64,000 bases of DNA, taken from Gammaproteobacteria bacterium (lineage in GTDB: Bacteria > Pseudomonadota > Gammaproteobacteria > Eutrophobiales > Eutrophobiaceae). Location: the NCBI GenBank assembly GCA_021773215.1, contig JAJFKM010000077.1, positions 5,973 to 69,972 of the forward strand. Reading direction: 5' to 3'. The position numbers were made by a program, and so were the translations under genes. Positions 1 through 64,000 of the stretch are shown here, in pieces. Position 1 is the stretch's first letter. Each line of letters begins with the position of its first letter. The notes beneath the pieces are model-generated. The model saw only the letters and a program-made list of their open reading frames with translations, searched no databases and was not told the origin of the DNA.

Positions 1-1292
1 AAGCGCCCAACATAAGCTCGTGAATTAATTTCATAATTACCAATAGCGATGTTGTCGAGACCATCAGAAATCGCTTCCCAAACAGTTTTCTTATCATCAA
101 GACTTTCACGGCTTTGTTCAACGAAGGCGACTTGAACTGTTTCGCCAATCTTTATTTCACCACTGTCAGGTGTATCTATTCCAGCGATCATACGAAACAG
201 TGTCGATTTACCTGCACCATTACCACCAATAATGCCAACGACAGCACCTGCTGGAATACTAAGGTTCAAATTTTCATACAAAATTTTATCATCGAATGCT
301 TTATTTACCTTGGTAAGCTCAATTACTGAATTACCTAATCGTGGGCCAGGAGGGATATAAATTTCGTTGGTTTCGCTTCGCTTCTGGAAATCTTGTGAAC
401 TCATCTCCTCAAACCGGCTAAGTCGCGCCTTACTTTTTGCATGACGCCCTTTAGGGGCAGTTCGAACCCATTCCAATTCTTGTTTTATGGCTTTTTGTCT
501 TGCTGACTCAACCTTTTCTTCAGTTTGAAGACGTTGTTCTTTATTCTCGAGCCATTGTGAATAATTGCCTTCAAAGGGAATGCCTTCTCCACGATCGAGT
601 TCTAATATCCAGCCAGCAACATTATCAAGAAAGTATCGATCATGAGTTACCGCAACCACAGTACCGTTAAAATCAGCCAGAAAGCGCTCCAACCAATAGA
701 CAGACTCAGCATCAAGGTGGTTGGTAGGTTCGTCTAATAACAACATATCAGGACGTGACAATAATAAACGACACAAAGCAACTCGACGTCTCTCACCACC
801 AGAAAGCGTGTCAATAGAGGCATCCCAGGGCGGTAAACGCAGGGCATCTGCTGCTATTTCTAACGTAGTTTCCAGATTTTCAGCATCCCATGCGGCTACA
901 ATGCCCTCAAATTGTTCTTGTTTCTTTGCCAGAGCATCAAAATCTGCATCTGCATCAGCATAGGCAGCATAAACCTCGGTTAACCCAGCCAATGCGTCCA
1001 ATGGTTCTCGTAGGCCTTCTTCAACATTGCCGCGGACATCTTTGTCAGAATCGAGTTGCGGTTCCTGAGGAAGATAACCGATCTTGATATCCGGCATAGG
1101 GAAGGCTTCACCAATAATATCGGTATCAAGTCCTGCCATAATCTTGAGTAAGGTTGATTTGCCCGCACCATTTAAACCTAATACACCAATCTTGGCGCCA
1201 GGAAAAAATGAAAGATAGATGTCTTTAAGTATTTGGCGTTTAGGTGGGACGATCTTACCCACACCATTCATGGTATATACGTATTGAGCCAT
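1..1292 (-). CDS. ettA: Energy-dependent translational throttle ABC-F protein EttA (partial, runs off window)
   Basis: Manual minus-strand translation from ATG at 1292: MAQYVYTMNGVGKIVPPKRQILKDIYLSFFPGAKIGVLGLNGAGKSTLL, later LSGGERRRVALC and LLLDEPTNHLDAES. Absent from the ORF track because it is truncated. Confidence 0.95.
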   Translation of the reverse strand, partial: MAQYVYTMNGVGKIVPPKRQILKDIYLSFFPGAKIGVLGLNGAGKSTLLKIMAGLDTDIIGEAFPMPDIKIGYLPQEPQLDSDKDVRGNVEEGLREPLDALAGLTEVYAAYADADADFDALAKKQEQFEGIVAAWDAENLETTLEIAADALRLPPWDASIDTLSGGERRRVALCRLLLSRPDMLLLDEPTNHLDAESVYWLERFLADFNGTVVAVTHDRYFLDNVAGWILELDRGEGIPFEGNYSQWLENKEQRLQTEEKVESARQKAIKQELEWVRTAPKGRHAKSKARLSRFEEMSSQDFQKRSETNEIYIPPGPRLGNSVIELTKVNKAFDDKILYENLNLSIPAGAVVGIIGGNGAGKSTLFRMIAGIDTPDSGEIKIGETVQVAFVEQSRESLDDKKTVWEAISDGLDNIAIGNYEINSRAYVGR

Positions 1293-1409
1293 AGGACTAT
1301 GAACTACCTGCTTGTTTAAATGAGTATGAAAATTAAATAATTAGAGATTATCGTTAATACGAATTAAGTAAGCAATATTATTAATGCTGATTAAGTGTTA
1401 TAAAATTCC

Positions 1410-1838
1410 TTAGACAATCGGCCAATAATACTTTTCTAATTCACTGCGCAGCTCTTTAGTGAGTGCTTGTGATTTTTTTTTGTCGTGATCAAACCGTACC
1501 AAAGTAGTAAGCCCGTGAGCAGCCAGTTCTTCATTCTGAAATAATTCCTGACGAATCAAAAAAGAACTATTACCGATCTGTTGTATACCCGTTCGAATGG
1601 TCACTATTATGCGGTAATCAATTTCACGTACGTATTCCACTTCTATTTTGGCAAGAATTAATTCCCATTTTTTTGGATCAAGATCGGGTGTAAAAATCTT
1701 GAATAATGGTGTGCGGGCTTTCTCAAACCACATGGGTACGACGGTATTATTGATGTGACCTAAAGCATCAGTTTCATAAAAACCGGGTGTAATTGACTCT
1801 TCCAGGACATTGCTAGTCATTTCCATTGTTCTCTTCAT
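1410..1838 (-). CDS. Acyl-CoA thioesterase (4HBT/YbgC hot-dog family)
   Basis: FYETDALGHINNTVVPMWFEKAR motif; the true start may be a few codons downstream. Confidence 0.85.
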   Translation of the reverse strand: MKRTMEMTSNVLEESITPGFYETDALGHINNTVVPMWFEKARTPLFKIFTPDLDPKKWELILAKIEVEYVREIDYRIIVTIRTGIQQIGNSSFLIRQELFQNEELAAHGLTTLVRFDHDKKKSQALTKELRSELEKYYWPIV

Positions 1839-2337
1839 CTGAGGTCTGCTTCCATTCGAAAGCGGGTAGCGCTTCAGAATCCCCCCGATATTTAAGCTGC
1901 AGACCGTTCAGGAAATTGCGTAATATTTGATCTTTACATTCCCTATAATGCTTATGACCGGGTTTACGAAAAAAAGCACTTAATTCGTGTTTGCTAATAC
2001 GAAATTCAACCAGCTCCAGAATAGCCAAGACATCTTCAGCCTTCAGGTTTAATGCAATCTTCAGCTTATTGAAAACAATATTATTGCTTAATTTTTCTTC
2101 CGGGATAGGCTTTGGTCCTTCTTTTTTACCGCGCTTTTCGTTAATCAAGCCGTTCAAAAAAGTTGCCAACAGCGTATCACTGCATTCCTGATAGGCAGGA
2201 TCATCTTCTTTTTTTAGCCAATCGCTGATTTGTGCTCTTGTGACGTCGTGATCTGCCTGAGCAAAAACATCGATCATCTTTGCATCGTCAAAATCGAATA
2301 CGTAGCGAAGGCGTCGTAATACATCATTGCTTATCAT
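1813..2337 (-). CDS. DUF1456 family protein (YehS-like)
   Basis: NDVLRRLRY...FLNGLI...NNIVFNKLKIAL...HELSAFFRKPGHKHYREC pattern. Confidence 0.9.
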   Translation of the reverse strand: MISNDVLRRLRYVFDFDDAKMIDVFAQADHDVTRAQISDWLKKEDDPAYQECSDTLLATFLNGLINEKRGKKEGPKPIPEEKLSNNIVFNKLKIALNLKAEDVLAILELVEFRISKHELSAFFRKPGHKHYRECKDQILRNFLNGLQLKYRGDSEALPAFEWKQTSDEENNGND

Positions 2338-2376
2338 AGGTGTTCCAAGTTTGGTCTGAATATATTTGAATTATGC

Positions 2377-2586
2377 TTATACTTTCTTCAAAAAGCATGT
2401 TTTAAGCACAATAGTCGATTTTCCCTTGCCGCACTCTATCTCTTCATCTTTATTCGTGAGTCTTATATTTTTGTAGATCGTGCCGCGTTTCAATGCGCTT
2501 GAAGTGCGTTTGACCTTCAAGTCTTTTATGATTTGCACTGAATCACCATCGTTGAGTTCAGAGCTGTTACTGTCTTTACTAACCAT
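2377..2586 (-). CDS. PhnA/YjdM-type C-terminal domain protein (no zinc ribbon)
   Basis: KDSNSSELNDGDSVQIIKDLKVK...LKRGT...KNIRL...LKTCFLKK resembles the PhnA C-terminal domain. Confidence 0.8.
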   Translation of the reverse strand: MVSKDSNSSELNDGDSVQIIKDLKVKRTSSALKRGTIYKNIRLTNKDEEIECGKGKSTIVLKTCFLKKV

Positions 2587-2589
2587 AGT

Positions 2590-2814
2590 CTATGATTCTT
2601 CATGCTTGAGTTGCAGTCGAATTTTTTCTTCGCCAAATTCTACAATGTCACCAGAAACAATCTTTTTTCGTTTTTGTATTTCTACTATGCCATTAACCGT
2701 TACTTTTCCTTCAGCAATTGCATTTTTAGCTTCTCCACCACTACTAACCATGCCTTCAAATTTTAATATTTTATAGAGTTCGACGGGTTCTTTTGTTAAT
2801 TCAACATCTTTCAT
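2590..2814 (-). CDS. RNA-binding S4 domain protein (YbcJ/YaaA family)
   Basis: ELYKILKFEGMVSSGGEAK...VTVNG...QKRKKIVSGD. Confidence 0.9.
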   Translation of the reverse strand: MKDVELTKEPVELYKILKFEGMVSSGGEAKNAIAEGKVTVNGIVEIQKRKKIVSGDIVEFGEEKIRLQLKHEES

Positions 2815-2879
2815 TTAGAAGGCCTTCCAGATAATTAAGGGTTTTCTTTACAAGTAGATAATGTGGCAACCATTGTGCC

Positions 2880-3851
2880 TCATTGGATTATATCGCTGAT
2901 TATCAACTTAACGGGTAAATATATATTAGTTGGAACTAAGTTGAGAGTGCCGATTAAATCTCCTGGCGTTGATTTGGTATTGCCACTTTTTGATATTCTG
3001 GCAATAAGCTGAACCTGTTTATGATCAGATAATTTATTGGTTGATATCAGCGCCATCGAATCATCCAGGGTAACTTGTATAGGTAGTTCGCTTACCTTTT
3101 TACGTAATATGGCCAATGGCATTAGCGAACCGTCAATGGCATTGGCGTATATGAACACATCATCGTTGCCATTGGTTTCATTTAATAAAGACCCTGACAG
3201 ACTAACGTTGATTTGAAGTGCAATGTTAGAGACAGCCTCAGTATTTTTTTCAACTATTTGATCACGCGCCAAGTCTATATAGTGTTTTATTTTCTGTTGA
3301 GATTCTGGATCATCATCAAACTGACCATGAAGTTGTTGCCAATGTTTTAGTGCCTTTTTAATATCACCATGCTGTATCGCTGCAAGCCCAGCTAACCAAA
3401 GACCATTATTATTGGTTGGATCAAGACGCAGTGCTTCATCAATTAACTCAGTTGGCTTGCCTTTAAATCGACCATTGTTAACCATGGACATAATATCGGC
3501 ATAACGAAACATGATTGACGGTTCTTTCCCTTTAATTCGATATAGGTTCTCGATTGCTCTAAGGGCATCATCGTGGCGTTCAAGTGTAGTATAAGAGTTG
3601 GTTAAAATTAACCAGCTTTCAGCATCATCTGGATTCTTGAGTAGTCGTTGTTCAAGGTGCACTAACATCTTTTCTACCGTAGCTGATTTCTCTTCATCGG
3701 TTTTAGCAGAGTTTAATTCTTCTAATAGCGATACTTGTTCAACAAACTCAGGTTTAGTTAAATACTTATATAGTCCAATAGAAAATACAGATAACAGCAA
3801 TATTAAAATGATTATTGTTATCTTTTTCGCTTTTGATTTTTCTTTAAACAT
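2880..3851 (-). CDS. CcmI/CycH-like TPR protein, second paralog lacking the N-terminal CcmI domain
   Basis: N-terminal TM, TPR region (NPDDAESW, GLWLAGLAA) and C-terminal domain (MPLAILRKKVSELPIQVTLDDSMA) parallel to the 4000-5217 protein. Confidence 0.8.
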   Translation of the reverse strand: MFKEKSKAKKITIIILILLLSVFSIGLYKYLTKPEFVEQVSLLEELNSAKTDEEKSATVEKMLVHLEQRLLKNPDDAESWLILTNSYTTLERHDDALRAIENLYRIKGKEPSIMFRYADIMSMVNNGRFKGKPTELIDEALRLDPTNNNGLWLAGLAAIQHGDIKKALKHWQQLHGQFDDDPESQQKIKHYIDLARDQIVEKNTEAVSNIALQINVSLSGSLLNETNGNDDVFIYANAIDGSLMPLAILRKKVSELPIQVTLDDSMALISTNKLSDHKQVQLIARISKSGNTKSTPGDLIGTLNLVPTNIYLPVKLIISDIIQ

Positions 3852-3999
3852 ATAATCTGAGTTTGTTTATTAATACAGCAGATGAAATTATTTTGTTTCT
3901 GGAGATGAATGCCTCCATTTCAAATTGGATGTGAAGTATAGCCTAAGTCGATCCTCTCGAGAATTACTAGCTACAATCAAGCAGCAGAAATCTTGCTGC

Positions 4000-5217
4000 T
4001 CAAGGTTTGATGGTATTTATGAGAATATCCACGACAGGATTAGTTGAAACCTCAATCGCATCTGAATAGCCTTCATAATCTCCCGATTGACCTTGAGGTT
4101 GACCGTTACTAGAAAGCCTAGCACCGATGATTACTTTGGGAAAACTGGAAAGCGTCATTTGTGGCACCATCGCCATACTGTCATCAAGGGTTACAGTGAC
4201 AGGAAGGTCTTTAGCTAAACCTTTATGTACAGCAAGCGGCATAGGAGGTCCCTCAGATGCGCGTGCATAGATAAAGAGAGTTGTATTTGGATCTACATTG
4301 GTCAGAAATTCAGATGATAAGGCAACTTTCACCTGAATGGATTGTTGAGCAGCAGTTGCCTGGTTTGAAGTGACAACTTCAGAAGTTGGCGTTCCGCTTT
4401 CTAGTTCAGAAATCAAGTTTTCAAGATGTTGAAATACTTCTGAACCTTCTTCCATGCCAGCAAGTAGATGACGCCAATGAGCTAATGCGCCTTGTTTATT
4501 GTCGGCCTGTTGTTCGGCAAATCCAGCGAGCCAAAGTGCGCGGCCATGTTTGGGTTCTATCTCCAGAGCTGCGTTTAATAATTCAGTCGGTTTTCCTGTT
4601 AAACGATTGCCATGTGATCGTGCCAGTGCTTCAGCATAATTAACTAGGACGTCAGGATCATCAGGACGTAGTTTATTAAGTTCTAGATAAACAGTTGCGG
4701 CGTCACTGTACCGTTCTAATTCAATATAAACCTGAGCAAGAGCAATCCTGCCTTCTACGTCGTCCGGATTTTCCTTCACTTCTTTTTCTACTACGGCGAG
4801 CATTTTTTCAATTTCTTGAGATGCTATAGCAGACTCATCGGTTTGAAGCGCAACATCAAAAGCGGCTTCATTACCCAGTTGTTGATATATAATAATAGAG
4901 AGCAACGGCACTAGTAGTGCAATTATGAGAGATAATGTTTTATTGCCTTTATGCTCTTCTGTTTCAGGCGAAGTGGTATTACTTAAATCATCAGCCGCAG
5001 CAGTTTCCAACTCAAGTTTGTAATTATCGAATCTCTCTTGGCTTATTAGTCCATTTTCTAATTCAAGTTTTAATTCGGAAAGTCTTGTAGCCGCAGCTTG
5101 AATATTGACAGCATCCCGTTCTACTTTTGACTGCTGTCCTTTTTTTGAAAACAAAGGCCGTAATAAAAGTAAGACAGCAATCACTGCTATTGCCAGAGTG
5201 AGTAATATAAACGTCAT
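4000..5217 (-). CDS. ccmI: Cytochrome c-type biogenesis protein CcmI
   Basis: Two TMs, leucine-rich linker, TPRs, C-terminal GPPMPLAV...LDDSMAMVP; last gene of the ccm operon. Confidence 0.92.
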   Translation of the reverse strand: MTFILLTLAIAVIAVLLLLRPLFSKKGQQSKVERDAVNIQAAATRLSELKLELENGLISQERFDNYKLELETAAADDLSNTTSPETEEHKGNKTLSLIIALLVPLLSIIIYQQLGNEAAFDVALQTDESAIASQEIEKMLAVVEKEVKENPDDVEGRIALAQVYIELERYSDAATVYLELNKLRPDDPDVLVNYAEALARSHGNRLTGKPTELLNAALEIEPKHGRALWLAGFAEQQADNKQGALAHWRHLLAGMEEGSEVFQHLENLISELESGTPTSEVVTSNQATAAQQSIQVKVALSSEFLTNVDPNTTLFIYARASEGPPMPLAVHKGLAKDLPVTVTLDDSMAMVPQMTLSSFPKVIIGARLSSNGQPQGQSGDYEGYSDAIEVSTNPVVDILINTIKP

Positions 5218-5681
5218 TGTTTTTCTTCCTCTGCTTGCAGTAAAGCACGTATTCTTTGTAATTCTTCTTCGCTAACTTGTGTTTGTTGCCCTTGATTCCT
5301 GAACTTACTAAATCTAATTAAACAGAAAATTCCAACACTGAATAGTAAGATAGGTGTTAACCACAATAATAATGTTTTCATCGCAAACCTTGGTTTGTAT
5401 AAAATAAAATCACCGTAGCGCTCGGTCATAAAGCTGATTATTTGATTATTCGAGTTGCCAGTTAAGACTTGTTCATATAACTCTGAACGAAGGTCTTGTG
5501 CTAGTCCCGCATTTGAATCTGCTAGAGATTGATTTTGGCAAACTAAACATCGGAGTTCGGATGATAGGTCACGAAAGCGTTGTTCTTGTGTTTCACTCTC
5601 AAATGGAAAGCCAGCGATTTCAGCAGGGCTTGCGGTAATAAAGAATAACAATAAGCACAAACAACTAAACCTAGACGCCAT
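5214..5681 (-). CDS. ccmH: Cytochrome c-type biogenesis protein CcmH
   Basis: LRCLVCQNQSLADSNA motif; RYGDFILYKP. Confidence 0.95.
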   Translation of the reverse strand: MASRFSCLCLLLFFITASPAEIAGFPFESETQEQRFRDLSSELRCLVCQNQSLADSNAGLAQDLRSELYEQVLTGNSNNQIISFMTERYGDFILYKPRFAMKTLLLWLTPILLFSVGIFCLIRFSKFRNQGQQTQVSEEELQRIRALLQAEEEKQ

Positions 5682-6267
5682 TATTATTCCTTAATGAAGT
5701 TATCATGGGTAACAATGTTGTTTCCCAGTCGTGCCAGCTAATTGGGCCAACATGTTTATAACGGATAATACCGTTTTGATCGATGAGAAAAGTTTCGGGT
5801 GTGCCATAAGCACCCCATTCGATTCCAACCTTGCCATCCTCATCTACAGCATTGTCACGATATGGGTCGCCATAATTCTGTAGCCAATCAATGCCCAGTG
5901 CAGGGACGTCCTTATAATATAAGCCATAAATAGGAACTTCTTTGCTTTGTGCTATCTTCATCAAAACAGGATGTTCTTGTCGACAAGAGGTGCACCATGT
6001 CGCCCAAATATTTAGCAGGCTTACTTCACCTTGGAAATCGGTGTGCTGAATCATTTCCTCCGGGTTGCTCAATTTAGGTAATGAAAATACCGGTGTAGGC
6101 TGTCCGATTAAAGGTGAAGGTATTAAACGCGGGTTGAGTCCAAGGCCAAAAAAGAAAAACACCATTAACACTGCAAATAAACCTAAGGGCAAGAGATAAA
6201 CCCAGTGCTTTGCTTTAGGTTTTGCTTGTTGTTCTGATGATGTTTGAGTATCAACTGGCTGTGACAT
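5671..6267 (-). CDS. ccmG: Thiol:disulfide interchange protein CcmG/DsbE
   Basis: WATWCTSCRQEHP thioredoxin motif; GAYGTPETF. Confidence 0.95.
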   Translation of the reverse strand: MSQPVDTQTSSEQQAKPKAKHWVYLLPLGLFAVLMVFFFFGLGLNPRLIPSPLIGQPTPVFSLPKLSNPEEMIQHTDFQGEVSLLNIWATWCTSCRQEHPVLMKIAQSKEVPIYGLYYKDVPALGIDWLQNYGDPYRDNAVDEDGKVGIEWGAYGTPETFLIDQNGIIRYKHVGPISWHDWETTLLPMITSLRNNNGV

Positions 6268-8233
6268 GATTTACATCCAATTTGATTTTTTCTTGTTTTA
6301 CTTCGAGTCGATAACGTTTATCCGTTACTGCAAGCAATCCGCCCAAGACCATGAAAAGCCCACCCAACCAAATCCATAAGATAAATGGTTTGTAATAAAG
6401 CCTAACTGACCATGCCTCAGTCACGGGGTTTCGTTGTTCGCCTAGAGAGACATATAAATCTCTTAATAAATTAGAATGGATAGCGGCTTCTGTCATGATG
6501 TTTTTGCGAACGTTATAAATACGTTTTTCGGGCTGCAAAGTCATTAATTCTTTGTCATTTTTGTAAATACGAATTGTACCCATGTCTGCTTCATAGTTTG
6601 GTCCTGTTATTCTTTCGACATCGACTAACTCAAAGCGATATTCTCCCAGTGTCCTGGTATCACCTTTGACCATGTGCACGTCTTGCTCTTGGCTATATAC
6701 ACTGGACAAAGCAATGCCGACGACAGTAAAGCCTAGACCAATATGAGCCAATATCATGCCGTACCATCCTCTTGGGGTTCTTCTTAAACCCTGCAACAAA
6801 CTTTGAGAATTGCGCAATCGTTGTTGTAACTGCACAAAACAACTATTGATTACCCAAAAGGTAAGCAACAGCGCAAACCAGGCTGTGAAACTGGCTTTTC
6901 CAGGAAGGAGCAGAGATAACACGCTTGCAAAAACAATGGCGAGAATGGCCGGTGTGCGTAATTGTTTAATCAGAGTAGAAATATTATCTTCACGCCAGCG
7001 TATTAATGAACCGACTGCGACCAGAAAAACCACTGGTATCATTAGTGGAATAAAGACACGGCTAAAGTAGGGCGGTCCGACAGATATTTTTCCCCCACCT
7101 AATGCTTCGAGTATTAAAGGATAAAGGGTGCCTAGTAACACGGTTAACATAGTAACTAATAAAAGCACACTGTTAGTCAGCAAGGCCATTTCTCGAGAGA
7201 CCAAACTAAAAGGTGTCAGCGTGCGTAACTGCCAAGCCCTAAATGCAAATAAACTTAAAGAGATTCCGACAACCAAGCCAAGGAAGGCCAATACAAAAAC
7301 ACCTCGAGTAGGATCAGATGCGAAGGCATGTACTGATGTTAATACACCTGAGCGCACTAGGAATGTACCTAACAAGCTTAAAGAAAAGCAGATGATCGCT
7401 AACAAAATGGTCCAGTTGCGTAAAGCGTGGCGTTTTTCTGTTACAGCAAGCGAATGAATTAAAGCGGTCCCTGTTAACCATGGCATGAACGATGCGTTTT
7501 CAACGGGATCCCAAAACCACCAACCACCCCAACCCAATTCGTAGTAGGCCCACCAACTTCCTAAAGTAATGCCACCCGTTAAACATATCCATGCGGTTAA
7601 AGCCCAGGGTCGTACCCAACGTGCCCACGCTGTGTCGAGTCTACCTTGCACCAATGCCACAATGGCAAACGCAAACGGTACTGCAAAACCGACATACCCC
7701 ATATAAAGCATAGGCGGATGTATTGCCATCACCGGATCTTGTAATAAGGGATTTAGATCGCCTCCATCTATAGGGGCAGGGAAGTGACGGATAAATGGAT
7801 TCGATGTAAATAAACTAAATAACAAAAAACCAATACTGATAAAACCCAATACTGAAATGACGCCCGCGGCCATGTCGTCGGGGTAATGTTTACTGTACAT
7901 TGCCAGTATTGCGGTCCAGGCACTGAGTATTAATACCCATAATAATAATGAGCCCTCGTGTGCACCCCAAACGCCTGATATACGATAAATTAAAGGCAGT
8001 TCGGAATTAGACGTGTTCGCTGCATAGAGCACAGAAAAATCATGCACGATGAAGGAATAAGTCAGGATGCCATAGGCTGTTAATACTAAGGCAAATTGTA
8101 ACAGGGCAGCAGGTTTCGCTACGGCCATCCAATCTACACGACGACATAACAATCCCATGCCAGGGATAATGGCTTGTACTAATGCGACAGCAAGCGCCAG
8201 GATTAATGCAAAGTGACCTATTTCAGGAATCAT
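6251..8233 (-). CDS. ccmF: Heme lyase CcmF
   Basis: MIPEIGHFALIL start; WAYYELGWGGWWFWDPVENAS motif; SVHAFA. Confidence 0.97.
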   Translation of the reverse strand: MIPEIGHFALILALAVALVQAIIPGMGLLCRRVDWMAVAKPAALLQFALVLTAYGILTYSFIVHDFSVLYAANTSNSELPLIYRISGVWGAHEGSLLLWVLILSAWTAILAMYSKHYPDDMAAGVISVLGFISIGFLLFSLFTSNPFIRHFPAPIDGGDLNPLLQDPVMAIHPPMLYMGYVGFAVPFAFAIVALVQGRLDTAWARWVRPWALTAWICLTGGITLGSWWAYYELGWGGWWFWDPVENASFMPWLTGTALIHSLAVTEKRHALRNWTILLAIICFSLSLLGTFLVRSGVLTSVHAFASDPTRGVFVLAFLGLVVGISLSLFAFRAWQLRTLTPFSLVSREMALLTNSVLLLVTMLTVLLGTLYPLILEALGGGKISVGPPYFSRVFIPLMIPVVFLVAVGSLIRWREDNISTLIKQLRTPAILAIVFASVLSLLLPGKASFTAWFALLLTFWVINSCFVQLQQRLRNSQSLLQGLRRTPRGWYGMILAHIGLGFTVVGIALSSVYSQEQDVHMVKGDTRTLGEYRFELVDVERITGPNYEADMGTIRIYKNDKELMTLQPEKRIYNVRKNIMTEAAIHSNLLRDLYVSLGEQRNPVTEAWSVRLYYKPFILWIWLGGLFMVLGGLLAVTDKRYRLEVKQEKIKLDVNHVTAS

Positions 8234-8700
8234 TCTGTTGCCTCATTGTTATAGTAATCACCACCACTTTGTTTCAGCGCAAGTTCAACTTCGGGTGGCA
8301 TATAGTTTTCGTCATGTTTAGCTAGCACTTGGTCGGCTACAAACACACCTTCTTCATTTAATTTTCCTTCCGCAACAATACCTTGTCCTTCACGAAACAA
8401 ATCAGGCAAGATCCCAGCATATTTAAGTTGTACTTCTTTGACTGAGTCATTGAGTTTAAAGAGAACCGTGAGTTCACCATCAAGTTTTTCTACGCTGTCC
8501 AGTGTCACCATGCCACCAATACGAAACCTTTGGTTCGGAGGCACTTCTCCAGCAACTACCTGTGAAGGAGTGAAAAATAAATTAATGTTTTCATTCAATG
8601 CCATAAGCACCAGACCGATGCCTGCACTAAGACCAACTACTAACAAGCTAACTAGAATAAAACGTTGTTTTTGTTTAGGTGTCATTATTGTTTTCACCAT
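8230..8700 (-). CDS. ccmE: Heme chaperone CcmE
   Basis: LPDLFREGQG...VLAKHDENYMP heme-binding motif. Confidence 0.97.
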   Translation of the reverse strand: MVKTIMTPKQKQRFILVSLLVVGLSAGIGLVLMALNENINLFFTPSQVVAGEVPPNQRFRIGGMVTLDSVEKLDGELTVLFKLNDSVKEVQLKYAGILPDLFREGQGIVAEGKLNEEGVFVADQVLAKHDENYMPPEVELALKQSGGDYYNNEATE

Positions 8701-8839
8701 GTAATCGTTTAAGGCGTCGCAGTAAACTTTTATAGCGTCGCCATGAAGAAATTGAATTCAGAAGCAAAACGACAGCAACAATACCATAGGATGACCAGAC
8801 ATAAGTGGCATACCCGCCCATCTTTAAAAATTCGATCAT
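8675..8839 (-). CDS. ccmD: Heme exporter protein CcmD
   Basis: MIEFLKMGGYATYVWSSYG; ATG at 8839 overlaps the ccmC stop (ATGA), so the start is trimmed from the ORF-track 8866. Confidence 0.9.
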   Translation of the reverse strand: MIEFLKMGGYATYVWSSYGIVAVVLLLNSISSWRRYKSLLRRLKRLHGENNNDT

Positions 8840-9591
8840 GATGACGTTACCAATTCTTTTACCCATTGACTGCGTTTTTCCTGCTCCAGTAATTCAGAAC
8901 GTGAATTAATTAATAGTATGCAGAGGTAAAATAATTTAAAGGCAATCGCCATACATAATAAGGGGATTAACATATTCAATTCGATTGATGGGTTGTCAAA
9001 CTTGGAGACGCTTGCCGATTGATGCAAAGTATTCCACCAGACAACGGAATAATGAATGATAGGAATGTTTATAGCGCCGACTAATGCCAGAATGGAACCC
9101 GCTTTTCCTGCAACACGACGATCATCAATGGCTGAGCGCAAGCCGATATAACCCAGATATAAAAATAACAATAATAATTCAGATGTTAAGCGCGCGTCCC
9201 ATACCCACCATGTTCCCCACATTGGTTTTCCCCATATAGATCCAGTGACCAAAGCCAAGAATGTAAATGAGGCGCCGATTACGGCACTTGAGCGAGCAAC
9301 GATGTCTGATAATTTAATATGCCAGATTAAAAATATAGCACTGTTTACTGCCATGACCATATAAACGAACATTGACATCCATGCCGATGGTACATGCACA
9401 TAAATTATTCTAAAGCCATCTCCTTGTTGATAGTCGGCAGGAGCAAATACTAGTCCGCCAACTAAACCAATCAACATCAAAATTGTTGTTGCAACAATTG
9501 TCCAGGGCAAAACCTGTCCTGCCAGTTTGTAAAAATATGCTGGTGATGCCATGCGATGGAACCACAGCCAGATTTTATCTTTTACAGACAT
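8836..9591 (-). CDS. ccmC: Heme exporter protein CcmC
   Basis: IYVHVP; WGKPMWGTWWVWDARLT; WWNTLHQ. Confidence 0.97.
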   Translation of the reverse strand: MSVKDKIWLWFHRMASPAYFYKLAGQVLPWTIVATTILMLIGLVGGLVFAPADYQQGDGFRIIYVHVPSAWMSMFVYMVMAVNSAIFLIWHIKLSDIVARSSAVIGASFTFLALVTGSIWGKPMWGTWWVWDARLTSELLLLFLYLGYIGLRSAIDDRRVAGKAGSILALVGAINIPIIHYSVVWWNTLHQSASVSKFDNPSIELNMLIPLLCMAIAFKLFYLCILLINSRSELLEQEKRSQWVKELVTSS

Positions 9592-9629
9592 GCTCTATGT
9601 AACTCTCCAGATTTTAATAATGAAATCAA

Positions 9630-10310
9630 CTATCTATAACTACAGGATACCCTTAGGGCAGAACTAATCACAAATGGGCTCAATGTGCTTGCAAGTACTA
9701 ATAATGCAGCTAACCATAATAATTGACCAGTATAAGGTAGATCGTTCGCAGCCGAGATAACGGCATTACTGCCAAAGATTAATACGGGCACATATAGTGG
9801 TAACACAAGCAATGACAACAACGCGCCTGCTTGTCTTAAGCCTATCGTTAAGGCGACAGCAATGGCGCCAACCATATTCAAATAAGGTATTCCCAATAAT
9901 AATGAAATGAATAAAACAAAAATAACATGTGTCTCAAGGTGTAAAAGCAGTCCTAGCAACGGTGAAATAATGATTAATGGTAAGCCGGTCACACACCACT
10001 GCGCGACAATTCTCGCCAACATCAATAATGAACCGGGGAATGGACTCAATAAAATTTGCTCCATGGATCCATCGTTAAAATCAGAGCGAAACAAACTTTG
10101 TAATGATAATAAAATTGATAACAAGGCCGCGATCCAGATTACACCGGGACCAATACTTTTCAGGACAGCAGGGTCAGGGCTGATCGCAAGAGGAAATAAA
10201 CTGACAACGACGACAAAAAATATAACGGGCAACATAATCTCTGCACGTTGCCTAAAGGCAATTCGTAGATCACGAAACAACATGGCGACGAAAGGATTAC
10301 TATAGTTCAT
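9630..10310 (-). CDS. ccmB: Heme exporter protein CcmB
   Basis: FRSDFNDGSMEQ; LLVLPLYVPVLIFG; operon position. Confidence 0.95.
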   Translation of the reverse strand: MNYSNPFVAMLFRDLRIAFRQRAEIMLPVIFFVVVVSLFPLAISPDPAVLKSIGPGVIWIAALLSILLSLQSLFRSDFNDGSMEQILLSPFPGSLLMLARIVAQWCVTGLPLIIISPLLGLLLHLETHVIFVLFISLLLGIPYLNMVGAIAVALTIGLRQAGALLSLLVLPLYVPVLIFGSNAVISAANDLPYTGQLLWLAALLVLASTLSPFVISSALRVSCSYR

Positions 10311-10317
10311 AGAGTAG

Positions 10318-10959
10318 CTATCCTAACTGAAGGCGTGAAGTATTTACTTGATCTAACTCAATATGTTGGTGACTGGTTAACACCAATATTCCACCATTAT
10401 GCACATGATCTTTAAATCGAGTTTCTAAAGCACTAATCATTTTTTTATCCAGTCCAGCGAAGGGCTCATCAAGGATCCATAGCTGTGATGGTTCCATCAA
10501 TAATCGCGTTAAAGCAATACGACGTTGTTGGCCATAAGATAAATGCCTGCCTGGGCTATCTTCATTACCCTTTAATCCAACCCATTCTATTGCTGTTTGA
10601 GAATTCTCCTTTTGGGGTAAGCCGGAAAGTGCAGAAAAGAAATTGATGTTCTCTAGCGTACTCAACTCAGCTTTGACACCCGTGCTATGCCCGAGATAAG
10701 TTAGCTGTTGATTATAATCAATGCGTTCATCTTCTATACTTTTATCGTTCCATGTTATCTGACCTTCATCGGCTTGCATCAGACCAGAAAGAATACGTAA
10801 CAAGGTTGTTTTACCACTACCATTACTGCCTTCAATAAATAACATTTCGCCAGACTTAACTGAAAAACTAATGCCATTAATGATTAATTTATCATTGATC
10901 TCGTAAATCAGATTATCAGCACGTAGTTCATTGTTGTCACTGAGAGTAGTGGAGCTCAT
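10318..10959 (-). CDS. ccmA: Heme ABC exporter ATP-binding protein CcmA
   Basis: GSNGSGKTT Walker A, LSYGQQRR, WILDEPF; first gene of the ccm operon. Confidence 0.95.
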   Translation of the reverse strand: MSSTTLSDNNELRADNLIYEINDKLIINGISFSVKSGEMLFIEGSNGSGKTTLLRILSGLMQADEGQITWNDKSIEDERIDYNQQLTYLGHSTGVKAELSTLENINFFSALSGLPQKENSQTAIEWVGLKGNEDSPGRHLSYGQQRRIALTRLLMEPSQLWILDEPFAGLDKKMISALETRFKDHVHNGGILVLTSHQHIELDQVNTSRLQLG

Positions 10960-11147
10960 ATAATATTTTAAAGGTATCTGGACTAGTTAAAGAATGGCTT
11001 CGTAGAATACAGTACCAGTTAGTGAGATCAATATCGTTAATTGTTCAAAAATATCAACACGACTTTTGAAAAGTAAAAGTGACTAAATATCCTCAGATTT
11101 AATTAACAAAGTTACTTTTACATTTAGGGGAAATTCTTTCAATCATG

Positions 11148-11213
11148 ATAGGCAGCAGCTATCAATATAATAGCCATTAAGAATTAGACTCATTCTAAGC
11201 GCAGGCGTACTTT
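11148..11213 (+). promoter_or_regulatory. OxyR-type box abutting a sigma70 promoter of katG
   Basis: ATAG-N7-CTAT-N7-ATAG-N7-GAAT at 11148-11184, then TAGACT-17nt-TACTTT (11185-11213). Confidence 0.75.
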
Positions 11214-11252
11214 CTACCTACACAAATACAAATCTAATATGTGGAGGTATAT

Positions 11253-13493
11253 ATGCTTAAAAATACAATAAATATAATGGCAATGATTGGAAGTGCCATG
11301 CTAATACTCGGATTATCAACTGCATTTTCCGTTAATCTTGCGATGGCACAAGAAAACGGTATGACCAATAAAGATTGGTGGCCTGAGAAGCTAAATCTTG
11401 AGCAGCTACGTGCACATGATCCAGCGTCTAACCCTTATGGTGACGATTTTGATTATGCTAAGGCATTCCAAAGTGTCGATCTCAAAGCACTTAAAGATGA
11501 TATTGAGAAAACATTGACAACATCTCAAACCTGGTGGCCTGCTGATTGGGGGCACTATGGTGGTTTAATGATTCGTTCAGCGTGGCACGCGTCTGGTACC
11601 TACCGAACGATGGATGGTCGTGGTGGTGCTGATGGCGGACAGACACGTCTCGAGCCACAGAATAGCTGGCCTGATAATGCTAACCTGGATAAAGCGCGTC
11701 GATTATTGTGGCCGGTAAAACAAAAATACGGTCGCAATGTGTCCTGGGGCGATCTAATTATCCTGGCAGGTAATGTCTCACTAGAATCCATGGGCTTTGA
11801 AACGCTAGGTTTTGCTGGTGGACGTGCAGATGATTGGGAAGCAGACCTCACTTATTGGGGGACTGAAAAGAAATGGTTGGAAGCTGATAAACGTTTTAGC
11901 AAAGATGGAAAACTGGAAAACCCACTTGCTGCTGTGCAGATGGGCTTAATCTACGTTAATCCAGAAGGCCCTGGTGCTAATCATGACCCACTCGATGCTG
12001 CGAAACACATGCGTTTATCTTTTGGTCGCATGGCAATGAACGATGAAGAAATTGTAGCATTGGTTGCTGGTGGACACACTTTAGGTAAAGCTCATGGTGC
12101 TAAGAAGGGCGAGTGCATAGGTGCAGAACCTGCTGCTGCTGCCATTGAAGAGCAGGGGTTCGGCTGGAAAAATAAGTGTGGCAAGGGTAATGCGGAAGAT
12201 ACCATGACTAGTGGACTTGAAGGTGCATGGACTTCTACACCAACTGCCTGGTCTGTTCTTTATCTCGATAATCTGATGAGATTTGATTGGAAACAAACGC
12301 AAAGCCCAGCTGGTGCTCACCAATGGATCCCTACGGATGAAACTGCAGTAAACATGGTGCCTGATGCACATATCGCAGGTAAAAGACATGCGCCAATCAT
12401 GTTTACAACGGATATAGCGTTAAAGGCTGATCCTGGTTTTCGTAAAATTACTGAACGTTTTTTGAAAAGTCCAAAAGAATTTGATATAGCTTTCGCAAAA
12501 GCGTGGTTCAAATTGACACATCGAGATTTGGGTCCTCGTACACGTTATGTCGGGTCAGACGTTCCAGCGGAAGTATTTATTTGGCAAGATCCGGTTCCTG
12601 CTGCTGATTACAAATTAATCAGTAATGATGACGCTGAAAAACTTGAAGGCATGATTATTAAATCTGGATTAAGCATCCCAGAATTAGTTAGAACGGCTTG
12701 GGCATCAGCCTCAAGCTTTCGTGGTTCAGATATGCGAGGTGGCGCTAACGGTGCACGTATTGCACTTGCTCCTCAAAAGAATTGGGAAGCAAACAATCCA
12801 TCCGAACTTTCAAAAGTTTTGAAGGCATTGAAAAAGGTTCAAGCTGACTTTAACAAGTCACTTTCAGATGGTAAGAAAGTTTCGCTTGCTGACGTGATTG
12901 TTGTGGGTGGTAACGCTGCAGTTGAACAAGCAGCGAAGAAAGCCGGTCACAGTGTTGAGATTTCGTTTACACCGGGTCGTACAGATGCGTCTCAAAAGCA
13001 AACCGATGTGAAGTCCTTTGCATGGTTAGAACCAACTGCAGATGCTTTCCGTAATTACTACACTGATAGAAGCTACGGTAATCCAGCTGAAATGTTAATA
13101 GAAAAGGCAGACTTATTAACACTGACGGCACCGGAAATGACTGTTTTGCTCGGTGGTATGCGTACGTTGAATGCCAACATCGGACAGACCAAGCACGGTG
13201 TCCTTACCAATAAACCGGGAACCTTGAATAATGATTTCTTTGTTCATCTGCTTGATATGTCGACGCAGTGGAAGAAGTCAGATAAAACTTCGGGCGTTTA
13301 TGAAGGGGTTGACCGTGCATCTGGAAAGCTTAAATGGACCGCGACATCAGTTGACCTCATCTTCGGTTCAAACTCAGAATTACGAGCATTAGCGGAAACT
13401 TATGCTGCTAATGATGGTAAGAAGCAGTTTGTTAATGATTTCATTAATGTATGGACCAAAGTAATGAACCTTGATCGTTTTGATGTACTTTAA
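11253..13493 (+). CDS. katG: Catalase-peroxidase with N-terminal signal peptide
   Basis: [42 protein letters not shown]; ATG at 11253 after GGAGG; hydrophobic leader ending AMA/Q. Confidence 0.97.
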
Positions 13494-13547
13494 TCTAGAT
13501 AGGAAAGGAGTTTGAAAGCTTCTGAAACGCAGCTTTCATAAAAACAG

Positions 13548-13580
13548 AAAGGGACTGATAAAAATGTCAGTCCCTTTTTT
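13548..13580 (+). terminator. Rho-independent terminator of katG
   Basis: AAAGGGACTGA-loop-TCAGTCCCTTT followed by a T run. Confidence 0.85.
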
Positions 13581-13667
13581 ATAACTCATAATCAAATATA
13601 TCATATTATAAAATATAAGCATTGAGTTTCAATACTAGCACTACGGATAATTATTGCTTACAGGAGT

Positions 13668-13692
13668 ATTCGCATTGATTATCAATGCGAAT
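13668..13692 (-). terminator. Inverted repeat directly after the hemerythrin-domain gene stop
   Basis: ATTCGCATTGAT-T-ATCAATGCGAAT, a 12-bp perfect inverted repeat. Confidence 0.5.
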
Positions 13693-14199
13693 CTAATAAT
13701 TTGGCTCTTTGACTGATGCAATAATCTCAATCCAAGTAAATTTTAAATCTGAAACGAGCTCTCTTATTAGAAGCGGCTCTAGTTGTTCCTCCAGTTCTTT
13801 TAACATTGCTTCTTCTTCGCGCTCTTCGTGATGTTCTGTTAGCCCTTTAAATGTTTTTTCTTTATCCAACAGAGCGATAATATTTCTGCGAAATTGAGAT
13901 TTAGATATTCTCTGTTCGCTCAACCAGTCTACATCTTTACTAATGTTTTCAAACAATCGTTCTATTTTTTCATGTTCTTTTATGTAGAGGCTTACATCCC
14001 ATTTGCTGTGACGATCTATCTTTTCAAATAAAGGAAAGATATATCGTTCTTCAAGTTTTGCATGAGACTCATGACATAGGTTGAAGTTGTTTAAAAGTGT
14101 TATTGCCTCTTTAAAGTGACCTTGTAAAAGGGCTTCCTGATGTTGTGCAAAGACTTCTCGCAAGTCTAGATGTTGTTTGTGTATTATTTCTACAAGCAT
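13693..14199 (-). CDS. Hemerythrin/HHE-domain protein
   Basis: H...HAKLEERYIFP...EHEKI...HHEEREE helical-bundle motifs. Confidence 0.75.
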   Translation of the reverse strand: MLVEIIHKQHLDLREVFAQHQEALLQGHFKEAITLLNNFNLCHESHAKLEERYIFPLFEKIDRHSKWDVSLYIKEHEKIERLFENISKDVDWLSEQRISKSQFRRNIIALLDKEKTFKGLTEHHEEREEEAMLKELEEQLEPLLIRELVSDLKFTWIEIIASVKEPNY

Positions 14200-14272
14200 G
14201 GATTCTTCTTCTCTAGTTATTTATTGAATAAATCAGAATTCAAGATTGTTGGACTATAAAAGTGAGAGAGCG

Positions 14273-14632
14273 TTAACGGATATGCTCAATAATGACAAAT
14301 GATTTATGACGATATCGTTTTGGTAAATGGCTACTGATGGCTCCAATTAGCAATACGCAAACTAACAGAATGATACGTTCTTCCCAAAACAGGGGTATAA
14401 ATAGTAATAAAATTATTTTAAATAATATCGCAATACCTCTAACTTCAAACAATATAGCCAAACTTGAATGGAGATCAGTTAACACGATAATGATGCCTGT
14501 GACCACTGTGGTCCAAAGCCAAGGCTCTAAGACGGCTTCTGTCTGATTAAATATATGTCCGCCAAGCAATACGCCGGCAGCGAGAATGTGCAGTGCGCGG
14601 CTTAAGACACGTATGCTTAAACGGAAAGGCAA
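14273..14632 (-). CDS. Hypothetical four-TM membrane protein (start probably upstream, near 14698-14701)
   Basis: Hydrophobic helices, RALHIL...SSHLPKRYRH; the frame stays open to an AGGAG RBS. Confidence 0.7.
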   Translation of the reverse strand: MPFRLSIRVLSRALHILAAGVLLGGHIFNQTEAVLEPWLWTTVVTGIIIVLTDLHSSLAILFEVRGIAILFKIILLLFIPLFWEERIILLVCVLLIGAISSHLPKRYRHKSFVIIEHIR

Positions 14633-14809
14633 GTCTCTGGGTTTATCTGGAAATAAACACGATAAAAACTGATTGTTACTATCAATTATAAGTTTTATCA
14701 GTTATCTCCTGATTTTAGCCCTCAAGAAAGATAAATTGTCCTTGGAAATGGATTTAATGCAAGGTATTAATCTTGCGATCTTAGCTGAACATATAGCTCT
14801 AGTAATTAA

Positions 14810-15568
14810 TTAAACTCGAAATACATATTCCTTGCCAGCTTCACGATCTATATCAGGTGGGAAATTTTTATATTTATCGTCATAGTACTGCTTTAAATGC
14901 TCACCTTCAGATAATTTATTATAGGTTGCAAAATATAGACGCCGTGTTGTGTCTGTTAAGTTGGGTTCAGATGCATGAGGTGTATAGCAATCGAAGAAAA
15001 CAATATCACCAGGTTTGGTAGGATAGTGTACAAACTCCATATCTGCCATATCATTTTCTGTAAGCGGTTCCCATTCACGGTACAGGCCTTGATTCTGAAA
15101 ACCGGAAACCATCTGCAAACAACCATTTTCTATAGTTGCTTCATCTATACAAACTAACACACTAATAAAATAATCGGCATAATCTTGCCATCCAGCTTGT
15201 GAGTCCTGATGCGGTTTGAAACCATCGCCGCCCGGCATTTTAAAATTAATTTTTTCTTTAAATAGAGCAGCATCTTCATCAAATAATTGTGCCATTGGGT
15301 ATTTAAGCGCATCACTTAATTCAGCAAAACCTTCATGAAATGGAGAAATGTTTTCTATGCGATTGATGAGTTCTATCTCTGGATCAATCTTGCTCTCTTC
15401 ATGGTATACCCAATGAGCACCAGATTTTTCAGGCATGTTAGCAAGTTCTGTTGCCCAAGATTCAATCATGTCGGTTTCATTCTGGTCAAAACCATTTTTA
15501 ATTATTAGAAAGCCATCTTTTTTGAATTGTTCGATTTGTTCTTTGTTGATTTTTGGTTTGGTAAGCAT
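14810..15568 (-). CDS. Fe(II)/2-oxoglutarate dioxygenase, PhyH family, PhnY-like
   Basis: LFKEKINFKMPGGDGFKPHQD (HxD), PHASEPN, C-terminal FPPDIDREAGKEY resembling PhnY-type enzymes. Confidence 0.8.
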   Translation of the reverse strand: MLTKPKINKEQIEQFKKDGFLIIKNGFDQNETDMIESWATELANMPEKSGAHWVYHEESKIDPEIELINRIENISPFHEGFAELSDALKYPMAQLFDEDAALFKEKINFKMPGGDGFKPHQDSQAGWQDYADYFISVLVCIDEATIENGCLQMVSGFQNQGLYREWEPLTENDMADMEFVHYPTKPGDIVFFDCYTPHASEPNLTDTTRRLYFATYNKLSEGEHLKQYYDDKYKNFPPDIDREAGKEYVFRV

Positions 15569-15592
15569 ATTTTTAATTTTTCGATTATTGGT

Positions 15593-16984
15593 TTAGATCA
15601 TTTTAGAAAAGTTGTTGTTGCTTTTTTCTCTATCAAGATAAATGTCGAAAACAGAACAGATATTTCTTAACAGGAATCTGCCTGCAGGTAATATTTCAAT
15701 TGCATCTTTATTAATTATTAATAATTCATCTTTTTGCATATCAGCTAACAAATCTATTTCCTTTGAGAAGTAATCTGAAAAATCTATTTTGAACAAATCT
15801 TCAATCTCACGAAATTCAATTTGAAAGTGACAAATTAATTTTGAAATTACTTCTCTTCTAAGCTCATCATCATTACTTAATTTATATCCACGTAGAAGAG
15901 GTGTTTTGTTTTTTTCTAAGGCGCTGTGATATTCCTCTAGAGTGCGAATATTTTGTGAATATGAATTGCTTATTTTGCTTATAGCAGTAATGCCAAAGCC
16001 AATGACATCACAACTAGCATTAGTAGAGTACCCTTGAAAATTCCGATATAAATTTCCTTTGCGTTGTGCAACTGCTAATTCATCATCCGGTTTAGCAAAA
16101 TGATCCATGCCGATATAAACATAGCCTGCATCTTGTAAGGAGTGAATTGATTCTCCAAGTATCTCAAGCTTTTCACTGGGGCTTGGCAGATCTTCATCTT
16201 TTATCTGGCGCTGTGTTTTGAATAAATGAGGAAGGTGAGCATAATTATATACCGCAATTCGATCAGGGCTCATTTCAATAATTTTGCTGATTGTGTTGCA
16301 AAAAGTACGTGGAGTTTGTTTCGGTAGTCCGTATATCAAGTCTATATTTATTGAATGAAACCCGTGTTTTCGAGCTTCATTAAAAACATTTTTAGTTTGT
16401 TCATAAGACTGATTTCGATTAACAGCGTTTTGTACCTGAGGATCAAAATCCTGCACGCCAATGCTCATCCTATTAAATCCGAGGTTTCTTAACAGGTGGA
16501 TTGTTTCTGTTTTTACTTCTCGTGGGTCTATTTCAATGGAATATTCACCAGTATCATCATCAAGCAAAGTAAAGTTGTTTTTTATCACATTCATCAAGTC
16601 AGTCATTTTATCATGTGATATAAAAGTGGGTGTGCCACCTCCCCAATGGAGCTGGCGTACGATACGATCATTGTCGAAAAGTGGACCTTGTAGATTAATC
16701 TCTTTATGCAAATCTTCTAGATAAGGGATGCTGCGATTGCGATTTGCAGTTATTATTTTATTACAGGCACAATAAAAACAGACCGTGTTACAAAATGGCA
16801 GGTGTATGTAGATCGATAAGGGCTTAGGTAATAAATCTTCATTTGAATCTTTTATAACCTGGCAATAATCCTTGATTCCAAACTCTTCGCTGAATTGAGT
16901 TGCAGCAGGGTAGGATGTGTATCGAGGCCCTAACTGGTTGTATCGATTAATTAATTCTTTATTGAAGGTAATGGATTGTTTCAA
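15593..16984 (-). CDS. hemN: Oxygen-independent coproporphyrinogen III oxidase
   Basis: GPRYTSYP, HLPFCNTVCFYCAC radical-SAM motif, HWGGGTP, RNFQGYST. Confidence 0.97.
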   Translation of the reverse strand: MKQSITFNKELINRYNQLGPRYTSYPAATQFSEEFGIKDYCQVIKDSNEDLLPKPLSIYIHLPFCNTVCFYCACNKIITANRNRSIPYLEDLHKEINLQGPLFDNDRIVRQLHWGGGTPTFISHDKMTDLMNVIKNNFTLLDDDTGEYSIEIDPREVKTETIHLLRNLGFNRMSIGVQDFDPQVQNAVNRNQSYEQTKNVFNEARKHGFHSINIDLIYGLPKQTPRTFCNTISKIIEMSPDRIAVYNYAHLPHLFKTQRQIKDEDLPSPSEKLEILGESIHSLQDAGYVYIGMDHFAKPDDELAVAQRKGNLYRNFQGYSTNASCDVIGFGITAISKISNSYSQNIRTLEEYHSALEKNKTPLLRGYKLSNDDELRREVISKLICHFQIEFREIEDLFKIDFSDYFSKEIDLLADMQKDELLIINKDAIEILPAGRFLLRNICSVFDIYLDREKSNNNFSKMI

Positions 16985-17044
16985 TGCTTAAGCCAAGTAA
17001 ATGCTGAATGGACATTAAGATAATTCGAAAATATTTTAAATACC

Positions 17045-17058
17045 TTGATCTGGATCAA
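17045..17058. promoter_or_regulatory. FNR/ANR box upstream of hemN
   Basis: Perfect TTGAT-CTGG-ATCAA; minus-strand -10-like TATCTT at 17017-17022 gives class II spacing. Confidence 0.85.
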
Positions 17059-17146
17059 AGCTTGGAAAAATACGACTCTTAAAAACAATATAAATTCTAA
17101 ACATAATGCAGCGGATCAAATCCGATTGCTTCTTGAACTCGAGGTT

Positions 17147-17488
17147 TTAATTGGAGAGGGTGAAAAATAATGTCTCTATATATTCGATATCGAATTCTGT
17201 AGTGTAAACAAAACGGAATCCAGTGTTATAAAAGGGGGTTTCCAAATGAGGTTCGCACCATCTGCATTGTGCGGTTAACGAGGTTCTTATCTTCTTGTTT
17301 AATCCATTAGGTATTTCAAGACTGATGCGAATTTTTTCTCCTATAGGAAAATCACTTTTCCCTATCAACATCATCCCATAGGCATTCAAATCGGCTGTAT
17401 GTCCAATTGAACGGCCTGAGCTTTGCTCAAATACCTCTTCGACTATCGCTAGGCGTGCCCTGTTTCGACGATCTGCAAGTTGTTCCAT
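17147..17488 (-). CDS. PilZ domain protein
   Basis: RRNRAR (RxxxR) and DLNAYG (D/NxSxxG-like) motifs. Confidence 0.8.
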   Translation of the reverse strand: MEQLADRRNRARLAIVEEVFEQSSGRSIGHTADLNAYGMMLIGKSDFPIGEKIRISLEIPNGLNKKIRTSLTAQCRWCEPHLETPFYNTGFRFVYTTEFDIEYIETLFFTLSN

Positions 17489-17641
17489 AAATCACTATTA
17501 TATAAGGTTATCAATCTATATCGGCTTTTAATGACAGATGTTTAGACTATTTAAGGATTATTGGTCCTAAGCCCATAAAATAACGGCAATTTTAAGATTC
17601 CAGATAATCTAGAACACTAGATAATTGCTATTTGATGATGA

Positions 17642-18142
17642 TTATTGCTGTTCTGATGTTTTTCTTTGTTGACCGTAGTGCTCATTCATCAGGTTTTTAA
17701 CGTCCTTTGCTTGATCAAATAGATCCTCAATCCCTTGTGGTGAGTAGATATTTACCTCAGATTCATCGATATCACTAGTTTGTGGCAATTGCGAATGTGG
17801 AATATTTTGATTTGTAGTAGAAACAGCAGGAACAATATTTGTCTCGCTGCTTAATTCAATTGTTTCAACATTAATGCCAGCATCTGGCTTTACACTTGTA
17901 TAATGAATTATTCCTTTCGCATCACGCCATTTATATAAATATTTTGTATCAGTTGACTCTTCTCCATTTAAATCAAGCAAATTTGTTGCAGATTCAGATA
18001 TTTTAGAAAGGTTTAAATCAGGCATACTGGATTTTGGCAAGACCAAATTTGGCGAATTGCCAGTCAGTAGGTAGTTAACGTACAAACCAACAACTATTAA
18101 TGTGGATGAAATAAACAGTGTTTTTAATACAAATTTAGTCAT
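17642..18142 (-). CDS. DUF4124 domain protein
   Basis: N-terminal TM; YKWRDAKGIIHYTSVKP. Confidence 0.75.
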   Translation of the reverse strand: MTKFVLKTLFISSTLIVVGLYVNYLLTGNSPNLVLPKSSMPDLNLSKISESATNLLDLNGEESTDTKYLYKWRDAKGIIHYTSVKPDAGINVETIELSSETNIVPAVSTTNQNIPHSQLPQTSDIDESEVNIYSPQGIEDLFDQAKDVKNLMNEHYGQQRKTSEQQ

Positions 18143-18231
18143 ATTGCTTGACCGGTGATGTTTCTATTGTTTAGTAATACGCTTAGGATATGTTTGTTAA
18201 TTTTATACTAATCAGTTTTATAATATAAAAC

Positions 18232-19056
18232 ATGAAATATTTGAGTATTCTCAGCTTAATTCTAGCAACGCTACTCCTGTCAGGTTGTGGCCCTATGGCT
18301 CTGGTTGGTGCCGTTGGACAAACTGTCAATAATGCAGCATACAATTCTGCTGAAAGAGAATTAAATAACCCACAAAGAAATCGTAGTGATCAAGCTCTCG
18401 AAGTAGCTATTGCTAATATGAATCTTGGCGTTGAGTACATGCAACAAGGGGCTTATGAAAACGCACTGACGAGGTTAAGACGTTCACTTCTGGCCAAGTC
18501 AGATTATGCCCCAACATATAATGTCCTGGGTTTACTTTATCAACGCTTGGGCGATCCCATTGAATCGGAGAATAATTTTAAAAAATCCTTGTCTTTGGAT
18601 TCTAGCGATTCATCAGCTCATAACAATTACGGTTTATTGTTATGTAATAGTGGTCGGATCGATGAAGCTGAGACACAGTTTTTAAATGCTGCAAACAACC
18701 CATTATATGACTCGCCAGAAATAGCACTAACTAATGCAGGGTTATGTGTGTTTGATAATAAACCACAAATAGGTGAGGGCTATTTTAAACAAGCACTAAA
18801 CAAAAATCCGCGTTTTTCACATGCCTTAATAAAAATGGCTAATATTTCTTATGATAGAAATCAATACGAGTTAGCTCATCAATATTTTAAACGGTATCAG
18901 GAAAATGCAAGGCACACCGCAAAGAGTTTATGGATAGGGATTCAAATCTGCAAAGAGCTCAACTTAAGAGATGATGTGTCCAGCTATGCCTTGTTATTGC
19001 GAAATCAATATCCTGACACATCAGAAGCAAAAAAGTTAAGCGAATTGCATTTATAA
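18232..19056 (+). CDS. Type IV pilus biogenesis/stability TPR lipoprotein, PilW/PilF-like
   Basis: Lipobox LLSGC; NMNLGVEYM, HNNYGLLLC, NPLYDSP, TNAGLC. Confidence 0.8.
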   Translation: MKYLSILSLILATLLLSGCGPMALVGAVGQTVNNAAYNSAERELNNPQRNRSDQALEVAIANMNLGVEYMQQGAYENALTRLRRSLLAKSDYAPTYNVLGLLYQRLGDPIESENNFKKSLSLDSSDSSAHNNYGLLLCNSGRIDEAETQFLNAANNPLYDSPEIALTNAGLCVFDNKPQIGEGYFKQALNKNPRFSHALIKMANISYDRNQYELAHQYFKRYQENARHTAKSLWIGIQICKELNLRDDVSSYALLLRNQYPDTSEAKKLSELHL

Positions 19057-19163
19057 AAAAATAATAACCTCTATTTATTTATATCTATTTTGATATGAAT
19101 CAATAAATAAAAATCCTTTCATTGCTAACCTTTAGATATGATAATTAATACGAAGGTGTTGTT

Positions 19164-20075
19164 ATGTCGGATGACACAATACAAAAACTAGCGATATTGT
19201 ATGCAGATGTTTCAGGGAGCACGCATATTTATGAGAAACATGGTGATGTAATAGCACGTCAAAATATAGAAGCTTGTATCTCTATATTATCAGATGTGGC
19301 CTCCAGCCTGGAAGGTAGCGTCGTCAAAACTATTGGCGATGAAGCCATGTGTAAATTCCCAAACCCCGTCAAAGCCGCGATGGCAGCAACAGCTATGCAT
19401 GAAGCACTTCAACTAGCAAGTGAACAAGGAAAGTTTAGTATTGGCGAGGTGCATGTAAAAATAGGTTGGCATTATGGTTCGGTTCGGTATAGAGGCAAGG
19501 AACTCATAGGTGAAGCACCCATTATCGCTCAGCAGATTATCAACCTTGCAAAAAAGGATGAAATTCTTACAAGCAGTCAAAGTATTGATGCATTACCAGA
19601 AGAACTTAAATATAACGCCCGATTCATTAATTCTGTAGAAGCGGATGCCTGGGATGGTGAGCTAAAAGTTTATGGCCTTCCATGGGAAGAAGAAGAGGAG
19701 GTGACAAGGATTGGTAAATTGCCTTCTACTGAAGATGATACAACTCATAAAGTACTTCTGCTGGATTACGGCGACAAACAAATTCGACTCGATTCAGAGC
19801 ATACCCATTGCACGATTGGCCGTGGAGATATGAATAATCTTTGTGTCGATGGAAAATTTACATCAAAGTCACATGCAGAAATCACTTTCCGTCATGGCAT
19901 TTTTCATTTGCAAGACAATAGCACAAATGGAACAGCTGTCTATTTTGCAAATGGGAGAAATATCCGATTACATAGAGAGGAAGCAATGCTGGGAGACCAT
20001 GGCACTATCTACTTTGGTGGCACGCCTTTAAATGATCCTCATGCGGGAGTTATCTTTCGGTGTCATAGGGTATAG
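19164..20075 (+). CDS. Class III adenylate/guanylate cyclase-like domain plus FHA domain
   Basis: LYADVSGST, KTIGDEAM, KIGWHYG; C-terminal IGRG...SKSHAEI...DNSTNGT FHA signature. Confidence 0.85.
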   Translation: MSDDTIQKLAILYADVSGSTHIYEKHGDVIARQNIEACISILSDVASSLEGSVVKTIGDEAMCKFPNPVKAAMAATAMHEALQLASEQGKFSIGEVHVKIGWHYGSVRYRGKELIGEAPIIAQQIINLAKKDEILTSSQSIDALPEELKYNARFINSVEADAWDGELKVYGLPWEEEEEVTRIGKLPSTEDDTTHKVLLLDYGDKQIRLDSEHTHCTIGRGDMNNLCVDGKFTSKSHAEITFRHGIFHLQDNSTNGTAVYFANGRNIRLHREEAMLGDHGTIYFGGTPLNDPHAGVIFRCHRV

Positions 20076-20089
20076 CCTTATCAATAATC

Positions 20090-20467
20090 CTATTCTTCAT
20101 CTGGCAAGTCTGGGAGTGAAAAGGGTGTTGATGGTCCAAGTTGGCGCATATATATAACGCCGCCGTGCGGTCTGTTTATATCTGCTTCTTCATAGATATA
20201 GTAAAATATATCATCTGCTTCATCTTGATTTACAACAACATTTAGCATGTCTTTTTCCGCTTGTTCGCCAGCACCACGATAGGCTAGGGGCGTGATTTTC
20301 CCCATGCCACGTGCCGATTTAAGATTAGTCCTGATAATGCCTTTTTCAGTTTTTAATTTTTTTAAAATTGGCGAAGCCATACCTTTTGGTAATATGCAGG
20401 TGATTAATTTATCGTTAGAGAAGTTAATGTTTCCCATGGATTCCAGATTTTCTAGTTTGTTAGGCAC
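20090..20467 (-). CDS. P-II-like protein
   Basis: LITCILPKG...ARGMG...EKDMLNVVV...ADINRPHGGVIYM; paralogous to 20468-20833. Confidence 0.75.
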   Translation of the reverse strand: MPNKLENLESMGNINFSNDKLITCILPKGMASPILKKLKTEKGIIRTNLKSARGMGKITPLAYRGAGEQAEKDMLNVVVNQDEADDIFYYIYEEADINRPHGGVIYMRQLGPSTPFSLPDLPDEE

Positions 20468-20833
20468 TTAAGCTTCCGTAGCGAGTTTGTCAGCAATTTC
20501 CGCAGGTATGTAAGTAGCGGCCTTTTCCAAAGGAGTAACATACATGAAGCCCATACCTGGCGTATCGAGATTTCCCGCCAGATATATTTTTTCAAATATA
20601 CGATCAATTTGATCAGTAGCAACAACAATATTAATGATTTCTTTTTCAACTTCGACTGCAATTCCAAGCACGCCAAGTCTTTCTCTAACGCCACTGCCTC
20701 GCGCATAAAATACAGTTGCACCTTGAGCGCCACCATCCTGGGCAGCCTTTACTATAGTGTCTGCGCATCCTTTTTGAATTATGCACGTTATTAATGCTAC
20801 ATCGGTTAATACAACGATATTGCGTTTACTCAT
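20468..20833 (-). CDS. P-II family regulator
   Basis: GAQGATVFYARGSG...EKEIINIVV...LDTPGMGFMYV. Confidence 0.85.
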   Translation of the reverse strand: MSKRNIVVLTDVALITCIIQKGCADTIVKAAQDGGAQGATVFYARGSGVRERLGVLGIAVEVEKEIINIVVATDQIDRIFEKIYLAGNLDTPGMGFMYVTPLEKAATYIPAEIADKLATEA

Positions 20834-22608
20834 GAGTCAACTCCTTCAAGAGATTCAACTAATTCATCTTCACGTTCCCGGCGTTTGTTAACTTTCCATT
20901 GTATCCACAAGCCAGTAGCCATAACTGAAATGATTGGGCCAATTGATGCCATAGATAAAATACCAAAGCCTTCTATCGCCCCAACTGCTTCACCAAATCC
21001 TAATCCCATCGCTAACACTAAAGGTACAGTTACGGGGCCTGTTGTAACGCCAGCACTGTCCCAGGCAATATTCACAAACTCCTCAGTTGAAAAGTATGTC
21101 AAAACGATAGCAACTAAATAGCCAGGGATAATTATGTAGGCAATCGGTATGGAAAATATAATTTTAAAGATACCTATTGCTATACCACAACCAACACCAA
21201 ACGAAACAGCGTGCATTAATAACTTTTTTCTAAAAGCGCCATTAGTCAGGTTTTCCACGGTCATGCCTAATGCGTTTAATGCCGGCTCGGCAAGCGTTGC
21301 GCCAAAACCAAGTATCCATGCAAAAGCAAGCGCAATCGTCATGCCTAAGGCAAAGTTATATAAGGGGGATTCGCTGATAAGCTCGATCTTTGTGAAGGCG
21401 CCAGGCACCAAGCCACCAGATTGACCACCTAACTTGGACAGGCCATAACTCAGGCCGACATTGAAAATAATCATACCTATTACAGACAGGGAAATTCCAT
21501 AAGCAATGGTGCCTGGATGTTTGATTTTCTCTTTAAGAATATAAATCAGTATAAACATCAAAAACAATACTAATGGAACGATGGCGCGAATACCGGATAA
21601 TAATTCAACGTAAGGTGTTGTTTCGTGCCAACTCAAGGTGGATGATAAGTTACTGATAGAGGCCGCCTCACTAATAATCATTTCGGGTGTTTCTGCAAAG
21701 GAAACAAAAATAGCCAGTATTTGAACGGCGATGATAGGAAATAATGATGCAAGAGTGACAATGCCAAACCCGGATAACGAGGATCGGCCTTTGCCAGCGG
21801 CTGTGGCAATACCAATTCCAAGTGAGAGTACCAGAGGCACGGTAACAGGGCCGGTAGTGACAGCACCACAATCCCATGCGAGACCCAATATTTTGCTAAG
21901 TTCACTGTCGCCCATTATATAGATGGTCAAACCAATGGTCGGTATCAATGACATGTATATCAGTGGTTTTAAACTCCAGCCATAAATAAACCGGAGCGTC
22001 CCCAAAACTGCGGCAAGACCAACACCCATGCCAACCATTAACACCAGCACTTCTGACCATGAGTTTAATAATGAATATAAATAGGGTGCACTTTCAACAT
22101 CAACTATTGCGCCAGCTGTTTTTAGTGCACCTATAGCAGGCTCAGCAAAGGTAACGCCTATACCTAACAAAAAGACAATGAATAATACAGTTGCCAGTCT
22201 CGCCTTTGATGGCAATATATTTCCAATTGTTTCACCAAAAGGCATGAGACCTACTTTAAGGCCTTCAATAAAAAACATAAGACCAAAAATTACGGACATT
22301 AAACCTGCCGTAATAACCCATGAATCTGTAACATTCTGACGTAATATCAATAGTTGAAATAAAATCAGATAAATAGCTAATGGTAATACAGCTTTTAATT
22401 GGTCAATTAAGCGAACCTTAAAATAGGGTTGAACCAGTCGATAGACATCAATAGCGCGTACTTTAAGTTTGCCAGGTCGATAAAGAATATCATTGCCATC
22501 CTGATCTTGTTTTATTTCTGGCGCCAAATCATTGTAGCTAATCTCTTCTTGATGCATTGTTATCTCGCGCACAAAAGCACCAAATCGAATGTGTTTTATA
22601 ATAGGCAT
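20830..22608 (-). CDS. DUF1538 tandem-domain membrane protein
   Basis: Two repeats of the AEPA and AWD(C/S)xxVTTGPVTVPLVL motifs. Confidence 0.85.
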   Translation of the reverse strand: MPIIKHIRFGAFVREITMHQEEISYNDLAPEIKQDQDGNDILYRPGKLKVRAIDVYRLVQPYFKVRLIDQLKAVLPLAIYLILFQLLILRQNVTDSWVITAGLMSVIFGLMFFIEGLKVGLMPFGETIGNILPSKARLATVLFIVFLLGIGVTFAEPAIGALKTAGAIVDVESAPYLYSLLNSWSEVLVLMVGMGVGLAAVLGTLRFIYGWSLKPLIYMSLIPTIGLTIYIMGDSELSKILGLAWDCGAVTTGPVTVPLVLSLGIGIATAAGKGRSSLSGFGIVTLASLFPIIAVQILAIFVSFAETPEMIISEAASISNLSSTLSWHETTPYVELLSGIRAIVPLVLFLMFILIYILKEKIKHPGTIAYGISLSVIGMIIFNVGLSYGLSKLGGQSGGLVPGAFTKIELISESPLYNFALGMTIALAFAWILGFGATLAEPALNALGMTVENLTNGAFRKKLLMHAVSFGVGCGIAIGIFKIIFSIPIAYIIIPGYLVAIVLTYFSTEEFVNIAWDSAGVTTGPVTVPLVLAMGLGFGEAVGAIEGFGILSMASIGPIISVMATGLWIQWKVNKRREREDELVESLEGVDS

Positions 22609-22708
22609 GTTTTATTTCTAAGCTAACTAATTATGGGTGATAATTTCAGGCAATTAGAGACGGTACTCATTGTATATATAAAGTATAAGAGTCATTTAAA
22701 TATGCTAA

Positions 22709-22722
22709 TTGATCTATATCAA
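22709..22722. promoter_or_regulatory. FNR/ANR box upstream of the DUF1538-PII operon
   Basis: Perfect TTGAT-CTAT-ATCAA; minus-strand -10 TATACT at 22682-22687 places the box centre near -41. Confidence 0.75.
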
Positions 22723-22858
22723 AAGCTTTGAGGGTTTGGTTTATAAAATTATGTTTATTAATTTAACATTTTCTATGCATGGTTCTCAAGTATGCGTATT
22801 TGGAGATTGACTATGAAATTTATGGTATAACTGCGGTTCATTCGTAAAAATATTTGTC

Positions 22859-24040
22859 ATGACGTCAGATGAATTTTATTCAAACCTTCCGATACATTCT
22901 GATTTTTCAGTTGTCTCTGATCTGTCTAAGTATTCAAAATTACCTGATGACTGGTTCATTGTTTCTGCAGATATTCAAAATTCAACAGGAGCAATAAAAG
23001 CAGGAAAATATAAGGCAGTCAATATCGTGGGGGTGTCGATAATTACTGCTATTAGGAATATCTCCCCATCGATTTTATTACCTTCAATTTTTGGTGGAGA
23101 TGGTGCTTCATTATGTATCCCAGCCAGTCTTGTTGAAAAAGCGAAAAAAGCATTAATAGCAACAAAATTCATGGCTGAAAAACAATTCGACCTTAACCTG
23201 AGAGTTGGTGTTGTTCCGATTGTTGACGTTAGAAATGCAGGTCATGAGGTCTTTGTTTCGCGTTACAAAATGTCCGAGCACTATAATCAAGCAGCGTTCT
23301 CCGGTGGCGGGATAGAGTATGCGGAAAACCTGATCAAAGATGATGAAAAAGGACAGCAATATCGATTTGAAAATAATGGCCAAGAGACAAGTACTGATTA
23401 TTCAGGGCTGGAATGTCGTTGGGACAACATACCAAGCAAACATGGTGAAACGATTGCTTTAATTGTTAAGGTGACCGCGTCTTCAATAGATGAAGAATCC
23501 AGGATTTACAATGATATTATTGTAAAGATTCAACAAATATACGGGGCTGATAATGAATGCCAGCCTATCCATGAAGGTGGCCTAAGCTTGACGAGTAATA
23601 TAAGCAAATTAATAAATGAAGTCAGTGTCAGAACACATAAGGAAAGCGTATTTTCAGTAATAAATTATTGGATAAAATTATATATTCAAAATATTTTAGG
23701 CTGGATATTTATCACATTTAAATTGAATATCGCAGGAGTGCCTTGGGGTTCATATAAGTCCGAAGTAATCAGCAATACTGATTTTAAAAAATTTGATGGT
23801 GTCTTACGACAAGTTATATCAGGCACAAAAAAACAGCGAGAAGAATTGGCTGCTTATCTAAATGAAAAATATATAAATAAGCAATGTTTCTACGGCATAC
23901 ACGCATCAAGTTCAGCCCTAATGACCTGTATGATTGATAATCGAGCAGGCGAGCATTTTCATTTTGTAGATGCAGCTGATGGTGGTTATGCAATTGCTGC
24001 ATTGCAAATGAAAGCGCAAATAAAATTAGCTGATTTGTGA
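22859..24040 (+). CDS. DUF3095 family protein
   Basis: LPDDW...DIQNSTGAIKAGKYKAVN, FGGDGA, GLECRW, DFKKFDG, HFHFVDAADGGYA. Confidence 0.85.
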   Translation: MTSDEFYSNLPIHSDFSVVSDLSKYSKLPDDWFIVSADIQNSTGAIKAGKYKAVNIVGVSIITAIRNISPSILLPSIFGGDGASLCIPASLVEKAKKALIATKFMAEKQFDLNLRVGVVPIVDVRNAGHEVFVSRYKMSEHYNQAAFSGGGIEYAENLIKDDEKGQQYRFENNGQETSTDYSGLECRWDNIPSKHGETIALIVKVTASSIDEESRIYNDIIVKIQQIYGADNECQPIHEGGLSLTSNISKLINEVSVRTHKESVFSVINYWIKLYIQNILGWIFITFKLNIAGVPWGSYKSEVISNTDFKKFDGVLRQVISGTKKQREELAAYLNEKYINKQCFYGIHASSSALMTCMIDNRAGEHFHFVDAADGGYAIAALQMKAQIKLADL

Positions 24041-24115
24041 GATTTTTATTAAACCTCCTTAAGTAGTAATGCAGAATATGATAGTTTTGATATTCAGTGT
24101 GGCGGAGGTAATTCA

Positions 24116-24676
24116 ATGGATAAAGAATATTCTGTTACGATTGATGGCGATGCCGTCATCTTTGAGTTTAAAGATAGCTTGATTCACTGCGAGGGTGAGG
24201 CTACCGGGAATATCGATGCCATCATTACTACTAAACCGCCATTGCCACAAAATCTCTTGTTAGATGAATTACATATCAAAATTCCCGGAACGGATGAACT
24301 ACTTTACATCTATGGTTTTGGTGTCGTTGAAAATAGTCTGAAGGCGACATTTAATTCCTCCATCCATGTCGATAAAAACAATCTTCCTGAAGTTGTTGAG
24401 GTCTATTGGGGGGCTAATGGTGAGAAACTTATCGGTGAGATGTCTTGTCGACTATATTCCGAAAACATAGAGCATGAATTAGCCGATGAGCTTGAAGAGA
24501 TAGATATAGAAGAGTTAAATAATAATAAAGCTCCAGGTTCAAACAATGAAAATGCTAAGAAACAAAGCTCAGCGCCTTTAATATCGACGGCAAAAAACAA
24601 GAGCCCCCTCAAAATAATCACAATAGTGATTTTAATTGTCGTAGTTGTGCATTTAATCTATTTTATTATTGCCTGA
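24116..24676 (+). CDS. Hypothetical protein with C-terminal membrane anchor
   Basis: GGAGG RBS, acidic domain, C-terminal TM. Confidence 0.7.
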   Translation: MDKEYSVTIDGDAVIFEFKDSLIHCEGEATGNIDAIITTKPPLPQNLLLDELHIKIPGTDELLYIYGFGVVENSLKATFNSSIHVDKNNLPEVVEVYWGANGEKLIGEMSCRLYSENIEHELADELEEIDIEELNNNKAPGSNNENAKKQSSAPLISTAKNKSPLKIITIVILIVVVVHLIYFIIA

Positions 24677-24756
24677 TAGTATAAATATTATTGATCAGTA
24701 CTAAATTATGCTCAGATGAAGCGATCTTGATAAGATCGGAAAAAAAATCGGTTTAA

Positions 24757-26430
24757 TTGTACAATCTCCTGATGTCTGCATTAATTGCTATTACACCGCT
24801 TGCTATTGTTTTTTTATTGCTAGTTATATGGCAATGGACAGCGAAACGAACCATGCCTATTGGTCTTATCGTTACTGTATTACTAGCCCTTTTTTATTGG
24901 CAAGTTGAACCAATAACCATAGCTGCTGCTAGCATTGAAGGGTTAATCATAGCTGGAAAGGTGCTTTATATTGTTTTTGGAGCCTTATTGTTACTGTTTG
25001 TATTAGTGCACTCTGGCGTTGTATCAACAATTCGAAATGCTTTTACACAGATATCTCCAGACCCAAGAATACAAGTAATAATTATTGCCTGGGCCTTTGG
25101 TGCCTTTATCGAGGGTGCGTCTGGTTTTGGTACGCCTGCAGCTGTTGCAGGACCATTACTGGTCGTATTGGGGTTTCCTCCTTTAGCAGCAGTGATGTGT
25201 GCCTTAATTATACAAAGCACACCGGTATCATTTGGTGCTGCAGGCACGCCAATATTAATAGGCGTGCACGACGGTTTAGCTGGACAAGCTATTGTTGATG
25301 TTTATATAGCAACACAAGATCATATTGGATCATTAGACGAACTTGTTTTCTTGATCGGTGGCAAAGTGGCATTAATCCATGCATGTATTGGTTTTGTTAT
25401 ACCTTTATTTGTGGTCACGCTTTTGACACGCTTTTTTGGTACTAATCGTAGTTGGCGAGAAGGGCTTGAAGTTTGGAAGTTTGCATTATTCGCCGGCATA
25501 ACATTTGTTGTACCTTATGCCGTATTTGCAAATGTGCTTGGACCAGAGTTTCCCTCATTGATTGGCGGTCTTGTTGCGCTAGTTGCAACGACAATAGCCG
25601 CTAAACGCGGATTATTTCAACCTGAAAAAATATGGCGATTTCCTGAAAAGGCTGATTGGTTGGATAACTGGAAAGCATCGGAACCCGTCCATGAAGTTGA
25701 TGGTCATAACAAATCAATACCAATATGGAAAGCATGTTTGCCTTATGCACTTATCGGTTTTTTGTTAGTCATTACGCGCTTACCAGAATTACCTTTTAAG
25801 TCATTTTTAGCGGGATTTAAGTTGTCGATACCGGCAATCTTAGACACTAACATTAACGCTTCAATTAATTTTCTTTATCTGCCAGGTAGTATTTTTATTT
25901 TAGTTGCGATTATTTGCCTTCCATTGTATCGAATGTCAAAGCCTGAAATTTTTGCTGCTGTAAAAAGTACTGCAAGAGCATTCAAAAATGCAGCTGTTGT
26001 ATTAATTTTTGCAGTCCCTATGGTACGTATATTTATTCAATCTGATATTAATTCTGCTGGACTAGCCAGTATGCCAATTGAATTAGCACAGACAATTGCA
26101 TCATTGTCAGGTCAGGCGTGGCCAATATTTTCTGCACCGATAGGTGCATTAGGTGCGTTTATTGCGGGCAGCAATACTATTAGTAACCTTACTTTCTCCT
26201 TATTTCAATTTGGCGTGGGAATCAAAACAGGGTTGTCGCCATTACTGATTGTTGCTTTACAAGCTATAGGTGGCGCAGCTGGCAATATGATTTGTATCCA
26301 TAATATTGTGGCTGCTTCAGCAACATGCGGTCTTTCTGGTCAAGAGGGTAGCTTAATTCGTAAAACAATTATTCCAACAACATATTATCTTTTAATGGCT
26401 GCGGTTATTGCCGTGATATTTGTTATATGA
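24757..26430 (+). CDS. L-lactate permease (LctP/LldP family)
   Basis: [43 protein letters not shown]. Confidence 0.92.
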
Positions 26431-27353
26431 AAAATTATATTTTTATACTATTAATTTTGTTTTTGACTGCCTGTGGGCAATCAGAATTTGAAGTAGCACT
26501 TGAAGCATTTCATGCAAGTGAATATGAAACTGCACTTAAAAAATTGACACCTCTTGCCGAATCGGGCAATAGCATGGCACAAAACTATATTGGTTTAATC
26601 TACGAAAGGGGTCTTGGTCTCGAACGTGATTATACTAAAGCGGCTAAATGGTATCAGAAAGCTGCAAAAGGTGGTGTGGCCGAATCACAGATAAGATTAG
26701 CGCAACTCTATATTATCGGTCTTGGTGTAAAGCGTGATTATTGGCTGGCATTAAAGTGGGCTCGTAATGCAGCTGTTCAAGGTAATGCCGAAGCTGAAGC
26801 AAATTTGGGTTATATGTTTCACGATGGAATAGGTGTTAAGCAAGATTATAAAGAAGCAGCTAAATGGTATCGCAAGGCTGCAGAGAAAGGTACTGCCAGT
26901 GCTCAGCACGATTTAGGTGTCATGTATGAGAATGGCCTTGGCCTAAATCAAGATTACACTGCTGCAATAGAGTGGTACCGAAAAGCTGCAGCTCAAGGTA
27001 TTTTTAATTCTCAAAAAAATCTACTTAACATGTATCAGGAAGGTTTGGGTGTCCCGCAAAATAATATTGAGGCTTTGGAATGGTTTATTGATGCGGCATA
27101 TCAAAAAAATATAATGGCCCAATTTTATCTAGGCGCTATATATTTCGAGGGCATTAAAGTGGAACAAGATTTTATCCATGCATATGCTTGGATGGGTATT
27201 GTTGCCGCGGGTGGTTACAAGCAAGCAGAGAAATTACGCGATAATATTGAAGCCTATATGACTATTGAAGAGCGAAAAGCAGGGCATGCTCTTGCTAAAG
27301 AATTGTGGGAAAAATATGGGGTAACTCAAAATAAAAATAAACAGAAAGCATAG
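26427..27353 (+). CDS. Sel1-repeat lipoprotein
   Basis: Lipobox LTAC; repeated A..LG.MY..G.GV.QDY..A..WYRKAA. Confidence 0.9.
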
Positions 27354-27567
27354 ATAAAGAAAATAATATGAACTTTTACAGATTAATATATGACTAAGCT
27401 TCATAACTATTAAAATTAGGCAGAATATCGCAACCCCATGAAAACAAAAACTCTGAAAAAACAGTATTTTATTTGGCATCGCACGGTTATGTGCGACGGC
27501 TTTATAGATCTGTGTGTCTGTGGGGTAATAATTTGATCTAATAGTTTAGGTTTGAGTAACTCTTAAG

Positions 27568-27601
27568 AAGGCCGCAGGTGAACAACCTCCGGCCTTTTTT
27601 T
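27568..27601 (+). terminator. Rho-independent terminator (possibly of an intergenic sRNA)
   Basis: AAGGCCG-CAGGT...ACCT-CCGGCC followed by a T run. Confidence 0.7.
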
Positions 27602-27617
27602 GTGTCCATGGACGCAA

Positions 27618-27660
27618 CGCCTACAGGGACCTCGGTACGCCCTTGAGGGGTGTGTAGGCG
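27618..27660. repeat. REP-like dispersed palindrome, copy 1 (core GGACCTCGGTACSCCCTTGAGGGGTG)
   Basis: Core recurs at about 37316-37341; here closed by a CGCCTACA/TGTAGGCG stem. Confidence 0.75.
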
Positions 27661-27744
27661 GTAGAGTGACTAACAAACGGAAACAGAGTTCTAAACGTAA
27701 TAACCGTAAAACAACAGGAGGCTCATAAATAATGAGATAGTAAA

Positions 27745-28134
27745 ATGAAACACTTAAATAGAATTGCCAATTTATTAGTTTGGTTAATATTTATTCCTTT
27801 GTCAGCACAAGGACAGGGAATCGATTACACCATGAGAAGTTACACAACACAGTCTTGTGAGTTATTCGCAAATGATGCTTATTTTGCAGCGAGTACCTTT
27901 AAACGTGGTGCTGTGCTCCAGGAAGTATTGGAGTCAATTAACGACGTCTCAGTTGCAGATAGCATGAAACATCGTGCTTTTCAGGCAGTTCAATTAGTGT
28001 GGAAAAATCAGTTAGACAACCCTACGCTGGCTTATAGTTTGGCAATGGGCTTGTGTCTAAAGCCCAAAAAGGAAATGGCGCCTATAGATGAGCCTTCGGT
28101 AAGTTCATTAAGAACAAGTAAAGAGTTCTTTTAG
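27745..28134 (+). CDS. Hypothetical secreted protein
   Basis: Signal peptide (..LSAQG), two Cys. Confidence 0.7.
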   Translation: MKHLNRIANLLVWLIFIPLSAQGQGIDYTMRSYTTQSCELFANDAYFAASTFKRGAVLQEVLESINDVSVADSMKHRAFQAVQLVWKNQLDNPTLAYSLAMGLCLKPKKEMAPIDEPSVSSLRTSKEFF

Positions 28135-28215
28135 CTGCGCATGATTGCATAAGGAAGTGCAATTGATGCTGATTGGAAAGCTTTAATTGTCTGACCTTAC
28201 TTCTGACTGAAATAA

Positions 28216-29082
28216 TTATTCAGTTAATAAACCTTTTCTTTTATAGAGGCTCGTATCTATTTCTGTTTCTTCGTTATCTTTTTTATGTAGTACAGGCATC
28301 ATATCAAAGTACGGACGAATGACGTCAGATTGAGATTTTTCAAATTGTTCGAAAGGTCCATCAAAATGAACCTTGCCATGATGTAGCATGATCGTCCTTG
28401 GGCGCAAGCGACTAAGTAAATCTTTGTCGTGCGTTATGATGATTGAAGTGCGTTTCGATTCATCATCAAGGTTAGTGTTATGAATATTAAAAATGAGATC
28501 ATGAATGTTGGTGGAGCTAGTTGGATCAAGACCTGTTGTTGGTTCATCATAAAACAAAACATAGGGATCCATTGATATGGCGCGAGCTATTGCAAGTCGC
28601 TTGGCCATACCTCCTGACAAAGCATTGCTGCTTTTATCCATAAACTGTTTGTCATTAGGTAGGTCGACTGATGCTAATGCGCGTTCTGCTATTGGCTTTA
28701 TGACATCATCTTCCAATCCTTTGATTTCTTTTAACCACAACGCGATATTAAAATAAACTGATCCTGAGAAGAGGGCATTGCGTTGAAAAACCACGCCCCA
28801 ATGTTTATGAATGTCATCAATATCAAGCGCATTAAATTCATTAAGGTTTTTCAATTCCGCTATGTCATGTGTTCTGTCTAATATTCGGATGCTGCCTTTG
28901 TCGATCGCATATTGTCCCAATATTGAATTTAACAATACTGTTTTGCCGCAACCTGAACCACCAACAATAGCAATTATCTCTCCGCTATAGAGCTCTAAAT
29001 TAATTCCTTTTAAAACCGCATTTCCAGAAAAAGACTTGTATAAGTCTTTAATTTGAAATTCGATTTGTGGTTCAGTATTCAC
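28216..29082 (-). CDS. ABC transporter ATP-binding protein, MlaF/Ttg2A-like
   Basis: GGSGCGKT, VVFQRNALF, LSGGMAKR, YDEPTTGLDP, ITHD. Confidence 0.85.
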   Translation of the reverse strand: MNTEPQIEFQIKDLYKSFSGNAVLKGINLELYSGEIIAIVGGSGCGKTVLLNSILGQYAIDKGSIRILDRTHDIAELKNLNEFNALDIDDIHKHWGVVFQRNALFSGSVYFNIALWLKEIKGLEDDVIKPIAERALASVDLPNDKQFMDKSSNALSGGMAKRLAIARAISMDPYVLFYDEPTTGLDPTSSTNIHDLIFNIHNTNLDDESKRTSIIITHDKDLLSRLRPRTIMLHHGKVHFDGPFEQFEKSQSDVIRPYFDMMPVLHKKDNEETEIDTSLYKRKGLLTE

Positions 29083-29105
29083 ACGTGATGTGCTTTGTGT
29101 GTTAT

Positions 29106-30017
29106 CTAGAATAAATCTTCAATAGAAAGATAACGTTCCCCAGAGTCATAACTAAAGATCAAGACACAACTCCCTGAAGGCATGTCATTTTCTTTTTGTT
29201 TTACTGCAGATAAAGTTGCGCCAGAAGAGATACCAATAAATATCCCTTCTTCCTTTGTGCATCGACGAGCCATATCAAAAGAATCTTCTTCAGAAACTTG
29301 TATTGTTCCATCAAGGATATCTACATTTAGCACCTCTGGTACAAAGCCTGCTCCTATACCTTGAAGGCGATGCAATCCTTTTTCACCGCCACTAATGACG
29401 GGAGATTTTTCAGGCTCAACAGCAAAGACTTTTAAATTTGAAAACTTTTCTTTCAATATCTCTGCGCAACCAGTGATATGTCCACCAGTGCCAACACCCG
29501 TAATCATATAATCAATCCCTTCAGGGAAATCAGCGAGAATTTCCTGAGCGGTTGTTTCTCTATGGACTTGCGCATTGGCGGGGTTTTCAAATTGCTGTGG
29601 CATCCACCCATTTGGGTTTTCAGCAAGGAGTTCTTTTGCCTTTGCAATAGTGCCTCCCATCCCTAATTCTTTTGGCGTTAAAACCAGTTCTGCACCAAGT
29701 GCTTGCATGTATTTACGTCTTTCAATAGACATAGATTCTGGCATTGTCAGTATGAGACGATATCCCTTGACTGCAGCAACCAGTGCTAGCCCTATGCCGG
29801 TATTGCCTGAAGTAGGTTCAATGATGACAGTATCTTTATTGATTAAACCTTTTGCCTCTGCATCCTCAATCATCGCTTTTGCAATACGATCTTTAATGCT
29901 ACTACAGGGATTAAAGCTCTCCGTTTTCATCCAGACTTCGATGTCATCTCGAAACAAATTATTTATTCGAATATGCGGTGTATTACCTATTGTTTGCAAA
30001 ATATTGTCGTATTTCAT
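29106..30017 (-). CDS. cysK: Cysteine synthase A
   Basis: SIKDRIA (PLP Lys), [23 protein letters not shown]. Confidence 0.93.
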
Positions 30018-30301
30018 GATTTTTTTCCGTTATTACAGCTATGATTTGATTTTGTATGTGATATCAATCTTGTATCTAGATTATAACCCCTGAGTATGAT
30101 GAATGAATTCTTTTTAAAGCTAGCGACAGGTAATAATTATTAGCATTATTTTAAACTCTATTTAATCGTTATCTTATTGAATATAAATGATATATATCAG
30201 TCAATTTAATGTTTATTGAAATAGATAGACATTGTTAATGAGCGCGCATATTATTAGCGCGCAAAGTAAAATAACGTTAATCATTTTTGAGGTAATTTAT
30301 T

Positions 30302-30796
30302 ATGGCGATTAAAGCAGGGGATAGTCTCCCGGCAAGTTCATTTATGTGGATGGGACCGGATTCAGAAATAGATGTTCGCACGAGTACGACTGATGAAATA
30401 TTCAAAGGTAAAAAAGTAGCAGTATTTGGTTTGCCTGGTGCATATACGCCAGTCTGCTCAGCCGACCACTTGCCCGGATTCGTAAAGGTAGCTGATTCTT
30501 TACTTGAAAAGGGAGTTGATGCTGTAGTTTGTGTTTCGATCAATGACCCATTTGTAATGGATGCATGGGCACAAGCGCAAGGTGTTGGTGCTAACATTCA
30601 AATGCTTTGTGATCCGACAGCAGCTTTTACAAATGCAATAGGCCTGAATCTGGATCTTGCTGACTTTGGACTTGGCGTTCGTTCTGAGCGTTATTCAATG
30701 ATTGTTGATGACGGCGTTGTTTCAACGATAAATGTTGAAGAAAGCATTCTGGCTTGTGATGCTAGTAGCGCTGACGCATTACTTGCTCAAGTTTAA
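30302..30796 (+). CDS. Peroxiredoxin (Prx5/type 2 family)
   Basis: FGLPGAYTPVCSADHLPG; NDPFVM; RSERYSM. Confidence 0.93.
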   Translation: MAIKAGDSLPASSFMWMGPDSEIDVRTSTTDEIFKGKKVAVFGLPGAYTPVCSADHLPGFVKVADSLLEKGVDAVVCVSINDPFVMDAWAQAQGVGANIQMLCDPTAAFTNAIGLNLDLADFGLGVRSERYSMIVDDGVVSTINVEESILACDASSADALLAQV

Positions 30797-30892
30797 GCAG
30801 TAATAAAATATAGTAGAATAGGATTGTGTCTTTATAAGAACTGGTTTTCTGAGAATGTTAAACATTATTACAACCAATAAAGCAGGATTGAA

Positions 30893-31225
30893 TTGCTAAT
30901 GTATTCAAGAATTAAAATAGGCTTAATTTTCTGCTTATTAGCTACGGGTTGTAGTGATTATCAAACCGGATATCAGGAGGGGTATAGGCATGGTTACCAA
31001 GAAGCAAAACACAACAGATGGATAGTGTTTGGACGTGGTGATTATCTAAGAGGCTATGATGCTGGTCAGGCAGAAAAATTCCAGGAAGAGTGGGTGTCTG
31101 AAGACCCACTTGAGCTAGTTGATTCCCCTTCACGCTGTCGTGATATAAAAATAGAAGCGGATGCCTTAATGTTTTTACCTAAAGAATACAGAAAAATAAG
31201 TTTAGATTCGTATCAAGTTAAATAA
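30893..31225 (+). CDS. Hypothetical lipoprotein
   Basis: LATGC lipobox followed by Y..GY..GY repeats. Confidence 0.6.
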   Translation: MLMYSRIKIGLIFCLLATGCSDYQTGYQEGYRHGYQEAKHNRWIVFGRGDYLRGYDAGQAEKFQEEWVSEDPLELVDSPSRCRDIKIEADALMFLPKEYRKISLDSYQVK

Positions 31226-31630
31226 AACGCTTGCTTACTAAATTTAAAGGCACTTGCAAATCATAGATAGTGATTGCTGCGTTAATTAATAATGTCCATT
31301 AACGTATCTGAATAATATTTTCAAACACCCATCTTGCAATTATAAAATTTCTTTTCTGCTAATAAGTTTAAATATACATAAATATAATGAGTCCTTTTGG
31401 TGCATTCTCGATTGCACTATGCCTAGTCATGGGGCAATTAAACTTATAGCGTTTTCACTACACGATTCAACCTGCATGTAAATGCTTGATATATATGATC
31501 AACAAATCAATAGCTGAAAAATAATGGGACAATTCTTTGTTAAGCAAAACGTGCATAGAACTTGCTAAGTTAATTCTATAGCTCCAAGGATGTTGAGCGT
31601 TAAAAAAATAATAAATAAAGTTTTACTTAG

Positions 31631-32992
31631 GTGAAAATAATGGAAGAAGTACTTGCAAAAAATGCTTGGGTAATTATATGCGCAACACTCGTGCTTTTTA
31701 TGCAAGCGGGCTTTTTATGCTTGGAGGCGGGTTCTGTAAGACAGAAAAACACGATAAATGTTGCGCTTAAGAACATTATGGATTTTTGCATTTCATTTGC
31801 TATGTTTTTTATCATTGGATATTCCTTTATGTTTGGCGATGGCATATTAAATGGATTAATCGGTTCACCTGATCCATTCATCAGTCGCGCTGATAGTAAT
31901 ACGATTCTCAGTTTTCTATTTCAAGTTACCTTTTGTAGTACAGCCGTAACCATTGTTTCAGGCGCTATAGCAGAGCGTTGCCGGTTTTTACCTTATTTCT
32001 TCATCTCTTTGATAATGGGTTTGTTAATCTACCCCGTTTTTGGTCATTGGGTCTGGGGAGGGGGATGGCTTTCTGAGATGGGTTATTATGATTTTGCTGG
32101 TTCCTCAGTTGTTCATATGGTTGGTGCGGGTGTGGCACTTGCGGGCATCAAGTGCATAGGTTCACGTGAAGGTCGCTTTGATGTTGACGGTCACTCTAAA
32201 GAGATACCTGTATCTAATATGCCTATGGTCGCATTAGGGGTTATTATTTTAACCTTTGGCTGGATTGGTTTTAATGGTGGCTCAGCTGAACTAAGCCTTA
32301 ATACCGCTTCAATAATTGTCAATACACTGCTAGCGGCGTGTTTTGGTGGACTTGTCGCTATGTTATTTAGTTGGGCCTACAGAGGATTAGTACAAGTACA
32401 CACTATGTTAAATGGGGTTATTGGAGGTTTAGTTGCGATTACTGCAAGCGCTAATGTTGTGACTCCCCAAGCGGCAGCTTTGATTGGTCTTGCAGGTGGT
32501 TTTATTGTTCCTGTTTCAGCGAGCCTTTTAGAAAAAATTCAGCTTGACGATGTAGTTGGCGCAATACCAGCTCATGGTGGAGCTGGAATTATAGGCATTC
32601 TTTTAGTGCCTGTTTTCATAACTCCGGAAGCCATGACAGTCTTAAACGAAAGCATGGCTGTTCCGCTTTCAAGAAATGATTTTTTCATGGTGCAACTCAT
32701 TGGTGTTTTATCATGTAGTGCATGGAGTTTTAGTCTTGGTTATATTGCATGGAAACTCATTTCTATGATTACAGATTTACGAGTAGGCACCATGGAAGAA
32801 TTTATAGGTCTTAATTATAGCGAACATAAAATCAGTGACCCGCTACAGGATCTTAATATTGCTACTACATTAGTGACACATAATAGATTAAAAGAAGCCA
32901 AGGTGTATTTTGAAAAGCTTGAAACAACTGAACTATCAGGTCTGTCAGTCGCTATCCATCGCCTATTAAGCGAAAAATATAAAGGATTGTAA
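31631..32992 (+). CDS. amt: Ammonium transporter (Amt) with extended C-terminal tail
   Basis: FMQAGF...E.GSVR.KN, IVSGAIAER, DFAGSSVVH, GWIGFNGGS, DDVVGAIPAH (twin His retained). Confidence 0.92.
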   Translation: MKIMEEVLAKNAWVIICATLVLFMQAGFLCLEAGSVRQKNTINVALKNIMDFCISFAMFFIIGYSFMFGDGILNGLIGSPDPFISRADSNTILSFLFQVTFCSTAVTIVSGAIAERCRFLPYFFISLIMGLLIYPVFGHWVWGGGWLSEMGYYDFAGSSVVHMVGAGVALAGIKCIGSREGRFDVDGHSKEIPVSNMPMVALGVIILTFGWIGFNGGSAELSLNTASIIVNTLLAACFGGLVAMLFSWAYRGLVQVHTMLNGVIGGLVAITASANVVTPQAAALIGLAGGFIVPVSASLLEKIQLDDVVGAIPAHGGAGIIGILLVPVFITPEAMTVLNESMAVPLSRNDFFMVQLIGVLSCSAWSFSLGYIAWKLISMITDLRVGTMEEFIGLNYSEHKISDPLQDLNIATTLVTHNRLKEAKVYFEKLETTELSGLSVAIHRLLSEKYKGL

Positions 32993-32996
32993 TCTC

Positions 32997-34166
32997 ATGG
33001 CTAAACAAATATTCGAAGCCTCTTATTCAGAATATATCGGAAAAAAGATTGGCAATATTGTTATCACCGAATACATTGGTGAAGGCACTATGGGAATAGT
33101 GTTTAAAGGTCACCATAAAAACTTAGATATTGATGTTGCTATAAAGATTATTAAGGAAGAACTATTAAGTTCGAGAGCAGATGAATACTTAGGTCGATTT
33201 GAAAGAGAAGCACGAATAGCGGCGCGGCTAAATCACCGATGTATAACTAGAATTATTGATTATGGTTTTATTGAAAACAAACCTTATATTGTCATTGAGT
33301 ACATAGATGGTTTTACTCTTTCTGAGTTCATAAAGGCATCTGAAGATGATATTGCTGAAACGAATATTTTAAAGTTAATAGGTATGGTTGCCTCCGGATT
33401 ATATGAAGCGCATAAAAATGGGATTATTCATCGCGATATGAAGGCACAAAATATAATTATATCCCGTGAGGGAAGACCCTATATTACAGATTTAGGGTTA
33501 GCTCGTGATGTTGCAGATCTGAATATTACCCAAGCATCAGTCGTCATGGGGTCTCCAGCTTATATGGCGCCAGAAAATTTTACTTCTGAAGCTGGAATTG
33601 ACTTGCGCAGTGATATTTACAGTTTAGGCTGCACCGCTTATTTCGCAGCCTTTAAAATGTTGCCCGTGAAAGGTGTTTCTATTAAAGAGATTATCAATAA
33701 ACATGTTAACGGAGATATTGACTTTAGTTGCCAAACAAATTGCAGTGAAGCGACAATTGAAATTATAAAAAAAATGATGGCTCCAAATATAAATGATCGT
33801 TATCAGTCCGCACAGGAAATAGTAAATGATATTAAACGTCTACTAGACAGTCAAAAAAAGATAGCTAAGTCTTTAAAAGATAGAATGCAAGAAAAGGAAG
33901 TAACGGCCTCGCAAGAATATTATACAGAAACAATGGAAGCGACATCTTCTGTCGCTTATACAGGAAGTGATTCATTAACGGGTAGCAATGTATTTCTGAA
34001 TGTTGCTAGTGTCTTAAATATATTAGAAGAGCGACTAGGTTCATCTGAAAGTTCTCACGGCAGCATTAATATCACACACGCAACGCTAAAAGATAGAATG
34101 ATATTGTGGGTACTATTAACAGGATTGTTTGCCTTCACTATAATTGGCTATTTACTAACAAGTTAA
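32997..34166 (+). CDS. Hanks-type serine/threonine protein kinase with C-terminal TM
   Basis: IGEGTMGIV, VAIK, HRDMKAQN, DLGLA, GSPAYMAPE, SDIYSLG. Confidence 0.93.
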   Translation: MAKQIFEASYSEYIGKKIGNIVITEYIGEGTMGIVFKGHHKNLDIDVAIKIIKEELLSSRADEYLGRFEREARIAARLNHRCITRIIDYGFIENKPYIVIEYIDGFTLSEFIKASEDDIAETNILKLIGMVASGLYEAHKNGIIHRDMKAQNIIISREGRPYITDLGLARDVADLNITQASVVMGSPAYMAPENFTSEAGIDLRSDIYSLGCTAYFAAFKMLPVKGVSIKEIINKHVNGDIDFSCQTNCSEATIEIIKKMMAPNINDRYQSAQEIVNDIKRLLDSQKKIAKSLKDRMQEKEVTASQEYYTETMEATSSVAYTGSDSLTGSNVFLNVASVLNILEERLGSSESSHGSINITHATLKDRMILWVLLTGLFAFTIIGYLLTS

Positions 34167-34208
34167 TTTAAGAACATTGATTTAATGTGTCAGATTGAAC
34201 CATTCATC

Positions 34209-34652
34209 TCATAATCGCATATACATCTTTATATGTGGAATACCAGCATCATCAAAAACATCACTTTCTACCTTGAAACTCTGTTTTTTATAAAATGCCA
34301 TTGCATCGACTTGTGCATTAAGAATGACACGTTGCATATTTCTTTCTTCGGCAATAGATAAGAGTTTTACTAACATTGCTCTACCAATGCCAGATAAACG
34401 GTAAGGTTCTAAAACAGCCATTCGGCCTATTTGGCCTGTATTAAGAAGACGAGCCGTAGCGACATATTGGCCTGCTGTTTTCACCAAAAGGTGCACTGCA
34501 TTATGATCAACTTCTTCCCACTCTAAATCTTCAGGGACATTCTGTTCTTCAATAAAAACCTTGGTACGTATATCTCGTAAATGAGGTTCCATGTCTTGCC
34601 ATGATACTTGTAGTACTTCTATATCACTCATCGAAATAAAAGCAGCCAGCAC
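34209..34652 (-). CDS. GNAT N-acetyltransferase (YjcF/ElaA-like)
   Basis: IRTKVFIEEQNVP, IGRMAVL, LNAQ, FDDAGIPH. Confidence 0.9.
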   Translation of the reverse strand: MLAAFISMSDIEVLQVSWQDMEPHLRDIRTKVFIEEQNVPEDLEWEEVDHNAVHLLVKTAGQYVATARLLNTGQIGRMAVLEPYRLSGIGRAMLVKLLSIAEERNMQRVILNAQVDAMAFYKKQSFKVESDVFDDAGIPHIKMYMRL

Positions 34653-35769
34653 TATATAATGTGTAGAGAAGATCCGAGGTCAGGTCCTTATCGTTGAACC
34701 CATTTAATTCAGAGCAATCAAGACGGTGTGAGCTGCATAAGTATTGAATTAAGCTGAGCTGTGAAATTGGTAATAATACGGATTGACCTGAATAGAATAA
34801 CGTTACGGTGTCAGTATTGTTGATATAAGAGAATCGAATATTACCGTAACGCTTTAAATGACTACCTTGTATTAGTGTTTTTCTAAAGGCAGGTTCGTCT
34901 AGTAGATCATCTTCTGGCTCAAGATCATCAAGGTTGTTGGTTATAAAATGACCAAACCAATTAGCAAACTCAGTTTTATTAGAGATAGCAGACAGCAACA
35001 TATTTTGTAGTGACTGAATATCATCAGGCCTGATCTCACCTGAAGCATCTTGTAGTTTCAGATCAGGATCAGTGTAAAAAGTATCTTTTGCGTGTTCATT
35101 GAAACTAACCGTATAAGCACTGAGTAATTCTTTCAGAGAAGGTGCCCGAAAACCAATGGAATAGGTGAGGCAGTTATCAAGCGCAATACCATGGTGGGCA
35201 ACACCAGGAGGTAAATAGAGCATATCACCCGGTTCTAAAATCCAATCCTCTTGTGCTTCAAATTCACTGAGGATCTTTAGATCCAGTCCTTCAATAAAAT
35301 CGTCTTCAGAATAATCGCCTTCATTAATATGCCAATGACGACGTCCTTGTACTTGCAATAAAAATACATCGTAATTATCCAGATGCGGGCCAACACTCCC
35401 ACCTTCAGGCGCAAAACTGACCATGACATCATCAATACGCCAATTTGGGATGAAGTTAAACTCATCCAGGAGTTGGCTAAGCTCAGGCAGATGATGATCG
35501 AGCGCCTGAACAAGCAAAGACCAGTGAGTCTGTGGCAGTGATGTAAAATCTTCTTCCTCAAATGGACCGTATCTTAGCTCCCATGGCCCCTCTACACCTT
35601 GTTCTTGAATGAGTCGAGACTCAATGCCTTCCTCACAAGCCAAGCCAGCAAGTTCTTCTGGTGTGATAGGGGACGTAATGTCAGGGAATGCCTGCCTGAT
35701 TAACAACGGCTTTTTCTGCCAATGTTTTTTTAAGAAGTCTGTTTGACTCAATTTTCCCAATATTTTCAT
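34624..35769 (-). CDS. roxA: Ribosomal protein uL16 3-hydroxylase (YcfD/RoxA, JmjC cupin)
   Basis: WQKKPLLIR, WRIDDVMVSFA..GGSVGPHLDNYDVFLLQ, GDMLYLPPG.AHHG, YSIGFRAP. Confidence 0.9.
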   Translation of the reverse strand: MKILGKLSQTDFLKKHWQKKPLLIRQAFPDITSPITPEELAGLACEEGIESRLIQEQGVEGPWELRYGPFEEEDFTSLPQTHWSLLVQALDHHLPELSQLLDEFNFIPNWRIDDVMVSFAPEGGSVGPHLDNYDVFLLQVQGRRHWHINEGDYSEDDFIEGLDLKILSEFEAQEDWILEPGDMLYLPPGVAHHGIALDNCLTYSIGFRAPSLKELLSAYTVSFNEHAKDTFYTDPDLKLQDASGEIRPDDIQSLQNMLLSAISNKTEFANWFGHFITNNLDDLEPEDDLLDEPAFRKTLIQGSHLKRYGNIRFSYINNTDTVTLFYSGQSVLLPISQLSLIQYLCSSHRLDCSELNGFNDKDLTSDLLYTLYSAGCFYFDE

Positions 35770-35882
35770 GGCATGATTATGGCTTTAATTTTAAAAAGAT
35801 AAAACTATTAGTGAAAAGCCACGTTGGTGATTGCTAAAATAAAGATGTTTAATAACAAGTAAAACATAACTAATAATAAACA

Positions 35883-37052
35883 ATGAATTTCACGACCGTA
35901 TTTAGAATCAGTAATATTGCCCTATTTGGCTGCTTATTTGGATATCCATTTGTCGCAATGACAGACGAAGCTCAATATGAGATCTGTTTCAATTTCACAA
36001 TTATCACTAAACAAAATAATGATGTTTCAGAAGTCGCTCAATATAAACAGCAAAAATCTTTGTTGCATGAAGAATTATCAAGGACAGAATTAGTGTTTGA
36101 TAAAAACAAAGAGCAAAGCTGTCCGAATATTAAATTTAAACAAGAGATAATAAAGCATGTTACATGGGAAAAAGCACTTCGATTGAGTCAGCCACGAGAC
36201 CAAGGTTTCAATGAAAAAAAATCTGACTATCAAAACAGGAGAATAGAAGAAGATCTTAATGAAATAGAACTTATAGCTACGAAAATAAAACAGACTCCAG
36301 ATATTAAATACTATTCATTGCTAGAGCTATCTCCTGGCCCTGCAATAGTTAATGCTAAAAGGGCTCTTGTTGCGAAGGAAACCGAGCATCAGAGATTGGG
36401 TGATAGCACGAGCTTGCATGCATTAGAAAAGTTACGCGTAAAAACGCAAGCATCAATTCATATAATCAATGAAAAACTCGATTATTATGGTGTCGAAAAG
36501 AAATATGAGCTCGTGAAGAGAGCTGAGTCTATGCATAGAAAATATAAGGAAATAGATAATGCCAGCGCGAATAGGTGGCAAGAAGGTGTTTTAACACTAT
36601 GGAATGATGTAGCAGCTCAAGATACATCGATCGAATTAAAAAACCTAATTCAGCACCATCATACACAAGGCAATAACTGTTTAGATGTTTATGTCGTACC
36701 TAAAGCTAATAGTCCATCAAGAGGCACGGATGAGATTAAGAAAAATAATGATTGGACTGTTCGTGGTGGCGCAGCCTTGTCAGAAAAATTATTTCCTAGA
36801 ACGACAGCAGGGAAAGGCCATGTAATTATTCTAACGCAAGATGCCAGGAAAACAGAAAATAGATTGGCACATGAGTTAGGTCATTTATTGATTGGTAAAC
36901 GAGATGCTCATTTTGGTAAAGAAGCTAAAGATTTGATGCACGAAAACAGTTTAGGCGGCTCTTATCTTGATGAAGAAGAATGCAAGAAAATTAAAGAAAA
37001 TATTACAACTTTCTTTCGTCATTCCCGCCTCGGCGGGAATCTAGAACAATGA
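35883..37052 (+). CDS. Hypothetical exported protein with zinc-metallopeptidase-like HExxH motif
   Basis: N-terminal hydrophobic segment; LAHELGHLLIGKRDAH...DLMH (metzincin-like with possible Met-turn). Confidence 0.6.
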   Translation: MNFTTVFRISNIALFGCLFGYPFVAMTDEAQYEICFNFTIITKQNNDVSEVAQYKQQKSLLHEELSRTELVFDKNKEQSCPNIKFKQEIIKHVTWEKALRLSQPRDQGFNEKKSDYQNRRIEEDLNEIELIATKIKQTPDIKYYSLLELSPGPAIVNAKRALVAKETEHQRLGDSTSLHALEKLRVKTQASIHIINEKLDYYGVEKKYELVKRAESMHRKYKEIDNASANRWQEGVLTLWNDVAAQDTSIELKNLIQHHHTQGNNCLDVYVVPKANSPSRGTDEIKKNNDWTVRGGAALSEKLFPRTTAGKGHVIILTQDARKTENRLAHELGHLLIGKRDAHFGKEAKDLMHENSLGGSYLDEEECKKIKENITTFFRHSRLGGNLEQ

Positions 37053-37194
37053 CAATAAATATTAGTTAACGAATTGCTTCCAAAGATCTATCCGCTCAAG
37101 ATTATATTGCTTAGACAAACGTAACTTACATGGCTTCCAGAAATTATACTTTATCTTCATCGTGCACTGGATTCCCGCCGATGCGGGAATGACG
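37017..37194. repeat. Inverted pair of ATTCCC-N8-GGGAAT REP/dRS3-like palindromes
   Basis: CGTCATTCCCGCCTCGGCGGGAATCTAG (37017-37044) and CTGGATTCCCGCCGATGCGGGAATGACG (37167-37194), 26/28 identical in inverted orientation. Confidence 0.85.
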
Positions 37195-37309
37195 GCTGGT
37201 TCGAAATATTTGAGAAGAATTAATACTCTGCCAGATCATAACAAAATTGACTCTTTAAAATGTTCAGTAGAGTCGGGACGAATACATCAGATAGTAACTA
37301 TTATTTTAT

Positions 37310-37346
37310 GGCCATGGACCTCGGTACCCCCTTGAGGGGTGTGGCC
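37310..37346. repeat. REP-like dispersed palindrome, copy 2
   Basis: GGCCA-TGGACCTCGGTACCCCCTTGAGGGGTG-TGGCC; same core as 27618-27660. Confidence 0.75.
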
Positions 37347-37392
37347 TGTATGTCGCGATAGTACAGGAGTCCGTAGCGTCGTGAATGGAATG

Positions 37393-37671
37393 TTATTTTT
37401 TAAACGATCTAGATTTTTTCAAAGATGGATTAATCTCATCTAACTCAGCTTGAACTTGCTCGCGACTACAGTGGTAGATGATCTCTCTGCCTAGAACACT
37501 TCCAACATATGCCTGCTCGTTCTTGGTCGGCGTAAGATCACATTTCATGCTATGAACACCTTCACCAATAACCACAGTGATTTGACTGGCTCGCTTATCA
37601 AATACGAGGACTTCCATAGTTTGGCCGCTTTCTGTATTTGAAACTGTAATCATTTCATTTTGCATAGTCAT
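37393..37671 (-). CDS. Hypothetical protein
   Basis: Clean 92-aa ORF with protein-like composition; family not recognised. Confidence 0.7.
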   Translation of the reverse strand: MTMQNEMITVSNTESGQTMEVLVFDKRASQITVVIGEGVHSMKCDLTPTKNEQAYVGSVLGREIIYHCSREQVQAELDEINPSLKKSRSFKK

Positions 37672-37726
37672 CAGTATATCGGGATATTAATGAGAATACG
37701 ATTCTCAAACAGTTTGCCTCTATGAT

Positions 37727-38233
37727 TTAGTTAAAACGCTGTTTATTCTGTTGCTGATCAATCAATACTGTGAGACGTGTCTGTGGATTTTGTTGCAATA
37801 TATTACTCGCGACCATCAACGTAGGCGTTAATGTTGTTTTCGAATCAGCAATAACATCACTCTCCTGTAAATGATAAGCGCCTCGAGTCTTTTCAATACT
37901 GTATGGCCCTTGTGCAAGCTTAAATGTGCGTATGCAATATTGTGCTGAGATATCTACTTTATCCAAGGCTAAGTAACCCATGCAAAGATTATGGTTGGCT
38001 ATAAGCTCATCCATTGGATTTAAATCACTCTCTAGTGATTCATGCGCAAACCGAATTCCACGAATCACATGATTTGTTGCCAACTCTAGACTGCTCCTGT
38101 TAAGCAGATTGGATGTTGGGGAAGAGAACCAGCCGATAATACCATGTTCAATACGCTGATCTGCCATGACTATGTTTAAATACGACAAGGTCAGAAGTAT
38201 TACCAAGCCGATTCTGTTTATTATCTGTTTCAT
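37727..38233 (-). CDS. Hypothetical secreted protein (TPR-like), divergent from LysR
   Basis: Signal peptide; NHNLCMGY...AQYC helix pair. Confidence 0.65.
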   Translation of the reverse strand: MKQIINRIGLVILLTLSYLNIVMADQRIEHGIIGWFSSPTSNLLNRSSLELATNHVIRGIRFAHESLESDLNPMDELIANHNLCMGYLALDKVDISAQYCIRTFKLAQGPYSIEKTRGAYHLQESDVIADSKTTLTPTLMVASNILQQNPQTRLTVLIDQQQNKQRFN

Positions 38234-38274
38234 GTCGTTACCCTCTACTGAGTGAATTTATGGTGTAATTATGC

Positions 38275-38333
38275 TATACATATATAAATAGTCTTAAGTT
38301 AATACCGTTTAACTGATATACATATATGAATAG
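38275..38333. promoter_or_regulatory. Two near-identical 17-bp sites in the divergent LysR promoter
   Basis: TATACATATATAAATAG (38275) and TATACATATATGAATAG (38317); T-N11-A-like. Confidence 0.5.
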
Positions 38334-38341
38334 GTGTTTGT

Positions 38342-39241
38342 TTGAGTATGGATTGGCGAGCGTTACAAGATGTGGTGGCAGTCGCAGAGACAGGTAGTCT
38401 CTCTGCTGCAGCACGTCGTCTGAACGTGAGTCAGCCCACTGTCGGGCGAAGAATAGAACAATTAGAGCATAGACTTGGGGCGGTTTTGTTCAATCGAACT
38501 GCGCAAGGACTCTCACTAACCAAAGTCGGTGAAAGTATTCTAAGTCATGCTAAAAGCATGGAAGAAGAAGCCCTCGCGATAGAACGTGCTGCTACCGGTG
38601 CGAATCAGCAATTACAGGGTAATGTACGCATCTCATTGATTGAAGATCTCGGTATTTATTGGCTACCAAAGAAACTGGGTGAATTTCATGAACAGTTTCC
38701 TCAGCTTGTAATAGAAGTACATATCGATAACCAAAACGTTAATCTACTGCGCAGAGAGGCAGACATTGCCGTTAGACTCGCACGCCCGGATCAGCCTGAT
38801 TTAATCTGCCGCAAAGTCGGTGAGTTGAATTTTGGTCTTTATGCAAGCCAAACCTATCTAGATAAACATGGTGTGCCTGAAAAGCCTCAAGATCTAAAAG
38901 AGCATTACCATGTGGGCTTTGAAATGGAAACGGGACCAGTGTCAGAAATTAAAAAATTAGAATCATTATTTCACGAAGACCACATACGACATCGTTCAAA
39001 TAGTCACATGGAAATCGTCGAAGCAACGAATGCAGGTTTAGGCTGTGGTGCACTATGTTGCTTCATAGCCGACCAACACCCCAATCTCCGCCGTGTGTTA
39101 AATAATAAACTTGATCATGCACGGGAAATTTGGCTTGTTACTCATGCAGAAATTAATAACAGCGCAAGAATAAGAACAGTGTATGATTTTTTAGGCAAGG
39201 CATTTGAAGAAGATAGCAAAAGGTTTAAAGGACAAGAATAA
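38342..39241 (+). CDS. LysR family transcriptional regulator
   Basis: GSLSAAARRLNVSQPTVGRRIEQLE HTH; NLLRREADIAVR. Confidence 0.95.
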   Translation: MSMDWRALQDVVAVAETGSLSAAARRLNVSQPTVGRRIEQLEHRLGAVLFNRTAQGLSLTKVGESILSHAKSMEEEALAIERAATGANQQLQGNVRISLIEDLGIYWLPKKLGEFHEQFPQLVIEVHIDNQNVNLLRREADIAVRLARPDQPDLICRKVGELNFGLYASQTYLDKHGVPEKPQDLKEHYHVGFEMETGPVSEIKKLESLFHEDHIRHRSNSHMEIVEATNAGLGCGALCCFIADQHPNLRRVLNNKLDHAREIWLVTHAEINNSARIRTVYDFLGKAFEEDSKRFKGQE

Positions 39242-39316
39242 AGCGTTATAAATTGAGCGACAACTATTTAAGTTCGTTAGTAAATATAATTTAAAATTAA
39301 AAGGGAAGAGAACATT

Positions 39317-39877
39317 ATGCACTTACTAATTCTTGGTCTTTTGCTGTGGACGATAATCCACTTTTTACCTTCAGTTGCTAAATGCACAAGGAAATCAATT
39401 ATAAGTAAAATTGGAATCGGCCCATACAAAGGTTTATTCGCAATCTTGATTGTCTTATCAGTAGTACTGATCGTATTTGGCTGGCGTAGCATAGAGCCTC
39501 TTGATATTTATCATCCGCAAAGCTGGGGCAGACATGTCACATTCCTCTTGGTCCTACTGACATTTATTTTATTTGTTGCTGCACGCAAAGCAACAAACAT
39601 AAAACGATTCCTGCGCCATCCTCAATTAACAGGATTAGTGTTATGGAGTATTGGTCATCTATTTGCTAATGGTGATAACCGTTCATTGATATTATTCAGT
39701 TGGCTTGGTGTATGGGCAATTATTGAAATGATTCTGATCAGTCGACGTGAAGGGGCATGGCAAAAACCTGAACCTGTCTCTGTAAAGAATGATGTTGTTA
39801 CTGTAATAGGTGGTTGTGTTATATATGCTGTCCTATTAATAGCGCATCCTCATATAACAGGAATAAATTTAATTTAA
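39317..39877 (+). CDS. NnrU family membrane protein
   Basis: RHPQLTGLVLWSIGHLFANGD motif. Confidence 0.88.
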   Translation: MHLLILGLLLWTIIHFLPSVAKCTRKSIISKIGIGPYKGLFAILIVLSVVLIVFGWRSIEPLDIYHPQSWGRHVTFLLVLLTFILFVAARKATNIKRFLRHPQLTGLVLWSIGHLFANGDNRSLILFSWLGVWAIIEMILISRREGAWQKPEPVSVKNDVVTVIGGCVIYAVLLIAHPHITGINLI

Positions 39878-40064
39878 TTGTATATATTGAAAGCACTAGT
39901 GAATAGTTAGTAATGAATCAGTTAACTGATTCAGAGTTAGAAGGGTGTTGCATGATTTTGAATTTTTCACATAGTGCGCTATCAAAGATTTGAATAATCT
40001 ATTATTTCTATTCCTTATGAGTTCCTGAAAATAATCATTAATATGGCCATCGATTTTAATGACT

Positions 40065-40451
40065 TTATTCTTCGCTTTTAAGAGACATTAATGAGTCACG
40101 AATCACGTTCATTGAGTTTAGTGATGTGGCAAAACCTGAAAAAATTGCAGCTAAACTGCAGACTTCATAGATTTCATCTTCAGATAAACCGCACAGGTAA
40201 CTGAGCCTACTCTGATATGCCGTTTGTGGCTGCATATTGCCATTAGATATAGTTATTGCTAGAACGACTAATAGCTTCTCTTTTAATTTTAGATGACTAT
40301 TCTTTGAATAATTTTCGCCGTATAATCTGGATACAAGCTCTTTGGTTAGCGAACTGGAACCTTGACACATGCCTTCTATTACTAATAGAGCATCTGGGTC
40401 TTTTTGTTGTAGCCAGTTTAGACCTTCTTGAAAAATTTCTTCGTTAACCAT
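40065..40451 (-). CDS. Carboxymuconolactone decarboxylase/AhpD-fold protein (degenerate)
   Basis: YGENYS...LKLKEKLLVVLA...GLSEDEIYEV...IFSGF matches the CMD fold; ATG at 40451 with GAGG RBS overlaps the upstream stop. Confidence 0.7.
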   Translation of the reverse strand: MVNEEIFQEGLNWLQQKDPDALLVIEGMCQGSSSLTKELVSRLYGENYSKNSHLKLKEKLLVVLAITISNGNMQPQTAYQSRLSYLCGLSEDEIYEVCSLAAIFSGFATSLNSMNVIRDSLMSLKSEE

Positions 40452-41502
40452 TCTGTGAAACCTCTCTTCCAATAAATAGTGTTGAATTTCGATTGTATTC
40501 TTGAGCTAAATTTTTGAAGCTACATAAAAGCTTATTTCCAGTTTCAGACAAAATAGCATTACTTTCGATAGCATAAAAAGCATCATGAAATTGGTTTAGA
40601 AGACTTTCTGTATTAGGAAAGTTATATTTCGCAGTTCTTTTTAAATTTTTATATTTACCACTATCATAGGCTAATCCTAGAATAAAAATTATTCTACTAA
40701 GAACCCCCGCGGCATGAAATACAGCACTTATTGGACGCGGGTCAGGTCGCAATGGTGAACATAGCAAGATACCTTTATCTTTCTCTATAAGTCTTTGTGA
40801 ATGCCAGATGCTAAATACTAGATGGTGAGCAGATTCATGAATTAAGTGTTCCAAATACGTTGTCCAGTCCTGTTCTGATTCAAGCTCTCTCATAAAGACT
40901 ACCCCAAATGACTTAAAGCTTGATGCAGCATTTATTTGGTTTGATTTTACAATTAGTATTTCAGTAAGGTGGCATAATGTTTCACCATACAAATCATTGC
41001 TTAGTTCGTTAATGACCGTTATTGCTTTTTTAAGCTGTGATATAGAGTATTGAGCACTATTTAATTCACAAGGCTCTGCCACGACATCGTAAATATTATT
41101 AGGGTCTTGCTCGTTTTTTATCAACTCACAAAGTATATATTCTTCACTTAATGAGAAACTACCATCACCCAAAGCAGAAACCCTTAATTCAATAGATTTA
41201 ACATTTAGATTATCAAAATTATCCAATGCACTTTCAATTCGTTTCATATTTTTACTTATAATAGAATCTTCCAGTAATGAGTACGCAGAATAAAACACAC
41301 CCGAAAGTCTGTTCTCCGTGTTTTCATTTAGATATGATTGAGCTTCGCTTATACAATTTTCTAGTGAATTAGTTTCAAATTTACATATGCATTTCAATTT
41401 GCTATTTAGATATTCGGCAGAATATAACAATCCTGTATCTGTTTTTCTGCAAAGCACTCGTGCCCGAACTCTACAAGGCTTTGCATCAAAAACACTCCTC
41501 AT
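40444..41502 (-). CDS. aKG-HExxH-type peptide-modifying enzyme (putative beta-hydroxylase)
   Basis: AASSFKSFGVVF, YLEHLIHESAHH, SPLRPDPRPISAVFHA; start ATG 41502 after GGAG. Confidence 0.8.
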   Translation of the reverse strand: MRSVFDAKPCRVRARVLCRKTDTGLLYSAEYLNSKLKCICKFETNSLENCISEAQSYLNENTENRLSGVFYSAYSLLEDSIISKNMKRIESALDNFDNLNVKSIELRVSALGDGSFSLSEEYILCELIKNEQDPNNIYDVVAEPCELNSAQYSISQLKKAITVINELSNDLYGETLCHLTEILIVKSNQINAASSFKSFGVVFMRELESEQDWTTYLEHLIHESAHHLVFSIWHSQRLIEKDKGILLCSPLRPDPRPISAVFHAAGVLSRIIFILGLAYDSGKYKNLKRTAKYNFPNTESLLNQFHDAFYAIESNAILSETGNKLLCSFKNLAQEYNRNSTLFIGREVSQNG

Positions 41503-41516
41503 TGCACTCTCCAAAG

Positions 41517-41543
41517 TCCCCGCCTAGATTTTTCAGGCGGGGA
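41517..41543 (-). other. GC-rich hairpin between the precursor ORF and the HExxH gene
   Basis: TCCCCGCCT-9nt-AGGCGGGGA, 9-bp stem. Confidence 0.75.
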
Positions 41544-41550
41544 TTTAACC

Positions 41551-41724
41551 TTAAGTAACAACGTGTATAGTTGTTGTAATACCTTCATCTTCTAGCTTCC
41601 TTAGTTTGTCAGGGTCAAGTTGAAGGTCTATTTTAACTTCAATAGTAACTCCATCTTTTGTGACTACAGCTGGCGAGGTATCACTAATATCAACTTCTTT
41701 ATTTTCATTTTCTTTTTTTGTCAT
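41551..41724 (-). CDS. Putative RiPP precursor peptide, 57 aa (not in ORF track)
   Basis: Manual translation MTKKENENKEVDISDTSPAVVTKDGVTIEVKIDLQLDPDKLRKLEDEGITTTIHVVT*; AAGGA RBS; co-oriented directly upstream of the HExxH gene. Confidence 0.7.
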   Translation of the reverse strand: MTKKENENKEVDISDTSPAVVTKDGVTIEVKIDLQLDPDKLRKLEDEGITTTIHVVT

Positions 41725-41919
41725 ATCACATTCCTTTATTGGTTAATAAGTGCAGAAGGTTCCACATAATTACTTATGTAGGTGACTTTGCGATTGTATT
41801 GCTAAAGAGAAATTATTTTTCATTAATAATACAAGCGAATATGAATTATAGTTATTTATGAAGATTGATGAAGTGTTATTGCTACTGAATTTAATGATTG
41901 TGTATTCAAGTAATAAGCC

Positions 41920-41970
41920 TACCCTTTATTAGGTATATTTTTTCTTAAATAAAATACCCTGGATTAGGTA
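41920..41970. promoter_or_regulatory. Pair of 16-bp TACCCT-NN-ATTAGGTA sites (NarL/LuxR-like 7-2-7) in the divergent promoter
   Basis: TACCCTTTATTAGGTA (41920) and TACCCTGGATTAGGTA (41955), 14/16 identical. Confidence 0.5.
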
Positions 41971-42078
41971 GAAAGTTTGTTTTTAATGAAGGTAAAATTT
42001 TTCAAATCTATATCAGGTATTAAAGTGAGTGAATTATGTGCTAATAAAAATATTATGCGTTAGTATTTCTGTCTGTCA

Positions 42079-42116
42079 GGTGGTGAATATTTATGAGGGT
42101 GGTGAATATTTATGAG
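42079..42116 (+). repeat. 19-bp tandem duplication of RBS plus start codon
   Basis: GGTGGTGAATATTTATGAG twice (42079-42097, 42098-42116). Confidence 0.9.
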
Positions 42117-43911
42117 TAAAAAAATAAGACGTGGTTATGCTATCGCTGGTGACACAGATACGAACGATCTGGTTGGTCCCATCCCGCCCCCAGAAAATCA
42201 AAGAGCGAGAATGACGAGGTGGTTTTCACCAACGGAACTTCTTCGGATAGTGGCAGATGTAGTTGTTTCTACATTAATTGGAAAATATATCAGCACAAGG
42301 TTAATTGAGGCGTTAAAGGAACCAAAGGCACCATCACATGATTATTCTAAAGGTGACATTGATTTAAATGAATTTTGGTTTGATTATGTCGCTGACACGG
42401 GAGATGGCTGGAATTCCACATATGACATTGCTAGGACCATTGCTCGACCAGTGCTTGATATACATCTATCTGATACTGATAAATTTCATTCAACTATTCG
42501 CGGTAAAATTCTAATTTTTGGTGGTGATGAAATTTACCCTTCTCCGTCACAGTCTGGCTATCAATTCAAATTAGAAAATGTTTATCGTACTGCTCTGAAT
42601 GGGGATACTAATCCTCCGGATGTTTTCGCTATCCCTGGTAATCATGATTGGTATGATGGATTAGCTGCATTTTCTAGACTCTTTGTTGCAGGAAGGAAGT
42701 TGGGTCCTTGTCAAACTAAACAAAAAAGAAGTTACTTCGCTCTTAAGTTACCTAAAAATTGGTGGCTAATAGCAACTGATATACAGCTTGGGTCAGATAT
42801 TGATGCAGCTCAGTTACAATATTTTAAAGAGATTGCTGCAGGATTTGATGAGTTTGCACAAGTAATACTATGTGTAAGTGAACCACACTGGGTCTATGCT
42901 TCATTAAATGAGGATAGGGATGATGAAAGTAACCTTGTAGTTCTGGAACAGAAAGTGTTGAAGAATCGGGTGATGGTTTTTATTTCTGGAGATCAGCATC
43001 ATTATAGTCGGCATCAAGGACCAAATAATATTCAGAAAATAATTTGTGGTGGAGGTGGAGCTTTTCTGCATGCAACTCACCGACCAAAGAAATTAAGTAA
43101 ACTAAATGGCGGCTTTGAACGAATGGCTTGTTATCCAAAAGCTAGTGAATCTTCTAAGCTAGCATTACGAAATTTTTTATTTCCATTTATTAACCCAGAG
43201 TTTTCGATTGTTCCGGGCATTATATATACGATGACCGTGATTATGTCTCAGCATGATTTCAGTAACTATAAATTTAATCAGATTAGTATGCTGTATTTAG
43301 ATTCTGCTGCAAAATTACTGATAGAACCCATTTGGCTTGTTTGGGTATTTTTATTATTCAGTTCCTTCATTATTTTTTCAGATCGAAATGGTATGGTTTT
43401 TCGTATTGCCGGTGGAATAACACATGCTTTTATCCATATTTGCACAGCACTTACTATTGGATGGTTGTCGTTTTATTTAATGCAAACACCTACACCAATT
43501 AATATAGATAACCCACTAAATAACCTGTTGGCGCTAACTCTAAATTTTATCTTGTCTGCAATTATTGGTTCAATATTATTTGGTTCTTATCTATATATTT
43601 CTCTAACTTTCTTTGGTAAGCAAGTTGAGGCTGCATTTTCTGGGCTCAGAATTCAGGATTGGAAGAGTTTTCTTAGGTTCAATATTGATAACAAAGGTAG
43701 CTTGCATATTTATGCTATAGGGATAGATCGTGTTTGTCGTAAGTGGAAAATAATACGAGAGGGTAATATTTCGATGTTAGTACCCGATTCAAAAGATTCT
43801 AAGGCAACAAAACCACATCTAATTGAACGAATAACGATAAAACCTTTAAAAGATTCACATCGGTTAAAGATGTGTAACGTAGAAAGTATATCGACCAACT
43901 TTGATCAGTGA
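42112..43911 (+). CDS. Calcineurin-like metallophosphoesterase with C-terminal membrane domain
   Basis: DYVADTGDG, GGDEIYP, IPGNHDWYDG, SGDQHHY, GGGGAFLH; several TMs after about aa 360. Confidence 0.85.
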   Translation: MSKKIRRGYAIAGDTDTNDLVGPIPPPENQRARMTRWFSPTELLRIVADVVVSTLIGKYISTRLIEALKEPKAPSHDYSKGDIDLNEFWFDYVADTGDGWNSTYDIARTIARPVLDIHLSDTDKFHSTIRGKILIFGGDEIYPSPSQSGYQFKLENVYRTALNGDTNPPDVFAIPGNHDWYDGLAAFSRLFVAGRKLGPCQTKQKRSYFALKLPKNWWLIATDIQLGSDIDAAQLQYFKEIAAGFDEFAQVILCVSEPHWVYASLNEDRDDESNLVVLEQKVLKNRVMVFISGDQHHYSRHQGPNNIQKIICGGGGAFLHATHRPKKLSKLNGGFERMACYPKASESSKLALRNFLFPFINPEFSIVPGIIYTMTVIMSQHDFSNYKFNQISMLYLDSAAKLLIEPIWLVWVFLLFSSFIIFSDRNGMVFRIAGGITHAFIHICTALTIGWLSFYLMQTPTPINIDNPLNNLLALTLNFILSAIIGSILFGSYLYISLTFFGKQVEAAFSGLRIQDWKSFLRFNIDNKGSLHIYAIGIDRVCRKWKIIREGNISMLVPDSKDSKATKPHLIERITIKPLKDSHRLKMCNVESISTNFDQ

Positions 43912-43933
43912 AAATTAGAACGAGGAAATATGC

Positions 43934-45655
43934 ATGACTAATCATTATGAGGCTATTATCGTGGGTTCTGGGTTCGGTGGTTCAGTCATGGCATATGAAT
44001 TAGCTAAAGCTGGTATGAAAGTTTGTATTCTTGAGAGAGGTAAAGCTTACCCTCCAGGCTCATTTCCAAGGAGCCCACGTGAGGTAGCTAGAAATTTCTG
44101 GGATCCAAGTAAACGTCTTTATGGAATGTTTGACATTTGGTCATTTCGAAAAAGCGAGGCGATAGTAGCTAGTGGGCTTGGTGGTGGTTCTCTAATATAT
44201 GCAAACGTATTAATTCGAAAGCCATCAGAATGGTTCAATCGTGAACTTTCGGATGGTACAAACGTGCCTTGGCCAGTAACTTATGAGTTATTAGAGCCAC
44301 ACTATAATGAAGTTGAGAAAATGCTTTGTGGGCAGAAATTTCCATTGAATCGCTTACCAAAAAAAATGACAAAGAAAGCAAGGGCATTTGCTAGTGCTTC
44401 TATTAAAGTTGGATTGAAGACTTACCAGCCTTTATTAGCCGTTACGTTTGCCAATAAAGGAGAGCCACCAAGGATAGGTGCCCCTATACATTCACTAGAT
44501 ACTAATTTACATAACGCACCGCGTGAAACTTGTCGGTTATGTGGTGAGTGTGACTTTGGCTGTAATTATGGCAGCAAAAACACTCTTGATTTTAATTATC
44601 TCAGTGCTGCTAAACGACTTGGTGTAGATATTAAAACAATGGCAGAAGTGAGAAGTTTCAGCCCTATTGAGGATGACGACTCAATTGTTGGGTATAAAGT
44701 TTCATTTGTACAACATGATTTAAATGATAAGAATCCATCTAGTAATTTAAAGTTAAATTCGTTTACTTGCGACAACCTTATTTTGGCCGCAGGAACATTA
44801 GGTACAAATTATCTTCTTCTCAAAAATCATCAATTTTTCCCTAGAATTAGTCACAAGCTTGGCAGTGGGTACTCAACTAATGGCGATTTACTAAGTTTTG
44901 CGATCCAATGTCGGGACGTTCAAAATCAATCAAAAAAACCTAAAATACTTGATCCTAGTTGTGGTCCTGTCATTACTACAACAGCAGAAGTAAAGTTTTC
45001 CTCAGGAAAGGGAGGGCATATTCAGGATGCAGGTTACCCAGAGTTTCTCAGTTGGTTGGTAGAAGTGAGTAATATTAGAGGAAATTTATTTCGAATATTT
45101 AGATTCATATTTAATAGAATATTTCATTGGTTGCACAATGACCCGAGAAGTGAGATCGATGCTGAGATCTCTAGGTTATTAGGCTCAGCAAGATTGAGCA
45201 GTACTTCACTTCCTCTATTGGCTATGGGGTGTGATAAGGCAAATGGACAAGTAAGATTAAGAAAAAGTTTATATAGATTCGGTGTATTCCTCGATATTGA
45301 TTGGGATAAGAAAAGTTCTTCGGAATGCTTTGATACATTATCTAAAACGTGCAAAGAAGTCGTTAAAGAGATGGGTGGGACTTTCGTAAAAAACCCGTTA
45401 AATCGGTTTTTCAAACGAATAATTACTGTTCATCCTCTTGGAGGATGTTCAATGGGGATGGATATTAATCAAGGAGTTGTTGCTTCAAATGGTGAGGTTT
45501 TTAATTATAAGAATTTGTACATTGCAGATGGTTCAATAATGCCTGCAGCTGTTGGCACTAATCCAAGTCTTACAATTGCCGCTATGTCTAGACATATAGC
45601 AATGGGCATTATTCAACAACATATGAAATTGTCCGAGCAAGAAAGGGAACATTAA
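43934..45655 (+). CDS. GMC oxidoreductase, cholesterol-oxidase(ChoD)-like
   Basis: VGSGFGGS, LERG, GLGGGSLIYANV, CRLCGECDFGC, KNTLDFNYL, TVHPLGGC, NPSLTIAA. Confidence 0.9.
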   Translation: MTNHYEAIIVGSGFGGSVMAYELAKAGMKVCILERGKAYPPGSFPRSPREVARNFWDPSKRLYGMFDIWSFRKSEAIVASGLGGGSLIYANVLIRKPSEWFNRELSDGTNVPWPVTYELLEPHYNEVEKMLCGQKFPLNRLPKKMTKKARAFASASIKVGLKTYQPLLAVTFANKGEPPRIGAPIHSLDTNLHNAPRETCRLCGECDFGCNYGSKNTLDFNYLSAAKRLGVDIKTMAEVRSFSPIEDDDSIVGYKVSFVQHDLNDKNPSSNLKLNSFTCDNLILAAGTLGTNYLLLKNHQFFPRISHKLGSGYSTNGDLLSFAIQCRDVQNQSKKPKILDPSCGPVITTTAEVKFSSGKGGHIQDAGYPEFLSWLVEVSNIRGNLFRIFRFIFNRIFHWLHNDPRSEIDAEISRLLGSARLSSTSLPLLAMGCDKANGQVRLRKSLYRFGVFLDIDWDKKSSSECFDTLSKTCKEVVKEMGGTFVKNPLNRFFKRIITVHPLGGCSMGMDINQGVVASNGEVFNYKNLYIADGSIMPAAVGTNPSLTIAAMSRHIAMGIIQQHMKLSEQEREH

Positions 45656-45656
45656 C

Positions 45657-47441
45657 ATGATTATAAAATCAGTCCAACCTGACTCGAATAAGATAAAGAG
45701 AGCATCTTTAAGTTTCACTGAAACTATGCGCGGTTTCTTGACAGATGGTCAATTAGATTTTCAATCAGGTTATAGTCTTGGTGAAGAGAAAGGAACAAGT
45801 ATCACTTTTACTGTAAATATAAAAATTGATGATGTCGAAAAATTTATTGCTTCATCTAATCATGAAGCCGATGTTTCTGGACATGTAAATTGTGAATTAT
45901 TTGGTGGTTACATGGAGATAAGGACAGGAAGATTTAATCTTTTTGTTAATAGTGTGGGGGATAACGAAAGAAAAAAGATGTTATATCGTTTATATCTTCA
46001 AACTACTAATGGTAAATTGCTTACTCTTTCTGGATATAAAGATATTTTTGATAATGTTGGATTGGATATATGGTCCGATACTACGACGCTGTACATAAAT
46101 ATTATGGAAGGTCATATAGAAGCTGACGGAGAATTATCAGCTAATATCATTGGTACAGGTATTATGCACATCGGGAAACTAGATTTCATAAAACAGTTAA
46201 CCTCGTTTCGGTCCGATGCTACGAGAAAATCAGATAGATTGTCTGTAATTAATGATTTCGGTCAATTCTTTTTGGGTTCCCTATGGGACATTTATGGCTA
46301 TTCTGTATTTATGCCTGATACAAATACATATGAAAGAGAGATACCTCTATTTACTACAGAGGGTGTTCCTAATGCTGAATGCACAGCGCACAGTATTACG
46401 ACTTTGGATAAACTCGGATTAGGAATGCTTAGGTTTCATCGAGCTAAATGTAAAGATGTTGTACTAATAATACATGGGTTAACAACATCTAGTGACATGT
46501 TTATTATGCCTGAGCACTATAATCTAGTTACATATCTACTTGATAATAATTTTTCAGATGTATGGACATTAGATTATCGTATGAGTAATCGGCTACCTTA
46601 TAACATGCAAAGACATCGTTATAATATGGATGACATTGCATTGTTTGATTATCCCCCCGCTTTGGAAAAGATAAGAGAAGAGGTTGGTCAGGATGTTCGT
46701 ATACATGTTATTTGCCATTGCCTTGGATCAGTTTCATTTTCAATGAGCTTATTTGGTAAAGCAGTTACTGGGGTGCGCAGTGTGGTTGCTAATAGCGTGG
46801 CATTAACCCCACGAGTACCAAGGTGGTCTTTATTTAAGTTGAGCGTGGCACCTTTTGTTACAGAATATCTATTGGGTATGATGTACTTAGATCCTCTTTT
46901 TAGTGAAAAACCGGGTATAACAATGGGTAAAATATTAGGGAAACTTACGAGTATTTTTCATCAGGAATGCGATGTGCCAGCTTGTCATATGCTAAGTTTA
47001 ATGTGGGGAGCAGGGCATCCAGCTCTTTACAATCATAAAAATCTTGCCGATGTTACACACCGTCGTGGTGGTGATTTATATGGACCAACAAGCATGCACT
47101 TCTATCGGCATGTTAGAAAGATGGTTCGAATGAATAGTACTGCCATAAAATATAATAAATCAAATCCTAAGTATAGAGCATTACCTAATGATTATATGGA
47201 ACATGCAAAAGATATAAATACGCCAATATTATTTATGACTGGACAAGAGAATCATGTTTTTAACGATTCTAATATAATATGTTATGAAAGGCTCGAGAAG
47301 ATAGTACCAGGACGACATCAACTTCGTGTGATACCCGGATATGGACATCAAGATGTCTTTATGGGGAAAAATGTTTCCCAAGATGTATTTCCACACATTC
47401 TAAAGTTTCTAGAGTCTAATTCTGGAGACATTAAAAATTAA
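45657..47441 (+). CDS. Alpha/beta hydrolase with N-terminal beta-rich domain (cholesterol-oxidase-associated type)
   Basis: FTETMRG N-domain; IHGLTTSSDMF; nucleophile elbow CHCLGS; GYGHQDVFMG. Confidence 0.8.
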   Translation: MIIKSVQPDSNKIKRASLSFTETMRGFLTDGQLDFQSGYSLGEEKGTSITFTVNIKIDDVEKFIASSNHEADVSGHVNCELFGGYMEIRTGRFNLFVNSVGDNERKKMLYRLYLQTTNGKLLTLSGYKDIFDNVGLDIWSDTTTLYINIMEGHIEADGELSANIIGTGIMHIGKLDFIKQLTSFRSDATRKSDRLSVINDFGQFFLGSLWDIYGYSVFMPDTNTYEREIPLFTTEGVPNAECTAHSITTLDKLGLGMLRFHRAKCKDVVLIIHGLTTSSDMFIMPEHYNLVTYLLDNNFSDVWTLDYRMSNRLPYNMQRHRYNMDDIALFDYPPALEKIREEVGQDVRIHVICHCLGSVSFSMSLFGKAVTGVRSVVANSVALTPRVPRWSLFKLSVAPFVTEYLLGMMYLDPLFSEKPGITMGKILGKLTSIFHQECDVPACHMLSLMWGAGHPALYNHKNLADVTHRRGGDLYGPTSMHFYRHVRKMVRMNSTAIKYNKSNPKYRALPNDYMEHAKDINTPILFMTGQENHVFNDSNIICYERLEKIVPGRHQLRVIPGYGHQDVFMGKNVSQDVFPHILKFLESNSGDIKN

Positions 47442-47464
47442 CCAAACAATGATGAGTAGCTAGA

Positions 47465-48838
47465 ATGAGAGATAATAAATATACAAGTCACGAATCGTTT
47501 GAACACGATAGTATAGATTCACTTGGTTATGATTGGGAACGCATTGCTGATCCTAATATTAAATCAAAGTTACCATTTAAAATTTATTTACCAAGGACAA
47601 CTGACCATGTTGTAAATGCTATAAAAGAAACATCAAAATTAGATCAAGAACTTCGTGTTCGAAGTAAAGGGCACTCAAGTAACGATCTTGTTCTGAATGA
47701 AGATGGAGCAATTTTATGCACTGAAAAATTAAATCAAATTATTAATCTAGATCTTGAAAAGATGTATATACGTGTCCAAAGTGGAATAATTTTAGCTGAT
47801 ATCGATGAATACTTAGCTGAATATGAAGTAGGGCTTCCAATAATAGGTGACCATAACCATATTACAGCTGGTGGTTTTGCATCTGTTGGGGGAATAAGCC
47901 CAGCATCTCACAGGTTTGGTTTATTTATTGATAATGTGCTTGCTGTCGAATATGTTAATTGGAATGGTGATATTCGATGTTGTGACCGTATAAAAAATAT
48001 AGAAGAGTTTAACCGAGTTTTGACTGGTACAGGACGTCATGGCGTGATTACTGAATTAACGTGTAGAATTGAGCGAGGTAATAAGTTTCAGACTGTTTTA
48101 TATAATGATCGAAAATTATTTTTTAAATCAGAAGCATTTATTTTGGATTCTCAAAAACTAATATCAAACCCGGGGGATTGTCTCTTCGAAAGGGGTGTGT
48201 GGATTGATTATCCATTTGGAAAAACAAAAATTCAAATCGGACAATTTTCAAATTACTATAAAACGGCTCAGAATAAATATACAAGATTCAGAAAAACTAT
48301 TGCATATGGTTATCTACATATGCTGGGAAGATGGGCTGGTAGATTACCTAAAGTGATAGACATACTTGTTAAGTATCTTGGTATATTAGGAATAATAATT
48401 AGTCCTCGTTATGGATCAGTCAAAGACATTGAGAGTTTCACAGATAAAGTTCTTGATTCAACCGTAGGTGATCCTACCCGCATGTTGATTGTATTAGCTC
48501 CTGTAGAAAGCTATGCAGAGCTATTTCGTTCACTGTATGAAATTTGCCTAGATGCACGTAAAAATCATGGTGCAATTTCATTTATTTCATTCTATGTGAA
48601 AGCAATAAAATCGGATTACTTGCGTATACGAAATGACTCTGGAAAGTTTGCAGAGTTAATGCTTTATCTTGGAGTACGCCCAGAACAAATGACGAACGAA
48701 ATATTAAATGAGATGGTGAGTAGTATAGATGCATTATGTATTAAGCATGAAGCATTAAGATATATGCACACGAAGACTAGTAAAGATAGAGATATATTAC
48801 AAAAAATAGATCCTAATTATTTGTATAAACAAAATTAA
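47465..48838 (+). CDS. FAD-binding oxidoreductase (VAO/BBE-type FAD_binding_4)
   Basis: RVRSKGHSSN flavinylation-type motif, ITAGGFASVGG, HRFGLFIDNV, GTGRHGVITE. Confidence 0.82.
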   Translation: MRDNKYTSHESFEHDSIDSLGYDWERIADPNIKSKLPFKIYLPRTTDHVVNAIKETSKLDQELRVRSKGHSSNDLVLNEDGAILCTEKLNQIINLDLEKMYIRVQSGIILADIDEYLAEYEVGLPIIGDHNHITAGGFASVGGISPASHRFGLFIDNVLAVEYVNWNGDIRCCDRIKNIEEFNRVLTGTGRHGVITELTCRIERGNKFQTVLYNDRKLFFKSEAFILDSQKLISNPGDCLFERGVWIDYPFGKTKIQIGQFSNYYKTAQNKYTRFRKTIAYGYLHMLGRWAGRLPKVIDILVKYLGILGIIISPRYGSVKDIESFTDKVLDSTVGDPTRMLIVLAPVESYAELFRSLYEICLDARKNHGAISFISFYVKAIKSDYLRIRNDSGKFAELMLYLGVRPEQMTNEILNEMVSSIDALCIKHEALRYMHTKTSKDRDILQKIDPNYLYKQN

Positions 48839-49108
48839 TTTAAATTATAAGTCTGTTGAATTATGATGATGAAAAAATGATTAAAATAAAATCTATATAA
48901 TCACTATCACTTGGAAAGAATGATAGTAGTTTAGTGAAGGTTTTGAAGAGGTATTATGGTCTTTTTGAAATTAAATTATTAGTTATGCTGTAGTTATTTT
49001 AGAATTAATCTATAAAATAGACTATTTAATTAATGTATTAAATATAATGATTGTAAGTAATGTGCTATTGCAAACTAAAATCTAGTAATTCCCGCGGGTA
49101 TTTAAGTC

Positions 49109-49384
49109 ATGAAGATAACTATAATATTAGCAATACTTTTTTTTTCATCTATTTGCATGAGTGATGAGGTCCCAGGATCAGATATATCAACCGTTTATGA
49201 GTGGTCAGAAGACTACAAAAAAACACAAGAGATTTTAAAAAAGAACAGAGATATAAGACAACATAAAATAGAAGAAAGTATGAATGCAGATCCAAAAATG
49301 GGCGAATCTGATCCAACATCTGAAATGGGGTATGGCGATCCTTGTGGACTAATCGTTCTACCCATCTGTGATCCTGGAATATAA
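49109..49384 (+). CDS. Hypothetical small secreted protein
   Basis: Signal peptide MKITIILAILFFSSICMS; acidic body; C-terminal CGLIVLPIC. Confidence 0.55.
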   Translation: MKITIILAILFFSSICMSDEVPGSDISTVYEWSEDYKKTQEILKKNRDIRQHKIEESMNADPKMGESDPTSEMGYGDPCGLIVLPICDPGI

Positions 49385-49397
49385 GTAAATTATCACG

Positions 49398-49937
49398 ATG
49401 GATTATGAGAAGCACATTGCTATTTCAAAAGTATATTTATCATATCTATCAATAATAGCAATTATTGTAGGCGCTGGATTTACATTATTTGAATACAATG
49501 GATATAAAGCCGATAAAAAAATAAACTATAGTTTAAATATTGTCGCAGACTATACAAACCCTGAAATTATGAAACATAGAACTAAACTTGATGAAGCGTG
49601 GGAAATTGGTTATCCAATTTTAATAAAAAATATAAAAAACTATAAAGATACAAGCAACGCTTATAATAAATTTATATTAGCTCTTGTAAAAGAGGAAAAT
49701 TTATCTAGGCCAATTGATTATGTCATGGATTTTTATGAACGAATTTCTCTATGTGTTAGTGCAGGATTATGCAAAAAAGATGTCATTGATAAATTTTTCT
49801 TAAGGAATGGCCAAATATTTTTTAGAAAATATTACCCATACGTATGTGATCTCAGAAAAAAATGGAATGACGATACTATTTGGTTAAACGTAGAATTATA
49901 TTTCAACTCAAAATCTGCAGGTGAAATCTGTAACTAA
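49398..49937 (+). CDS. Hypothetical membrane-anchored protein (DUF4760-like)
   Basis: N-terminal TM; VMDFYERISLCVSAGLC helix motif. Confidence 0.55.
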   Translation: MDYEKHIAISKVYLSYLSIIAIIVGAGFTLFEYNGYKADKKINYSLNIVADYTNPEIMKHRTKLDEAWEIGYPILIKNIKNYKDTSNAYNKFILALVKEENLSRPIDYVMDFYERISLCVSAGLCKKDVIDKFFLRNGQIFFRKYYPYVCDLRKKWNDDTIWLNVELYFNSKSAGEICN

Positions 49938-50313
49938 GGTACTGTGAAGCCAACTTATATAAATAAGTAATTAAGACTTTAAAACATCCATGATGGGAGT
50001 GAGATGAAAAAGATCTTTATAGATTTCATTGCCTTTAAAATCAAAATTATTTAATTAAGATATTCTCTAATCGGATAATTTTGATAGGATGACTATTGTG
50101 ACCTTGATGTCAGATTGCATTATCACAATATAATACTACACACATAACCTTGAACAACATTATAAAAACTGAGAAATAAAAGACGATATTACACAACAAC
50201 AGATCTCGTCAATAAGCCATGAACGTTTTTCGATATAAAAATTAAACAGCTGCCTAAATATGATAATTAGGGGACAGACCACGATTATCTAGTTCTATGC
50301 CATAGAAACTTAT

Positions 50314-50410
50314 CTATGTTTCAGAATCGTAACCTAGATTAGGAGCCAACCATCTCTCAACTTGTTTTAAATCCATCCCCTTTCTATGCGAATAATCTTC
50401 GACTTGGGTC
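50314..50410 (-). pseudogene. Diverged duplicate of the metH 3' end
   Basis: Translates [31 protein letters not shown] versus met[32 protein letters not shown]. Confidence 0.88.
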
Positions 50411-50489
50411 GCTCTTTAATATCCTATCAACGCGACACTCGCACATCCATGTGCATCGTCTAAGAATGTGAAACAATAATTACGACCAT

Positions 50490-53400
50490 CTAAGTTTCAG
50501 GTTCATAACCTAGGTTCGGTGCTAACCACCTCTCAACTTGCTTTAAATCCAAGCTCTTTCGATGGGCGTAATTCTGGATTTGATCTCGATTGATCTTTCC
50601 TAATCCAAAATATCTTGAATTGGGGTGTGAAAAGTACCATCCGGATACCGCTGCAGTAGGATACATGGCGAATGACTCGGTAATTTCTATTCCGGTGTTC
50701 TCTTCAACTTTTAGCAAGTCCCAAAGCAAACCTTTTTCAGTATGATCCGGACAAGCTGGATAACCGGGAGCAGGGCGAATGCCTTGATAGGCTTCGCTGA
50801 TGAGATCTTCATTGCTAAGTACTTCATCTGAAGCATAACCCCAATACTCTTTTCTTACGCGTTCATGTAAACGTTCGGCAAAGGCTTCGGCGAGACGATC
50901 GGCTAGTGCCTTTAGCATTATTGCACTGTAATCATCATGATCGGCTTCAAAAGCTTTTATTTTATCTTCCATACCAAAACCAGTAGCTACAGCAAACGCA
51001 CCGAAGTAATCTTCAACGCCGGTTTCTTTAGGTGCTACAAAATCAGCCAGTGCAAAGTTGGGTTGGCCTGGTGGCTTTTGTGTTTGTTGTCGTAACGAAT
51101 GAATAGTTGTTAATAATCCTTCACGATCATCATCGACATAGACATCAATATCATCATGTCCTATTGAATTAGCAGGGAAGATCCCGAATACGCCTTTTGC
51201 TGAAAACCATTTTTCATTGACGATCTTTTCAAGCATAGCTTTTGCATCTTCAAATAATCGAGTTGCTTCTTCACCGACAACTTCATCGCTTAATATTCTT
51301 GGATATTTTCCTGCCAATTCCCATGCAATAAAGAACGGCGTCCAGTCGACACCTGCCGCCAACTCTTCTAACGGGTAATCATCCAAGACTGTAATGCCCA
51401 GTTGCTTGGGTTTTGTTGGCGTATAGTTATCCCAATTAATAGGCGTGCGATTTTCGCGTGCATCTTCAATGCTTAGCCATTTAATCTTCTGTTGTTTGCC
51501 CGCATGGCGTTCACGTACCGTGTCGTACTCTGTGCTGATCTCTTTAACAAAGTCAGCTTTCATGTCAGCACTGATCAATTTGGTCGAGACACCTACTGCG
51601 CGTGATGCATCTTTTACATGCACTACCGGTTCGTCATAACCCAAATCAATTTTTACGGCGGTGTGTGCGCGTGATGTTGTTGCACCACCAATCATCAAGG
51701 GCAATTTAAATTCCTGGCGTTGCATTTCCTTTGCTACATGTACCATTTCATCGAGAGAGGGGGTGATTAATCCACTCAGACCAATAATATCTGCATTATG
51801 TTCTTTCGCGGCATCTAATATTTTTTGTGCAGGCACCATGACGCCAAGATCAACAACTTCGAAATTGTTGCATTGAAGTACAACGCCGACGATGTTTTTA
51901 CCGATATCATGCACATCACCTTTCACCGTCGCCATGATTATTTTACCGTTATTTTTTACTTCTTGATTACCACTATCAATTTTCTCTTGCTCAATATAAG
52001 GCAATAGATAAGCAACGGCTTTTTTCATGACGCGTGCACTTTTAACAACCTGAGGTAAAAACATTTTGCCAGCACCAAATAAGTCACCAACAACGTTCAT
52101 GCCATCCATCAAAGGTCCTTCAATAACATGCAGTGGTTTATCTGCTTGTTGACGCGCCGCTTCAGTATCTTCTTCGATAAAATCAGCAATGCCTTTAACC
52201 AAAGCATGCGTTAGACGTTCTCCAACTGTGCCTTTACGCCATTCAAGATCGACTTTCTTTTCTTTCGCTGCACCGCCTTTAACTGTTTCAGAAAATTCAA
52301 CTAGGCGATCAGTAGCATCATCTCGTCGGTTTAATAAAACATCTTCTATGTATACCAATAATTCTTTTGGGATCTCATCATAGATACCGAGTTGACCAGC
52401 ATTAACAATCGCCATGTCCATGCCAGACTGAATGCCGTGATAGAGGAAAGAAGCATGCATTGCTTCACGCACTGGGTTATTTCCTCGGAATGAAAATGAA
52501 ACGTTACTTAGCCCACCACTGACTAATGCATGGGGCAGGTGCTCTTTGATTAAACGTGTAGCTTCAAAGAAAGAGACAGCGTAATTATTGTGTTCTTCCA
52601 TCCCTGTCGCGACAGTCAGGATGTTTGGATCAAAGATGATGTCTTCAGGAGCAAAACCAACTTTGTCGACCAATATGTCATAAGAACGTTTACAAAGATC
52701 ATAACGACGTTCTGTCGTGTCGGCTTGGCCTGACTCATCGAAGGCCATGACAACGACAGCAGCGCCGTAACGTCTGACTAGTTTTGCATGTTCAATAAAT
52801 TTTTCTTCGCCTTCTTTCAGGCTGATCGAATTAACAACGCATTTTCCCTGGACACAACGCAGACCTGACTCGATGACTGTCCATTTGGATGAGTCGATCA
52901 TGATAGGGACGCGACAGATATCTGGTTCAGATGCGATCAATTTCAGGAATTCAGCCATTAATAACTCGGATTCGAGCATGCCTTCATCCATACAGATATC
53001 GATTATCTGTGCACCGTTTTCGACCTGTTGGCGTGCTACTTCAAGTGCCGCATCCAGATCCTCATCTTCTTTGATCAATTTCAGGAACCTAGGCGAGCCC
53101 GCAACGTTGGTACGCTCACCGACATTCACGAAATTCACCTCTGGGGTGATATTGAAGGGTTCCAGACCACTGAGTCTCTGATAGATAGGTAAATCAGGTA
53201 ATTGTCTTGGAGTAATGCCATTTACCGCATTAGCCATGGCCTTAATATGGCCAGGAGAAGTACCACAACAGCCACCGACTATATTCAATAAACCTGATTC
53301 AGCCCATTCCTTTATATGATCTGACATAGGATCGGCATCTAGGTCATATTCGCCGAATTCATTGGGTAATCCAGCATTCGGATGAGCGCTAATATAGCAC

Positions 53401-54194
53401 TGCGAAAAGCTAGAAAGTTCATCAATATATTGACGTAAGTCATTGGGACCTAAGGCACAATTCAATCCTACTGAAAGTGGATTCGAATGTCTGACTGAGT
53501 TCCAGAAGGCCTCTGTAGTTTGACCTGTCAGAGTACGTCCAGAGGCATCGGTAATCGTCCCTGAGATCATAATTGGTCGATTTATGTCGTGATCTTCGTA
53601 AAACTGATCGATAGCAAATAATGCCGCCTTGGCATTCAGTGTATCGAAAATGGTTTCGACTAGGATCAGATCTGAACCACCATCGATTAACCCGCGTAAT
53701 GCCTCGGTATAGGACTCGACCAGTTCCATATAGGTCACATTTCGATAACCAGGATTGTTTACATCGGGTGAAATCGAACAGGTACGGTTTGTTGGGCCAA
53801 GGACACCAGCGACAAACTTCAAACCACCGGTCTTTTCTTCAAATTCATCGGCAACAATACGGGCTAGGGCAGCGCCTTCTTTATTTAGCTCGTATACCAG
53901 ATCTTCCATCTGGTAATCGGCCATCGCTATAGAAGTCGAATTAAAGGTATTCGTCTCAACAATATCGGCACCCGCATCAAAATAGGCGCCATGAATGGCC
54001 TTAATGATGTCGGGACGGGTTAATGATAAGAGGTCATTATTGCCCTTTACGTCGCAAGGGTGTTCACTGAACCGTTCACCACGATAATCGTCTTCTTCCA
54101 GCTTATAGGACTGGATCATCGTCCCCATAGCACCATCCAGCACAAGGATGCGCTCTGCCATGAGTTGCTTAATTTGTTCTGTTTTGTCCGTCAT
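50490..54194 (-). CDS. metH: Cobalamin-dependent methionine synthase
   Basis: [50 protein letters not shown]; start set at ATG 54194 (MTDKTEQ). Confidence 0.98.
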
Positions 54195-54272
54195 TTCGCT
54201 TATTTTCTTCTCTGTAATTAAACGATTGACGAATTCTTGATGTGCCGTCATCTCGCTTAGGTTCAACATTAA

Positions 54273-54347
54273 GCGAGCGCGGTTTTTTAGAGCTACGTCT
54301 GAGCCTGGCAACAGTGTTGACTGTCGTCGCAGCGCTCCTCAGAACGT
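54273..54347 (-). ncRNA. SAH riboswitch upstream of metH
   Basis: Minus strand: TCTGAGGAGCGCTGCGACGACAG...CTGTTGCCAGGCTCAGA...AACCGCGCTCGC, matching the GAGGAGCGCTGC/CCAGGCTC/GCGCTC consensus with pseudoknot. Confidence 0.9.
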
Positions 54348-54418
54348 ATTTTGAGGCTGCGAATTATAGACTAAGGCACTTATTAATCCAAGAATTGCAG
54401 CTTAGTTTTGCTAATTAC

Positions 54419-54682
54419 TTACTCGACTATGGTGTGTGCCGTTTTGGGACGAATGACAAACCAAGCGATATAACCAATAGGCCAAGCCAATAAAGCCCAG
54501 GTCATGCCTTTTGTGAGTGCCAATGCGGCTGCGATAACGAATATTAGTGGCAATATTGCCCCTTTTATCCCCATATCACGCGTGGCCGAATCACCATATA
54601 TCCAAAGGATGCTACACACATAGACAGAGCATAGGATGATAAAGATAAATACTTCTGTTGCGTTACTGAATGAAAAAGACAC
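54419..54682 (-). CDS. Hypothetical small membrane protein
   Basis: Hydrophobic segments, WIYGDS..R...WFVIRP; GTG start with AGGAG RBS after the MFS gene. Confidence 0.65.
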   Translation of the reverse strand: MSFSFSNATEVFIFIILCSVYVCSILWIYGDSATRDMGIKGAILPLIFVIAAALALTKGMTWALLAWPIGYIAWFVIRPKTAHTIVE

Positions 54683-54692
54683 TGTATTTCTC

Positions 54693-56381
54693 CTAATCTT
54701 TCATGTGATGTTTGGGATTCACCGGCCGCATCGTCGCATTGGCTATCAGTGCAACAAATAAGATTGCTGCCATCAAATACATCGTTGTATTGTAGAGACT
54801 TGATGTTGGATCGACTGTTCCCGCCGGCGCTATCTCCATCAATTTACTGATAGTCACCGTTTTTGCAGCAACTAATTGATCTAATTGTTCTATACCAGCA
54901 CCGAATGTAGCCTGAAAGTCAGCTGGGCTTATTTTTGTTATTAGGTCATTTATAGCATCCTTAACCGATATTTCCCTAAGTGATGTAATGGCTAGAGGAC
55001 CAAAAACGCCCGCGCTAGCCCAAGCAGTAAGGAGTCGTCCATGTATACCGCCAACAAACTTGGTGCCGAAGATATCTGCTAAATAAGCAGGAATAGTGGC
55101 GAAACCACCGCCGTACATGGTGAAAATAATCATCGTTGCTGCGTAGAAATAAACTAGCCAGACAACTGAAGGGTCAATACTGGCTTGATGCGCGGTGTAT
55201 GGAATAGAGCAATATAAAATAATGCCTAGAGTGAAAAAGATCCAATAGGTATTACGTCTCCCTAAATAATCAGAGGCGCTCGCCCATACAATTCGACCAC
55301 ACATATTAAAGACACTAATCATAAGGACGTAGGTTGATGCGAAGCCAAAATCGACAATATCGGGAAGGTTACTACCAAAAATTTCATTAATCATGGTCTT
55401 GGCTACAGCTAATACACCAATACCCGCTGTTACGTTAAAACAGAGCACAACCCAGAGTTGGTAAAACTGAGGAGTTTTAAGCGCTTCATCGATATGTACG
55501 CTATGTTGTGAAACCATTGCATGTTGTTCATCTTCCGGTGGTGGTTCCCATCCAGCGGGTTTCCAACCTTCACTAGGCACACGGTATCCAAATGCTGCAC
55601 ACATCATAATGACGAAATAGATAGCGCCTAATGTAAAAAAGGCCTCTGCAACACCCACTGTGCCGGTTCCAACCACATAAACACCTGCATCTCCCGGCAC
55701 AAGCATATTGGCAATATCATTCGCCCCAACAATGACGACCTCTTGTAGGTTGCCGGCGATTTCAGCCAAGCGCCGACCTGATTCATCTGTTGTAAGGGTG
55801 ACACTTTCAACTGACCCTAGATAATCAGGTGCTTTATAAAATATCTTAATAAACGGTTCTATCATGAATTTTGCGATCATCGCGCCACCGCCAAAGCCCA
55901 TAATGGCTATACCCGTTGCCATACCACGTCTATCTGGAAACCAGCGTATCAGTGTACTAACTGGCGAGACATAACCGAGTCCTAATCCACAACCACCAAT
56001 AACGCCATAGCCGAGATAAAGTAACCAGAGTTGTCCCGTCAGTATACCGATGCCTCCGATCATAAAACCGCCACCCCAACAACATGCGGCAACGGTGCCG
56101 ACCATACGCGGACCAACTTTTTCCAGCCATTTGCCTGCAACTGCGGCGGATAAACCAAGAAAGACAATAGCGACAGTGAATACCCAAACTACACTTTTAA
56201 GTGTCCAATCATCCGCTGCACTGGTGACAACACCGAGACGTTTAATAAGAGAGGGGTTAAATAGGCTCCAGGCATAAACGGAGCCGATACAAAGATGGAT
56301 TCCTAAAGCAGCAGGGGCGATTAACCAGCGGTTAAAGCCTTCTTTGGCTACGATGTGTTGTTTAGACAAAATATCAAGCAT
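54693..56381 (-). CDS. OFA-family MFS transporter (oxalate/formate/monocarboxylate)
   Basis: IHLCIGSVYAWS, GYVSPVSTLIRWFPDRRGMATG, YGGGFATIPAYLADIFG, HGRLLTAW. Confidence 0.9.
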   Translation of the reverse strand: MLDILSKQHIVAKEGFNRWLIAPAALGIHLCIGSVYAWSLFNPSLIKRLGVVTSAADDWTLKSVVWVFTVAIVFLGLSAAVAGKWLEKVGPRMVGTVAACCWGGGFMIGGIGILTGQLWLLYLGYGVIGGCGLGLGYVSPVSTLIRWFPDRRGMATGIAIMGFGGGAMIAKFMIEPFIKIFYKAPDYLGSVESVTLTTDESGRRLAEIAGNLQEVVIVGANDIANMLVPGDAGVYVVGTGTVGVAEAFFTLGAIYFVIMMCAAFGYRVPSEGWKPAGWEPPPEDEQHAMVSQHSVHIDEALKTPQFYQLWVVLCFNVTAGIGVLAVAKTMINEIFGSNLPDIVDFGFASTYVLMISVFNMCGRIVWASASDYLGRRNTYWIFFTLGIILYCSIPYTAHQASIDPSVVWLVYFYAATMIIFTMYGGGFATIPAYLADIFGTKFVGGIHGRLLTAWASAGVFGPLAITSLREISVKDAINDLITKISPADFQATFGAGIEQLDQLVAAKTVTISKLMEIAPAGTVDPTSSLYNTTMYLMAAILFVALIANATMRPVNPKHHMKD

Positions 56382-56544
56382 GTAGTGATAACTCCCCGTC
56401 AGAATTCATATGTGTTTACACAGTTTATTTTTTTAACACATATAGGCAGACTTTTATTTTAATTTATTTTTGTGCCATGTTTTGTGAAACATTGAAAAAG
56501 TTTAATTTGACTAACACAGGATAGTCAGTATCCTGCGCGATTGA

Positions 56545-56747
56545 AAGTATTAGGTGCCAACTGTGTAAGAACAGTTGTATTAAACGGGAAGTCGGTGCGT
56601 ATTTTAAACAATTCCGACGCTGCCCCCGCAACGGTAGACGAGTTAAAGTTTATTCATTAAGTCACTGTGTCGTAAGTCTAAAAACGATATGGGAAGGCGA
56701 ATAAATAAATGCAATGCATTGCTCGTAAGCCCGGAGACCGGCCTGAT
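56545..56747 (+). ncRNA. Cobalamin riboswitch
   Basis: AGGTG...AACGGGAAGTCGGTG...AATTCCGACGCTGCCCCCGCAACGGT...GTCACTG...TGGGAAGGC...AAGCCCGGAGACCGGCCT. Confidence 0.95.
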
Positions 56748-56888
56748 ATTTATTAAACCACGCTGCGGGCGGCTGTGAAGGCTATCACTATGGATACAGA
56801 GTTCTCTGTAGTCATCATATTAGCTCTTAGTTGCTCCCAGCATAAATACAATCAATTGGTGCGGCGGGCATCACGGGAGTTTTATCTA

Positions 56889-58826
56889 ATGTTACGTTTT
56901 AGTATTTTATTAAGTTGTTTTTCCATACTTATTTCACTTTCACTTCAGATATCAGCAGGAGCTATTAATCGTCATGATGAACTGGTTGTGACGGCTTTCA
57001 GAACACCAGCTCAACTCGATGCTATTGGTAGTGCTTATACAGTCATTACTGCTGAAGAGATTGAAAACAGACAGGCACTCACCGTATCGGACATATTACG
57101 TACAGTACCCGGAATTCAGATTGATCGAAGTGGCCCTATTGGAACGCAAACAGTGCTGCGTATGCGCGGTGGAGAAAGTAATCAAACATTGGTTGTCATC
57201 GATGGTGTTGTAGCAAATGATGAATCCCAAGGCAGTTTATATAATTTTGCAGATCTCATGACAACAGATATTGAACGTATCGAAGTCATACGTGGAGCAC
57301 AAAGTGCCTTATGGGGTAGTGAAGCACTCTCCGGTGTAATCAATATTATTACTAAAAAAGGATCGGGTAAAACGGCGGTTAAAGCAAACTTTGAAGGTGG
57401 CTCGTTCAATAGTAAAAGAGTTGGCGGCAGTGTCTCAGGTGGTACGACACTTTATGATTACAAGTTAAGCGCAAGTAAATTCAACACTAGAGGTACGGAC
57501 ATTGAATTGTCCAGCGATATGGATGGTTATGATAACAACCGTTTGGCGTTTAATGGTAGTTTTAGGCCTTACGATGATCTTGAGATTAGTTCATCGTTAA
57601 ATCACACCAACTCAAAGGTTGAGTTCGATAATTGTACGCTTATTAATACAAGTACGGATGTTTGTGAGTCTTCAAATGATTTCACTTATGGTTCATTAAA
57701 AGCCACACATAACTCGTTTGATTATCATTGGCAAAACAGTTTGAATACAACATTCAAACTGATTGATCATGAAAATTATGCAAACAACACACAGGCAGGA
57801 GCTTCGTCAGCAAAAGAATATAATATAGCTTTACAAAGTTCAGCGTTCTTTGAGACTGCGAAGTTTTTCGATGCAAATCATGCCTTCACACTGGCTTATG
57901 AATTCGAGTCAAGCGACACTAGTTCAATTAATTTTGGCACATTTGGTACTACGGCTGGTGTAAAGCAAAATAATATTATTCATAGCTTTATTTCAGAATA
58001 TCGAATTTCATTCCTAGATCGATTACACCTATCTGCCAGTGGACGTCATGACGATCAAAGTCTGCATGACGAATTCACTACTTATCGAACAACTGCCGCG
58101 TTTGTTATTCCTGAAACCAGTTCACGTCTTCATGGTAGTTACGGTACTGGATTTAAAAATCCGACTATCTCCGAGTTAAGCAGTGTCTTTGGTACACAAT
58201 TTATAGGTAACCCAAACCTGGTTCCTGAACAATCAAGAAGTTGGGATGTGGGAATCGAACAGTCTTTGTTTAGCGATAGAATCATCTTTGATGCAACTTA
58301 CTTTCAGGAAAGGCTGAATGATGAAATAGGTACAAACCGTATTACGGCCACTACATCAGAAGGGCTTAATTTGGCAGGCATCAGTAAGCGCAGAGGTTAT
58401 GAACTCTCATTGTCTGCTAGTTTGACAGATAAGACGGATCTAAGTGCTTCCTATACCTATATTGATTCTATTGAGGATCAAAATGGTACAGGCACGTTTG
58501 CACGTGAGGTAAGACGTCCACCACACATCGCAAGTCTGAATCTGAATCATCGTTTCTATAAAGATCGGGCCAATATTAATCTCGATATATTTTATAACGG
58601 CGATGATGTAGATAATACGTTCCCTTCTCCAACTTTTACAAAGACCCCAACGAAAGTTGATCAATACACATTGATTAACTTGGCGGGATCGTTCGACGTA
58701 ACAAAATATGTAAACCTGTATGCCAAGATAGATAACCTGACCAATCAAGTCTATCAATCACCCATTGGTTTTTTCTCAAGTGGTATTGCCGCTTATGCAG
58801 GTATCAATTTGACCCTAAATCCGTAA
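56889..58826 (+). CDS. btuB: TonB-dependent cobalamin receptor (BtuB-like)
   Basis: Signal peptide from ATG 56889, LVVTAFR TonB-box region, MRGGESNQTLVVIDG, IERIEVIRGAQSALWGS; follows the B12 riboswitch. Confidence 0.85.
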   Translation: MLRFSILLSCFSILISLSLQISAGAINRHDELVVTAFRTPAQLDAIGSAYTVITAEEIENRQALTVSDILRTVPGIQIDRSGPIGTQTVLRMRGGESNQTLVVIDGVVANDESQGSLYNFADLMTTDIERIEVIRGAQSALWGSEALSGVINIITKKGSGKTAVKANFEGGSFNSKRVGGSVSGGTTLYDYKLSASKFNTRGTDIELSSDMDGYDNNRLAFNGSFRPYDDLEISSSLNHTNSKVEFDNCTLINTSTDVCESSNDFTYGSLKATHNSFDYHWQNSLNTTFKLIDHENYANNTQAGASSAKEYNIALQSSAFFETAKFFDANHAFTLAYEFESSDTSSINFGTFGTTAGVKQNNIIHSFISEYRISFLDRLHLSASGRHDDQSLHDEFTTYRTTAAFVIPETSSRLHGSYGTGFKNPTISELSSVFGTQFIGNPNLVPEQSRSWDVGIEQSLFSDRIIFDATYFQERLNDEIGTNRITATTSEGLNLAGISKRRGYELSLSASLTDKTDLSASYTYIDSIEDQNGTGTFAREVRRPPHIASLNLNHRFYKDRANINLDIFYNGDDVDNTFPSPTFTKTPTKVDQYTLINLAGSFDVTKYVNLYAKIDNLTNQVYQSPIGFFSSGIAAYAGINLTLNP

Positions 58827-58869
58827 TAATGTTGAACATTAAAGGTAGTATTTTAATTGGAGTATTTCT

Positions 58870-59406
58870 ATGAATAAGTTTTTAACTGAAAAACATGGGC
58901 TGTTTTATTTATTGATCATAATGGTCGTGGTGACGCGCTTATTACCGCACCCCATGGGCTTTACTCCTGTTGGTGCCTTAGGACTATTTGCTGGCGCCTA
59001 TGTGATGAATCGTCGCGCTTGGTTAATTCCCCTTGCTGTATTATTCATCAGCGACATTTTTATTGGTTTTTATAACCCAATAATCATGTTATCTGTTTAT
59101 GTGAGTTTTGCATTGAGTGCAGTATTAGGACGTTATGTCTTATCTAAAAAGCGAAGCGTTCTTAGAGTAGGTGGTTCTGCTGTAGGTTCTGCTACTATCT
59201 TATTTGTATTGTCCAATTTCACTTTGTGGGCAACAGGATTATATTATCCACTCACAATGGAAGGTTTAACATTGTGCTTTGTCAGGGCAATTCCTTTTTA
59301 TGGTAATTCTCTCATGGGTGACTTGCTTTATTCTGCTGTTTTGTTTGGCACTTATGAAGGTGTTAAACAGTGGATTGATAAAGAGGCTAATCCAACTATC
59401 GCATGA
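58870..59406 (+). CDS. DUF6580 family putative transporter (ECF S-component-like)
   Basis: RLLPHPMGFTPVGALGLFAGA, SNFTLW, AIPFYGNSLMGDL. Confidence 0.75.
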   Translation: MNKFLTEKHGLFYLLIIMVVVTRLLPHPMGFTPVGALGLFAGAYVMNRRAWLIPLAVLFISDIFIGFYNPIIMLSVYVSFALSAVLGRYVLSKKRSVLRVGGSAVGSATILFVLSNFTLWATGLYYPLTMEGLTLCFVRAIPFYGNSLMGDLLYSAVLFGTYEGVKQWIDKEANPTIA

Positions 59407-60071
59407 AGCGTGTGGTGCTTTCCTGGAGTTCAGGCAAAGACTCTGCCTGGACTCTATATCAATTACAACAATCTGAAGACGTTGAAATTATTGGATTGCT
59501 AACGACGATTAATTCAGGATTTAATCGAGTGGCAATGCATGCTGTTCGGGAAGAACTATTAGAGGAACAGGCCAAAGCTGCGGGACTTCCTTTATTCAAA
59601 GTACCTTTACCATGGCCTTGTTTAAATGCAGATTACGAAAATATTATGAGAACTACGTTAGCAATGCTAGATATTAAGCATGGTGTAACGCATATCGCTT
59701 TTGGTGATTTGTTTTTAGAAGATGTGCGGCGTTATCGTATCGAAAAGATGAGCCAATCAGATATAAAACCTTTGTTTCCAATATGGGGAAGTCCAACTAA
59801 AGAGCTTGCAAATGAAATGGTAGAAAATGGCGTATCTGCCTATATAACTTGCGTTGATCCAAAACAACTTTCAGAAAACTTTGCAGGATATAAGTTCGAT
59901 AAAATATTTTTATCCGAATTAGATGATAATGTAGATCCCTGTGGAGAAAATGGTGAATTCCATACCTTTGTTAATGCTGGACCTATGTTCAAATCGGATA
60001 TACCGATAACTATTGGTGAGACCGTTAATAAAGATGGATTCATATTCACCGATTTAATGCTAGCGAATTAA
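59403..60071 (+). CDS. Dph6/MJ0570-family adenine-nucleotide alpha-hydrolase (PP-loop ATPase)
   Basis: SWSSGKDS, RVAMH, FGDLFLEDVR, DPCGENGEFHT. Confidence 0.88.
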   Translation: MKRVVLSWSSGKDSAWTLYQLQQSEDVEIIGLLTTINSGFNRVAMHAVREELLEEQAKAAGLPLFKVPLPWPCLNADYENIMRTTLAMLDIKHGVTHIAFGDLFLEDVRRYRIEKMSQSDIKPLFPIWGSPTKELANEMVENGVSAYITCVDPKQLSENFAGYKFDKIFLSELDDNVDPCGENGEFHTFVNAGPMFKSDIPITIGETVNKDGFIFTDLMLAN

Positions 60072-60074
60072 ACA

Positions 60075-61001
60075 ATGAGAATTGTATCTTTGTTACCAAG
60101 TGCGACAGAAATAATCTGTCAGGTAGGTTTGGGAGATTACATTGTTGGTGTAAGCCATGAATGCGACTATCCTTCTTTTGTTAAAGAACTGCCTAATGTG
60201 ACGGAAAGTCTAATACCGAAAGATGCCTCAAGTTTGGAAATCGATGTGGCGGTACGACAACAATTAAGCACAGAAAAGGCCATCTATCATCTCGATATGG
60301 AAGTGCTTAAAGAATTAAAACCAGATTTTATTATCACGCAATCTCTATGTGAAGTTTGTGCTGTGGCTGAAGATGAAGTTTTAGAAGCGGTTTGTGAGCT
60401 TCCTGGTGATGCGCAAATAATAAATCTTGAACCGATGACGCTAGAAGATGTATTTCATACATTGTTGTTGGTAGGAGAAAAAACAAACTTTGAACAGCAA
60501 GCTAGATTGGCAGTAGACAAGCTCAAGAATCGTGTCGAATCTGTTATTGAAATAACTGAAAAAAACATCGCATTAAATGCAAGACCAAGACTTGTTTTTC
60601 TTGAGTGGTTGGATCCCTTATTTAATGCAGGGCATTGGACGCCGGAATTGATTGAATATGCTGGCGGCATTAGCTTGTTGAGCAATAAACACCAACCTTC
60701 AAACACCATCTCTTGGGATAGTATAGTAGATATAAATCCCGATACATTATTTGTTGCATGTTGTGGTTACAATTTAGAGCGGACGCTTTTGGATATGCCT
60801 ATCCTTGAGAATAAAAGTGAATGGTCTAATCTAAAAGCATCAAATCAAAAGCAAGTCTTCGTGACTGATGGTAATGCTTATTTCAGTCGACCAGGACCGC
60901 GGCTAGTCGATGGCATGGAGATTATGGCTCATGCATTACATCCTGATGTGCATAAGTTGCCAGAAGGTTTATTGCCTGCATTAAATTACATGGGAAATTA
61001 A
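60075..61001 (+). CDS. Cobalamin-binding protein (BtuF-like)
   Basis: MRIVSLLPSATEI, GVSHECDYP, TQSLCEVCAV, AGHWTPE, FSRPGPRL. Confidence 0.82.
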   Translation: MRIVSLLPSATEIICQVGLGDYIVGVSHECDYPSFVKELPNVTESLIPKDASSLEIDVAVRQQLSTEKAIYHLDMEVLKELKPDFIITQSLCEVCAVAEDEVLEAVCELPGDAQIINLEPMTLEDVFHTLLLVGEKTNFEQQARLAVDKLKNRVESVIEITEKNIALNARPRLVFLEWLDPLFNAGHWTPELIEYAGGISLLSNKHQPSNTISWDSIVDINPDTLFVACCGYNLERTLLDMPILENKSEWSNLKASNQKQVFVTDGNAYFSRPGPRLVDGMEIMAHALHPDVHKLPEGLLPALNYMGN

Positions 61002-61003
61002 TT

Positions 61004-61564
61004 ATGGGTAACAGATTAAGCAAAATCTATACGAAAACGGGCGACGATGGCACAACTGCATTAGGTAATGGTGAACGCATTGATAAATCAAATATTCGTG
61101 TTGATGCCATGGGTGATGTCGATGAACTCAATAGTCTATGTGGTGTGCTTGGTGCGAGCGGCATTCCCGATGATGTCTCTGGCTACTTACTAAACATACA
61201 ACATCGTTTGTTTGATATTGGCGGTGAACTAGCAATACCCGGCAATGCAGCCATTGATCCTGTTAGTGTCGATAGGCTTGAAGAACTCATCGATACTTAC
61301 AATGAAGATTTGCCCGCCTTAAAAGAATTTATTTTGCCCGGTGGTTCTCTATCTGCTTCAGTTTGTCATCTAGCAAGAAGTGTGTGCCGAAGAGTGGAGC
61401 GTAATTTGGTTGCTATGGCTAGAAATGAGTATATTAATCCCGAATCACTGCGCTATATTAATCGGCTATCGGATTTGTTTTTTGTGTTGGCGAGAGCGCT
61501 AAATCAAGAAAAGGGCGGTAAAGAAATATTTTGGGATAGCGAACGATTAAAACGTTCTGTTTAA
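61004..61564 (+). CDS. PduO-type cob(I)alamin adenosyltransferase
   Basis: KIYTKTGDDGTT, GDVDELNS, FILPGG, RRVER, YINRLSDLFF. Confidence 0.93.
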   Translation: MGNRLSKIYTKTGDDGTTALGNGERIDKSNIRVDAMGDVDELNSLCGVLGASGIPDDVSGYLLNIQHRLFDIGGELAIPGNAAIDPVSVDRLEELIDTYNEDLPALKEFILPGGSLSASVCHLARSVCRRVERNLVAMARNEYINPESLRYINRLSDLFFVLARALNQEKGGKEIFWDSERLKRSV

Positions 61565-61567
61565 TTA

Positions 61568-62236
61568 TTAATACTTTTTCTCTAGTTCCATGATGCGTCC
61601 TTCTCGTTTCATGTCTAACTTACCTAGGAAAGACATGCCGAGCAGGGTAGTTACAGGGAATCCACCTTCGTGTACAACACCTTCAATATTTCGTAGTTCA
61701 ATATTACCTACGCGTACTCTTTTTAATTTAACGATATATATTTCATCTTTTCCAGAAGCGGTATAAGACATTCCTTTTTTGCCGGTTAATTTGTAATCTA
61801 TGCCTAGGCGCTTGGCAACATTGCTATTCATCGAAACAGCACTAGCACCAGTGTCGATAATGAATTTCACAGAGGAACCGTTGATACTTCCAGAGATGTT
61901 GTACATGCCACCAGGATCGGGCGCAATAATAAGTTTTTCACCAGAAGTAGGTTTATTCGCGTTGTTACTACCTATATGTGTTCCTAGTTTATAAACGTCT
62001 TGTTTCCCATCTATTTCAATAACGGCTTGCTTACTATCAGCTTCAATTAGCAAAACACCTTCGGGGCTAGCCTTGCCTTTTTTTAGAACACGTTGTTTCC
62101 CATCAATTGTTACAATTGCTTTGTCTTTAAAAAGGCCATTAATAACAATTTTTTCTACAGCTATTGCAGGAAAACTTACTAATAACATCAAGAAAGACAA
62201 TGGAATTATTCTGTTAATCAATTTAGACATATTCAT
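61568..62236 (-). CDS. Clan AA retropepsin-like aspartic protease (TIGR02281-like)
   Basis: FIIDTGAS, LLGMSFL. Confidence 0.88.
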   Translation of the reverse strand: MNMSKLINRIIPLSFLMLLVSFPAIAVEKIVINGLFKDKAIVTIDGKQRVLKKGKASPEGVLLIEADSKQAVIEIDGKQDVYKLGTHIGSNNANKPTSGEKLIIAPDPGGMYNISGSINGSSVKFIIDTGASAVSMNSNVAKRLGIDYKLTGKKGMSYTASGKDEIYIVKLKRVRVGNIELRNIEGVVHEGGFPVTTLLGMSFLGKLDMKREGRIMELEKKY

Positions 62237-62325
62237 AAAAGCATATGATTTAAATAGTTATTTATTTTTCAATTATTAAATGTAATGATTTGGACAATTA
62301 ATCTTATATAAGTTCTTTGATTTAA

Positions 62326-63447
62326 ATGATCATTATTCTAAAGCCTGATTCAGATAAGACTAGCACTGAATATACAAATTTGGTGGCCTATCTCCACAAT
62401 CTACCCAATATTACGATTCGCATGCATGAAGAGAAGGGCGAGCAACAGCGTTTAACTGAGTTTTATCTCGTTGGCGACACAATGCCCCTTGATGATATGC
62501 ATATCAGAAGTTTACCCCTGGTCGATAGAGTCGTTCGTGTATCGCGAGAATATAAAGTCTTGGGACGTCATAATGAAGATGTACGTGCTAGTTATTTTGA
62601 CTATAACGGTGTTAGGTTTGGTCAAGACGAATTTCATGTGTTTGCAGGCCTCTGTGCTGTTGATACACGTGAGCATGTTGAAATTATGATGCGTGCATTA
62701 AATGACCTCGGATTAAATTGCACACGGATGGGCGCTTATAAACCGCGTACAAACCCGTATTCATTTCAGGGATTCGGCAAAGACTGTCTGCCCTATGTAT
62801 TTGAGTTGGCTGGAAAATACAATATTAAAGTGATCGCAATGGAGATCACTCATGACATTCACATTGAAGAGATTAGTAATGCGCTCGAACAAGCGGGGAA
62901 TCCAACTGGCGTTATGTTGCAAATTGGTACTCGTAACACTCAAAATTTTGAGTTATTAAAAGCAGTAGGGCGACAGCGAGAGTTCCCGGTATTAATAAAA
63001 CGGGGATTTGGAATCACCCTTGAAGAATCTTTAAATGCGGCAGAATATTTGGCAAGTGAAGGTAACCACAATGTTGTTTTCTGTTTGCGAGGCATGAAAA
63101 CTAATATGGGAGATCCACATAGAAATCTAGTTGATTTTGCCCATGTACCAGTTGTCAAACGCTATACACATATGCCGGTTTGTATTGACCCTTCACATTC
63201 GGTTGGTTCGCGCGAATTCGGGCCAGAAGGAATTTTAGACGTCATGCATGCCGCAGCGCAGGGCGTTATTGCCGGAGCAAATATGGTTCTCGCTGATTTT
63301 CATCCGGATTCTACAAAAGCCTTGGTTGATGGTCCGCAAGCATTAAAAATGAATGAGCTAGAATGGTTTGTGGAAGATCTGCAAATTGCTAGAGATGCAT
63401 TTTTGGCACGCAAACAATGTCATGACAAATATAATAGTGAATCATAG
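62326..63447 (+). CDS. 3-deoxy-7-phosphoheptulonate (DAHP) synthase, class I-beta
   Basis: AGLCAV, RMGAYKPRTNPYSFQG, QIGTRNTQNFELL, IDPSHSVG, DGPQAL. Confidence 0.9.
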   Translation: MIIILKPDSDKTSTEYTNLVAYLHNLPNITIRMHEEKGEQQRLTEFYLVGDTMPLDDMHIRSLPLVDRVVRVSREYKVLGRHNEDVRASYFDYNGVRFGQDEFHVFAGLCAVDTREHVEIMMRALNDLGLNCTRMGAYKPRTNPYSFQGFGKDCLPYVFELAGKYNIKVIAMEITHDIHIEEISNALEQAGNPTGVMLQIGTRNTQNFELLKAVGRQREFPVLIKRGFGITLEESLNAAEYLASEGNHNVVFCLRGMKTNMGDPHRNLVDFAHVPVVKRYTHMPVCIDPSHSVGSREFGPEGILDVMHAAAQGVIAGANMVLADFHPDSTKALVDGPQALKMNELEWFVEDLQIARDAFLARKQCHDKYNSES

Positions 63448-63509
63448 TTTGATTCTTAGAAAGATAATCCGCAAAGTTCCTGACGCAGCAAAACACAACA
63501 AAAATCTAT

Positions 63510-63691
63510 AGCCACAGAGAACACAGAGGCCACAGAGGCCACAGAGGCCACAGAGGCCACAGAGAAAAGCAAAAAATATTAGATAATTAAAACATAGAAT
63601 AAATAAATTTAATGAAATCCTGCCCGTTTTTTATAAACATGTTTAATTATATTAACTGCTTTTCTCTGTGGCCTCTGTGTTCTCTGTGGCT
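63510..63691. repeat. Inverted arrays of 9-bp (GC/AA)CACAGAG units between convergent genes
   Basis: Six units at 63511-63564 and three units in inverted orientation at 63658-63691. Confidence 0.9.
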
Positions 63692-63697
63692 TATTTG

Positions 63698-64000
63698 TTA
63701 AATCTTGATTTCTTTTTGTTTGGGCAATGAATTCACATTCCAGTTTTTAATAGACCAGGCTAATAATGATTCAAGATCCGAGTCTATAGCTTCAGGTGGT
63801 GGTGATTGCCCAAGAAACTGGAGTGCCTCGAAAATTATTCTAGATGGATTCGTTAGATCGATTGCTGCAGCATGAGATTGTTTGCTTACCTTGCTGCCAT
63901 CTTCATTAATTGCGACCGGCAAATGAAGATAGCTTGGTGTAGAAAATCCAAGTAGCTTTTGTATATGAATATGTTTTGGAGTCGAATCAAGCAAGTCTGC
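63698..64000 (-). CDS. gluQRS: Glutamyl-Q tRNA(Asp) synthetase, C-terminal part (runs off window)
   Basis: DLLDSTP...YLHLPVAINEDGSKVSKQSHAAAI (KMSK-like), LQFLGQ. Confidence 0.85.
   Translation of the reverse strand, partial: ADLLDSTPKHIHIQKLLGFSTPSYLHLPVAINEDGSKVSKQSHAAAIDLTNPSRIIFEALQFLGQSPPPEAIDSDLESLLAWSIKNWNVNSLPKQKEIKI

Follow-up and report, generated by a model that had tools for sequence, protein, structure and literature searches.

A short peptide gene, a standalone aKG-HExxH oxygenase gene and a CMD-fold gene form a candidate minimal RiPP-like cassette

Although enzymes of the aKG-HExxH family have been recognised only recently, the cases described in the portions of the literature used here already follow a pattern: they are accessory tailoring enzymes in larger clusters whose central enzymes are of the radical SAM, MNIO or another type. 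In the 64,000 nucleotides of DNA analysed in this work (hereafter the window), a gene encoding such a protein stands between a gene for a 57-aa peptide and a gene for a CMD-fold protein. This raises the question of whether these three genes form a peptide-modifying system of their own. The present analysis suggests that they probably constitute a minimal RiPP-like system that has the HExxH oxygenase as its principal modifying enzyme. The earlier note on this DNA had proposed a minimal RiPP locus; the family model, the predicted fold and the synteny at a second locus (L002, a metagenome contig) all support this proposal, and the modification of the peptide itself is what we infer from them.

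All three genes of the cassette lie on the minus strand (Table 1), and the short ORF with its AAGGA, the hairpin, the HExxH gene and the CMD gene were all confirmed in the sequence as the earlier note had arranged them. The HExxH gene likely starts at ATG 41502, which is preceded by GGAGAG (41512-41507), rather than at TTG 41514. Its stop is overlapped over 8 nt by the start of the CMD gene, and the same 8-nt overlap is found in L002. The candidate promoter is not significant by itself, since 15 promoter-like sites were counted compared to 10.9 +/- 3.1 in shuffled sequence.

Table 1. Features of the cassette (positions in the window)
Feature	Position	Strand	Description
Candidate sigma-70-like promoter CTGACA-16-CATAAT	42052..42079	-	~330 nt 5′ of the peptide ATG; weak consensus match
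Shine-Dalgarno-like AAGGA	41732..41736	-	7 nt 5′ of the peptide ATG; read directly from the sequence
Peptide gene	41551..41724	-	57-aa precursor-like product MTKKENENKEVDISDTSPAVVTKDGVTIEVKIDLQLDPDKLRKLEDEGITTTIHVVT
Intergenic stem-loop	41518..41542	-	Between the peptide and enzyme genes; arms CCCCGCCT / AGGCGGGG
Standalone aKG-HExxH oxygenase gene	40444..41502	-	352 aa from ATG 41502
CMD-fold (carboxymuconolactone decarboxylase / AhpD-like) gene	40065..40451	-	128 aa, ATG 40451

According to Pfam and NCBIfam, the neighbours of the cassette encode a LysR regulator, NnrU, a membrane protein with a weak Metallophos match and a GMC oxidoreductase. No family specific to a taxon came out of the NCBIfam scans of these neighbours, and the assembly has no 16S rRNA gene. 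According to the earlier note, the locus has neither a radical SAM enzyme nor an adjacent protease or exporter, and neither database gave a match to any of these for the genes scanned in the 31.6-48.8 kb interval. A leader protease and/or an exporter are usual in RiPP clusters but not obligatory. The GC content is 0.32-0.35 across the cassette and 0.36-0.42 on its left flank, and flanking repeats that would mark an insertion of the cassette were not found. The cassette was found in none of the 40 relatives searched, and therefore conservation cannot inform on its role in the source organism.

The assignment of the HExxH protein relies on both its sequence and its predicted fold. It passes the aKG-HExxH model TIGR04267 (IPR026337) with 50.3 bits for a curated cut-off of 40 (52.2 bits in the genome search), as do all 10 homologues taken from related loci, so that the family proposed for the gene at 40444-41502 is upheld. 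HESAH (40839-40825) corresponds to residues 222-226 and is followed by SPLRPDPRPISAVFHA (40758-40711). In an alignment of 28 sequences, H222, E223, H226, R256 and P257 are invariant, and P250, R252 and H263 are conserved in at least 90% of the sequences. The P.R...RP....H block, which we take to bind 2-oxoglutarate and to supply the third ligand, aligns with SPWREDLRPPSGLLHA of ChlH. The family profile also finds ChlH (8s5f) with an E-value of 1.3e-11, SPLR..RP..H being aligned. The AF2 model of the enzyme (pLDDT 91.7, pTM 0.90) gives the same picture, as the four best Foldseek matches are the chains of 8s5f (E 7e-11 to 4e-10, TM 0.52-0.61, about 350 columns), followed by SjiH (22ob) at rank 5. 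Taken together, the family model and the predicted structure indicate that the protein encoded in the window is a member of the aKG-HExxH oxygenase family, with a predicted Fe/2-oxoglutarate catalysis.

Is the short ORF a gene? Its N-terminal ~16 residues are variable and charged, and residues 18-57 are conserved. Orthologues were found in L002 (210-377), in a genome contig locus (L003/P0155) and as the protein P0156, whose 40 C-terminal residues are equal to those of the peptide save conservative changes. In the comparison of the window with L002, the last 40 codons include 17 identical, 19 synonymous and only four non-synonymous ones, and the identity reaches 90% for this conserved 40-residue tail, compared to 62% for the enzyme and 77% for the CMD protein. 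Since conservation at this second locus is dominated by synonymous changes, the ORF is more than a chance reading frame, and the codon pattern indicates a real gene under purifying selection. It had been described as unannotated: the ORF itself is real, but the exact 57-aa protein is already present in public gene calls (P0154). The peptide has no Pfam or NCBIfam match, and an NHLP- or Nif11-type leader was thus dropped.

One feature of this peptide argues against the RiPP-like reading. Its 40 C-terminal residues are all conserved with a beta-rich pattern, rather than being divided into a conserved leader and a variable core, and the ORF could therefore encode a small folded protein. According to this alternative, the 57-aa product would be no substrate but a regulator, chaperone, inhibitor or carrier serving the oxygenase, and the HExxH and CMD proteins would act on a small molecule or on another protein; the lack of a protease or exporter close by, which also counts against the RiPP-like reading, would suit it as well. 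The related loci bear on this alternative in both directions.

Scans of genome and metagenome contigs with the enzyme of the window alone gave no loci, and those with P0002 and alignment A1 did. L002, which carries the only close homologue of the enzyme that was found (62% identity), shows the same order of peptide gene, hairpin, HExxH gene and overlapping CMD gene. L003 is the best genome-contig match to the enzyme (30%, E 5e-35), and the most similar peptide is encoded directly upstream of its HExxH gene (phmmer E 1.4e-4). A short gene adjoining the modifying enzyme gene and co-oriented with it has thus been conserved together with it in the window, L002 and L003, and the absence of any conserved short ORF upstream of homologous HExxH genes, which would have spoken against the locus, was not observed. 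Furthermore, related standalone HExxH genes from six other lineages are also preceded by short ORFs, extending beyond L002 the association that the earlier note had suggested testing in homologues.

The upstream ORFs of five of these six other lineages have a motif in common with the peptide, in which it reads LQLDPDKL (residues 34-41). This motif (hydrophobic-x-hydrophobic-D-x-x-K/R-hydrophobic) was defined post hoc, at class level, from window-type peptides including that of L003; it recurs in the upstream ORF of four of the five remaining lineages, for a background of 35 matches per 245,369 residues. A motif-bearing short ORF on the same strand lies directly upstream in 13 of the 25 assessable loci, representing seven lineages including that of the window, and in 10 loci from four lineages (the one of the window and three others) the motif begins exactly 24 residues before the stop. 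It should also be emphasized that a profile HMM made from the four peptides of the window type, searched against 4,671 six-frame segments from 24 other loci, retrieved the Xenorhabdus and alphaproteobacterial peptides with E-values of 39-88, not above noise. Since this profile fails to separate these peptides from noise, the claim of a leader shared across clades is kept at the level of the motif only.

The 12 of 25 assessable loci without a motif-bearing ORF directly upstream count against the RiPP-like reading and in favour of a folded, non-substrate protein. However, the tails of the upstream short ORFs are unrelated across the seven lineages, and this is easier to reconcile with substrates than with a conserved regulator.

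The intergenic hairpin also deserves attention. The one reported after the short ORF consists of 8 G+C-rich pairs with a 9-nt loop and no clear U-tract; the 66-nt stretch that contains it has an MFE of -22.1 kcal/mol (z = -2.94), none of 200 shuffles folding as well, which supports a stable fold. Its counterpart in L002, although of another sequence, folds as well (MFE -26.6, z -4.05). It may act as a partial terminator or as an mRNA stabiliser, so that the peptide would be made in excess over the enzymes. A hairpin favouring surplus peptide is typical of precursor genes and speaks against a folded regulator.

Co-folding of the HExxH protein, the CMD protein and the peptide, in which the peptide alone was scored, gives weak support for binding of the peptide. 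The peptide scored 0.56 (0.56, 0.03 and 0.66 in the individual runs) compared to 0.00 for the best of three controls, one of which had the HExxH chain replaced. Of 80 solved complexes, 58 reached the mark, only 7 of them with a score of 0.60 or under; of 110 mismatched pairs, two reached it, both with a score of 0.60 or under. The run at 0.03 counts against the RiPP-like reading. Agreement between the runs extends to 6% of contacts or more, the pLDDT of the partner is 43 or higher and the fold of the peptide itself is uncertain, and this uncertainty in fold and docking leaves some room for a protein that is not a substrate. On the other hand, the characterised aKG-HExxH enzymes act on ribosomal peptides of their own cluster according to the portions of the reports that describe them (PMC12636437, PMC13060819, PMC12707348). 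Overall, we consider a folded non-substrate protein unlikely.

The third gene of the cassette encodes a protein that matches PF02627 (29.8 bits for a cut-off of 23) and the solved structures 2af7 (E 4.7e-5) and 4g9q (E 1.9e-5), and all 30 matches of an atlas search with this protein are CMD proteins. It resembles the members of the CMD/AhpD family in its size and single domain, but differs from them by the lack of a CxxC, by the replacement of the His of 2af7 (KSHVRG), which aligns with an Ala, and by its coupling to a peptide oxygenase. Its three cysteines (29, 86 and 97) are isolated, and all of them are kept in L002. The CxxC redox motif is defining for the AhpD-type peroxidase branch, so that such a peroxidase was ruled out, as was a true 4-carboxymuconolactone decarboxylase (PcaC), the protein scoring 21 bits with TIGR02425 for a cut-off of 155.7. 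The lack of CxxC and the loss of the 2af7 His make a canonical decarboxylase or peroxidase reaction doubtful.

Close relatives of this CMD protein are rare: only three were found in 5.8 billion proteins, and both of those that could be placed sit in such cassettes. Its only orthologues are P0158 (78%) and P0159 (66%). Among 400 sampled genomes of the class, CMD homologues were only distant (23-29% identity, in 11 other genomes), and none of these 11 genomes is among those that have an HExxH match. We found no report that connects CMD proteins with RiPP precursors.

These data lead us to propose the following mechanism for the minimal RiPP-like system. The Fe(II)/2-oxoglutarate oxygenase would bind to the conserved central part of the peptide, in which LQLDPDKL lies. 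It would then oxidise, with beta-hydroxylation as the most likely reaction, one residue of the 15-residue tail KLEDEGITTTIHVVT at the C-terminus. The preferred site would be His54, the fourth residue from the C-terminus, with Asp46 and the Thr run as alternatives. The CMD protein, translationally coupled to the oxygenase, would either act in a second step, with the oxidised residue as its substrate, or be an obligatory partner, because it takes the place held in most of the related clusters by an FkbM methyltransferase. As neither protease nor exporter genes are nearby, the product may keep its full length, or else its processing may depend on genes located elsewhere.

A variant of this proposal, rather than an exclusive rival, is that the product of the cassette is a peptide-derived cofactor or signal that stays inside the cell; the oxygenase and the CMD protein would reshape the C-terminal end, and export would not be required. 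It would account for the lack of an adjoining exporter or protease, for the fixed distance of 24 residues between motif and C-terminus in 10 loci and for a second enzyme drawn from a decarboxylase family. However, MFS transporters and ClpP-like proteases are encoded in related clusters and point to exported or processed products, and there is no evidence of a partner enzyme using such a cofactor, which makes this variant quite improbable.

How does the minimal RiPP-like system compare with those already described? The comparisons below draw on portions of the cited papers. Enzymes of the aKG-HExxH family beta-hydroxylate His, Asp, Phe, Gln and Pro of leader-bearing ribosomal peptides, and their chemistry “at present cannot be predicted” (PMC13060819). 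The best fold match, ChlBH, uses Fe/2-oxoglutarate chemistry to beta-hydroxylate His and Asp within a ribosomal peptide; it is a fusion with a radical SAM cyclophane synthase and requires a pre-installed cyclophane (Morishita et al. 2024, via PMC12636437 and PMC13060819). ChlBH/ChlH (8s5f) shares with the window enzyme TIGR04267/IPR026337 membership and the HExxH plus SP.R..RP..H block, whereas the latter is standalone, has no radical SAM gene nearby and shows 15% sequence identity in the structural alignment.

PflC and PosC, from the pfl and pos clusters of Pseudomonas, are standalone aKG-HExxH enzymes with a leader-bearing peptide and, like the cassette of the window, without a protease gene, at least in what is described of the pfl cluster (PMC12636437). 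Their target is the first residue of a tetrapeptide at the C-terminus, and it is the leader that sets the distance (PMC12636437). In the family of the window peptide, too, the tail that follows the motif has a constant length of 15 residues, the fourth residue from the end being His, Asp or Val. The pfl and pos clusters differ from the cassette by encoding an MNIO-nitroreductase fusion, a GNAT and transporters, and by an NHLP-type precursor that contains a Gln run and ARMD; the portions of the paper concerned mention no CMD protein for them (PMC12636437). That the HExxH protein would be a metallopeptidase trimming the peptide by zincin-like hydrolysis is very improbable: its fold is related to that of zincin proteases and PflC hydrolytically releases the C-terminal tetrapeptide when the leader is missing, but the weak Foldseek matches to metallopeptidases rank below those to ChlBHExxH, the oxygenase model is passed, the Arg/Pro/His block that follows HExxH is kept and aligns with ChlH, and PflC hydrolyses only truncated substrates, not the full-length peptide (PMC12636437).

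Other members of the family include PesO (nitrilobacillin; PMC13060819), involved in Pro beta-hydroxylation of a ribosomal peptide, and BipH/BpmH (biphenomycins; PMC12707348, PMC12257519), which also hydroxylate ribosomal peptides. All of these are described as accessory enzymes in large clusters defined by MNIOs, radical SAM or Asn-synthetase-like enzymes (PMC13060819, PMC12707348, PMC12257519), unlike the HExxH protein of the window, which is the sole recognisable modifying enzyme besides the CMD protein. For the second step, a parallel is provided by SmaO, an Fe(II)/2OG oxygenase that makes beta-hydroxy-Asp in a peptide, and SmaX, a small enzyme which converts the hydroxylated residue further (PMC12186529). 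The two-step logic is the same, but SmaX is an HD-domain iron enzyme and not a CMD protein; the analogy is one of logic only. The earlier note did not recognise the combination from described clusters, and we found no paper describing a peptide, a standalone HExxH protein and a CMD protein together, although published SSN or neighbourhood figures may already show standalone HExxH clusters.

More tentatively, the standalone aKG-HExxH enzymes of ~330-350 residues, mainly from Proteobacteria, could form a broad and so far unrecognised RiPP-like class. In such a class, the enzyme would read a leader motif and act at a fixed distance, near the fourth C-terminal residue, and a swappable coupled partner (mostly FkbM, here CMD) would convert the oxidised residue. 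This extension is possible but less probable than the reading proposed for the cassette itself; if it is true, the CMD-fold protein of the window does a peptide reaction that is not known for the CMD fold. The cassette itself offers a possible first role of a CMD/AhpD-fold protein in peptide modification. It is also one of the simplest settings in which to study how the aKG-HExxH fold recognises its substrates, and the new precursor family, with its candidate recognition motif, could direct genome mining among the 910 representative homologues of the enzyme. Among the related clusters, those of Xenorhabdus, Vibrio and Pseudomonas carry extra ClpP copies, which suggests bioactive products.

The arrangement proposed in the earlier note, i.e. 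a short ORF, a hairpin, a HExxH gene and an overlapping gene of the carboxymuconolactone decarboxylase (CMD)/AhpD-like fold, was confirmed on the minus-strand reading of 39900-42000. The layout was retained and the gene starts were amended, the HExxH gene likely beginning at an ATG and not at TTG 41514, and the CMD gene also at an ATG (see table). On one side the cassette meets a convergent NnrU gene and on the other a divergent 599-aa gene, and it is therefore a three-gene unit. Its stem-loop has an MFE of -22.1 kcal/mol (z -2.94), a value that none of 200 shuffles equalled.

Features of the cassette and of its surroundings
Feature	Coordinates	Strand	Remarks
Eukaryotic-like Ser/Thr kinase gene	32997-34166	+	best match a PknB-type model, far below cut-off
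389-aa protein gene	35883-37052	+	hydrophobic N-terminus, HELGH motif; three genes from the cassette
NnrU gene	39317-39877	+	convergent border of the cassette
CMD gene, 128 aa	ATG 40451 to 40065	-	start overlaps the HExxH stop by 8 nt
HExxH gene, 352 aa	ATG 41502 to 40444	-	HESAH and SPLRPDPRPISAVFHA; GGAGAG precedes the ATG
G+C-rich stem-loop	41542-41518	-	between peptide gene and enzyme gene
57-codon peptide ORF	41724-41551	-	product MTKKENENKEVDISDTSPAVVTKDGVTIEVKIDLQLDPDKLRKLEDEGITTTIHVVT; read from sequence
Shine-Dalgarno-like AAGGA	41736-41732	-	read from sequence
Perfect 19-nt tandem duplication	42079-42116		GGTGGTGAATATTTATGAG, twice; across the start codon of the 599-aa gene, within the divergent intergenic region that this gene shares with the cassette
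599-aa gene	42112-43911	+	divergent border; membrane-anchored calcineurin-like phosphoesterase (Metallophos E 0.0035, below cut-off)
Cholesterol-oxidase-like GMC oxidoreductase gene	43934-45655	+	228 bits vs cut-off 850
SAH riboswitch	54268-54346	-	upstream of a 1,273-aa methionine synthase (MetH) gene
Cobalamin riboswitch	56535-56760	+	upstream of a 683-aa ORF

The peptide gene is virtually certain to be real. The same layout was found on L002, a 1,915-bp metagenome contig carrying the closest enzyme homologue (P0002): a 55-aa ORF (MSKKEEDEVKEVESPPAVVTKDGVKIEVKVELQLDPEKLRKLEDEGITTTIHVVT), a stem-loop that differs in sequence yet folds (MFE -26.6, z -4.05), the HExxH gene and a CMD gene overlapping the HExxH stop. 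In their last 40 codons, the peptide genes of the window and L002 have 17 identical codons and differ by 19 synonymous changes and four conservative replacements (78% nucleotide and 90% amino-acid identity), the enzymes being 62.2% and the CMD proteins 77.2% identical. Judging from these sequences, this pattern dominated by synonymous changes is that of a translated peptide gene under strong purifying selection. A search with a profile of the peptides retrieved four proteins among 21 candidates: the window's 57-aa protein, the L002 peptide, P0156 (MSEKKDLEESQKSESPPAVVTKDGVKIEVKVDLQLDPEKLRKLEDEGITTTIHVVT, on a 710-bp contig) and P0155 (MSEGNDDKKVDEQSVSRPPRFPAKAKMKVEVEFELDDERIFNLQDGGLTTTLVTSN). 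The N-terminal 15-17 residues of the peptide are variable and the remainder is conserved. The ORF, described initially as unannotated, was indeed missed by the ORF track; however, the exact 57-aa protein is present in the protein collection and had therefore already been gene-called in a public source.

The HExxH enzyme is a member of the aKG-HExxH family, and we hold this assignment with very high confidence since all features accessible to in-silico tests agree with it. It matches no Pfam family; comparison of 40444-41502 with aKG-HExxH models, as suggested in the earlier note, gave a pass for NCBIfam TIGR04267 ("aKG-HExxH-type peptide beta-hydroxylase"; 50.3 bits vs a cut-off of 40), a model also passed by all ten enzymes drawn from related loci. 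An exhaustive HMMER search yielded 910 cluster representatives at E <= 1e-3, of which 170 reach <= 1e-10 and 13 reach <= 1e-30; among the matches listed, most are 315-365 residues long and are matched over their full length. In an alignment of 28 homologues, five residues never vary (H222, E223, H226, R256 and P257), and conservation of P250, R252 and H263 is at least 90%; the resulting profile matches ChlH (PDB 8s5f; E 1.3e-11), with both the HExxH and the SP.R..RP..H motifs aligned. The AlphaFold2 model of the enzyme (pLDDT 91.7, pTM 0.90) retrieved, at the top of the matches listed, four 8s5f chains (E 7e-11 to 4e-10, TM 0.52-0.61 over about 350 columns), followed by SjiH (22ob), ordinary zinc peptidases being far behind. 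A search of 5.8 billion proteins with the enzyme found three proteins at E <= 1e-3 among 2,605 candidates, P0002 (62% identity) being the sole close homologue.

The 128-aa protein passes the Pfam CMD model (29.8 bits vs 23), aligns with the single-domain CMD proteins 2af7 and 4g9q and, in an atlas search, retrieved CMD clusters only (30 of 30). Assignment to the PcaC equivalog was rejected (21 bits vs a cut-off of 155.7). The protein lacks the CxxC of AhpD, and an Ala occupies the position aligned with the His of KSHVRG in 2af7. The fold family suggests that the reaction may be a decarboxylation or an isomerisation. Relatives are very few: the search of 5.8 billion proteins gave three proteins among 28 candidates, i.e. 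the window's own, P0158 (the L002 protein, 78%) and P0159 (66%), encoded on a contig of 1,510 bp, and the only relative among all ORFs of L001-L022 is in L002 (next best E = 4). It is quite likely that the CMD protein works in the same pathway as the enzyme and the peptide.

Related loci were collected by a one-genome-per-species pattern scan with the 28-sequence alignment, which gave 20 confirmed loci from 112 pattern matches, and from a sample of 400 genomes of the window's class (one not scored), which gave four matching genomes besides the window's own. The best of the 20 loci, L003, comes from a MAG titled Flavobacteriaceae (enzyme 30% identical to the window's, E 5e-35). P0155 lies directly upstream of this enzyme (phmmer with the window peptide, E 1.4e-4) and an FkbM-type methyltransferase gene overlaps the end of the enzyme gene; L003 therefore carries the same peptide type with a different second enzyme. 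In five Xenorhabdus species (L004-L007, L011), a 36-aa ORF (e.g. MNTAKKDNKNNKIKLDAKKIFSASANRTAPIMDQVN) precedes HExxH, FkbM methyltransferase, MFS transporter, GNAT and ClpP homologue genes, and in two alphaproteobacterial MAGs (L009, L010) MSTAKPKEKELKKVVVDETKVFKINHTAAEPIRDQSN is followed by HExxH and an FkbM-like gene. Three loci of the class sample (L025, L026 and L029) have upstream ORFs of another kind, which contain KIG repeats. In total, a short same-strand ORF bearing the post hoc motif described below lies directly upstream of the HExxH gene in 13 of the 25 assessable loci (window, L002, L003, L004-L007, L009-L011, L025, L026 and L029). No such ORF was seen directly upstream in the other 12 (L008, L012-L022); the gene preceding HExxH there encodes an MFS transporter, a formamidase-like protein or an ABC ATPase. 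L027 (contig end) and L028 (weak partial match) were left out of this count.

The aligned upstream peptides share one invariant Asp within hydrophobic-x-hydrophobic-D-x-x-K/R-hydrophobic. Both patterns used to test this motif were chosen after the data had been seen. The first, a post hoc regular expression, has 40 matches in 387,192 six-frame residues, 13 of them in the ORF just upstream of a HExxH gene. The second, a stricter class-level pattern derived from window-type peptides including that of L003 and run on 24 other loci, has 44 matches in 245,369 residues, of which nine are upstream ORFs and 35 background (about 0.007-0.016 expected per ORF of 46-115 residues). It is present in four of the five remaining lineages having an upstream ORF; in the L026 ORF, N replaces both its D and its K. 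Furthermore, in ten loci of four lineages (window, L002, L003, five Xenorhabdus and two alphaproteobacterial) the distance from the start of the motif to the stop is exactly 24 residues, so that, with this spacing, the 15-residue tails align without gaps. A profile HMM of the four window-type peptides, run against 4,671 segments, left the peptides of other clades within noise (E 39-88). A shared recognition motif is a good lead, short of a result.

Motif instances and C-terminal tails of the upstream peptides
Source	Motif	Tail	Fourth residue from C-terminus
Window	LQLDPDKL	KLEDEGITTTIHVVT	His
L003	FELDDERI	NLQDGGLTTTLVTSN	Val
Xenorhabdus	IKLDAKKI	SASANRTAPIMDQVN	Asp
Alphaproteobacterial MAGs	VVVDETKV	KINHTAAEPIRDQSN	Asp
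L025	VSIDPSKL		
L029	VILDSNKL		

A co-fold, as suggested initially for precursor and enzyme, was run on three chains: the enzyme with an alignment of 28 rows, the CMD protein, and the peptide, which was the scored partner and had an alignment of 3 rows. The score was 0.56, graded "weak support": two runs (0.56 and 0.66) stand against the best of three controls at 0.00, but one run gave 0.03. Agreement between the runs is at least 6% of contacts, with a partner pLDDT of at least 43. In two controls the peptide was replaced, and in the third the HExxH chain was replaced and the CMD protein kept. For reference, 58 of 80 solved complexes and 2 of 110 mismatched pairs attained the mark; at 0.60 or below, only seven of the 80 did so, as did both passing mismatches. 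This modelling raises only a little the odds of the peptide docking on the oxygenase and not on the CMD protein.

Overall, the reading as a minimal RiPP-like cassette, put forward in the earlier note, is supported in silico, and we consider it reasonably likely, with the HExxH oxygenase as main modifying enzyme. The peptide would be made in excess; a conserved stem-loop placed, as here, after the precursor gene and ahead of the enzyme gene is frequent in RiPP operons. The oxygenase would bind the conserved central segment of the peptide and then oxidise the tail, and the CMD-fold protein would act after the oxygenase or assist it. The CMD gene is translationally coupled and occupies the position of the FkbM methyltransferase gene in L003, Xenorhabdus and the alphaproteobacterial loci. 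The peptide is probably the substrate of the HExxH enzyme. According to the available excerpts of PMC13060819, the aKG-HExxH family comprises Fe(II)/2-oxoglutarate oxygenases that act on ribosomal peptides, the known reactions being beta-hydroxylation of His, Asp, Phe, Gln and Pro. For PflC/PosC, excerpts of PMC12636437 also describe oxidative cleavage of the backbone at the residue that opens a C-terminal ARMD tetrapeptide, and a leader that is needed for oxygen chemistry and sets the reach of the enzyme along the peptide. His54, fourth from the end, could be the modified site: it is favoured because it is aligned with Asp in two other clades, His and Asp being ChlBH substrates, and because the position four residues from the C-terminus is also where PflC acts. 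However, since L003 has Val at this position, this is a guess and rather unlikely to be right. Neither a protease nor an exporter was found among the neighbouring genes scanned, as noted initially for the adjacent genes, and the product may keep its full length or undergo processing through genes located elsewhere, as discussed for the pfl cluster.

The cassette differs from the described settings of aKG-HExxH enzymes: ChlBH is fused to a radical SAM enzyme, and PflC/PosC, PesO and BipH/BpmH belong to larger clusters that also encode MNIOs, radical SAM or Asn-synthetase-like enzymes (PMC12636437, PMC13060819, PMC12707348 and PMC12912966, in excerpts). The combination of peptide, HExxH and CMD genes, not recognised initially from described clusters, was likewise not found among the literature matches listed, although the figures of the founding paper (Morishita et al. 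2024) might show standalone clusters. No published report of AhpD together with RiPP precursor peptides was found, and the literature on CMD and RiPPs, screened by title and the opening of the abstract, consists mostly of genome-annotation papers and reviews, none on RiPP enzymology. The HExxH enzyme family is already known; we rate as new the precursor family, the CMD partner and the HExxH enzyme as main modifying enzyme.

The source assembly (2.6 Mb, 80 contigs, 91.7% complete) carries one HExxH gene. A search of 40 relatives, of which 22 belong to the same genus, did not find the enzyme, nor was the 599-aa gene found in the 22 same-genus genomes; the region is therefore accessory. The GC content of the cassette is slightly lower (0.32-0.35), and no flanking repeats marking an insertion were found around it. 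In L003, the cassette is flanked by two genes (L003:1724-2992 and L003:5876-6733), a Mob_Pre-like one that falls just short of its cut-off at 24.2 bits and one for an IS3-family transposase, surroundings that hint at mobility. The GC content of L003 (0.52) seems high for Flavobacteriaceae, and it may be a mobile or mis-binned contig. Several ORFs near the kinase and GMC oxidoreductase genes match no family, so that the region looks accessory and orphan-rich. The 389-aa HELGH protein, which matches neither Pfam nor NCBIfam, could be a putative secreted metalloprotease-like protein. A gene for a membrane-anchored calcineurin-like phosphoesterase also adjoins the HExxH gene in L029 (2535-3665, minus strand; E 3e-14), which may be a coincidence.

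Our analysis also revealed other gene contexts. The Xenorhabdus and alphaproteobacterial loci form a conserved cluster type (36-37-aa ORF, standalone HExxH, FkbM-type methyltransferase), of which no published account was found among the literature matches listed, screened by title and the opening of the abstract. L010 also has a ClpP-like gene; that the extra ClpP copy of Xenorhabdus-type clusters could be a self-resistance gene is an idea only. In L012-L016 and L019 (Endozoicomonadaceae, Fastidiosibacter, Vibrio), the HExxH gene is immediately preceded by an MFS transporter gene, and no short upstream motif ORF was seen; a ClpP-like gene directly follows HExxH in L012, L015 and L019, and the L016 HExxH gene is split (159-aa and 173-aa ORFs). 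In Pseudomonas helleri (L020), the order is FkbM-like methyltransferase, ClpP-like, formamidase-like (PF03069), HExxH and a membrane protein of about 310 aa, an order found only in part in Citrobacter youngae (L017) and P. kairouanensis (L018, HExxH ORF of only 204 aa). In L025, L026 and L029 (genomes G068 and G233), the motif region of the upstream ORF is followed by long tails containing repeated KIG units. A 291-323-aa protein, whose L025 and L027 copies match no Pfam family, adjoins the HExxH gene in L025, L026 and L027 (the latter from G186), with N-termini that look alike by eye; G068 has two such loci.
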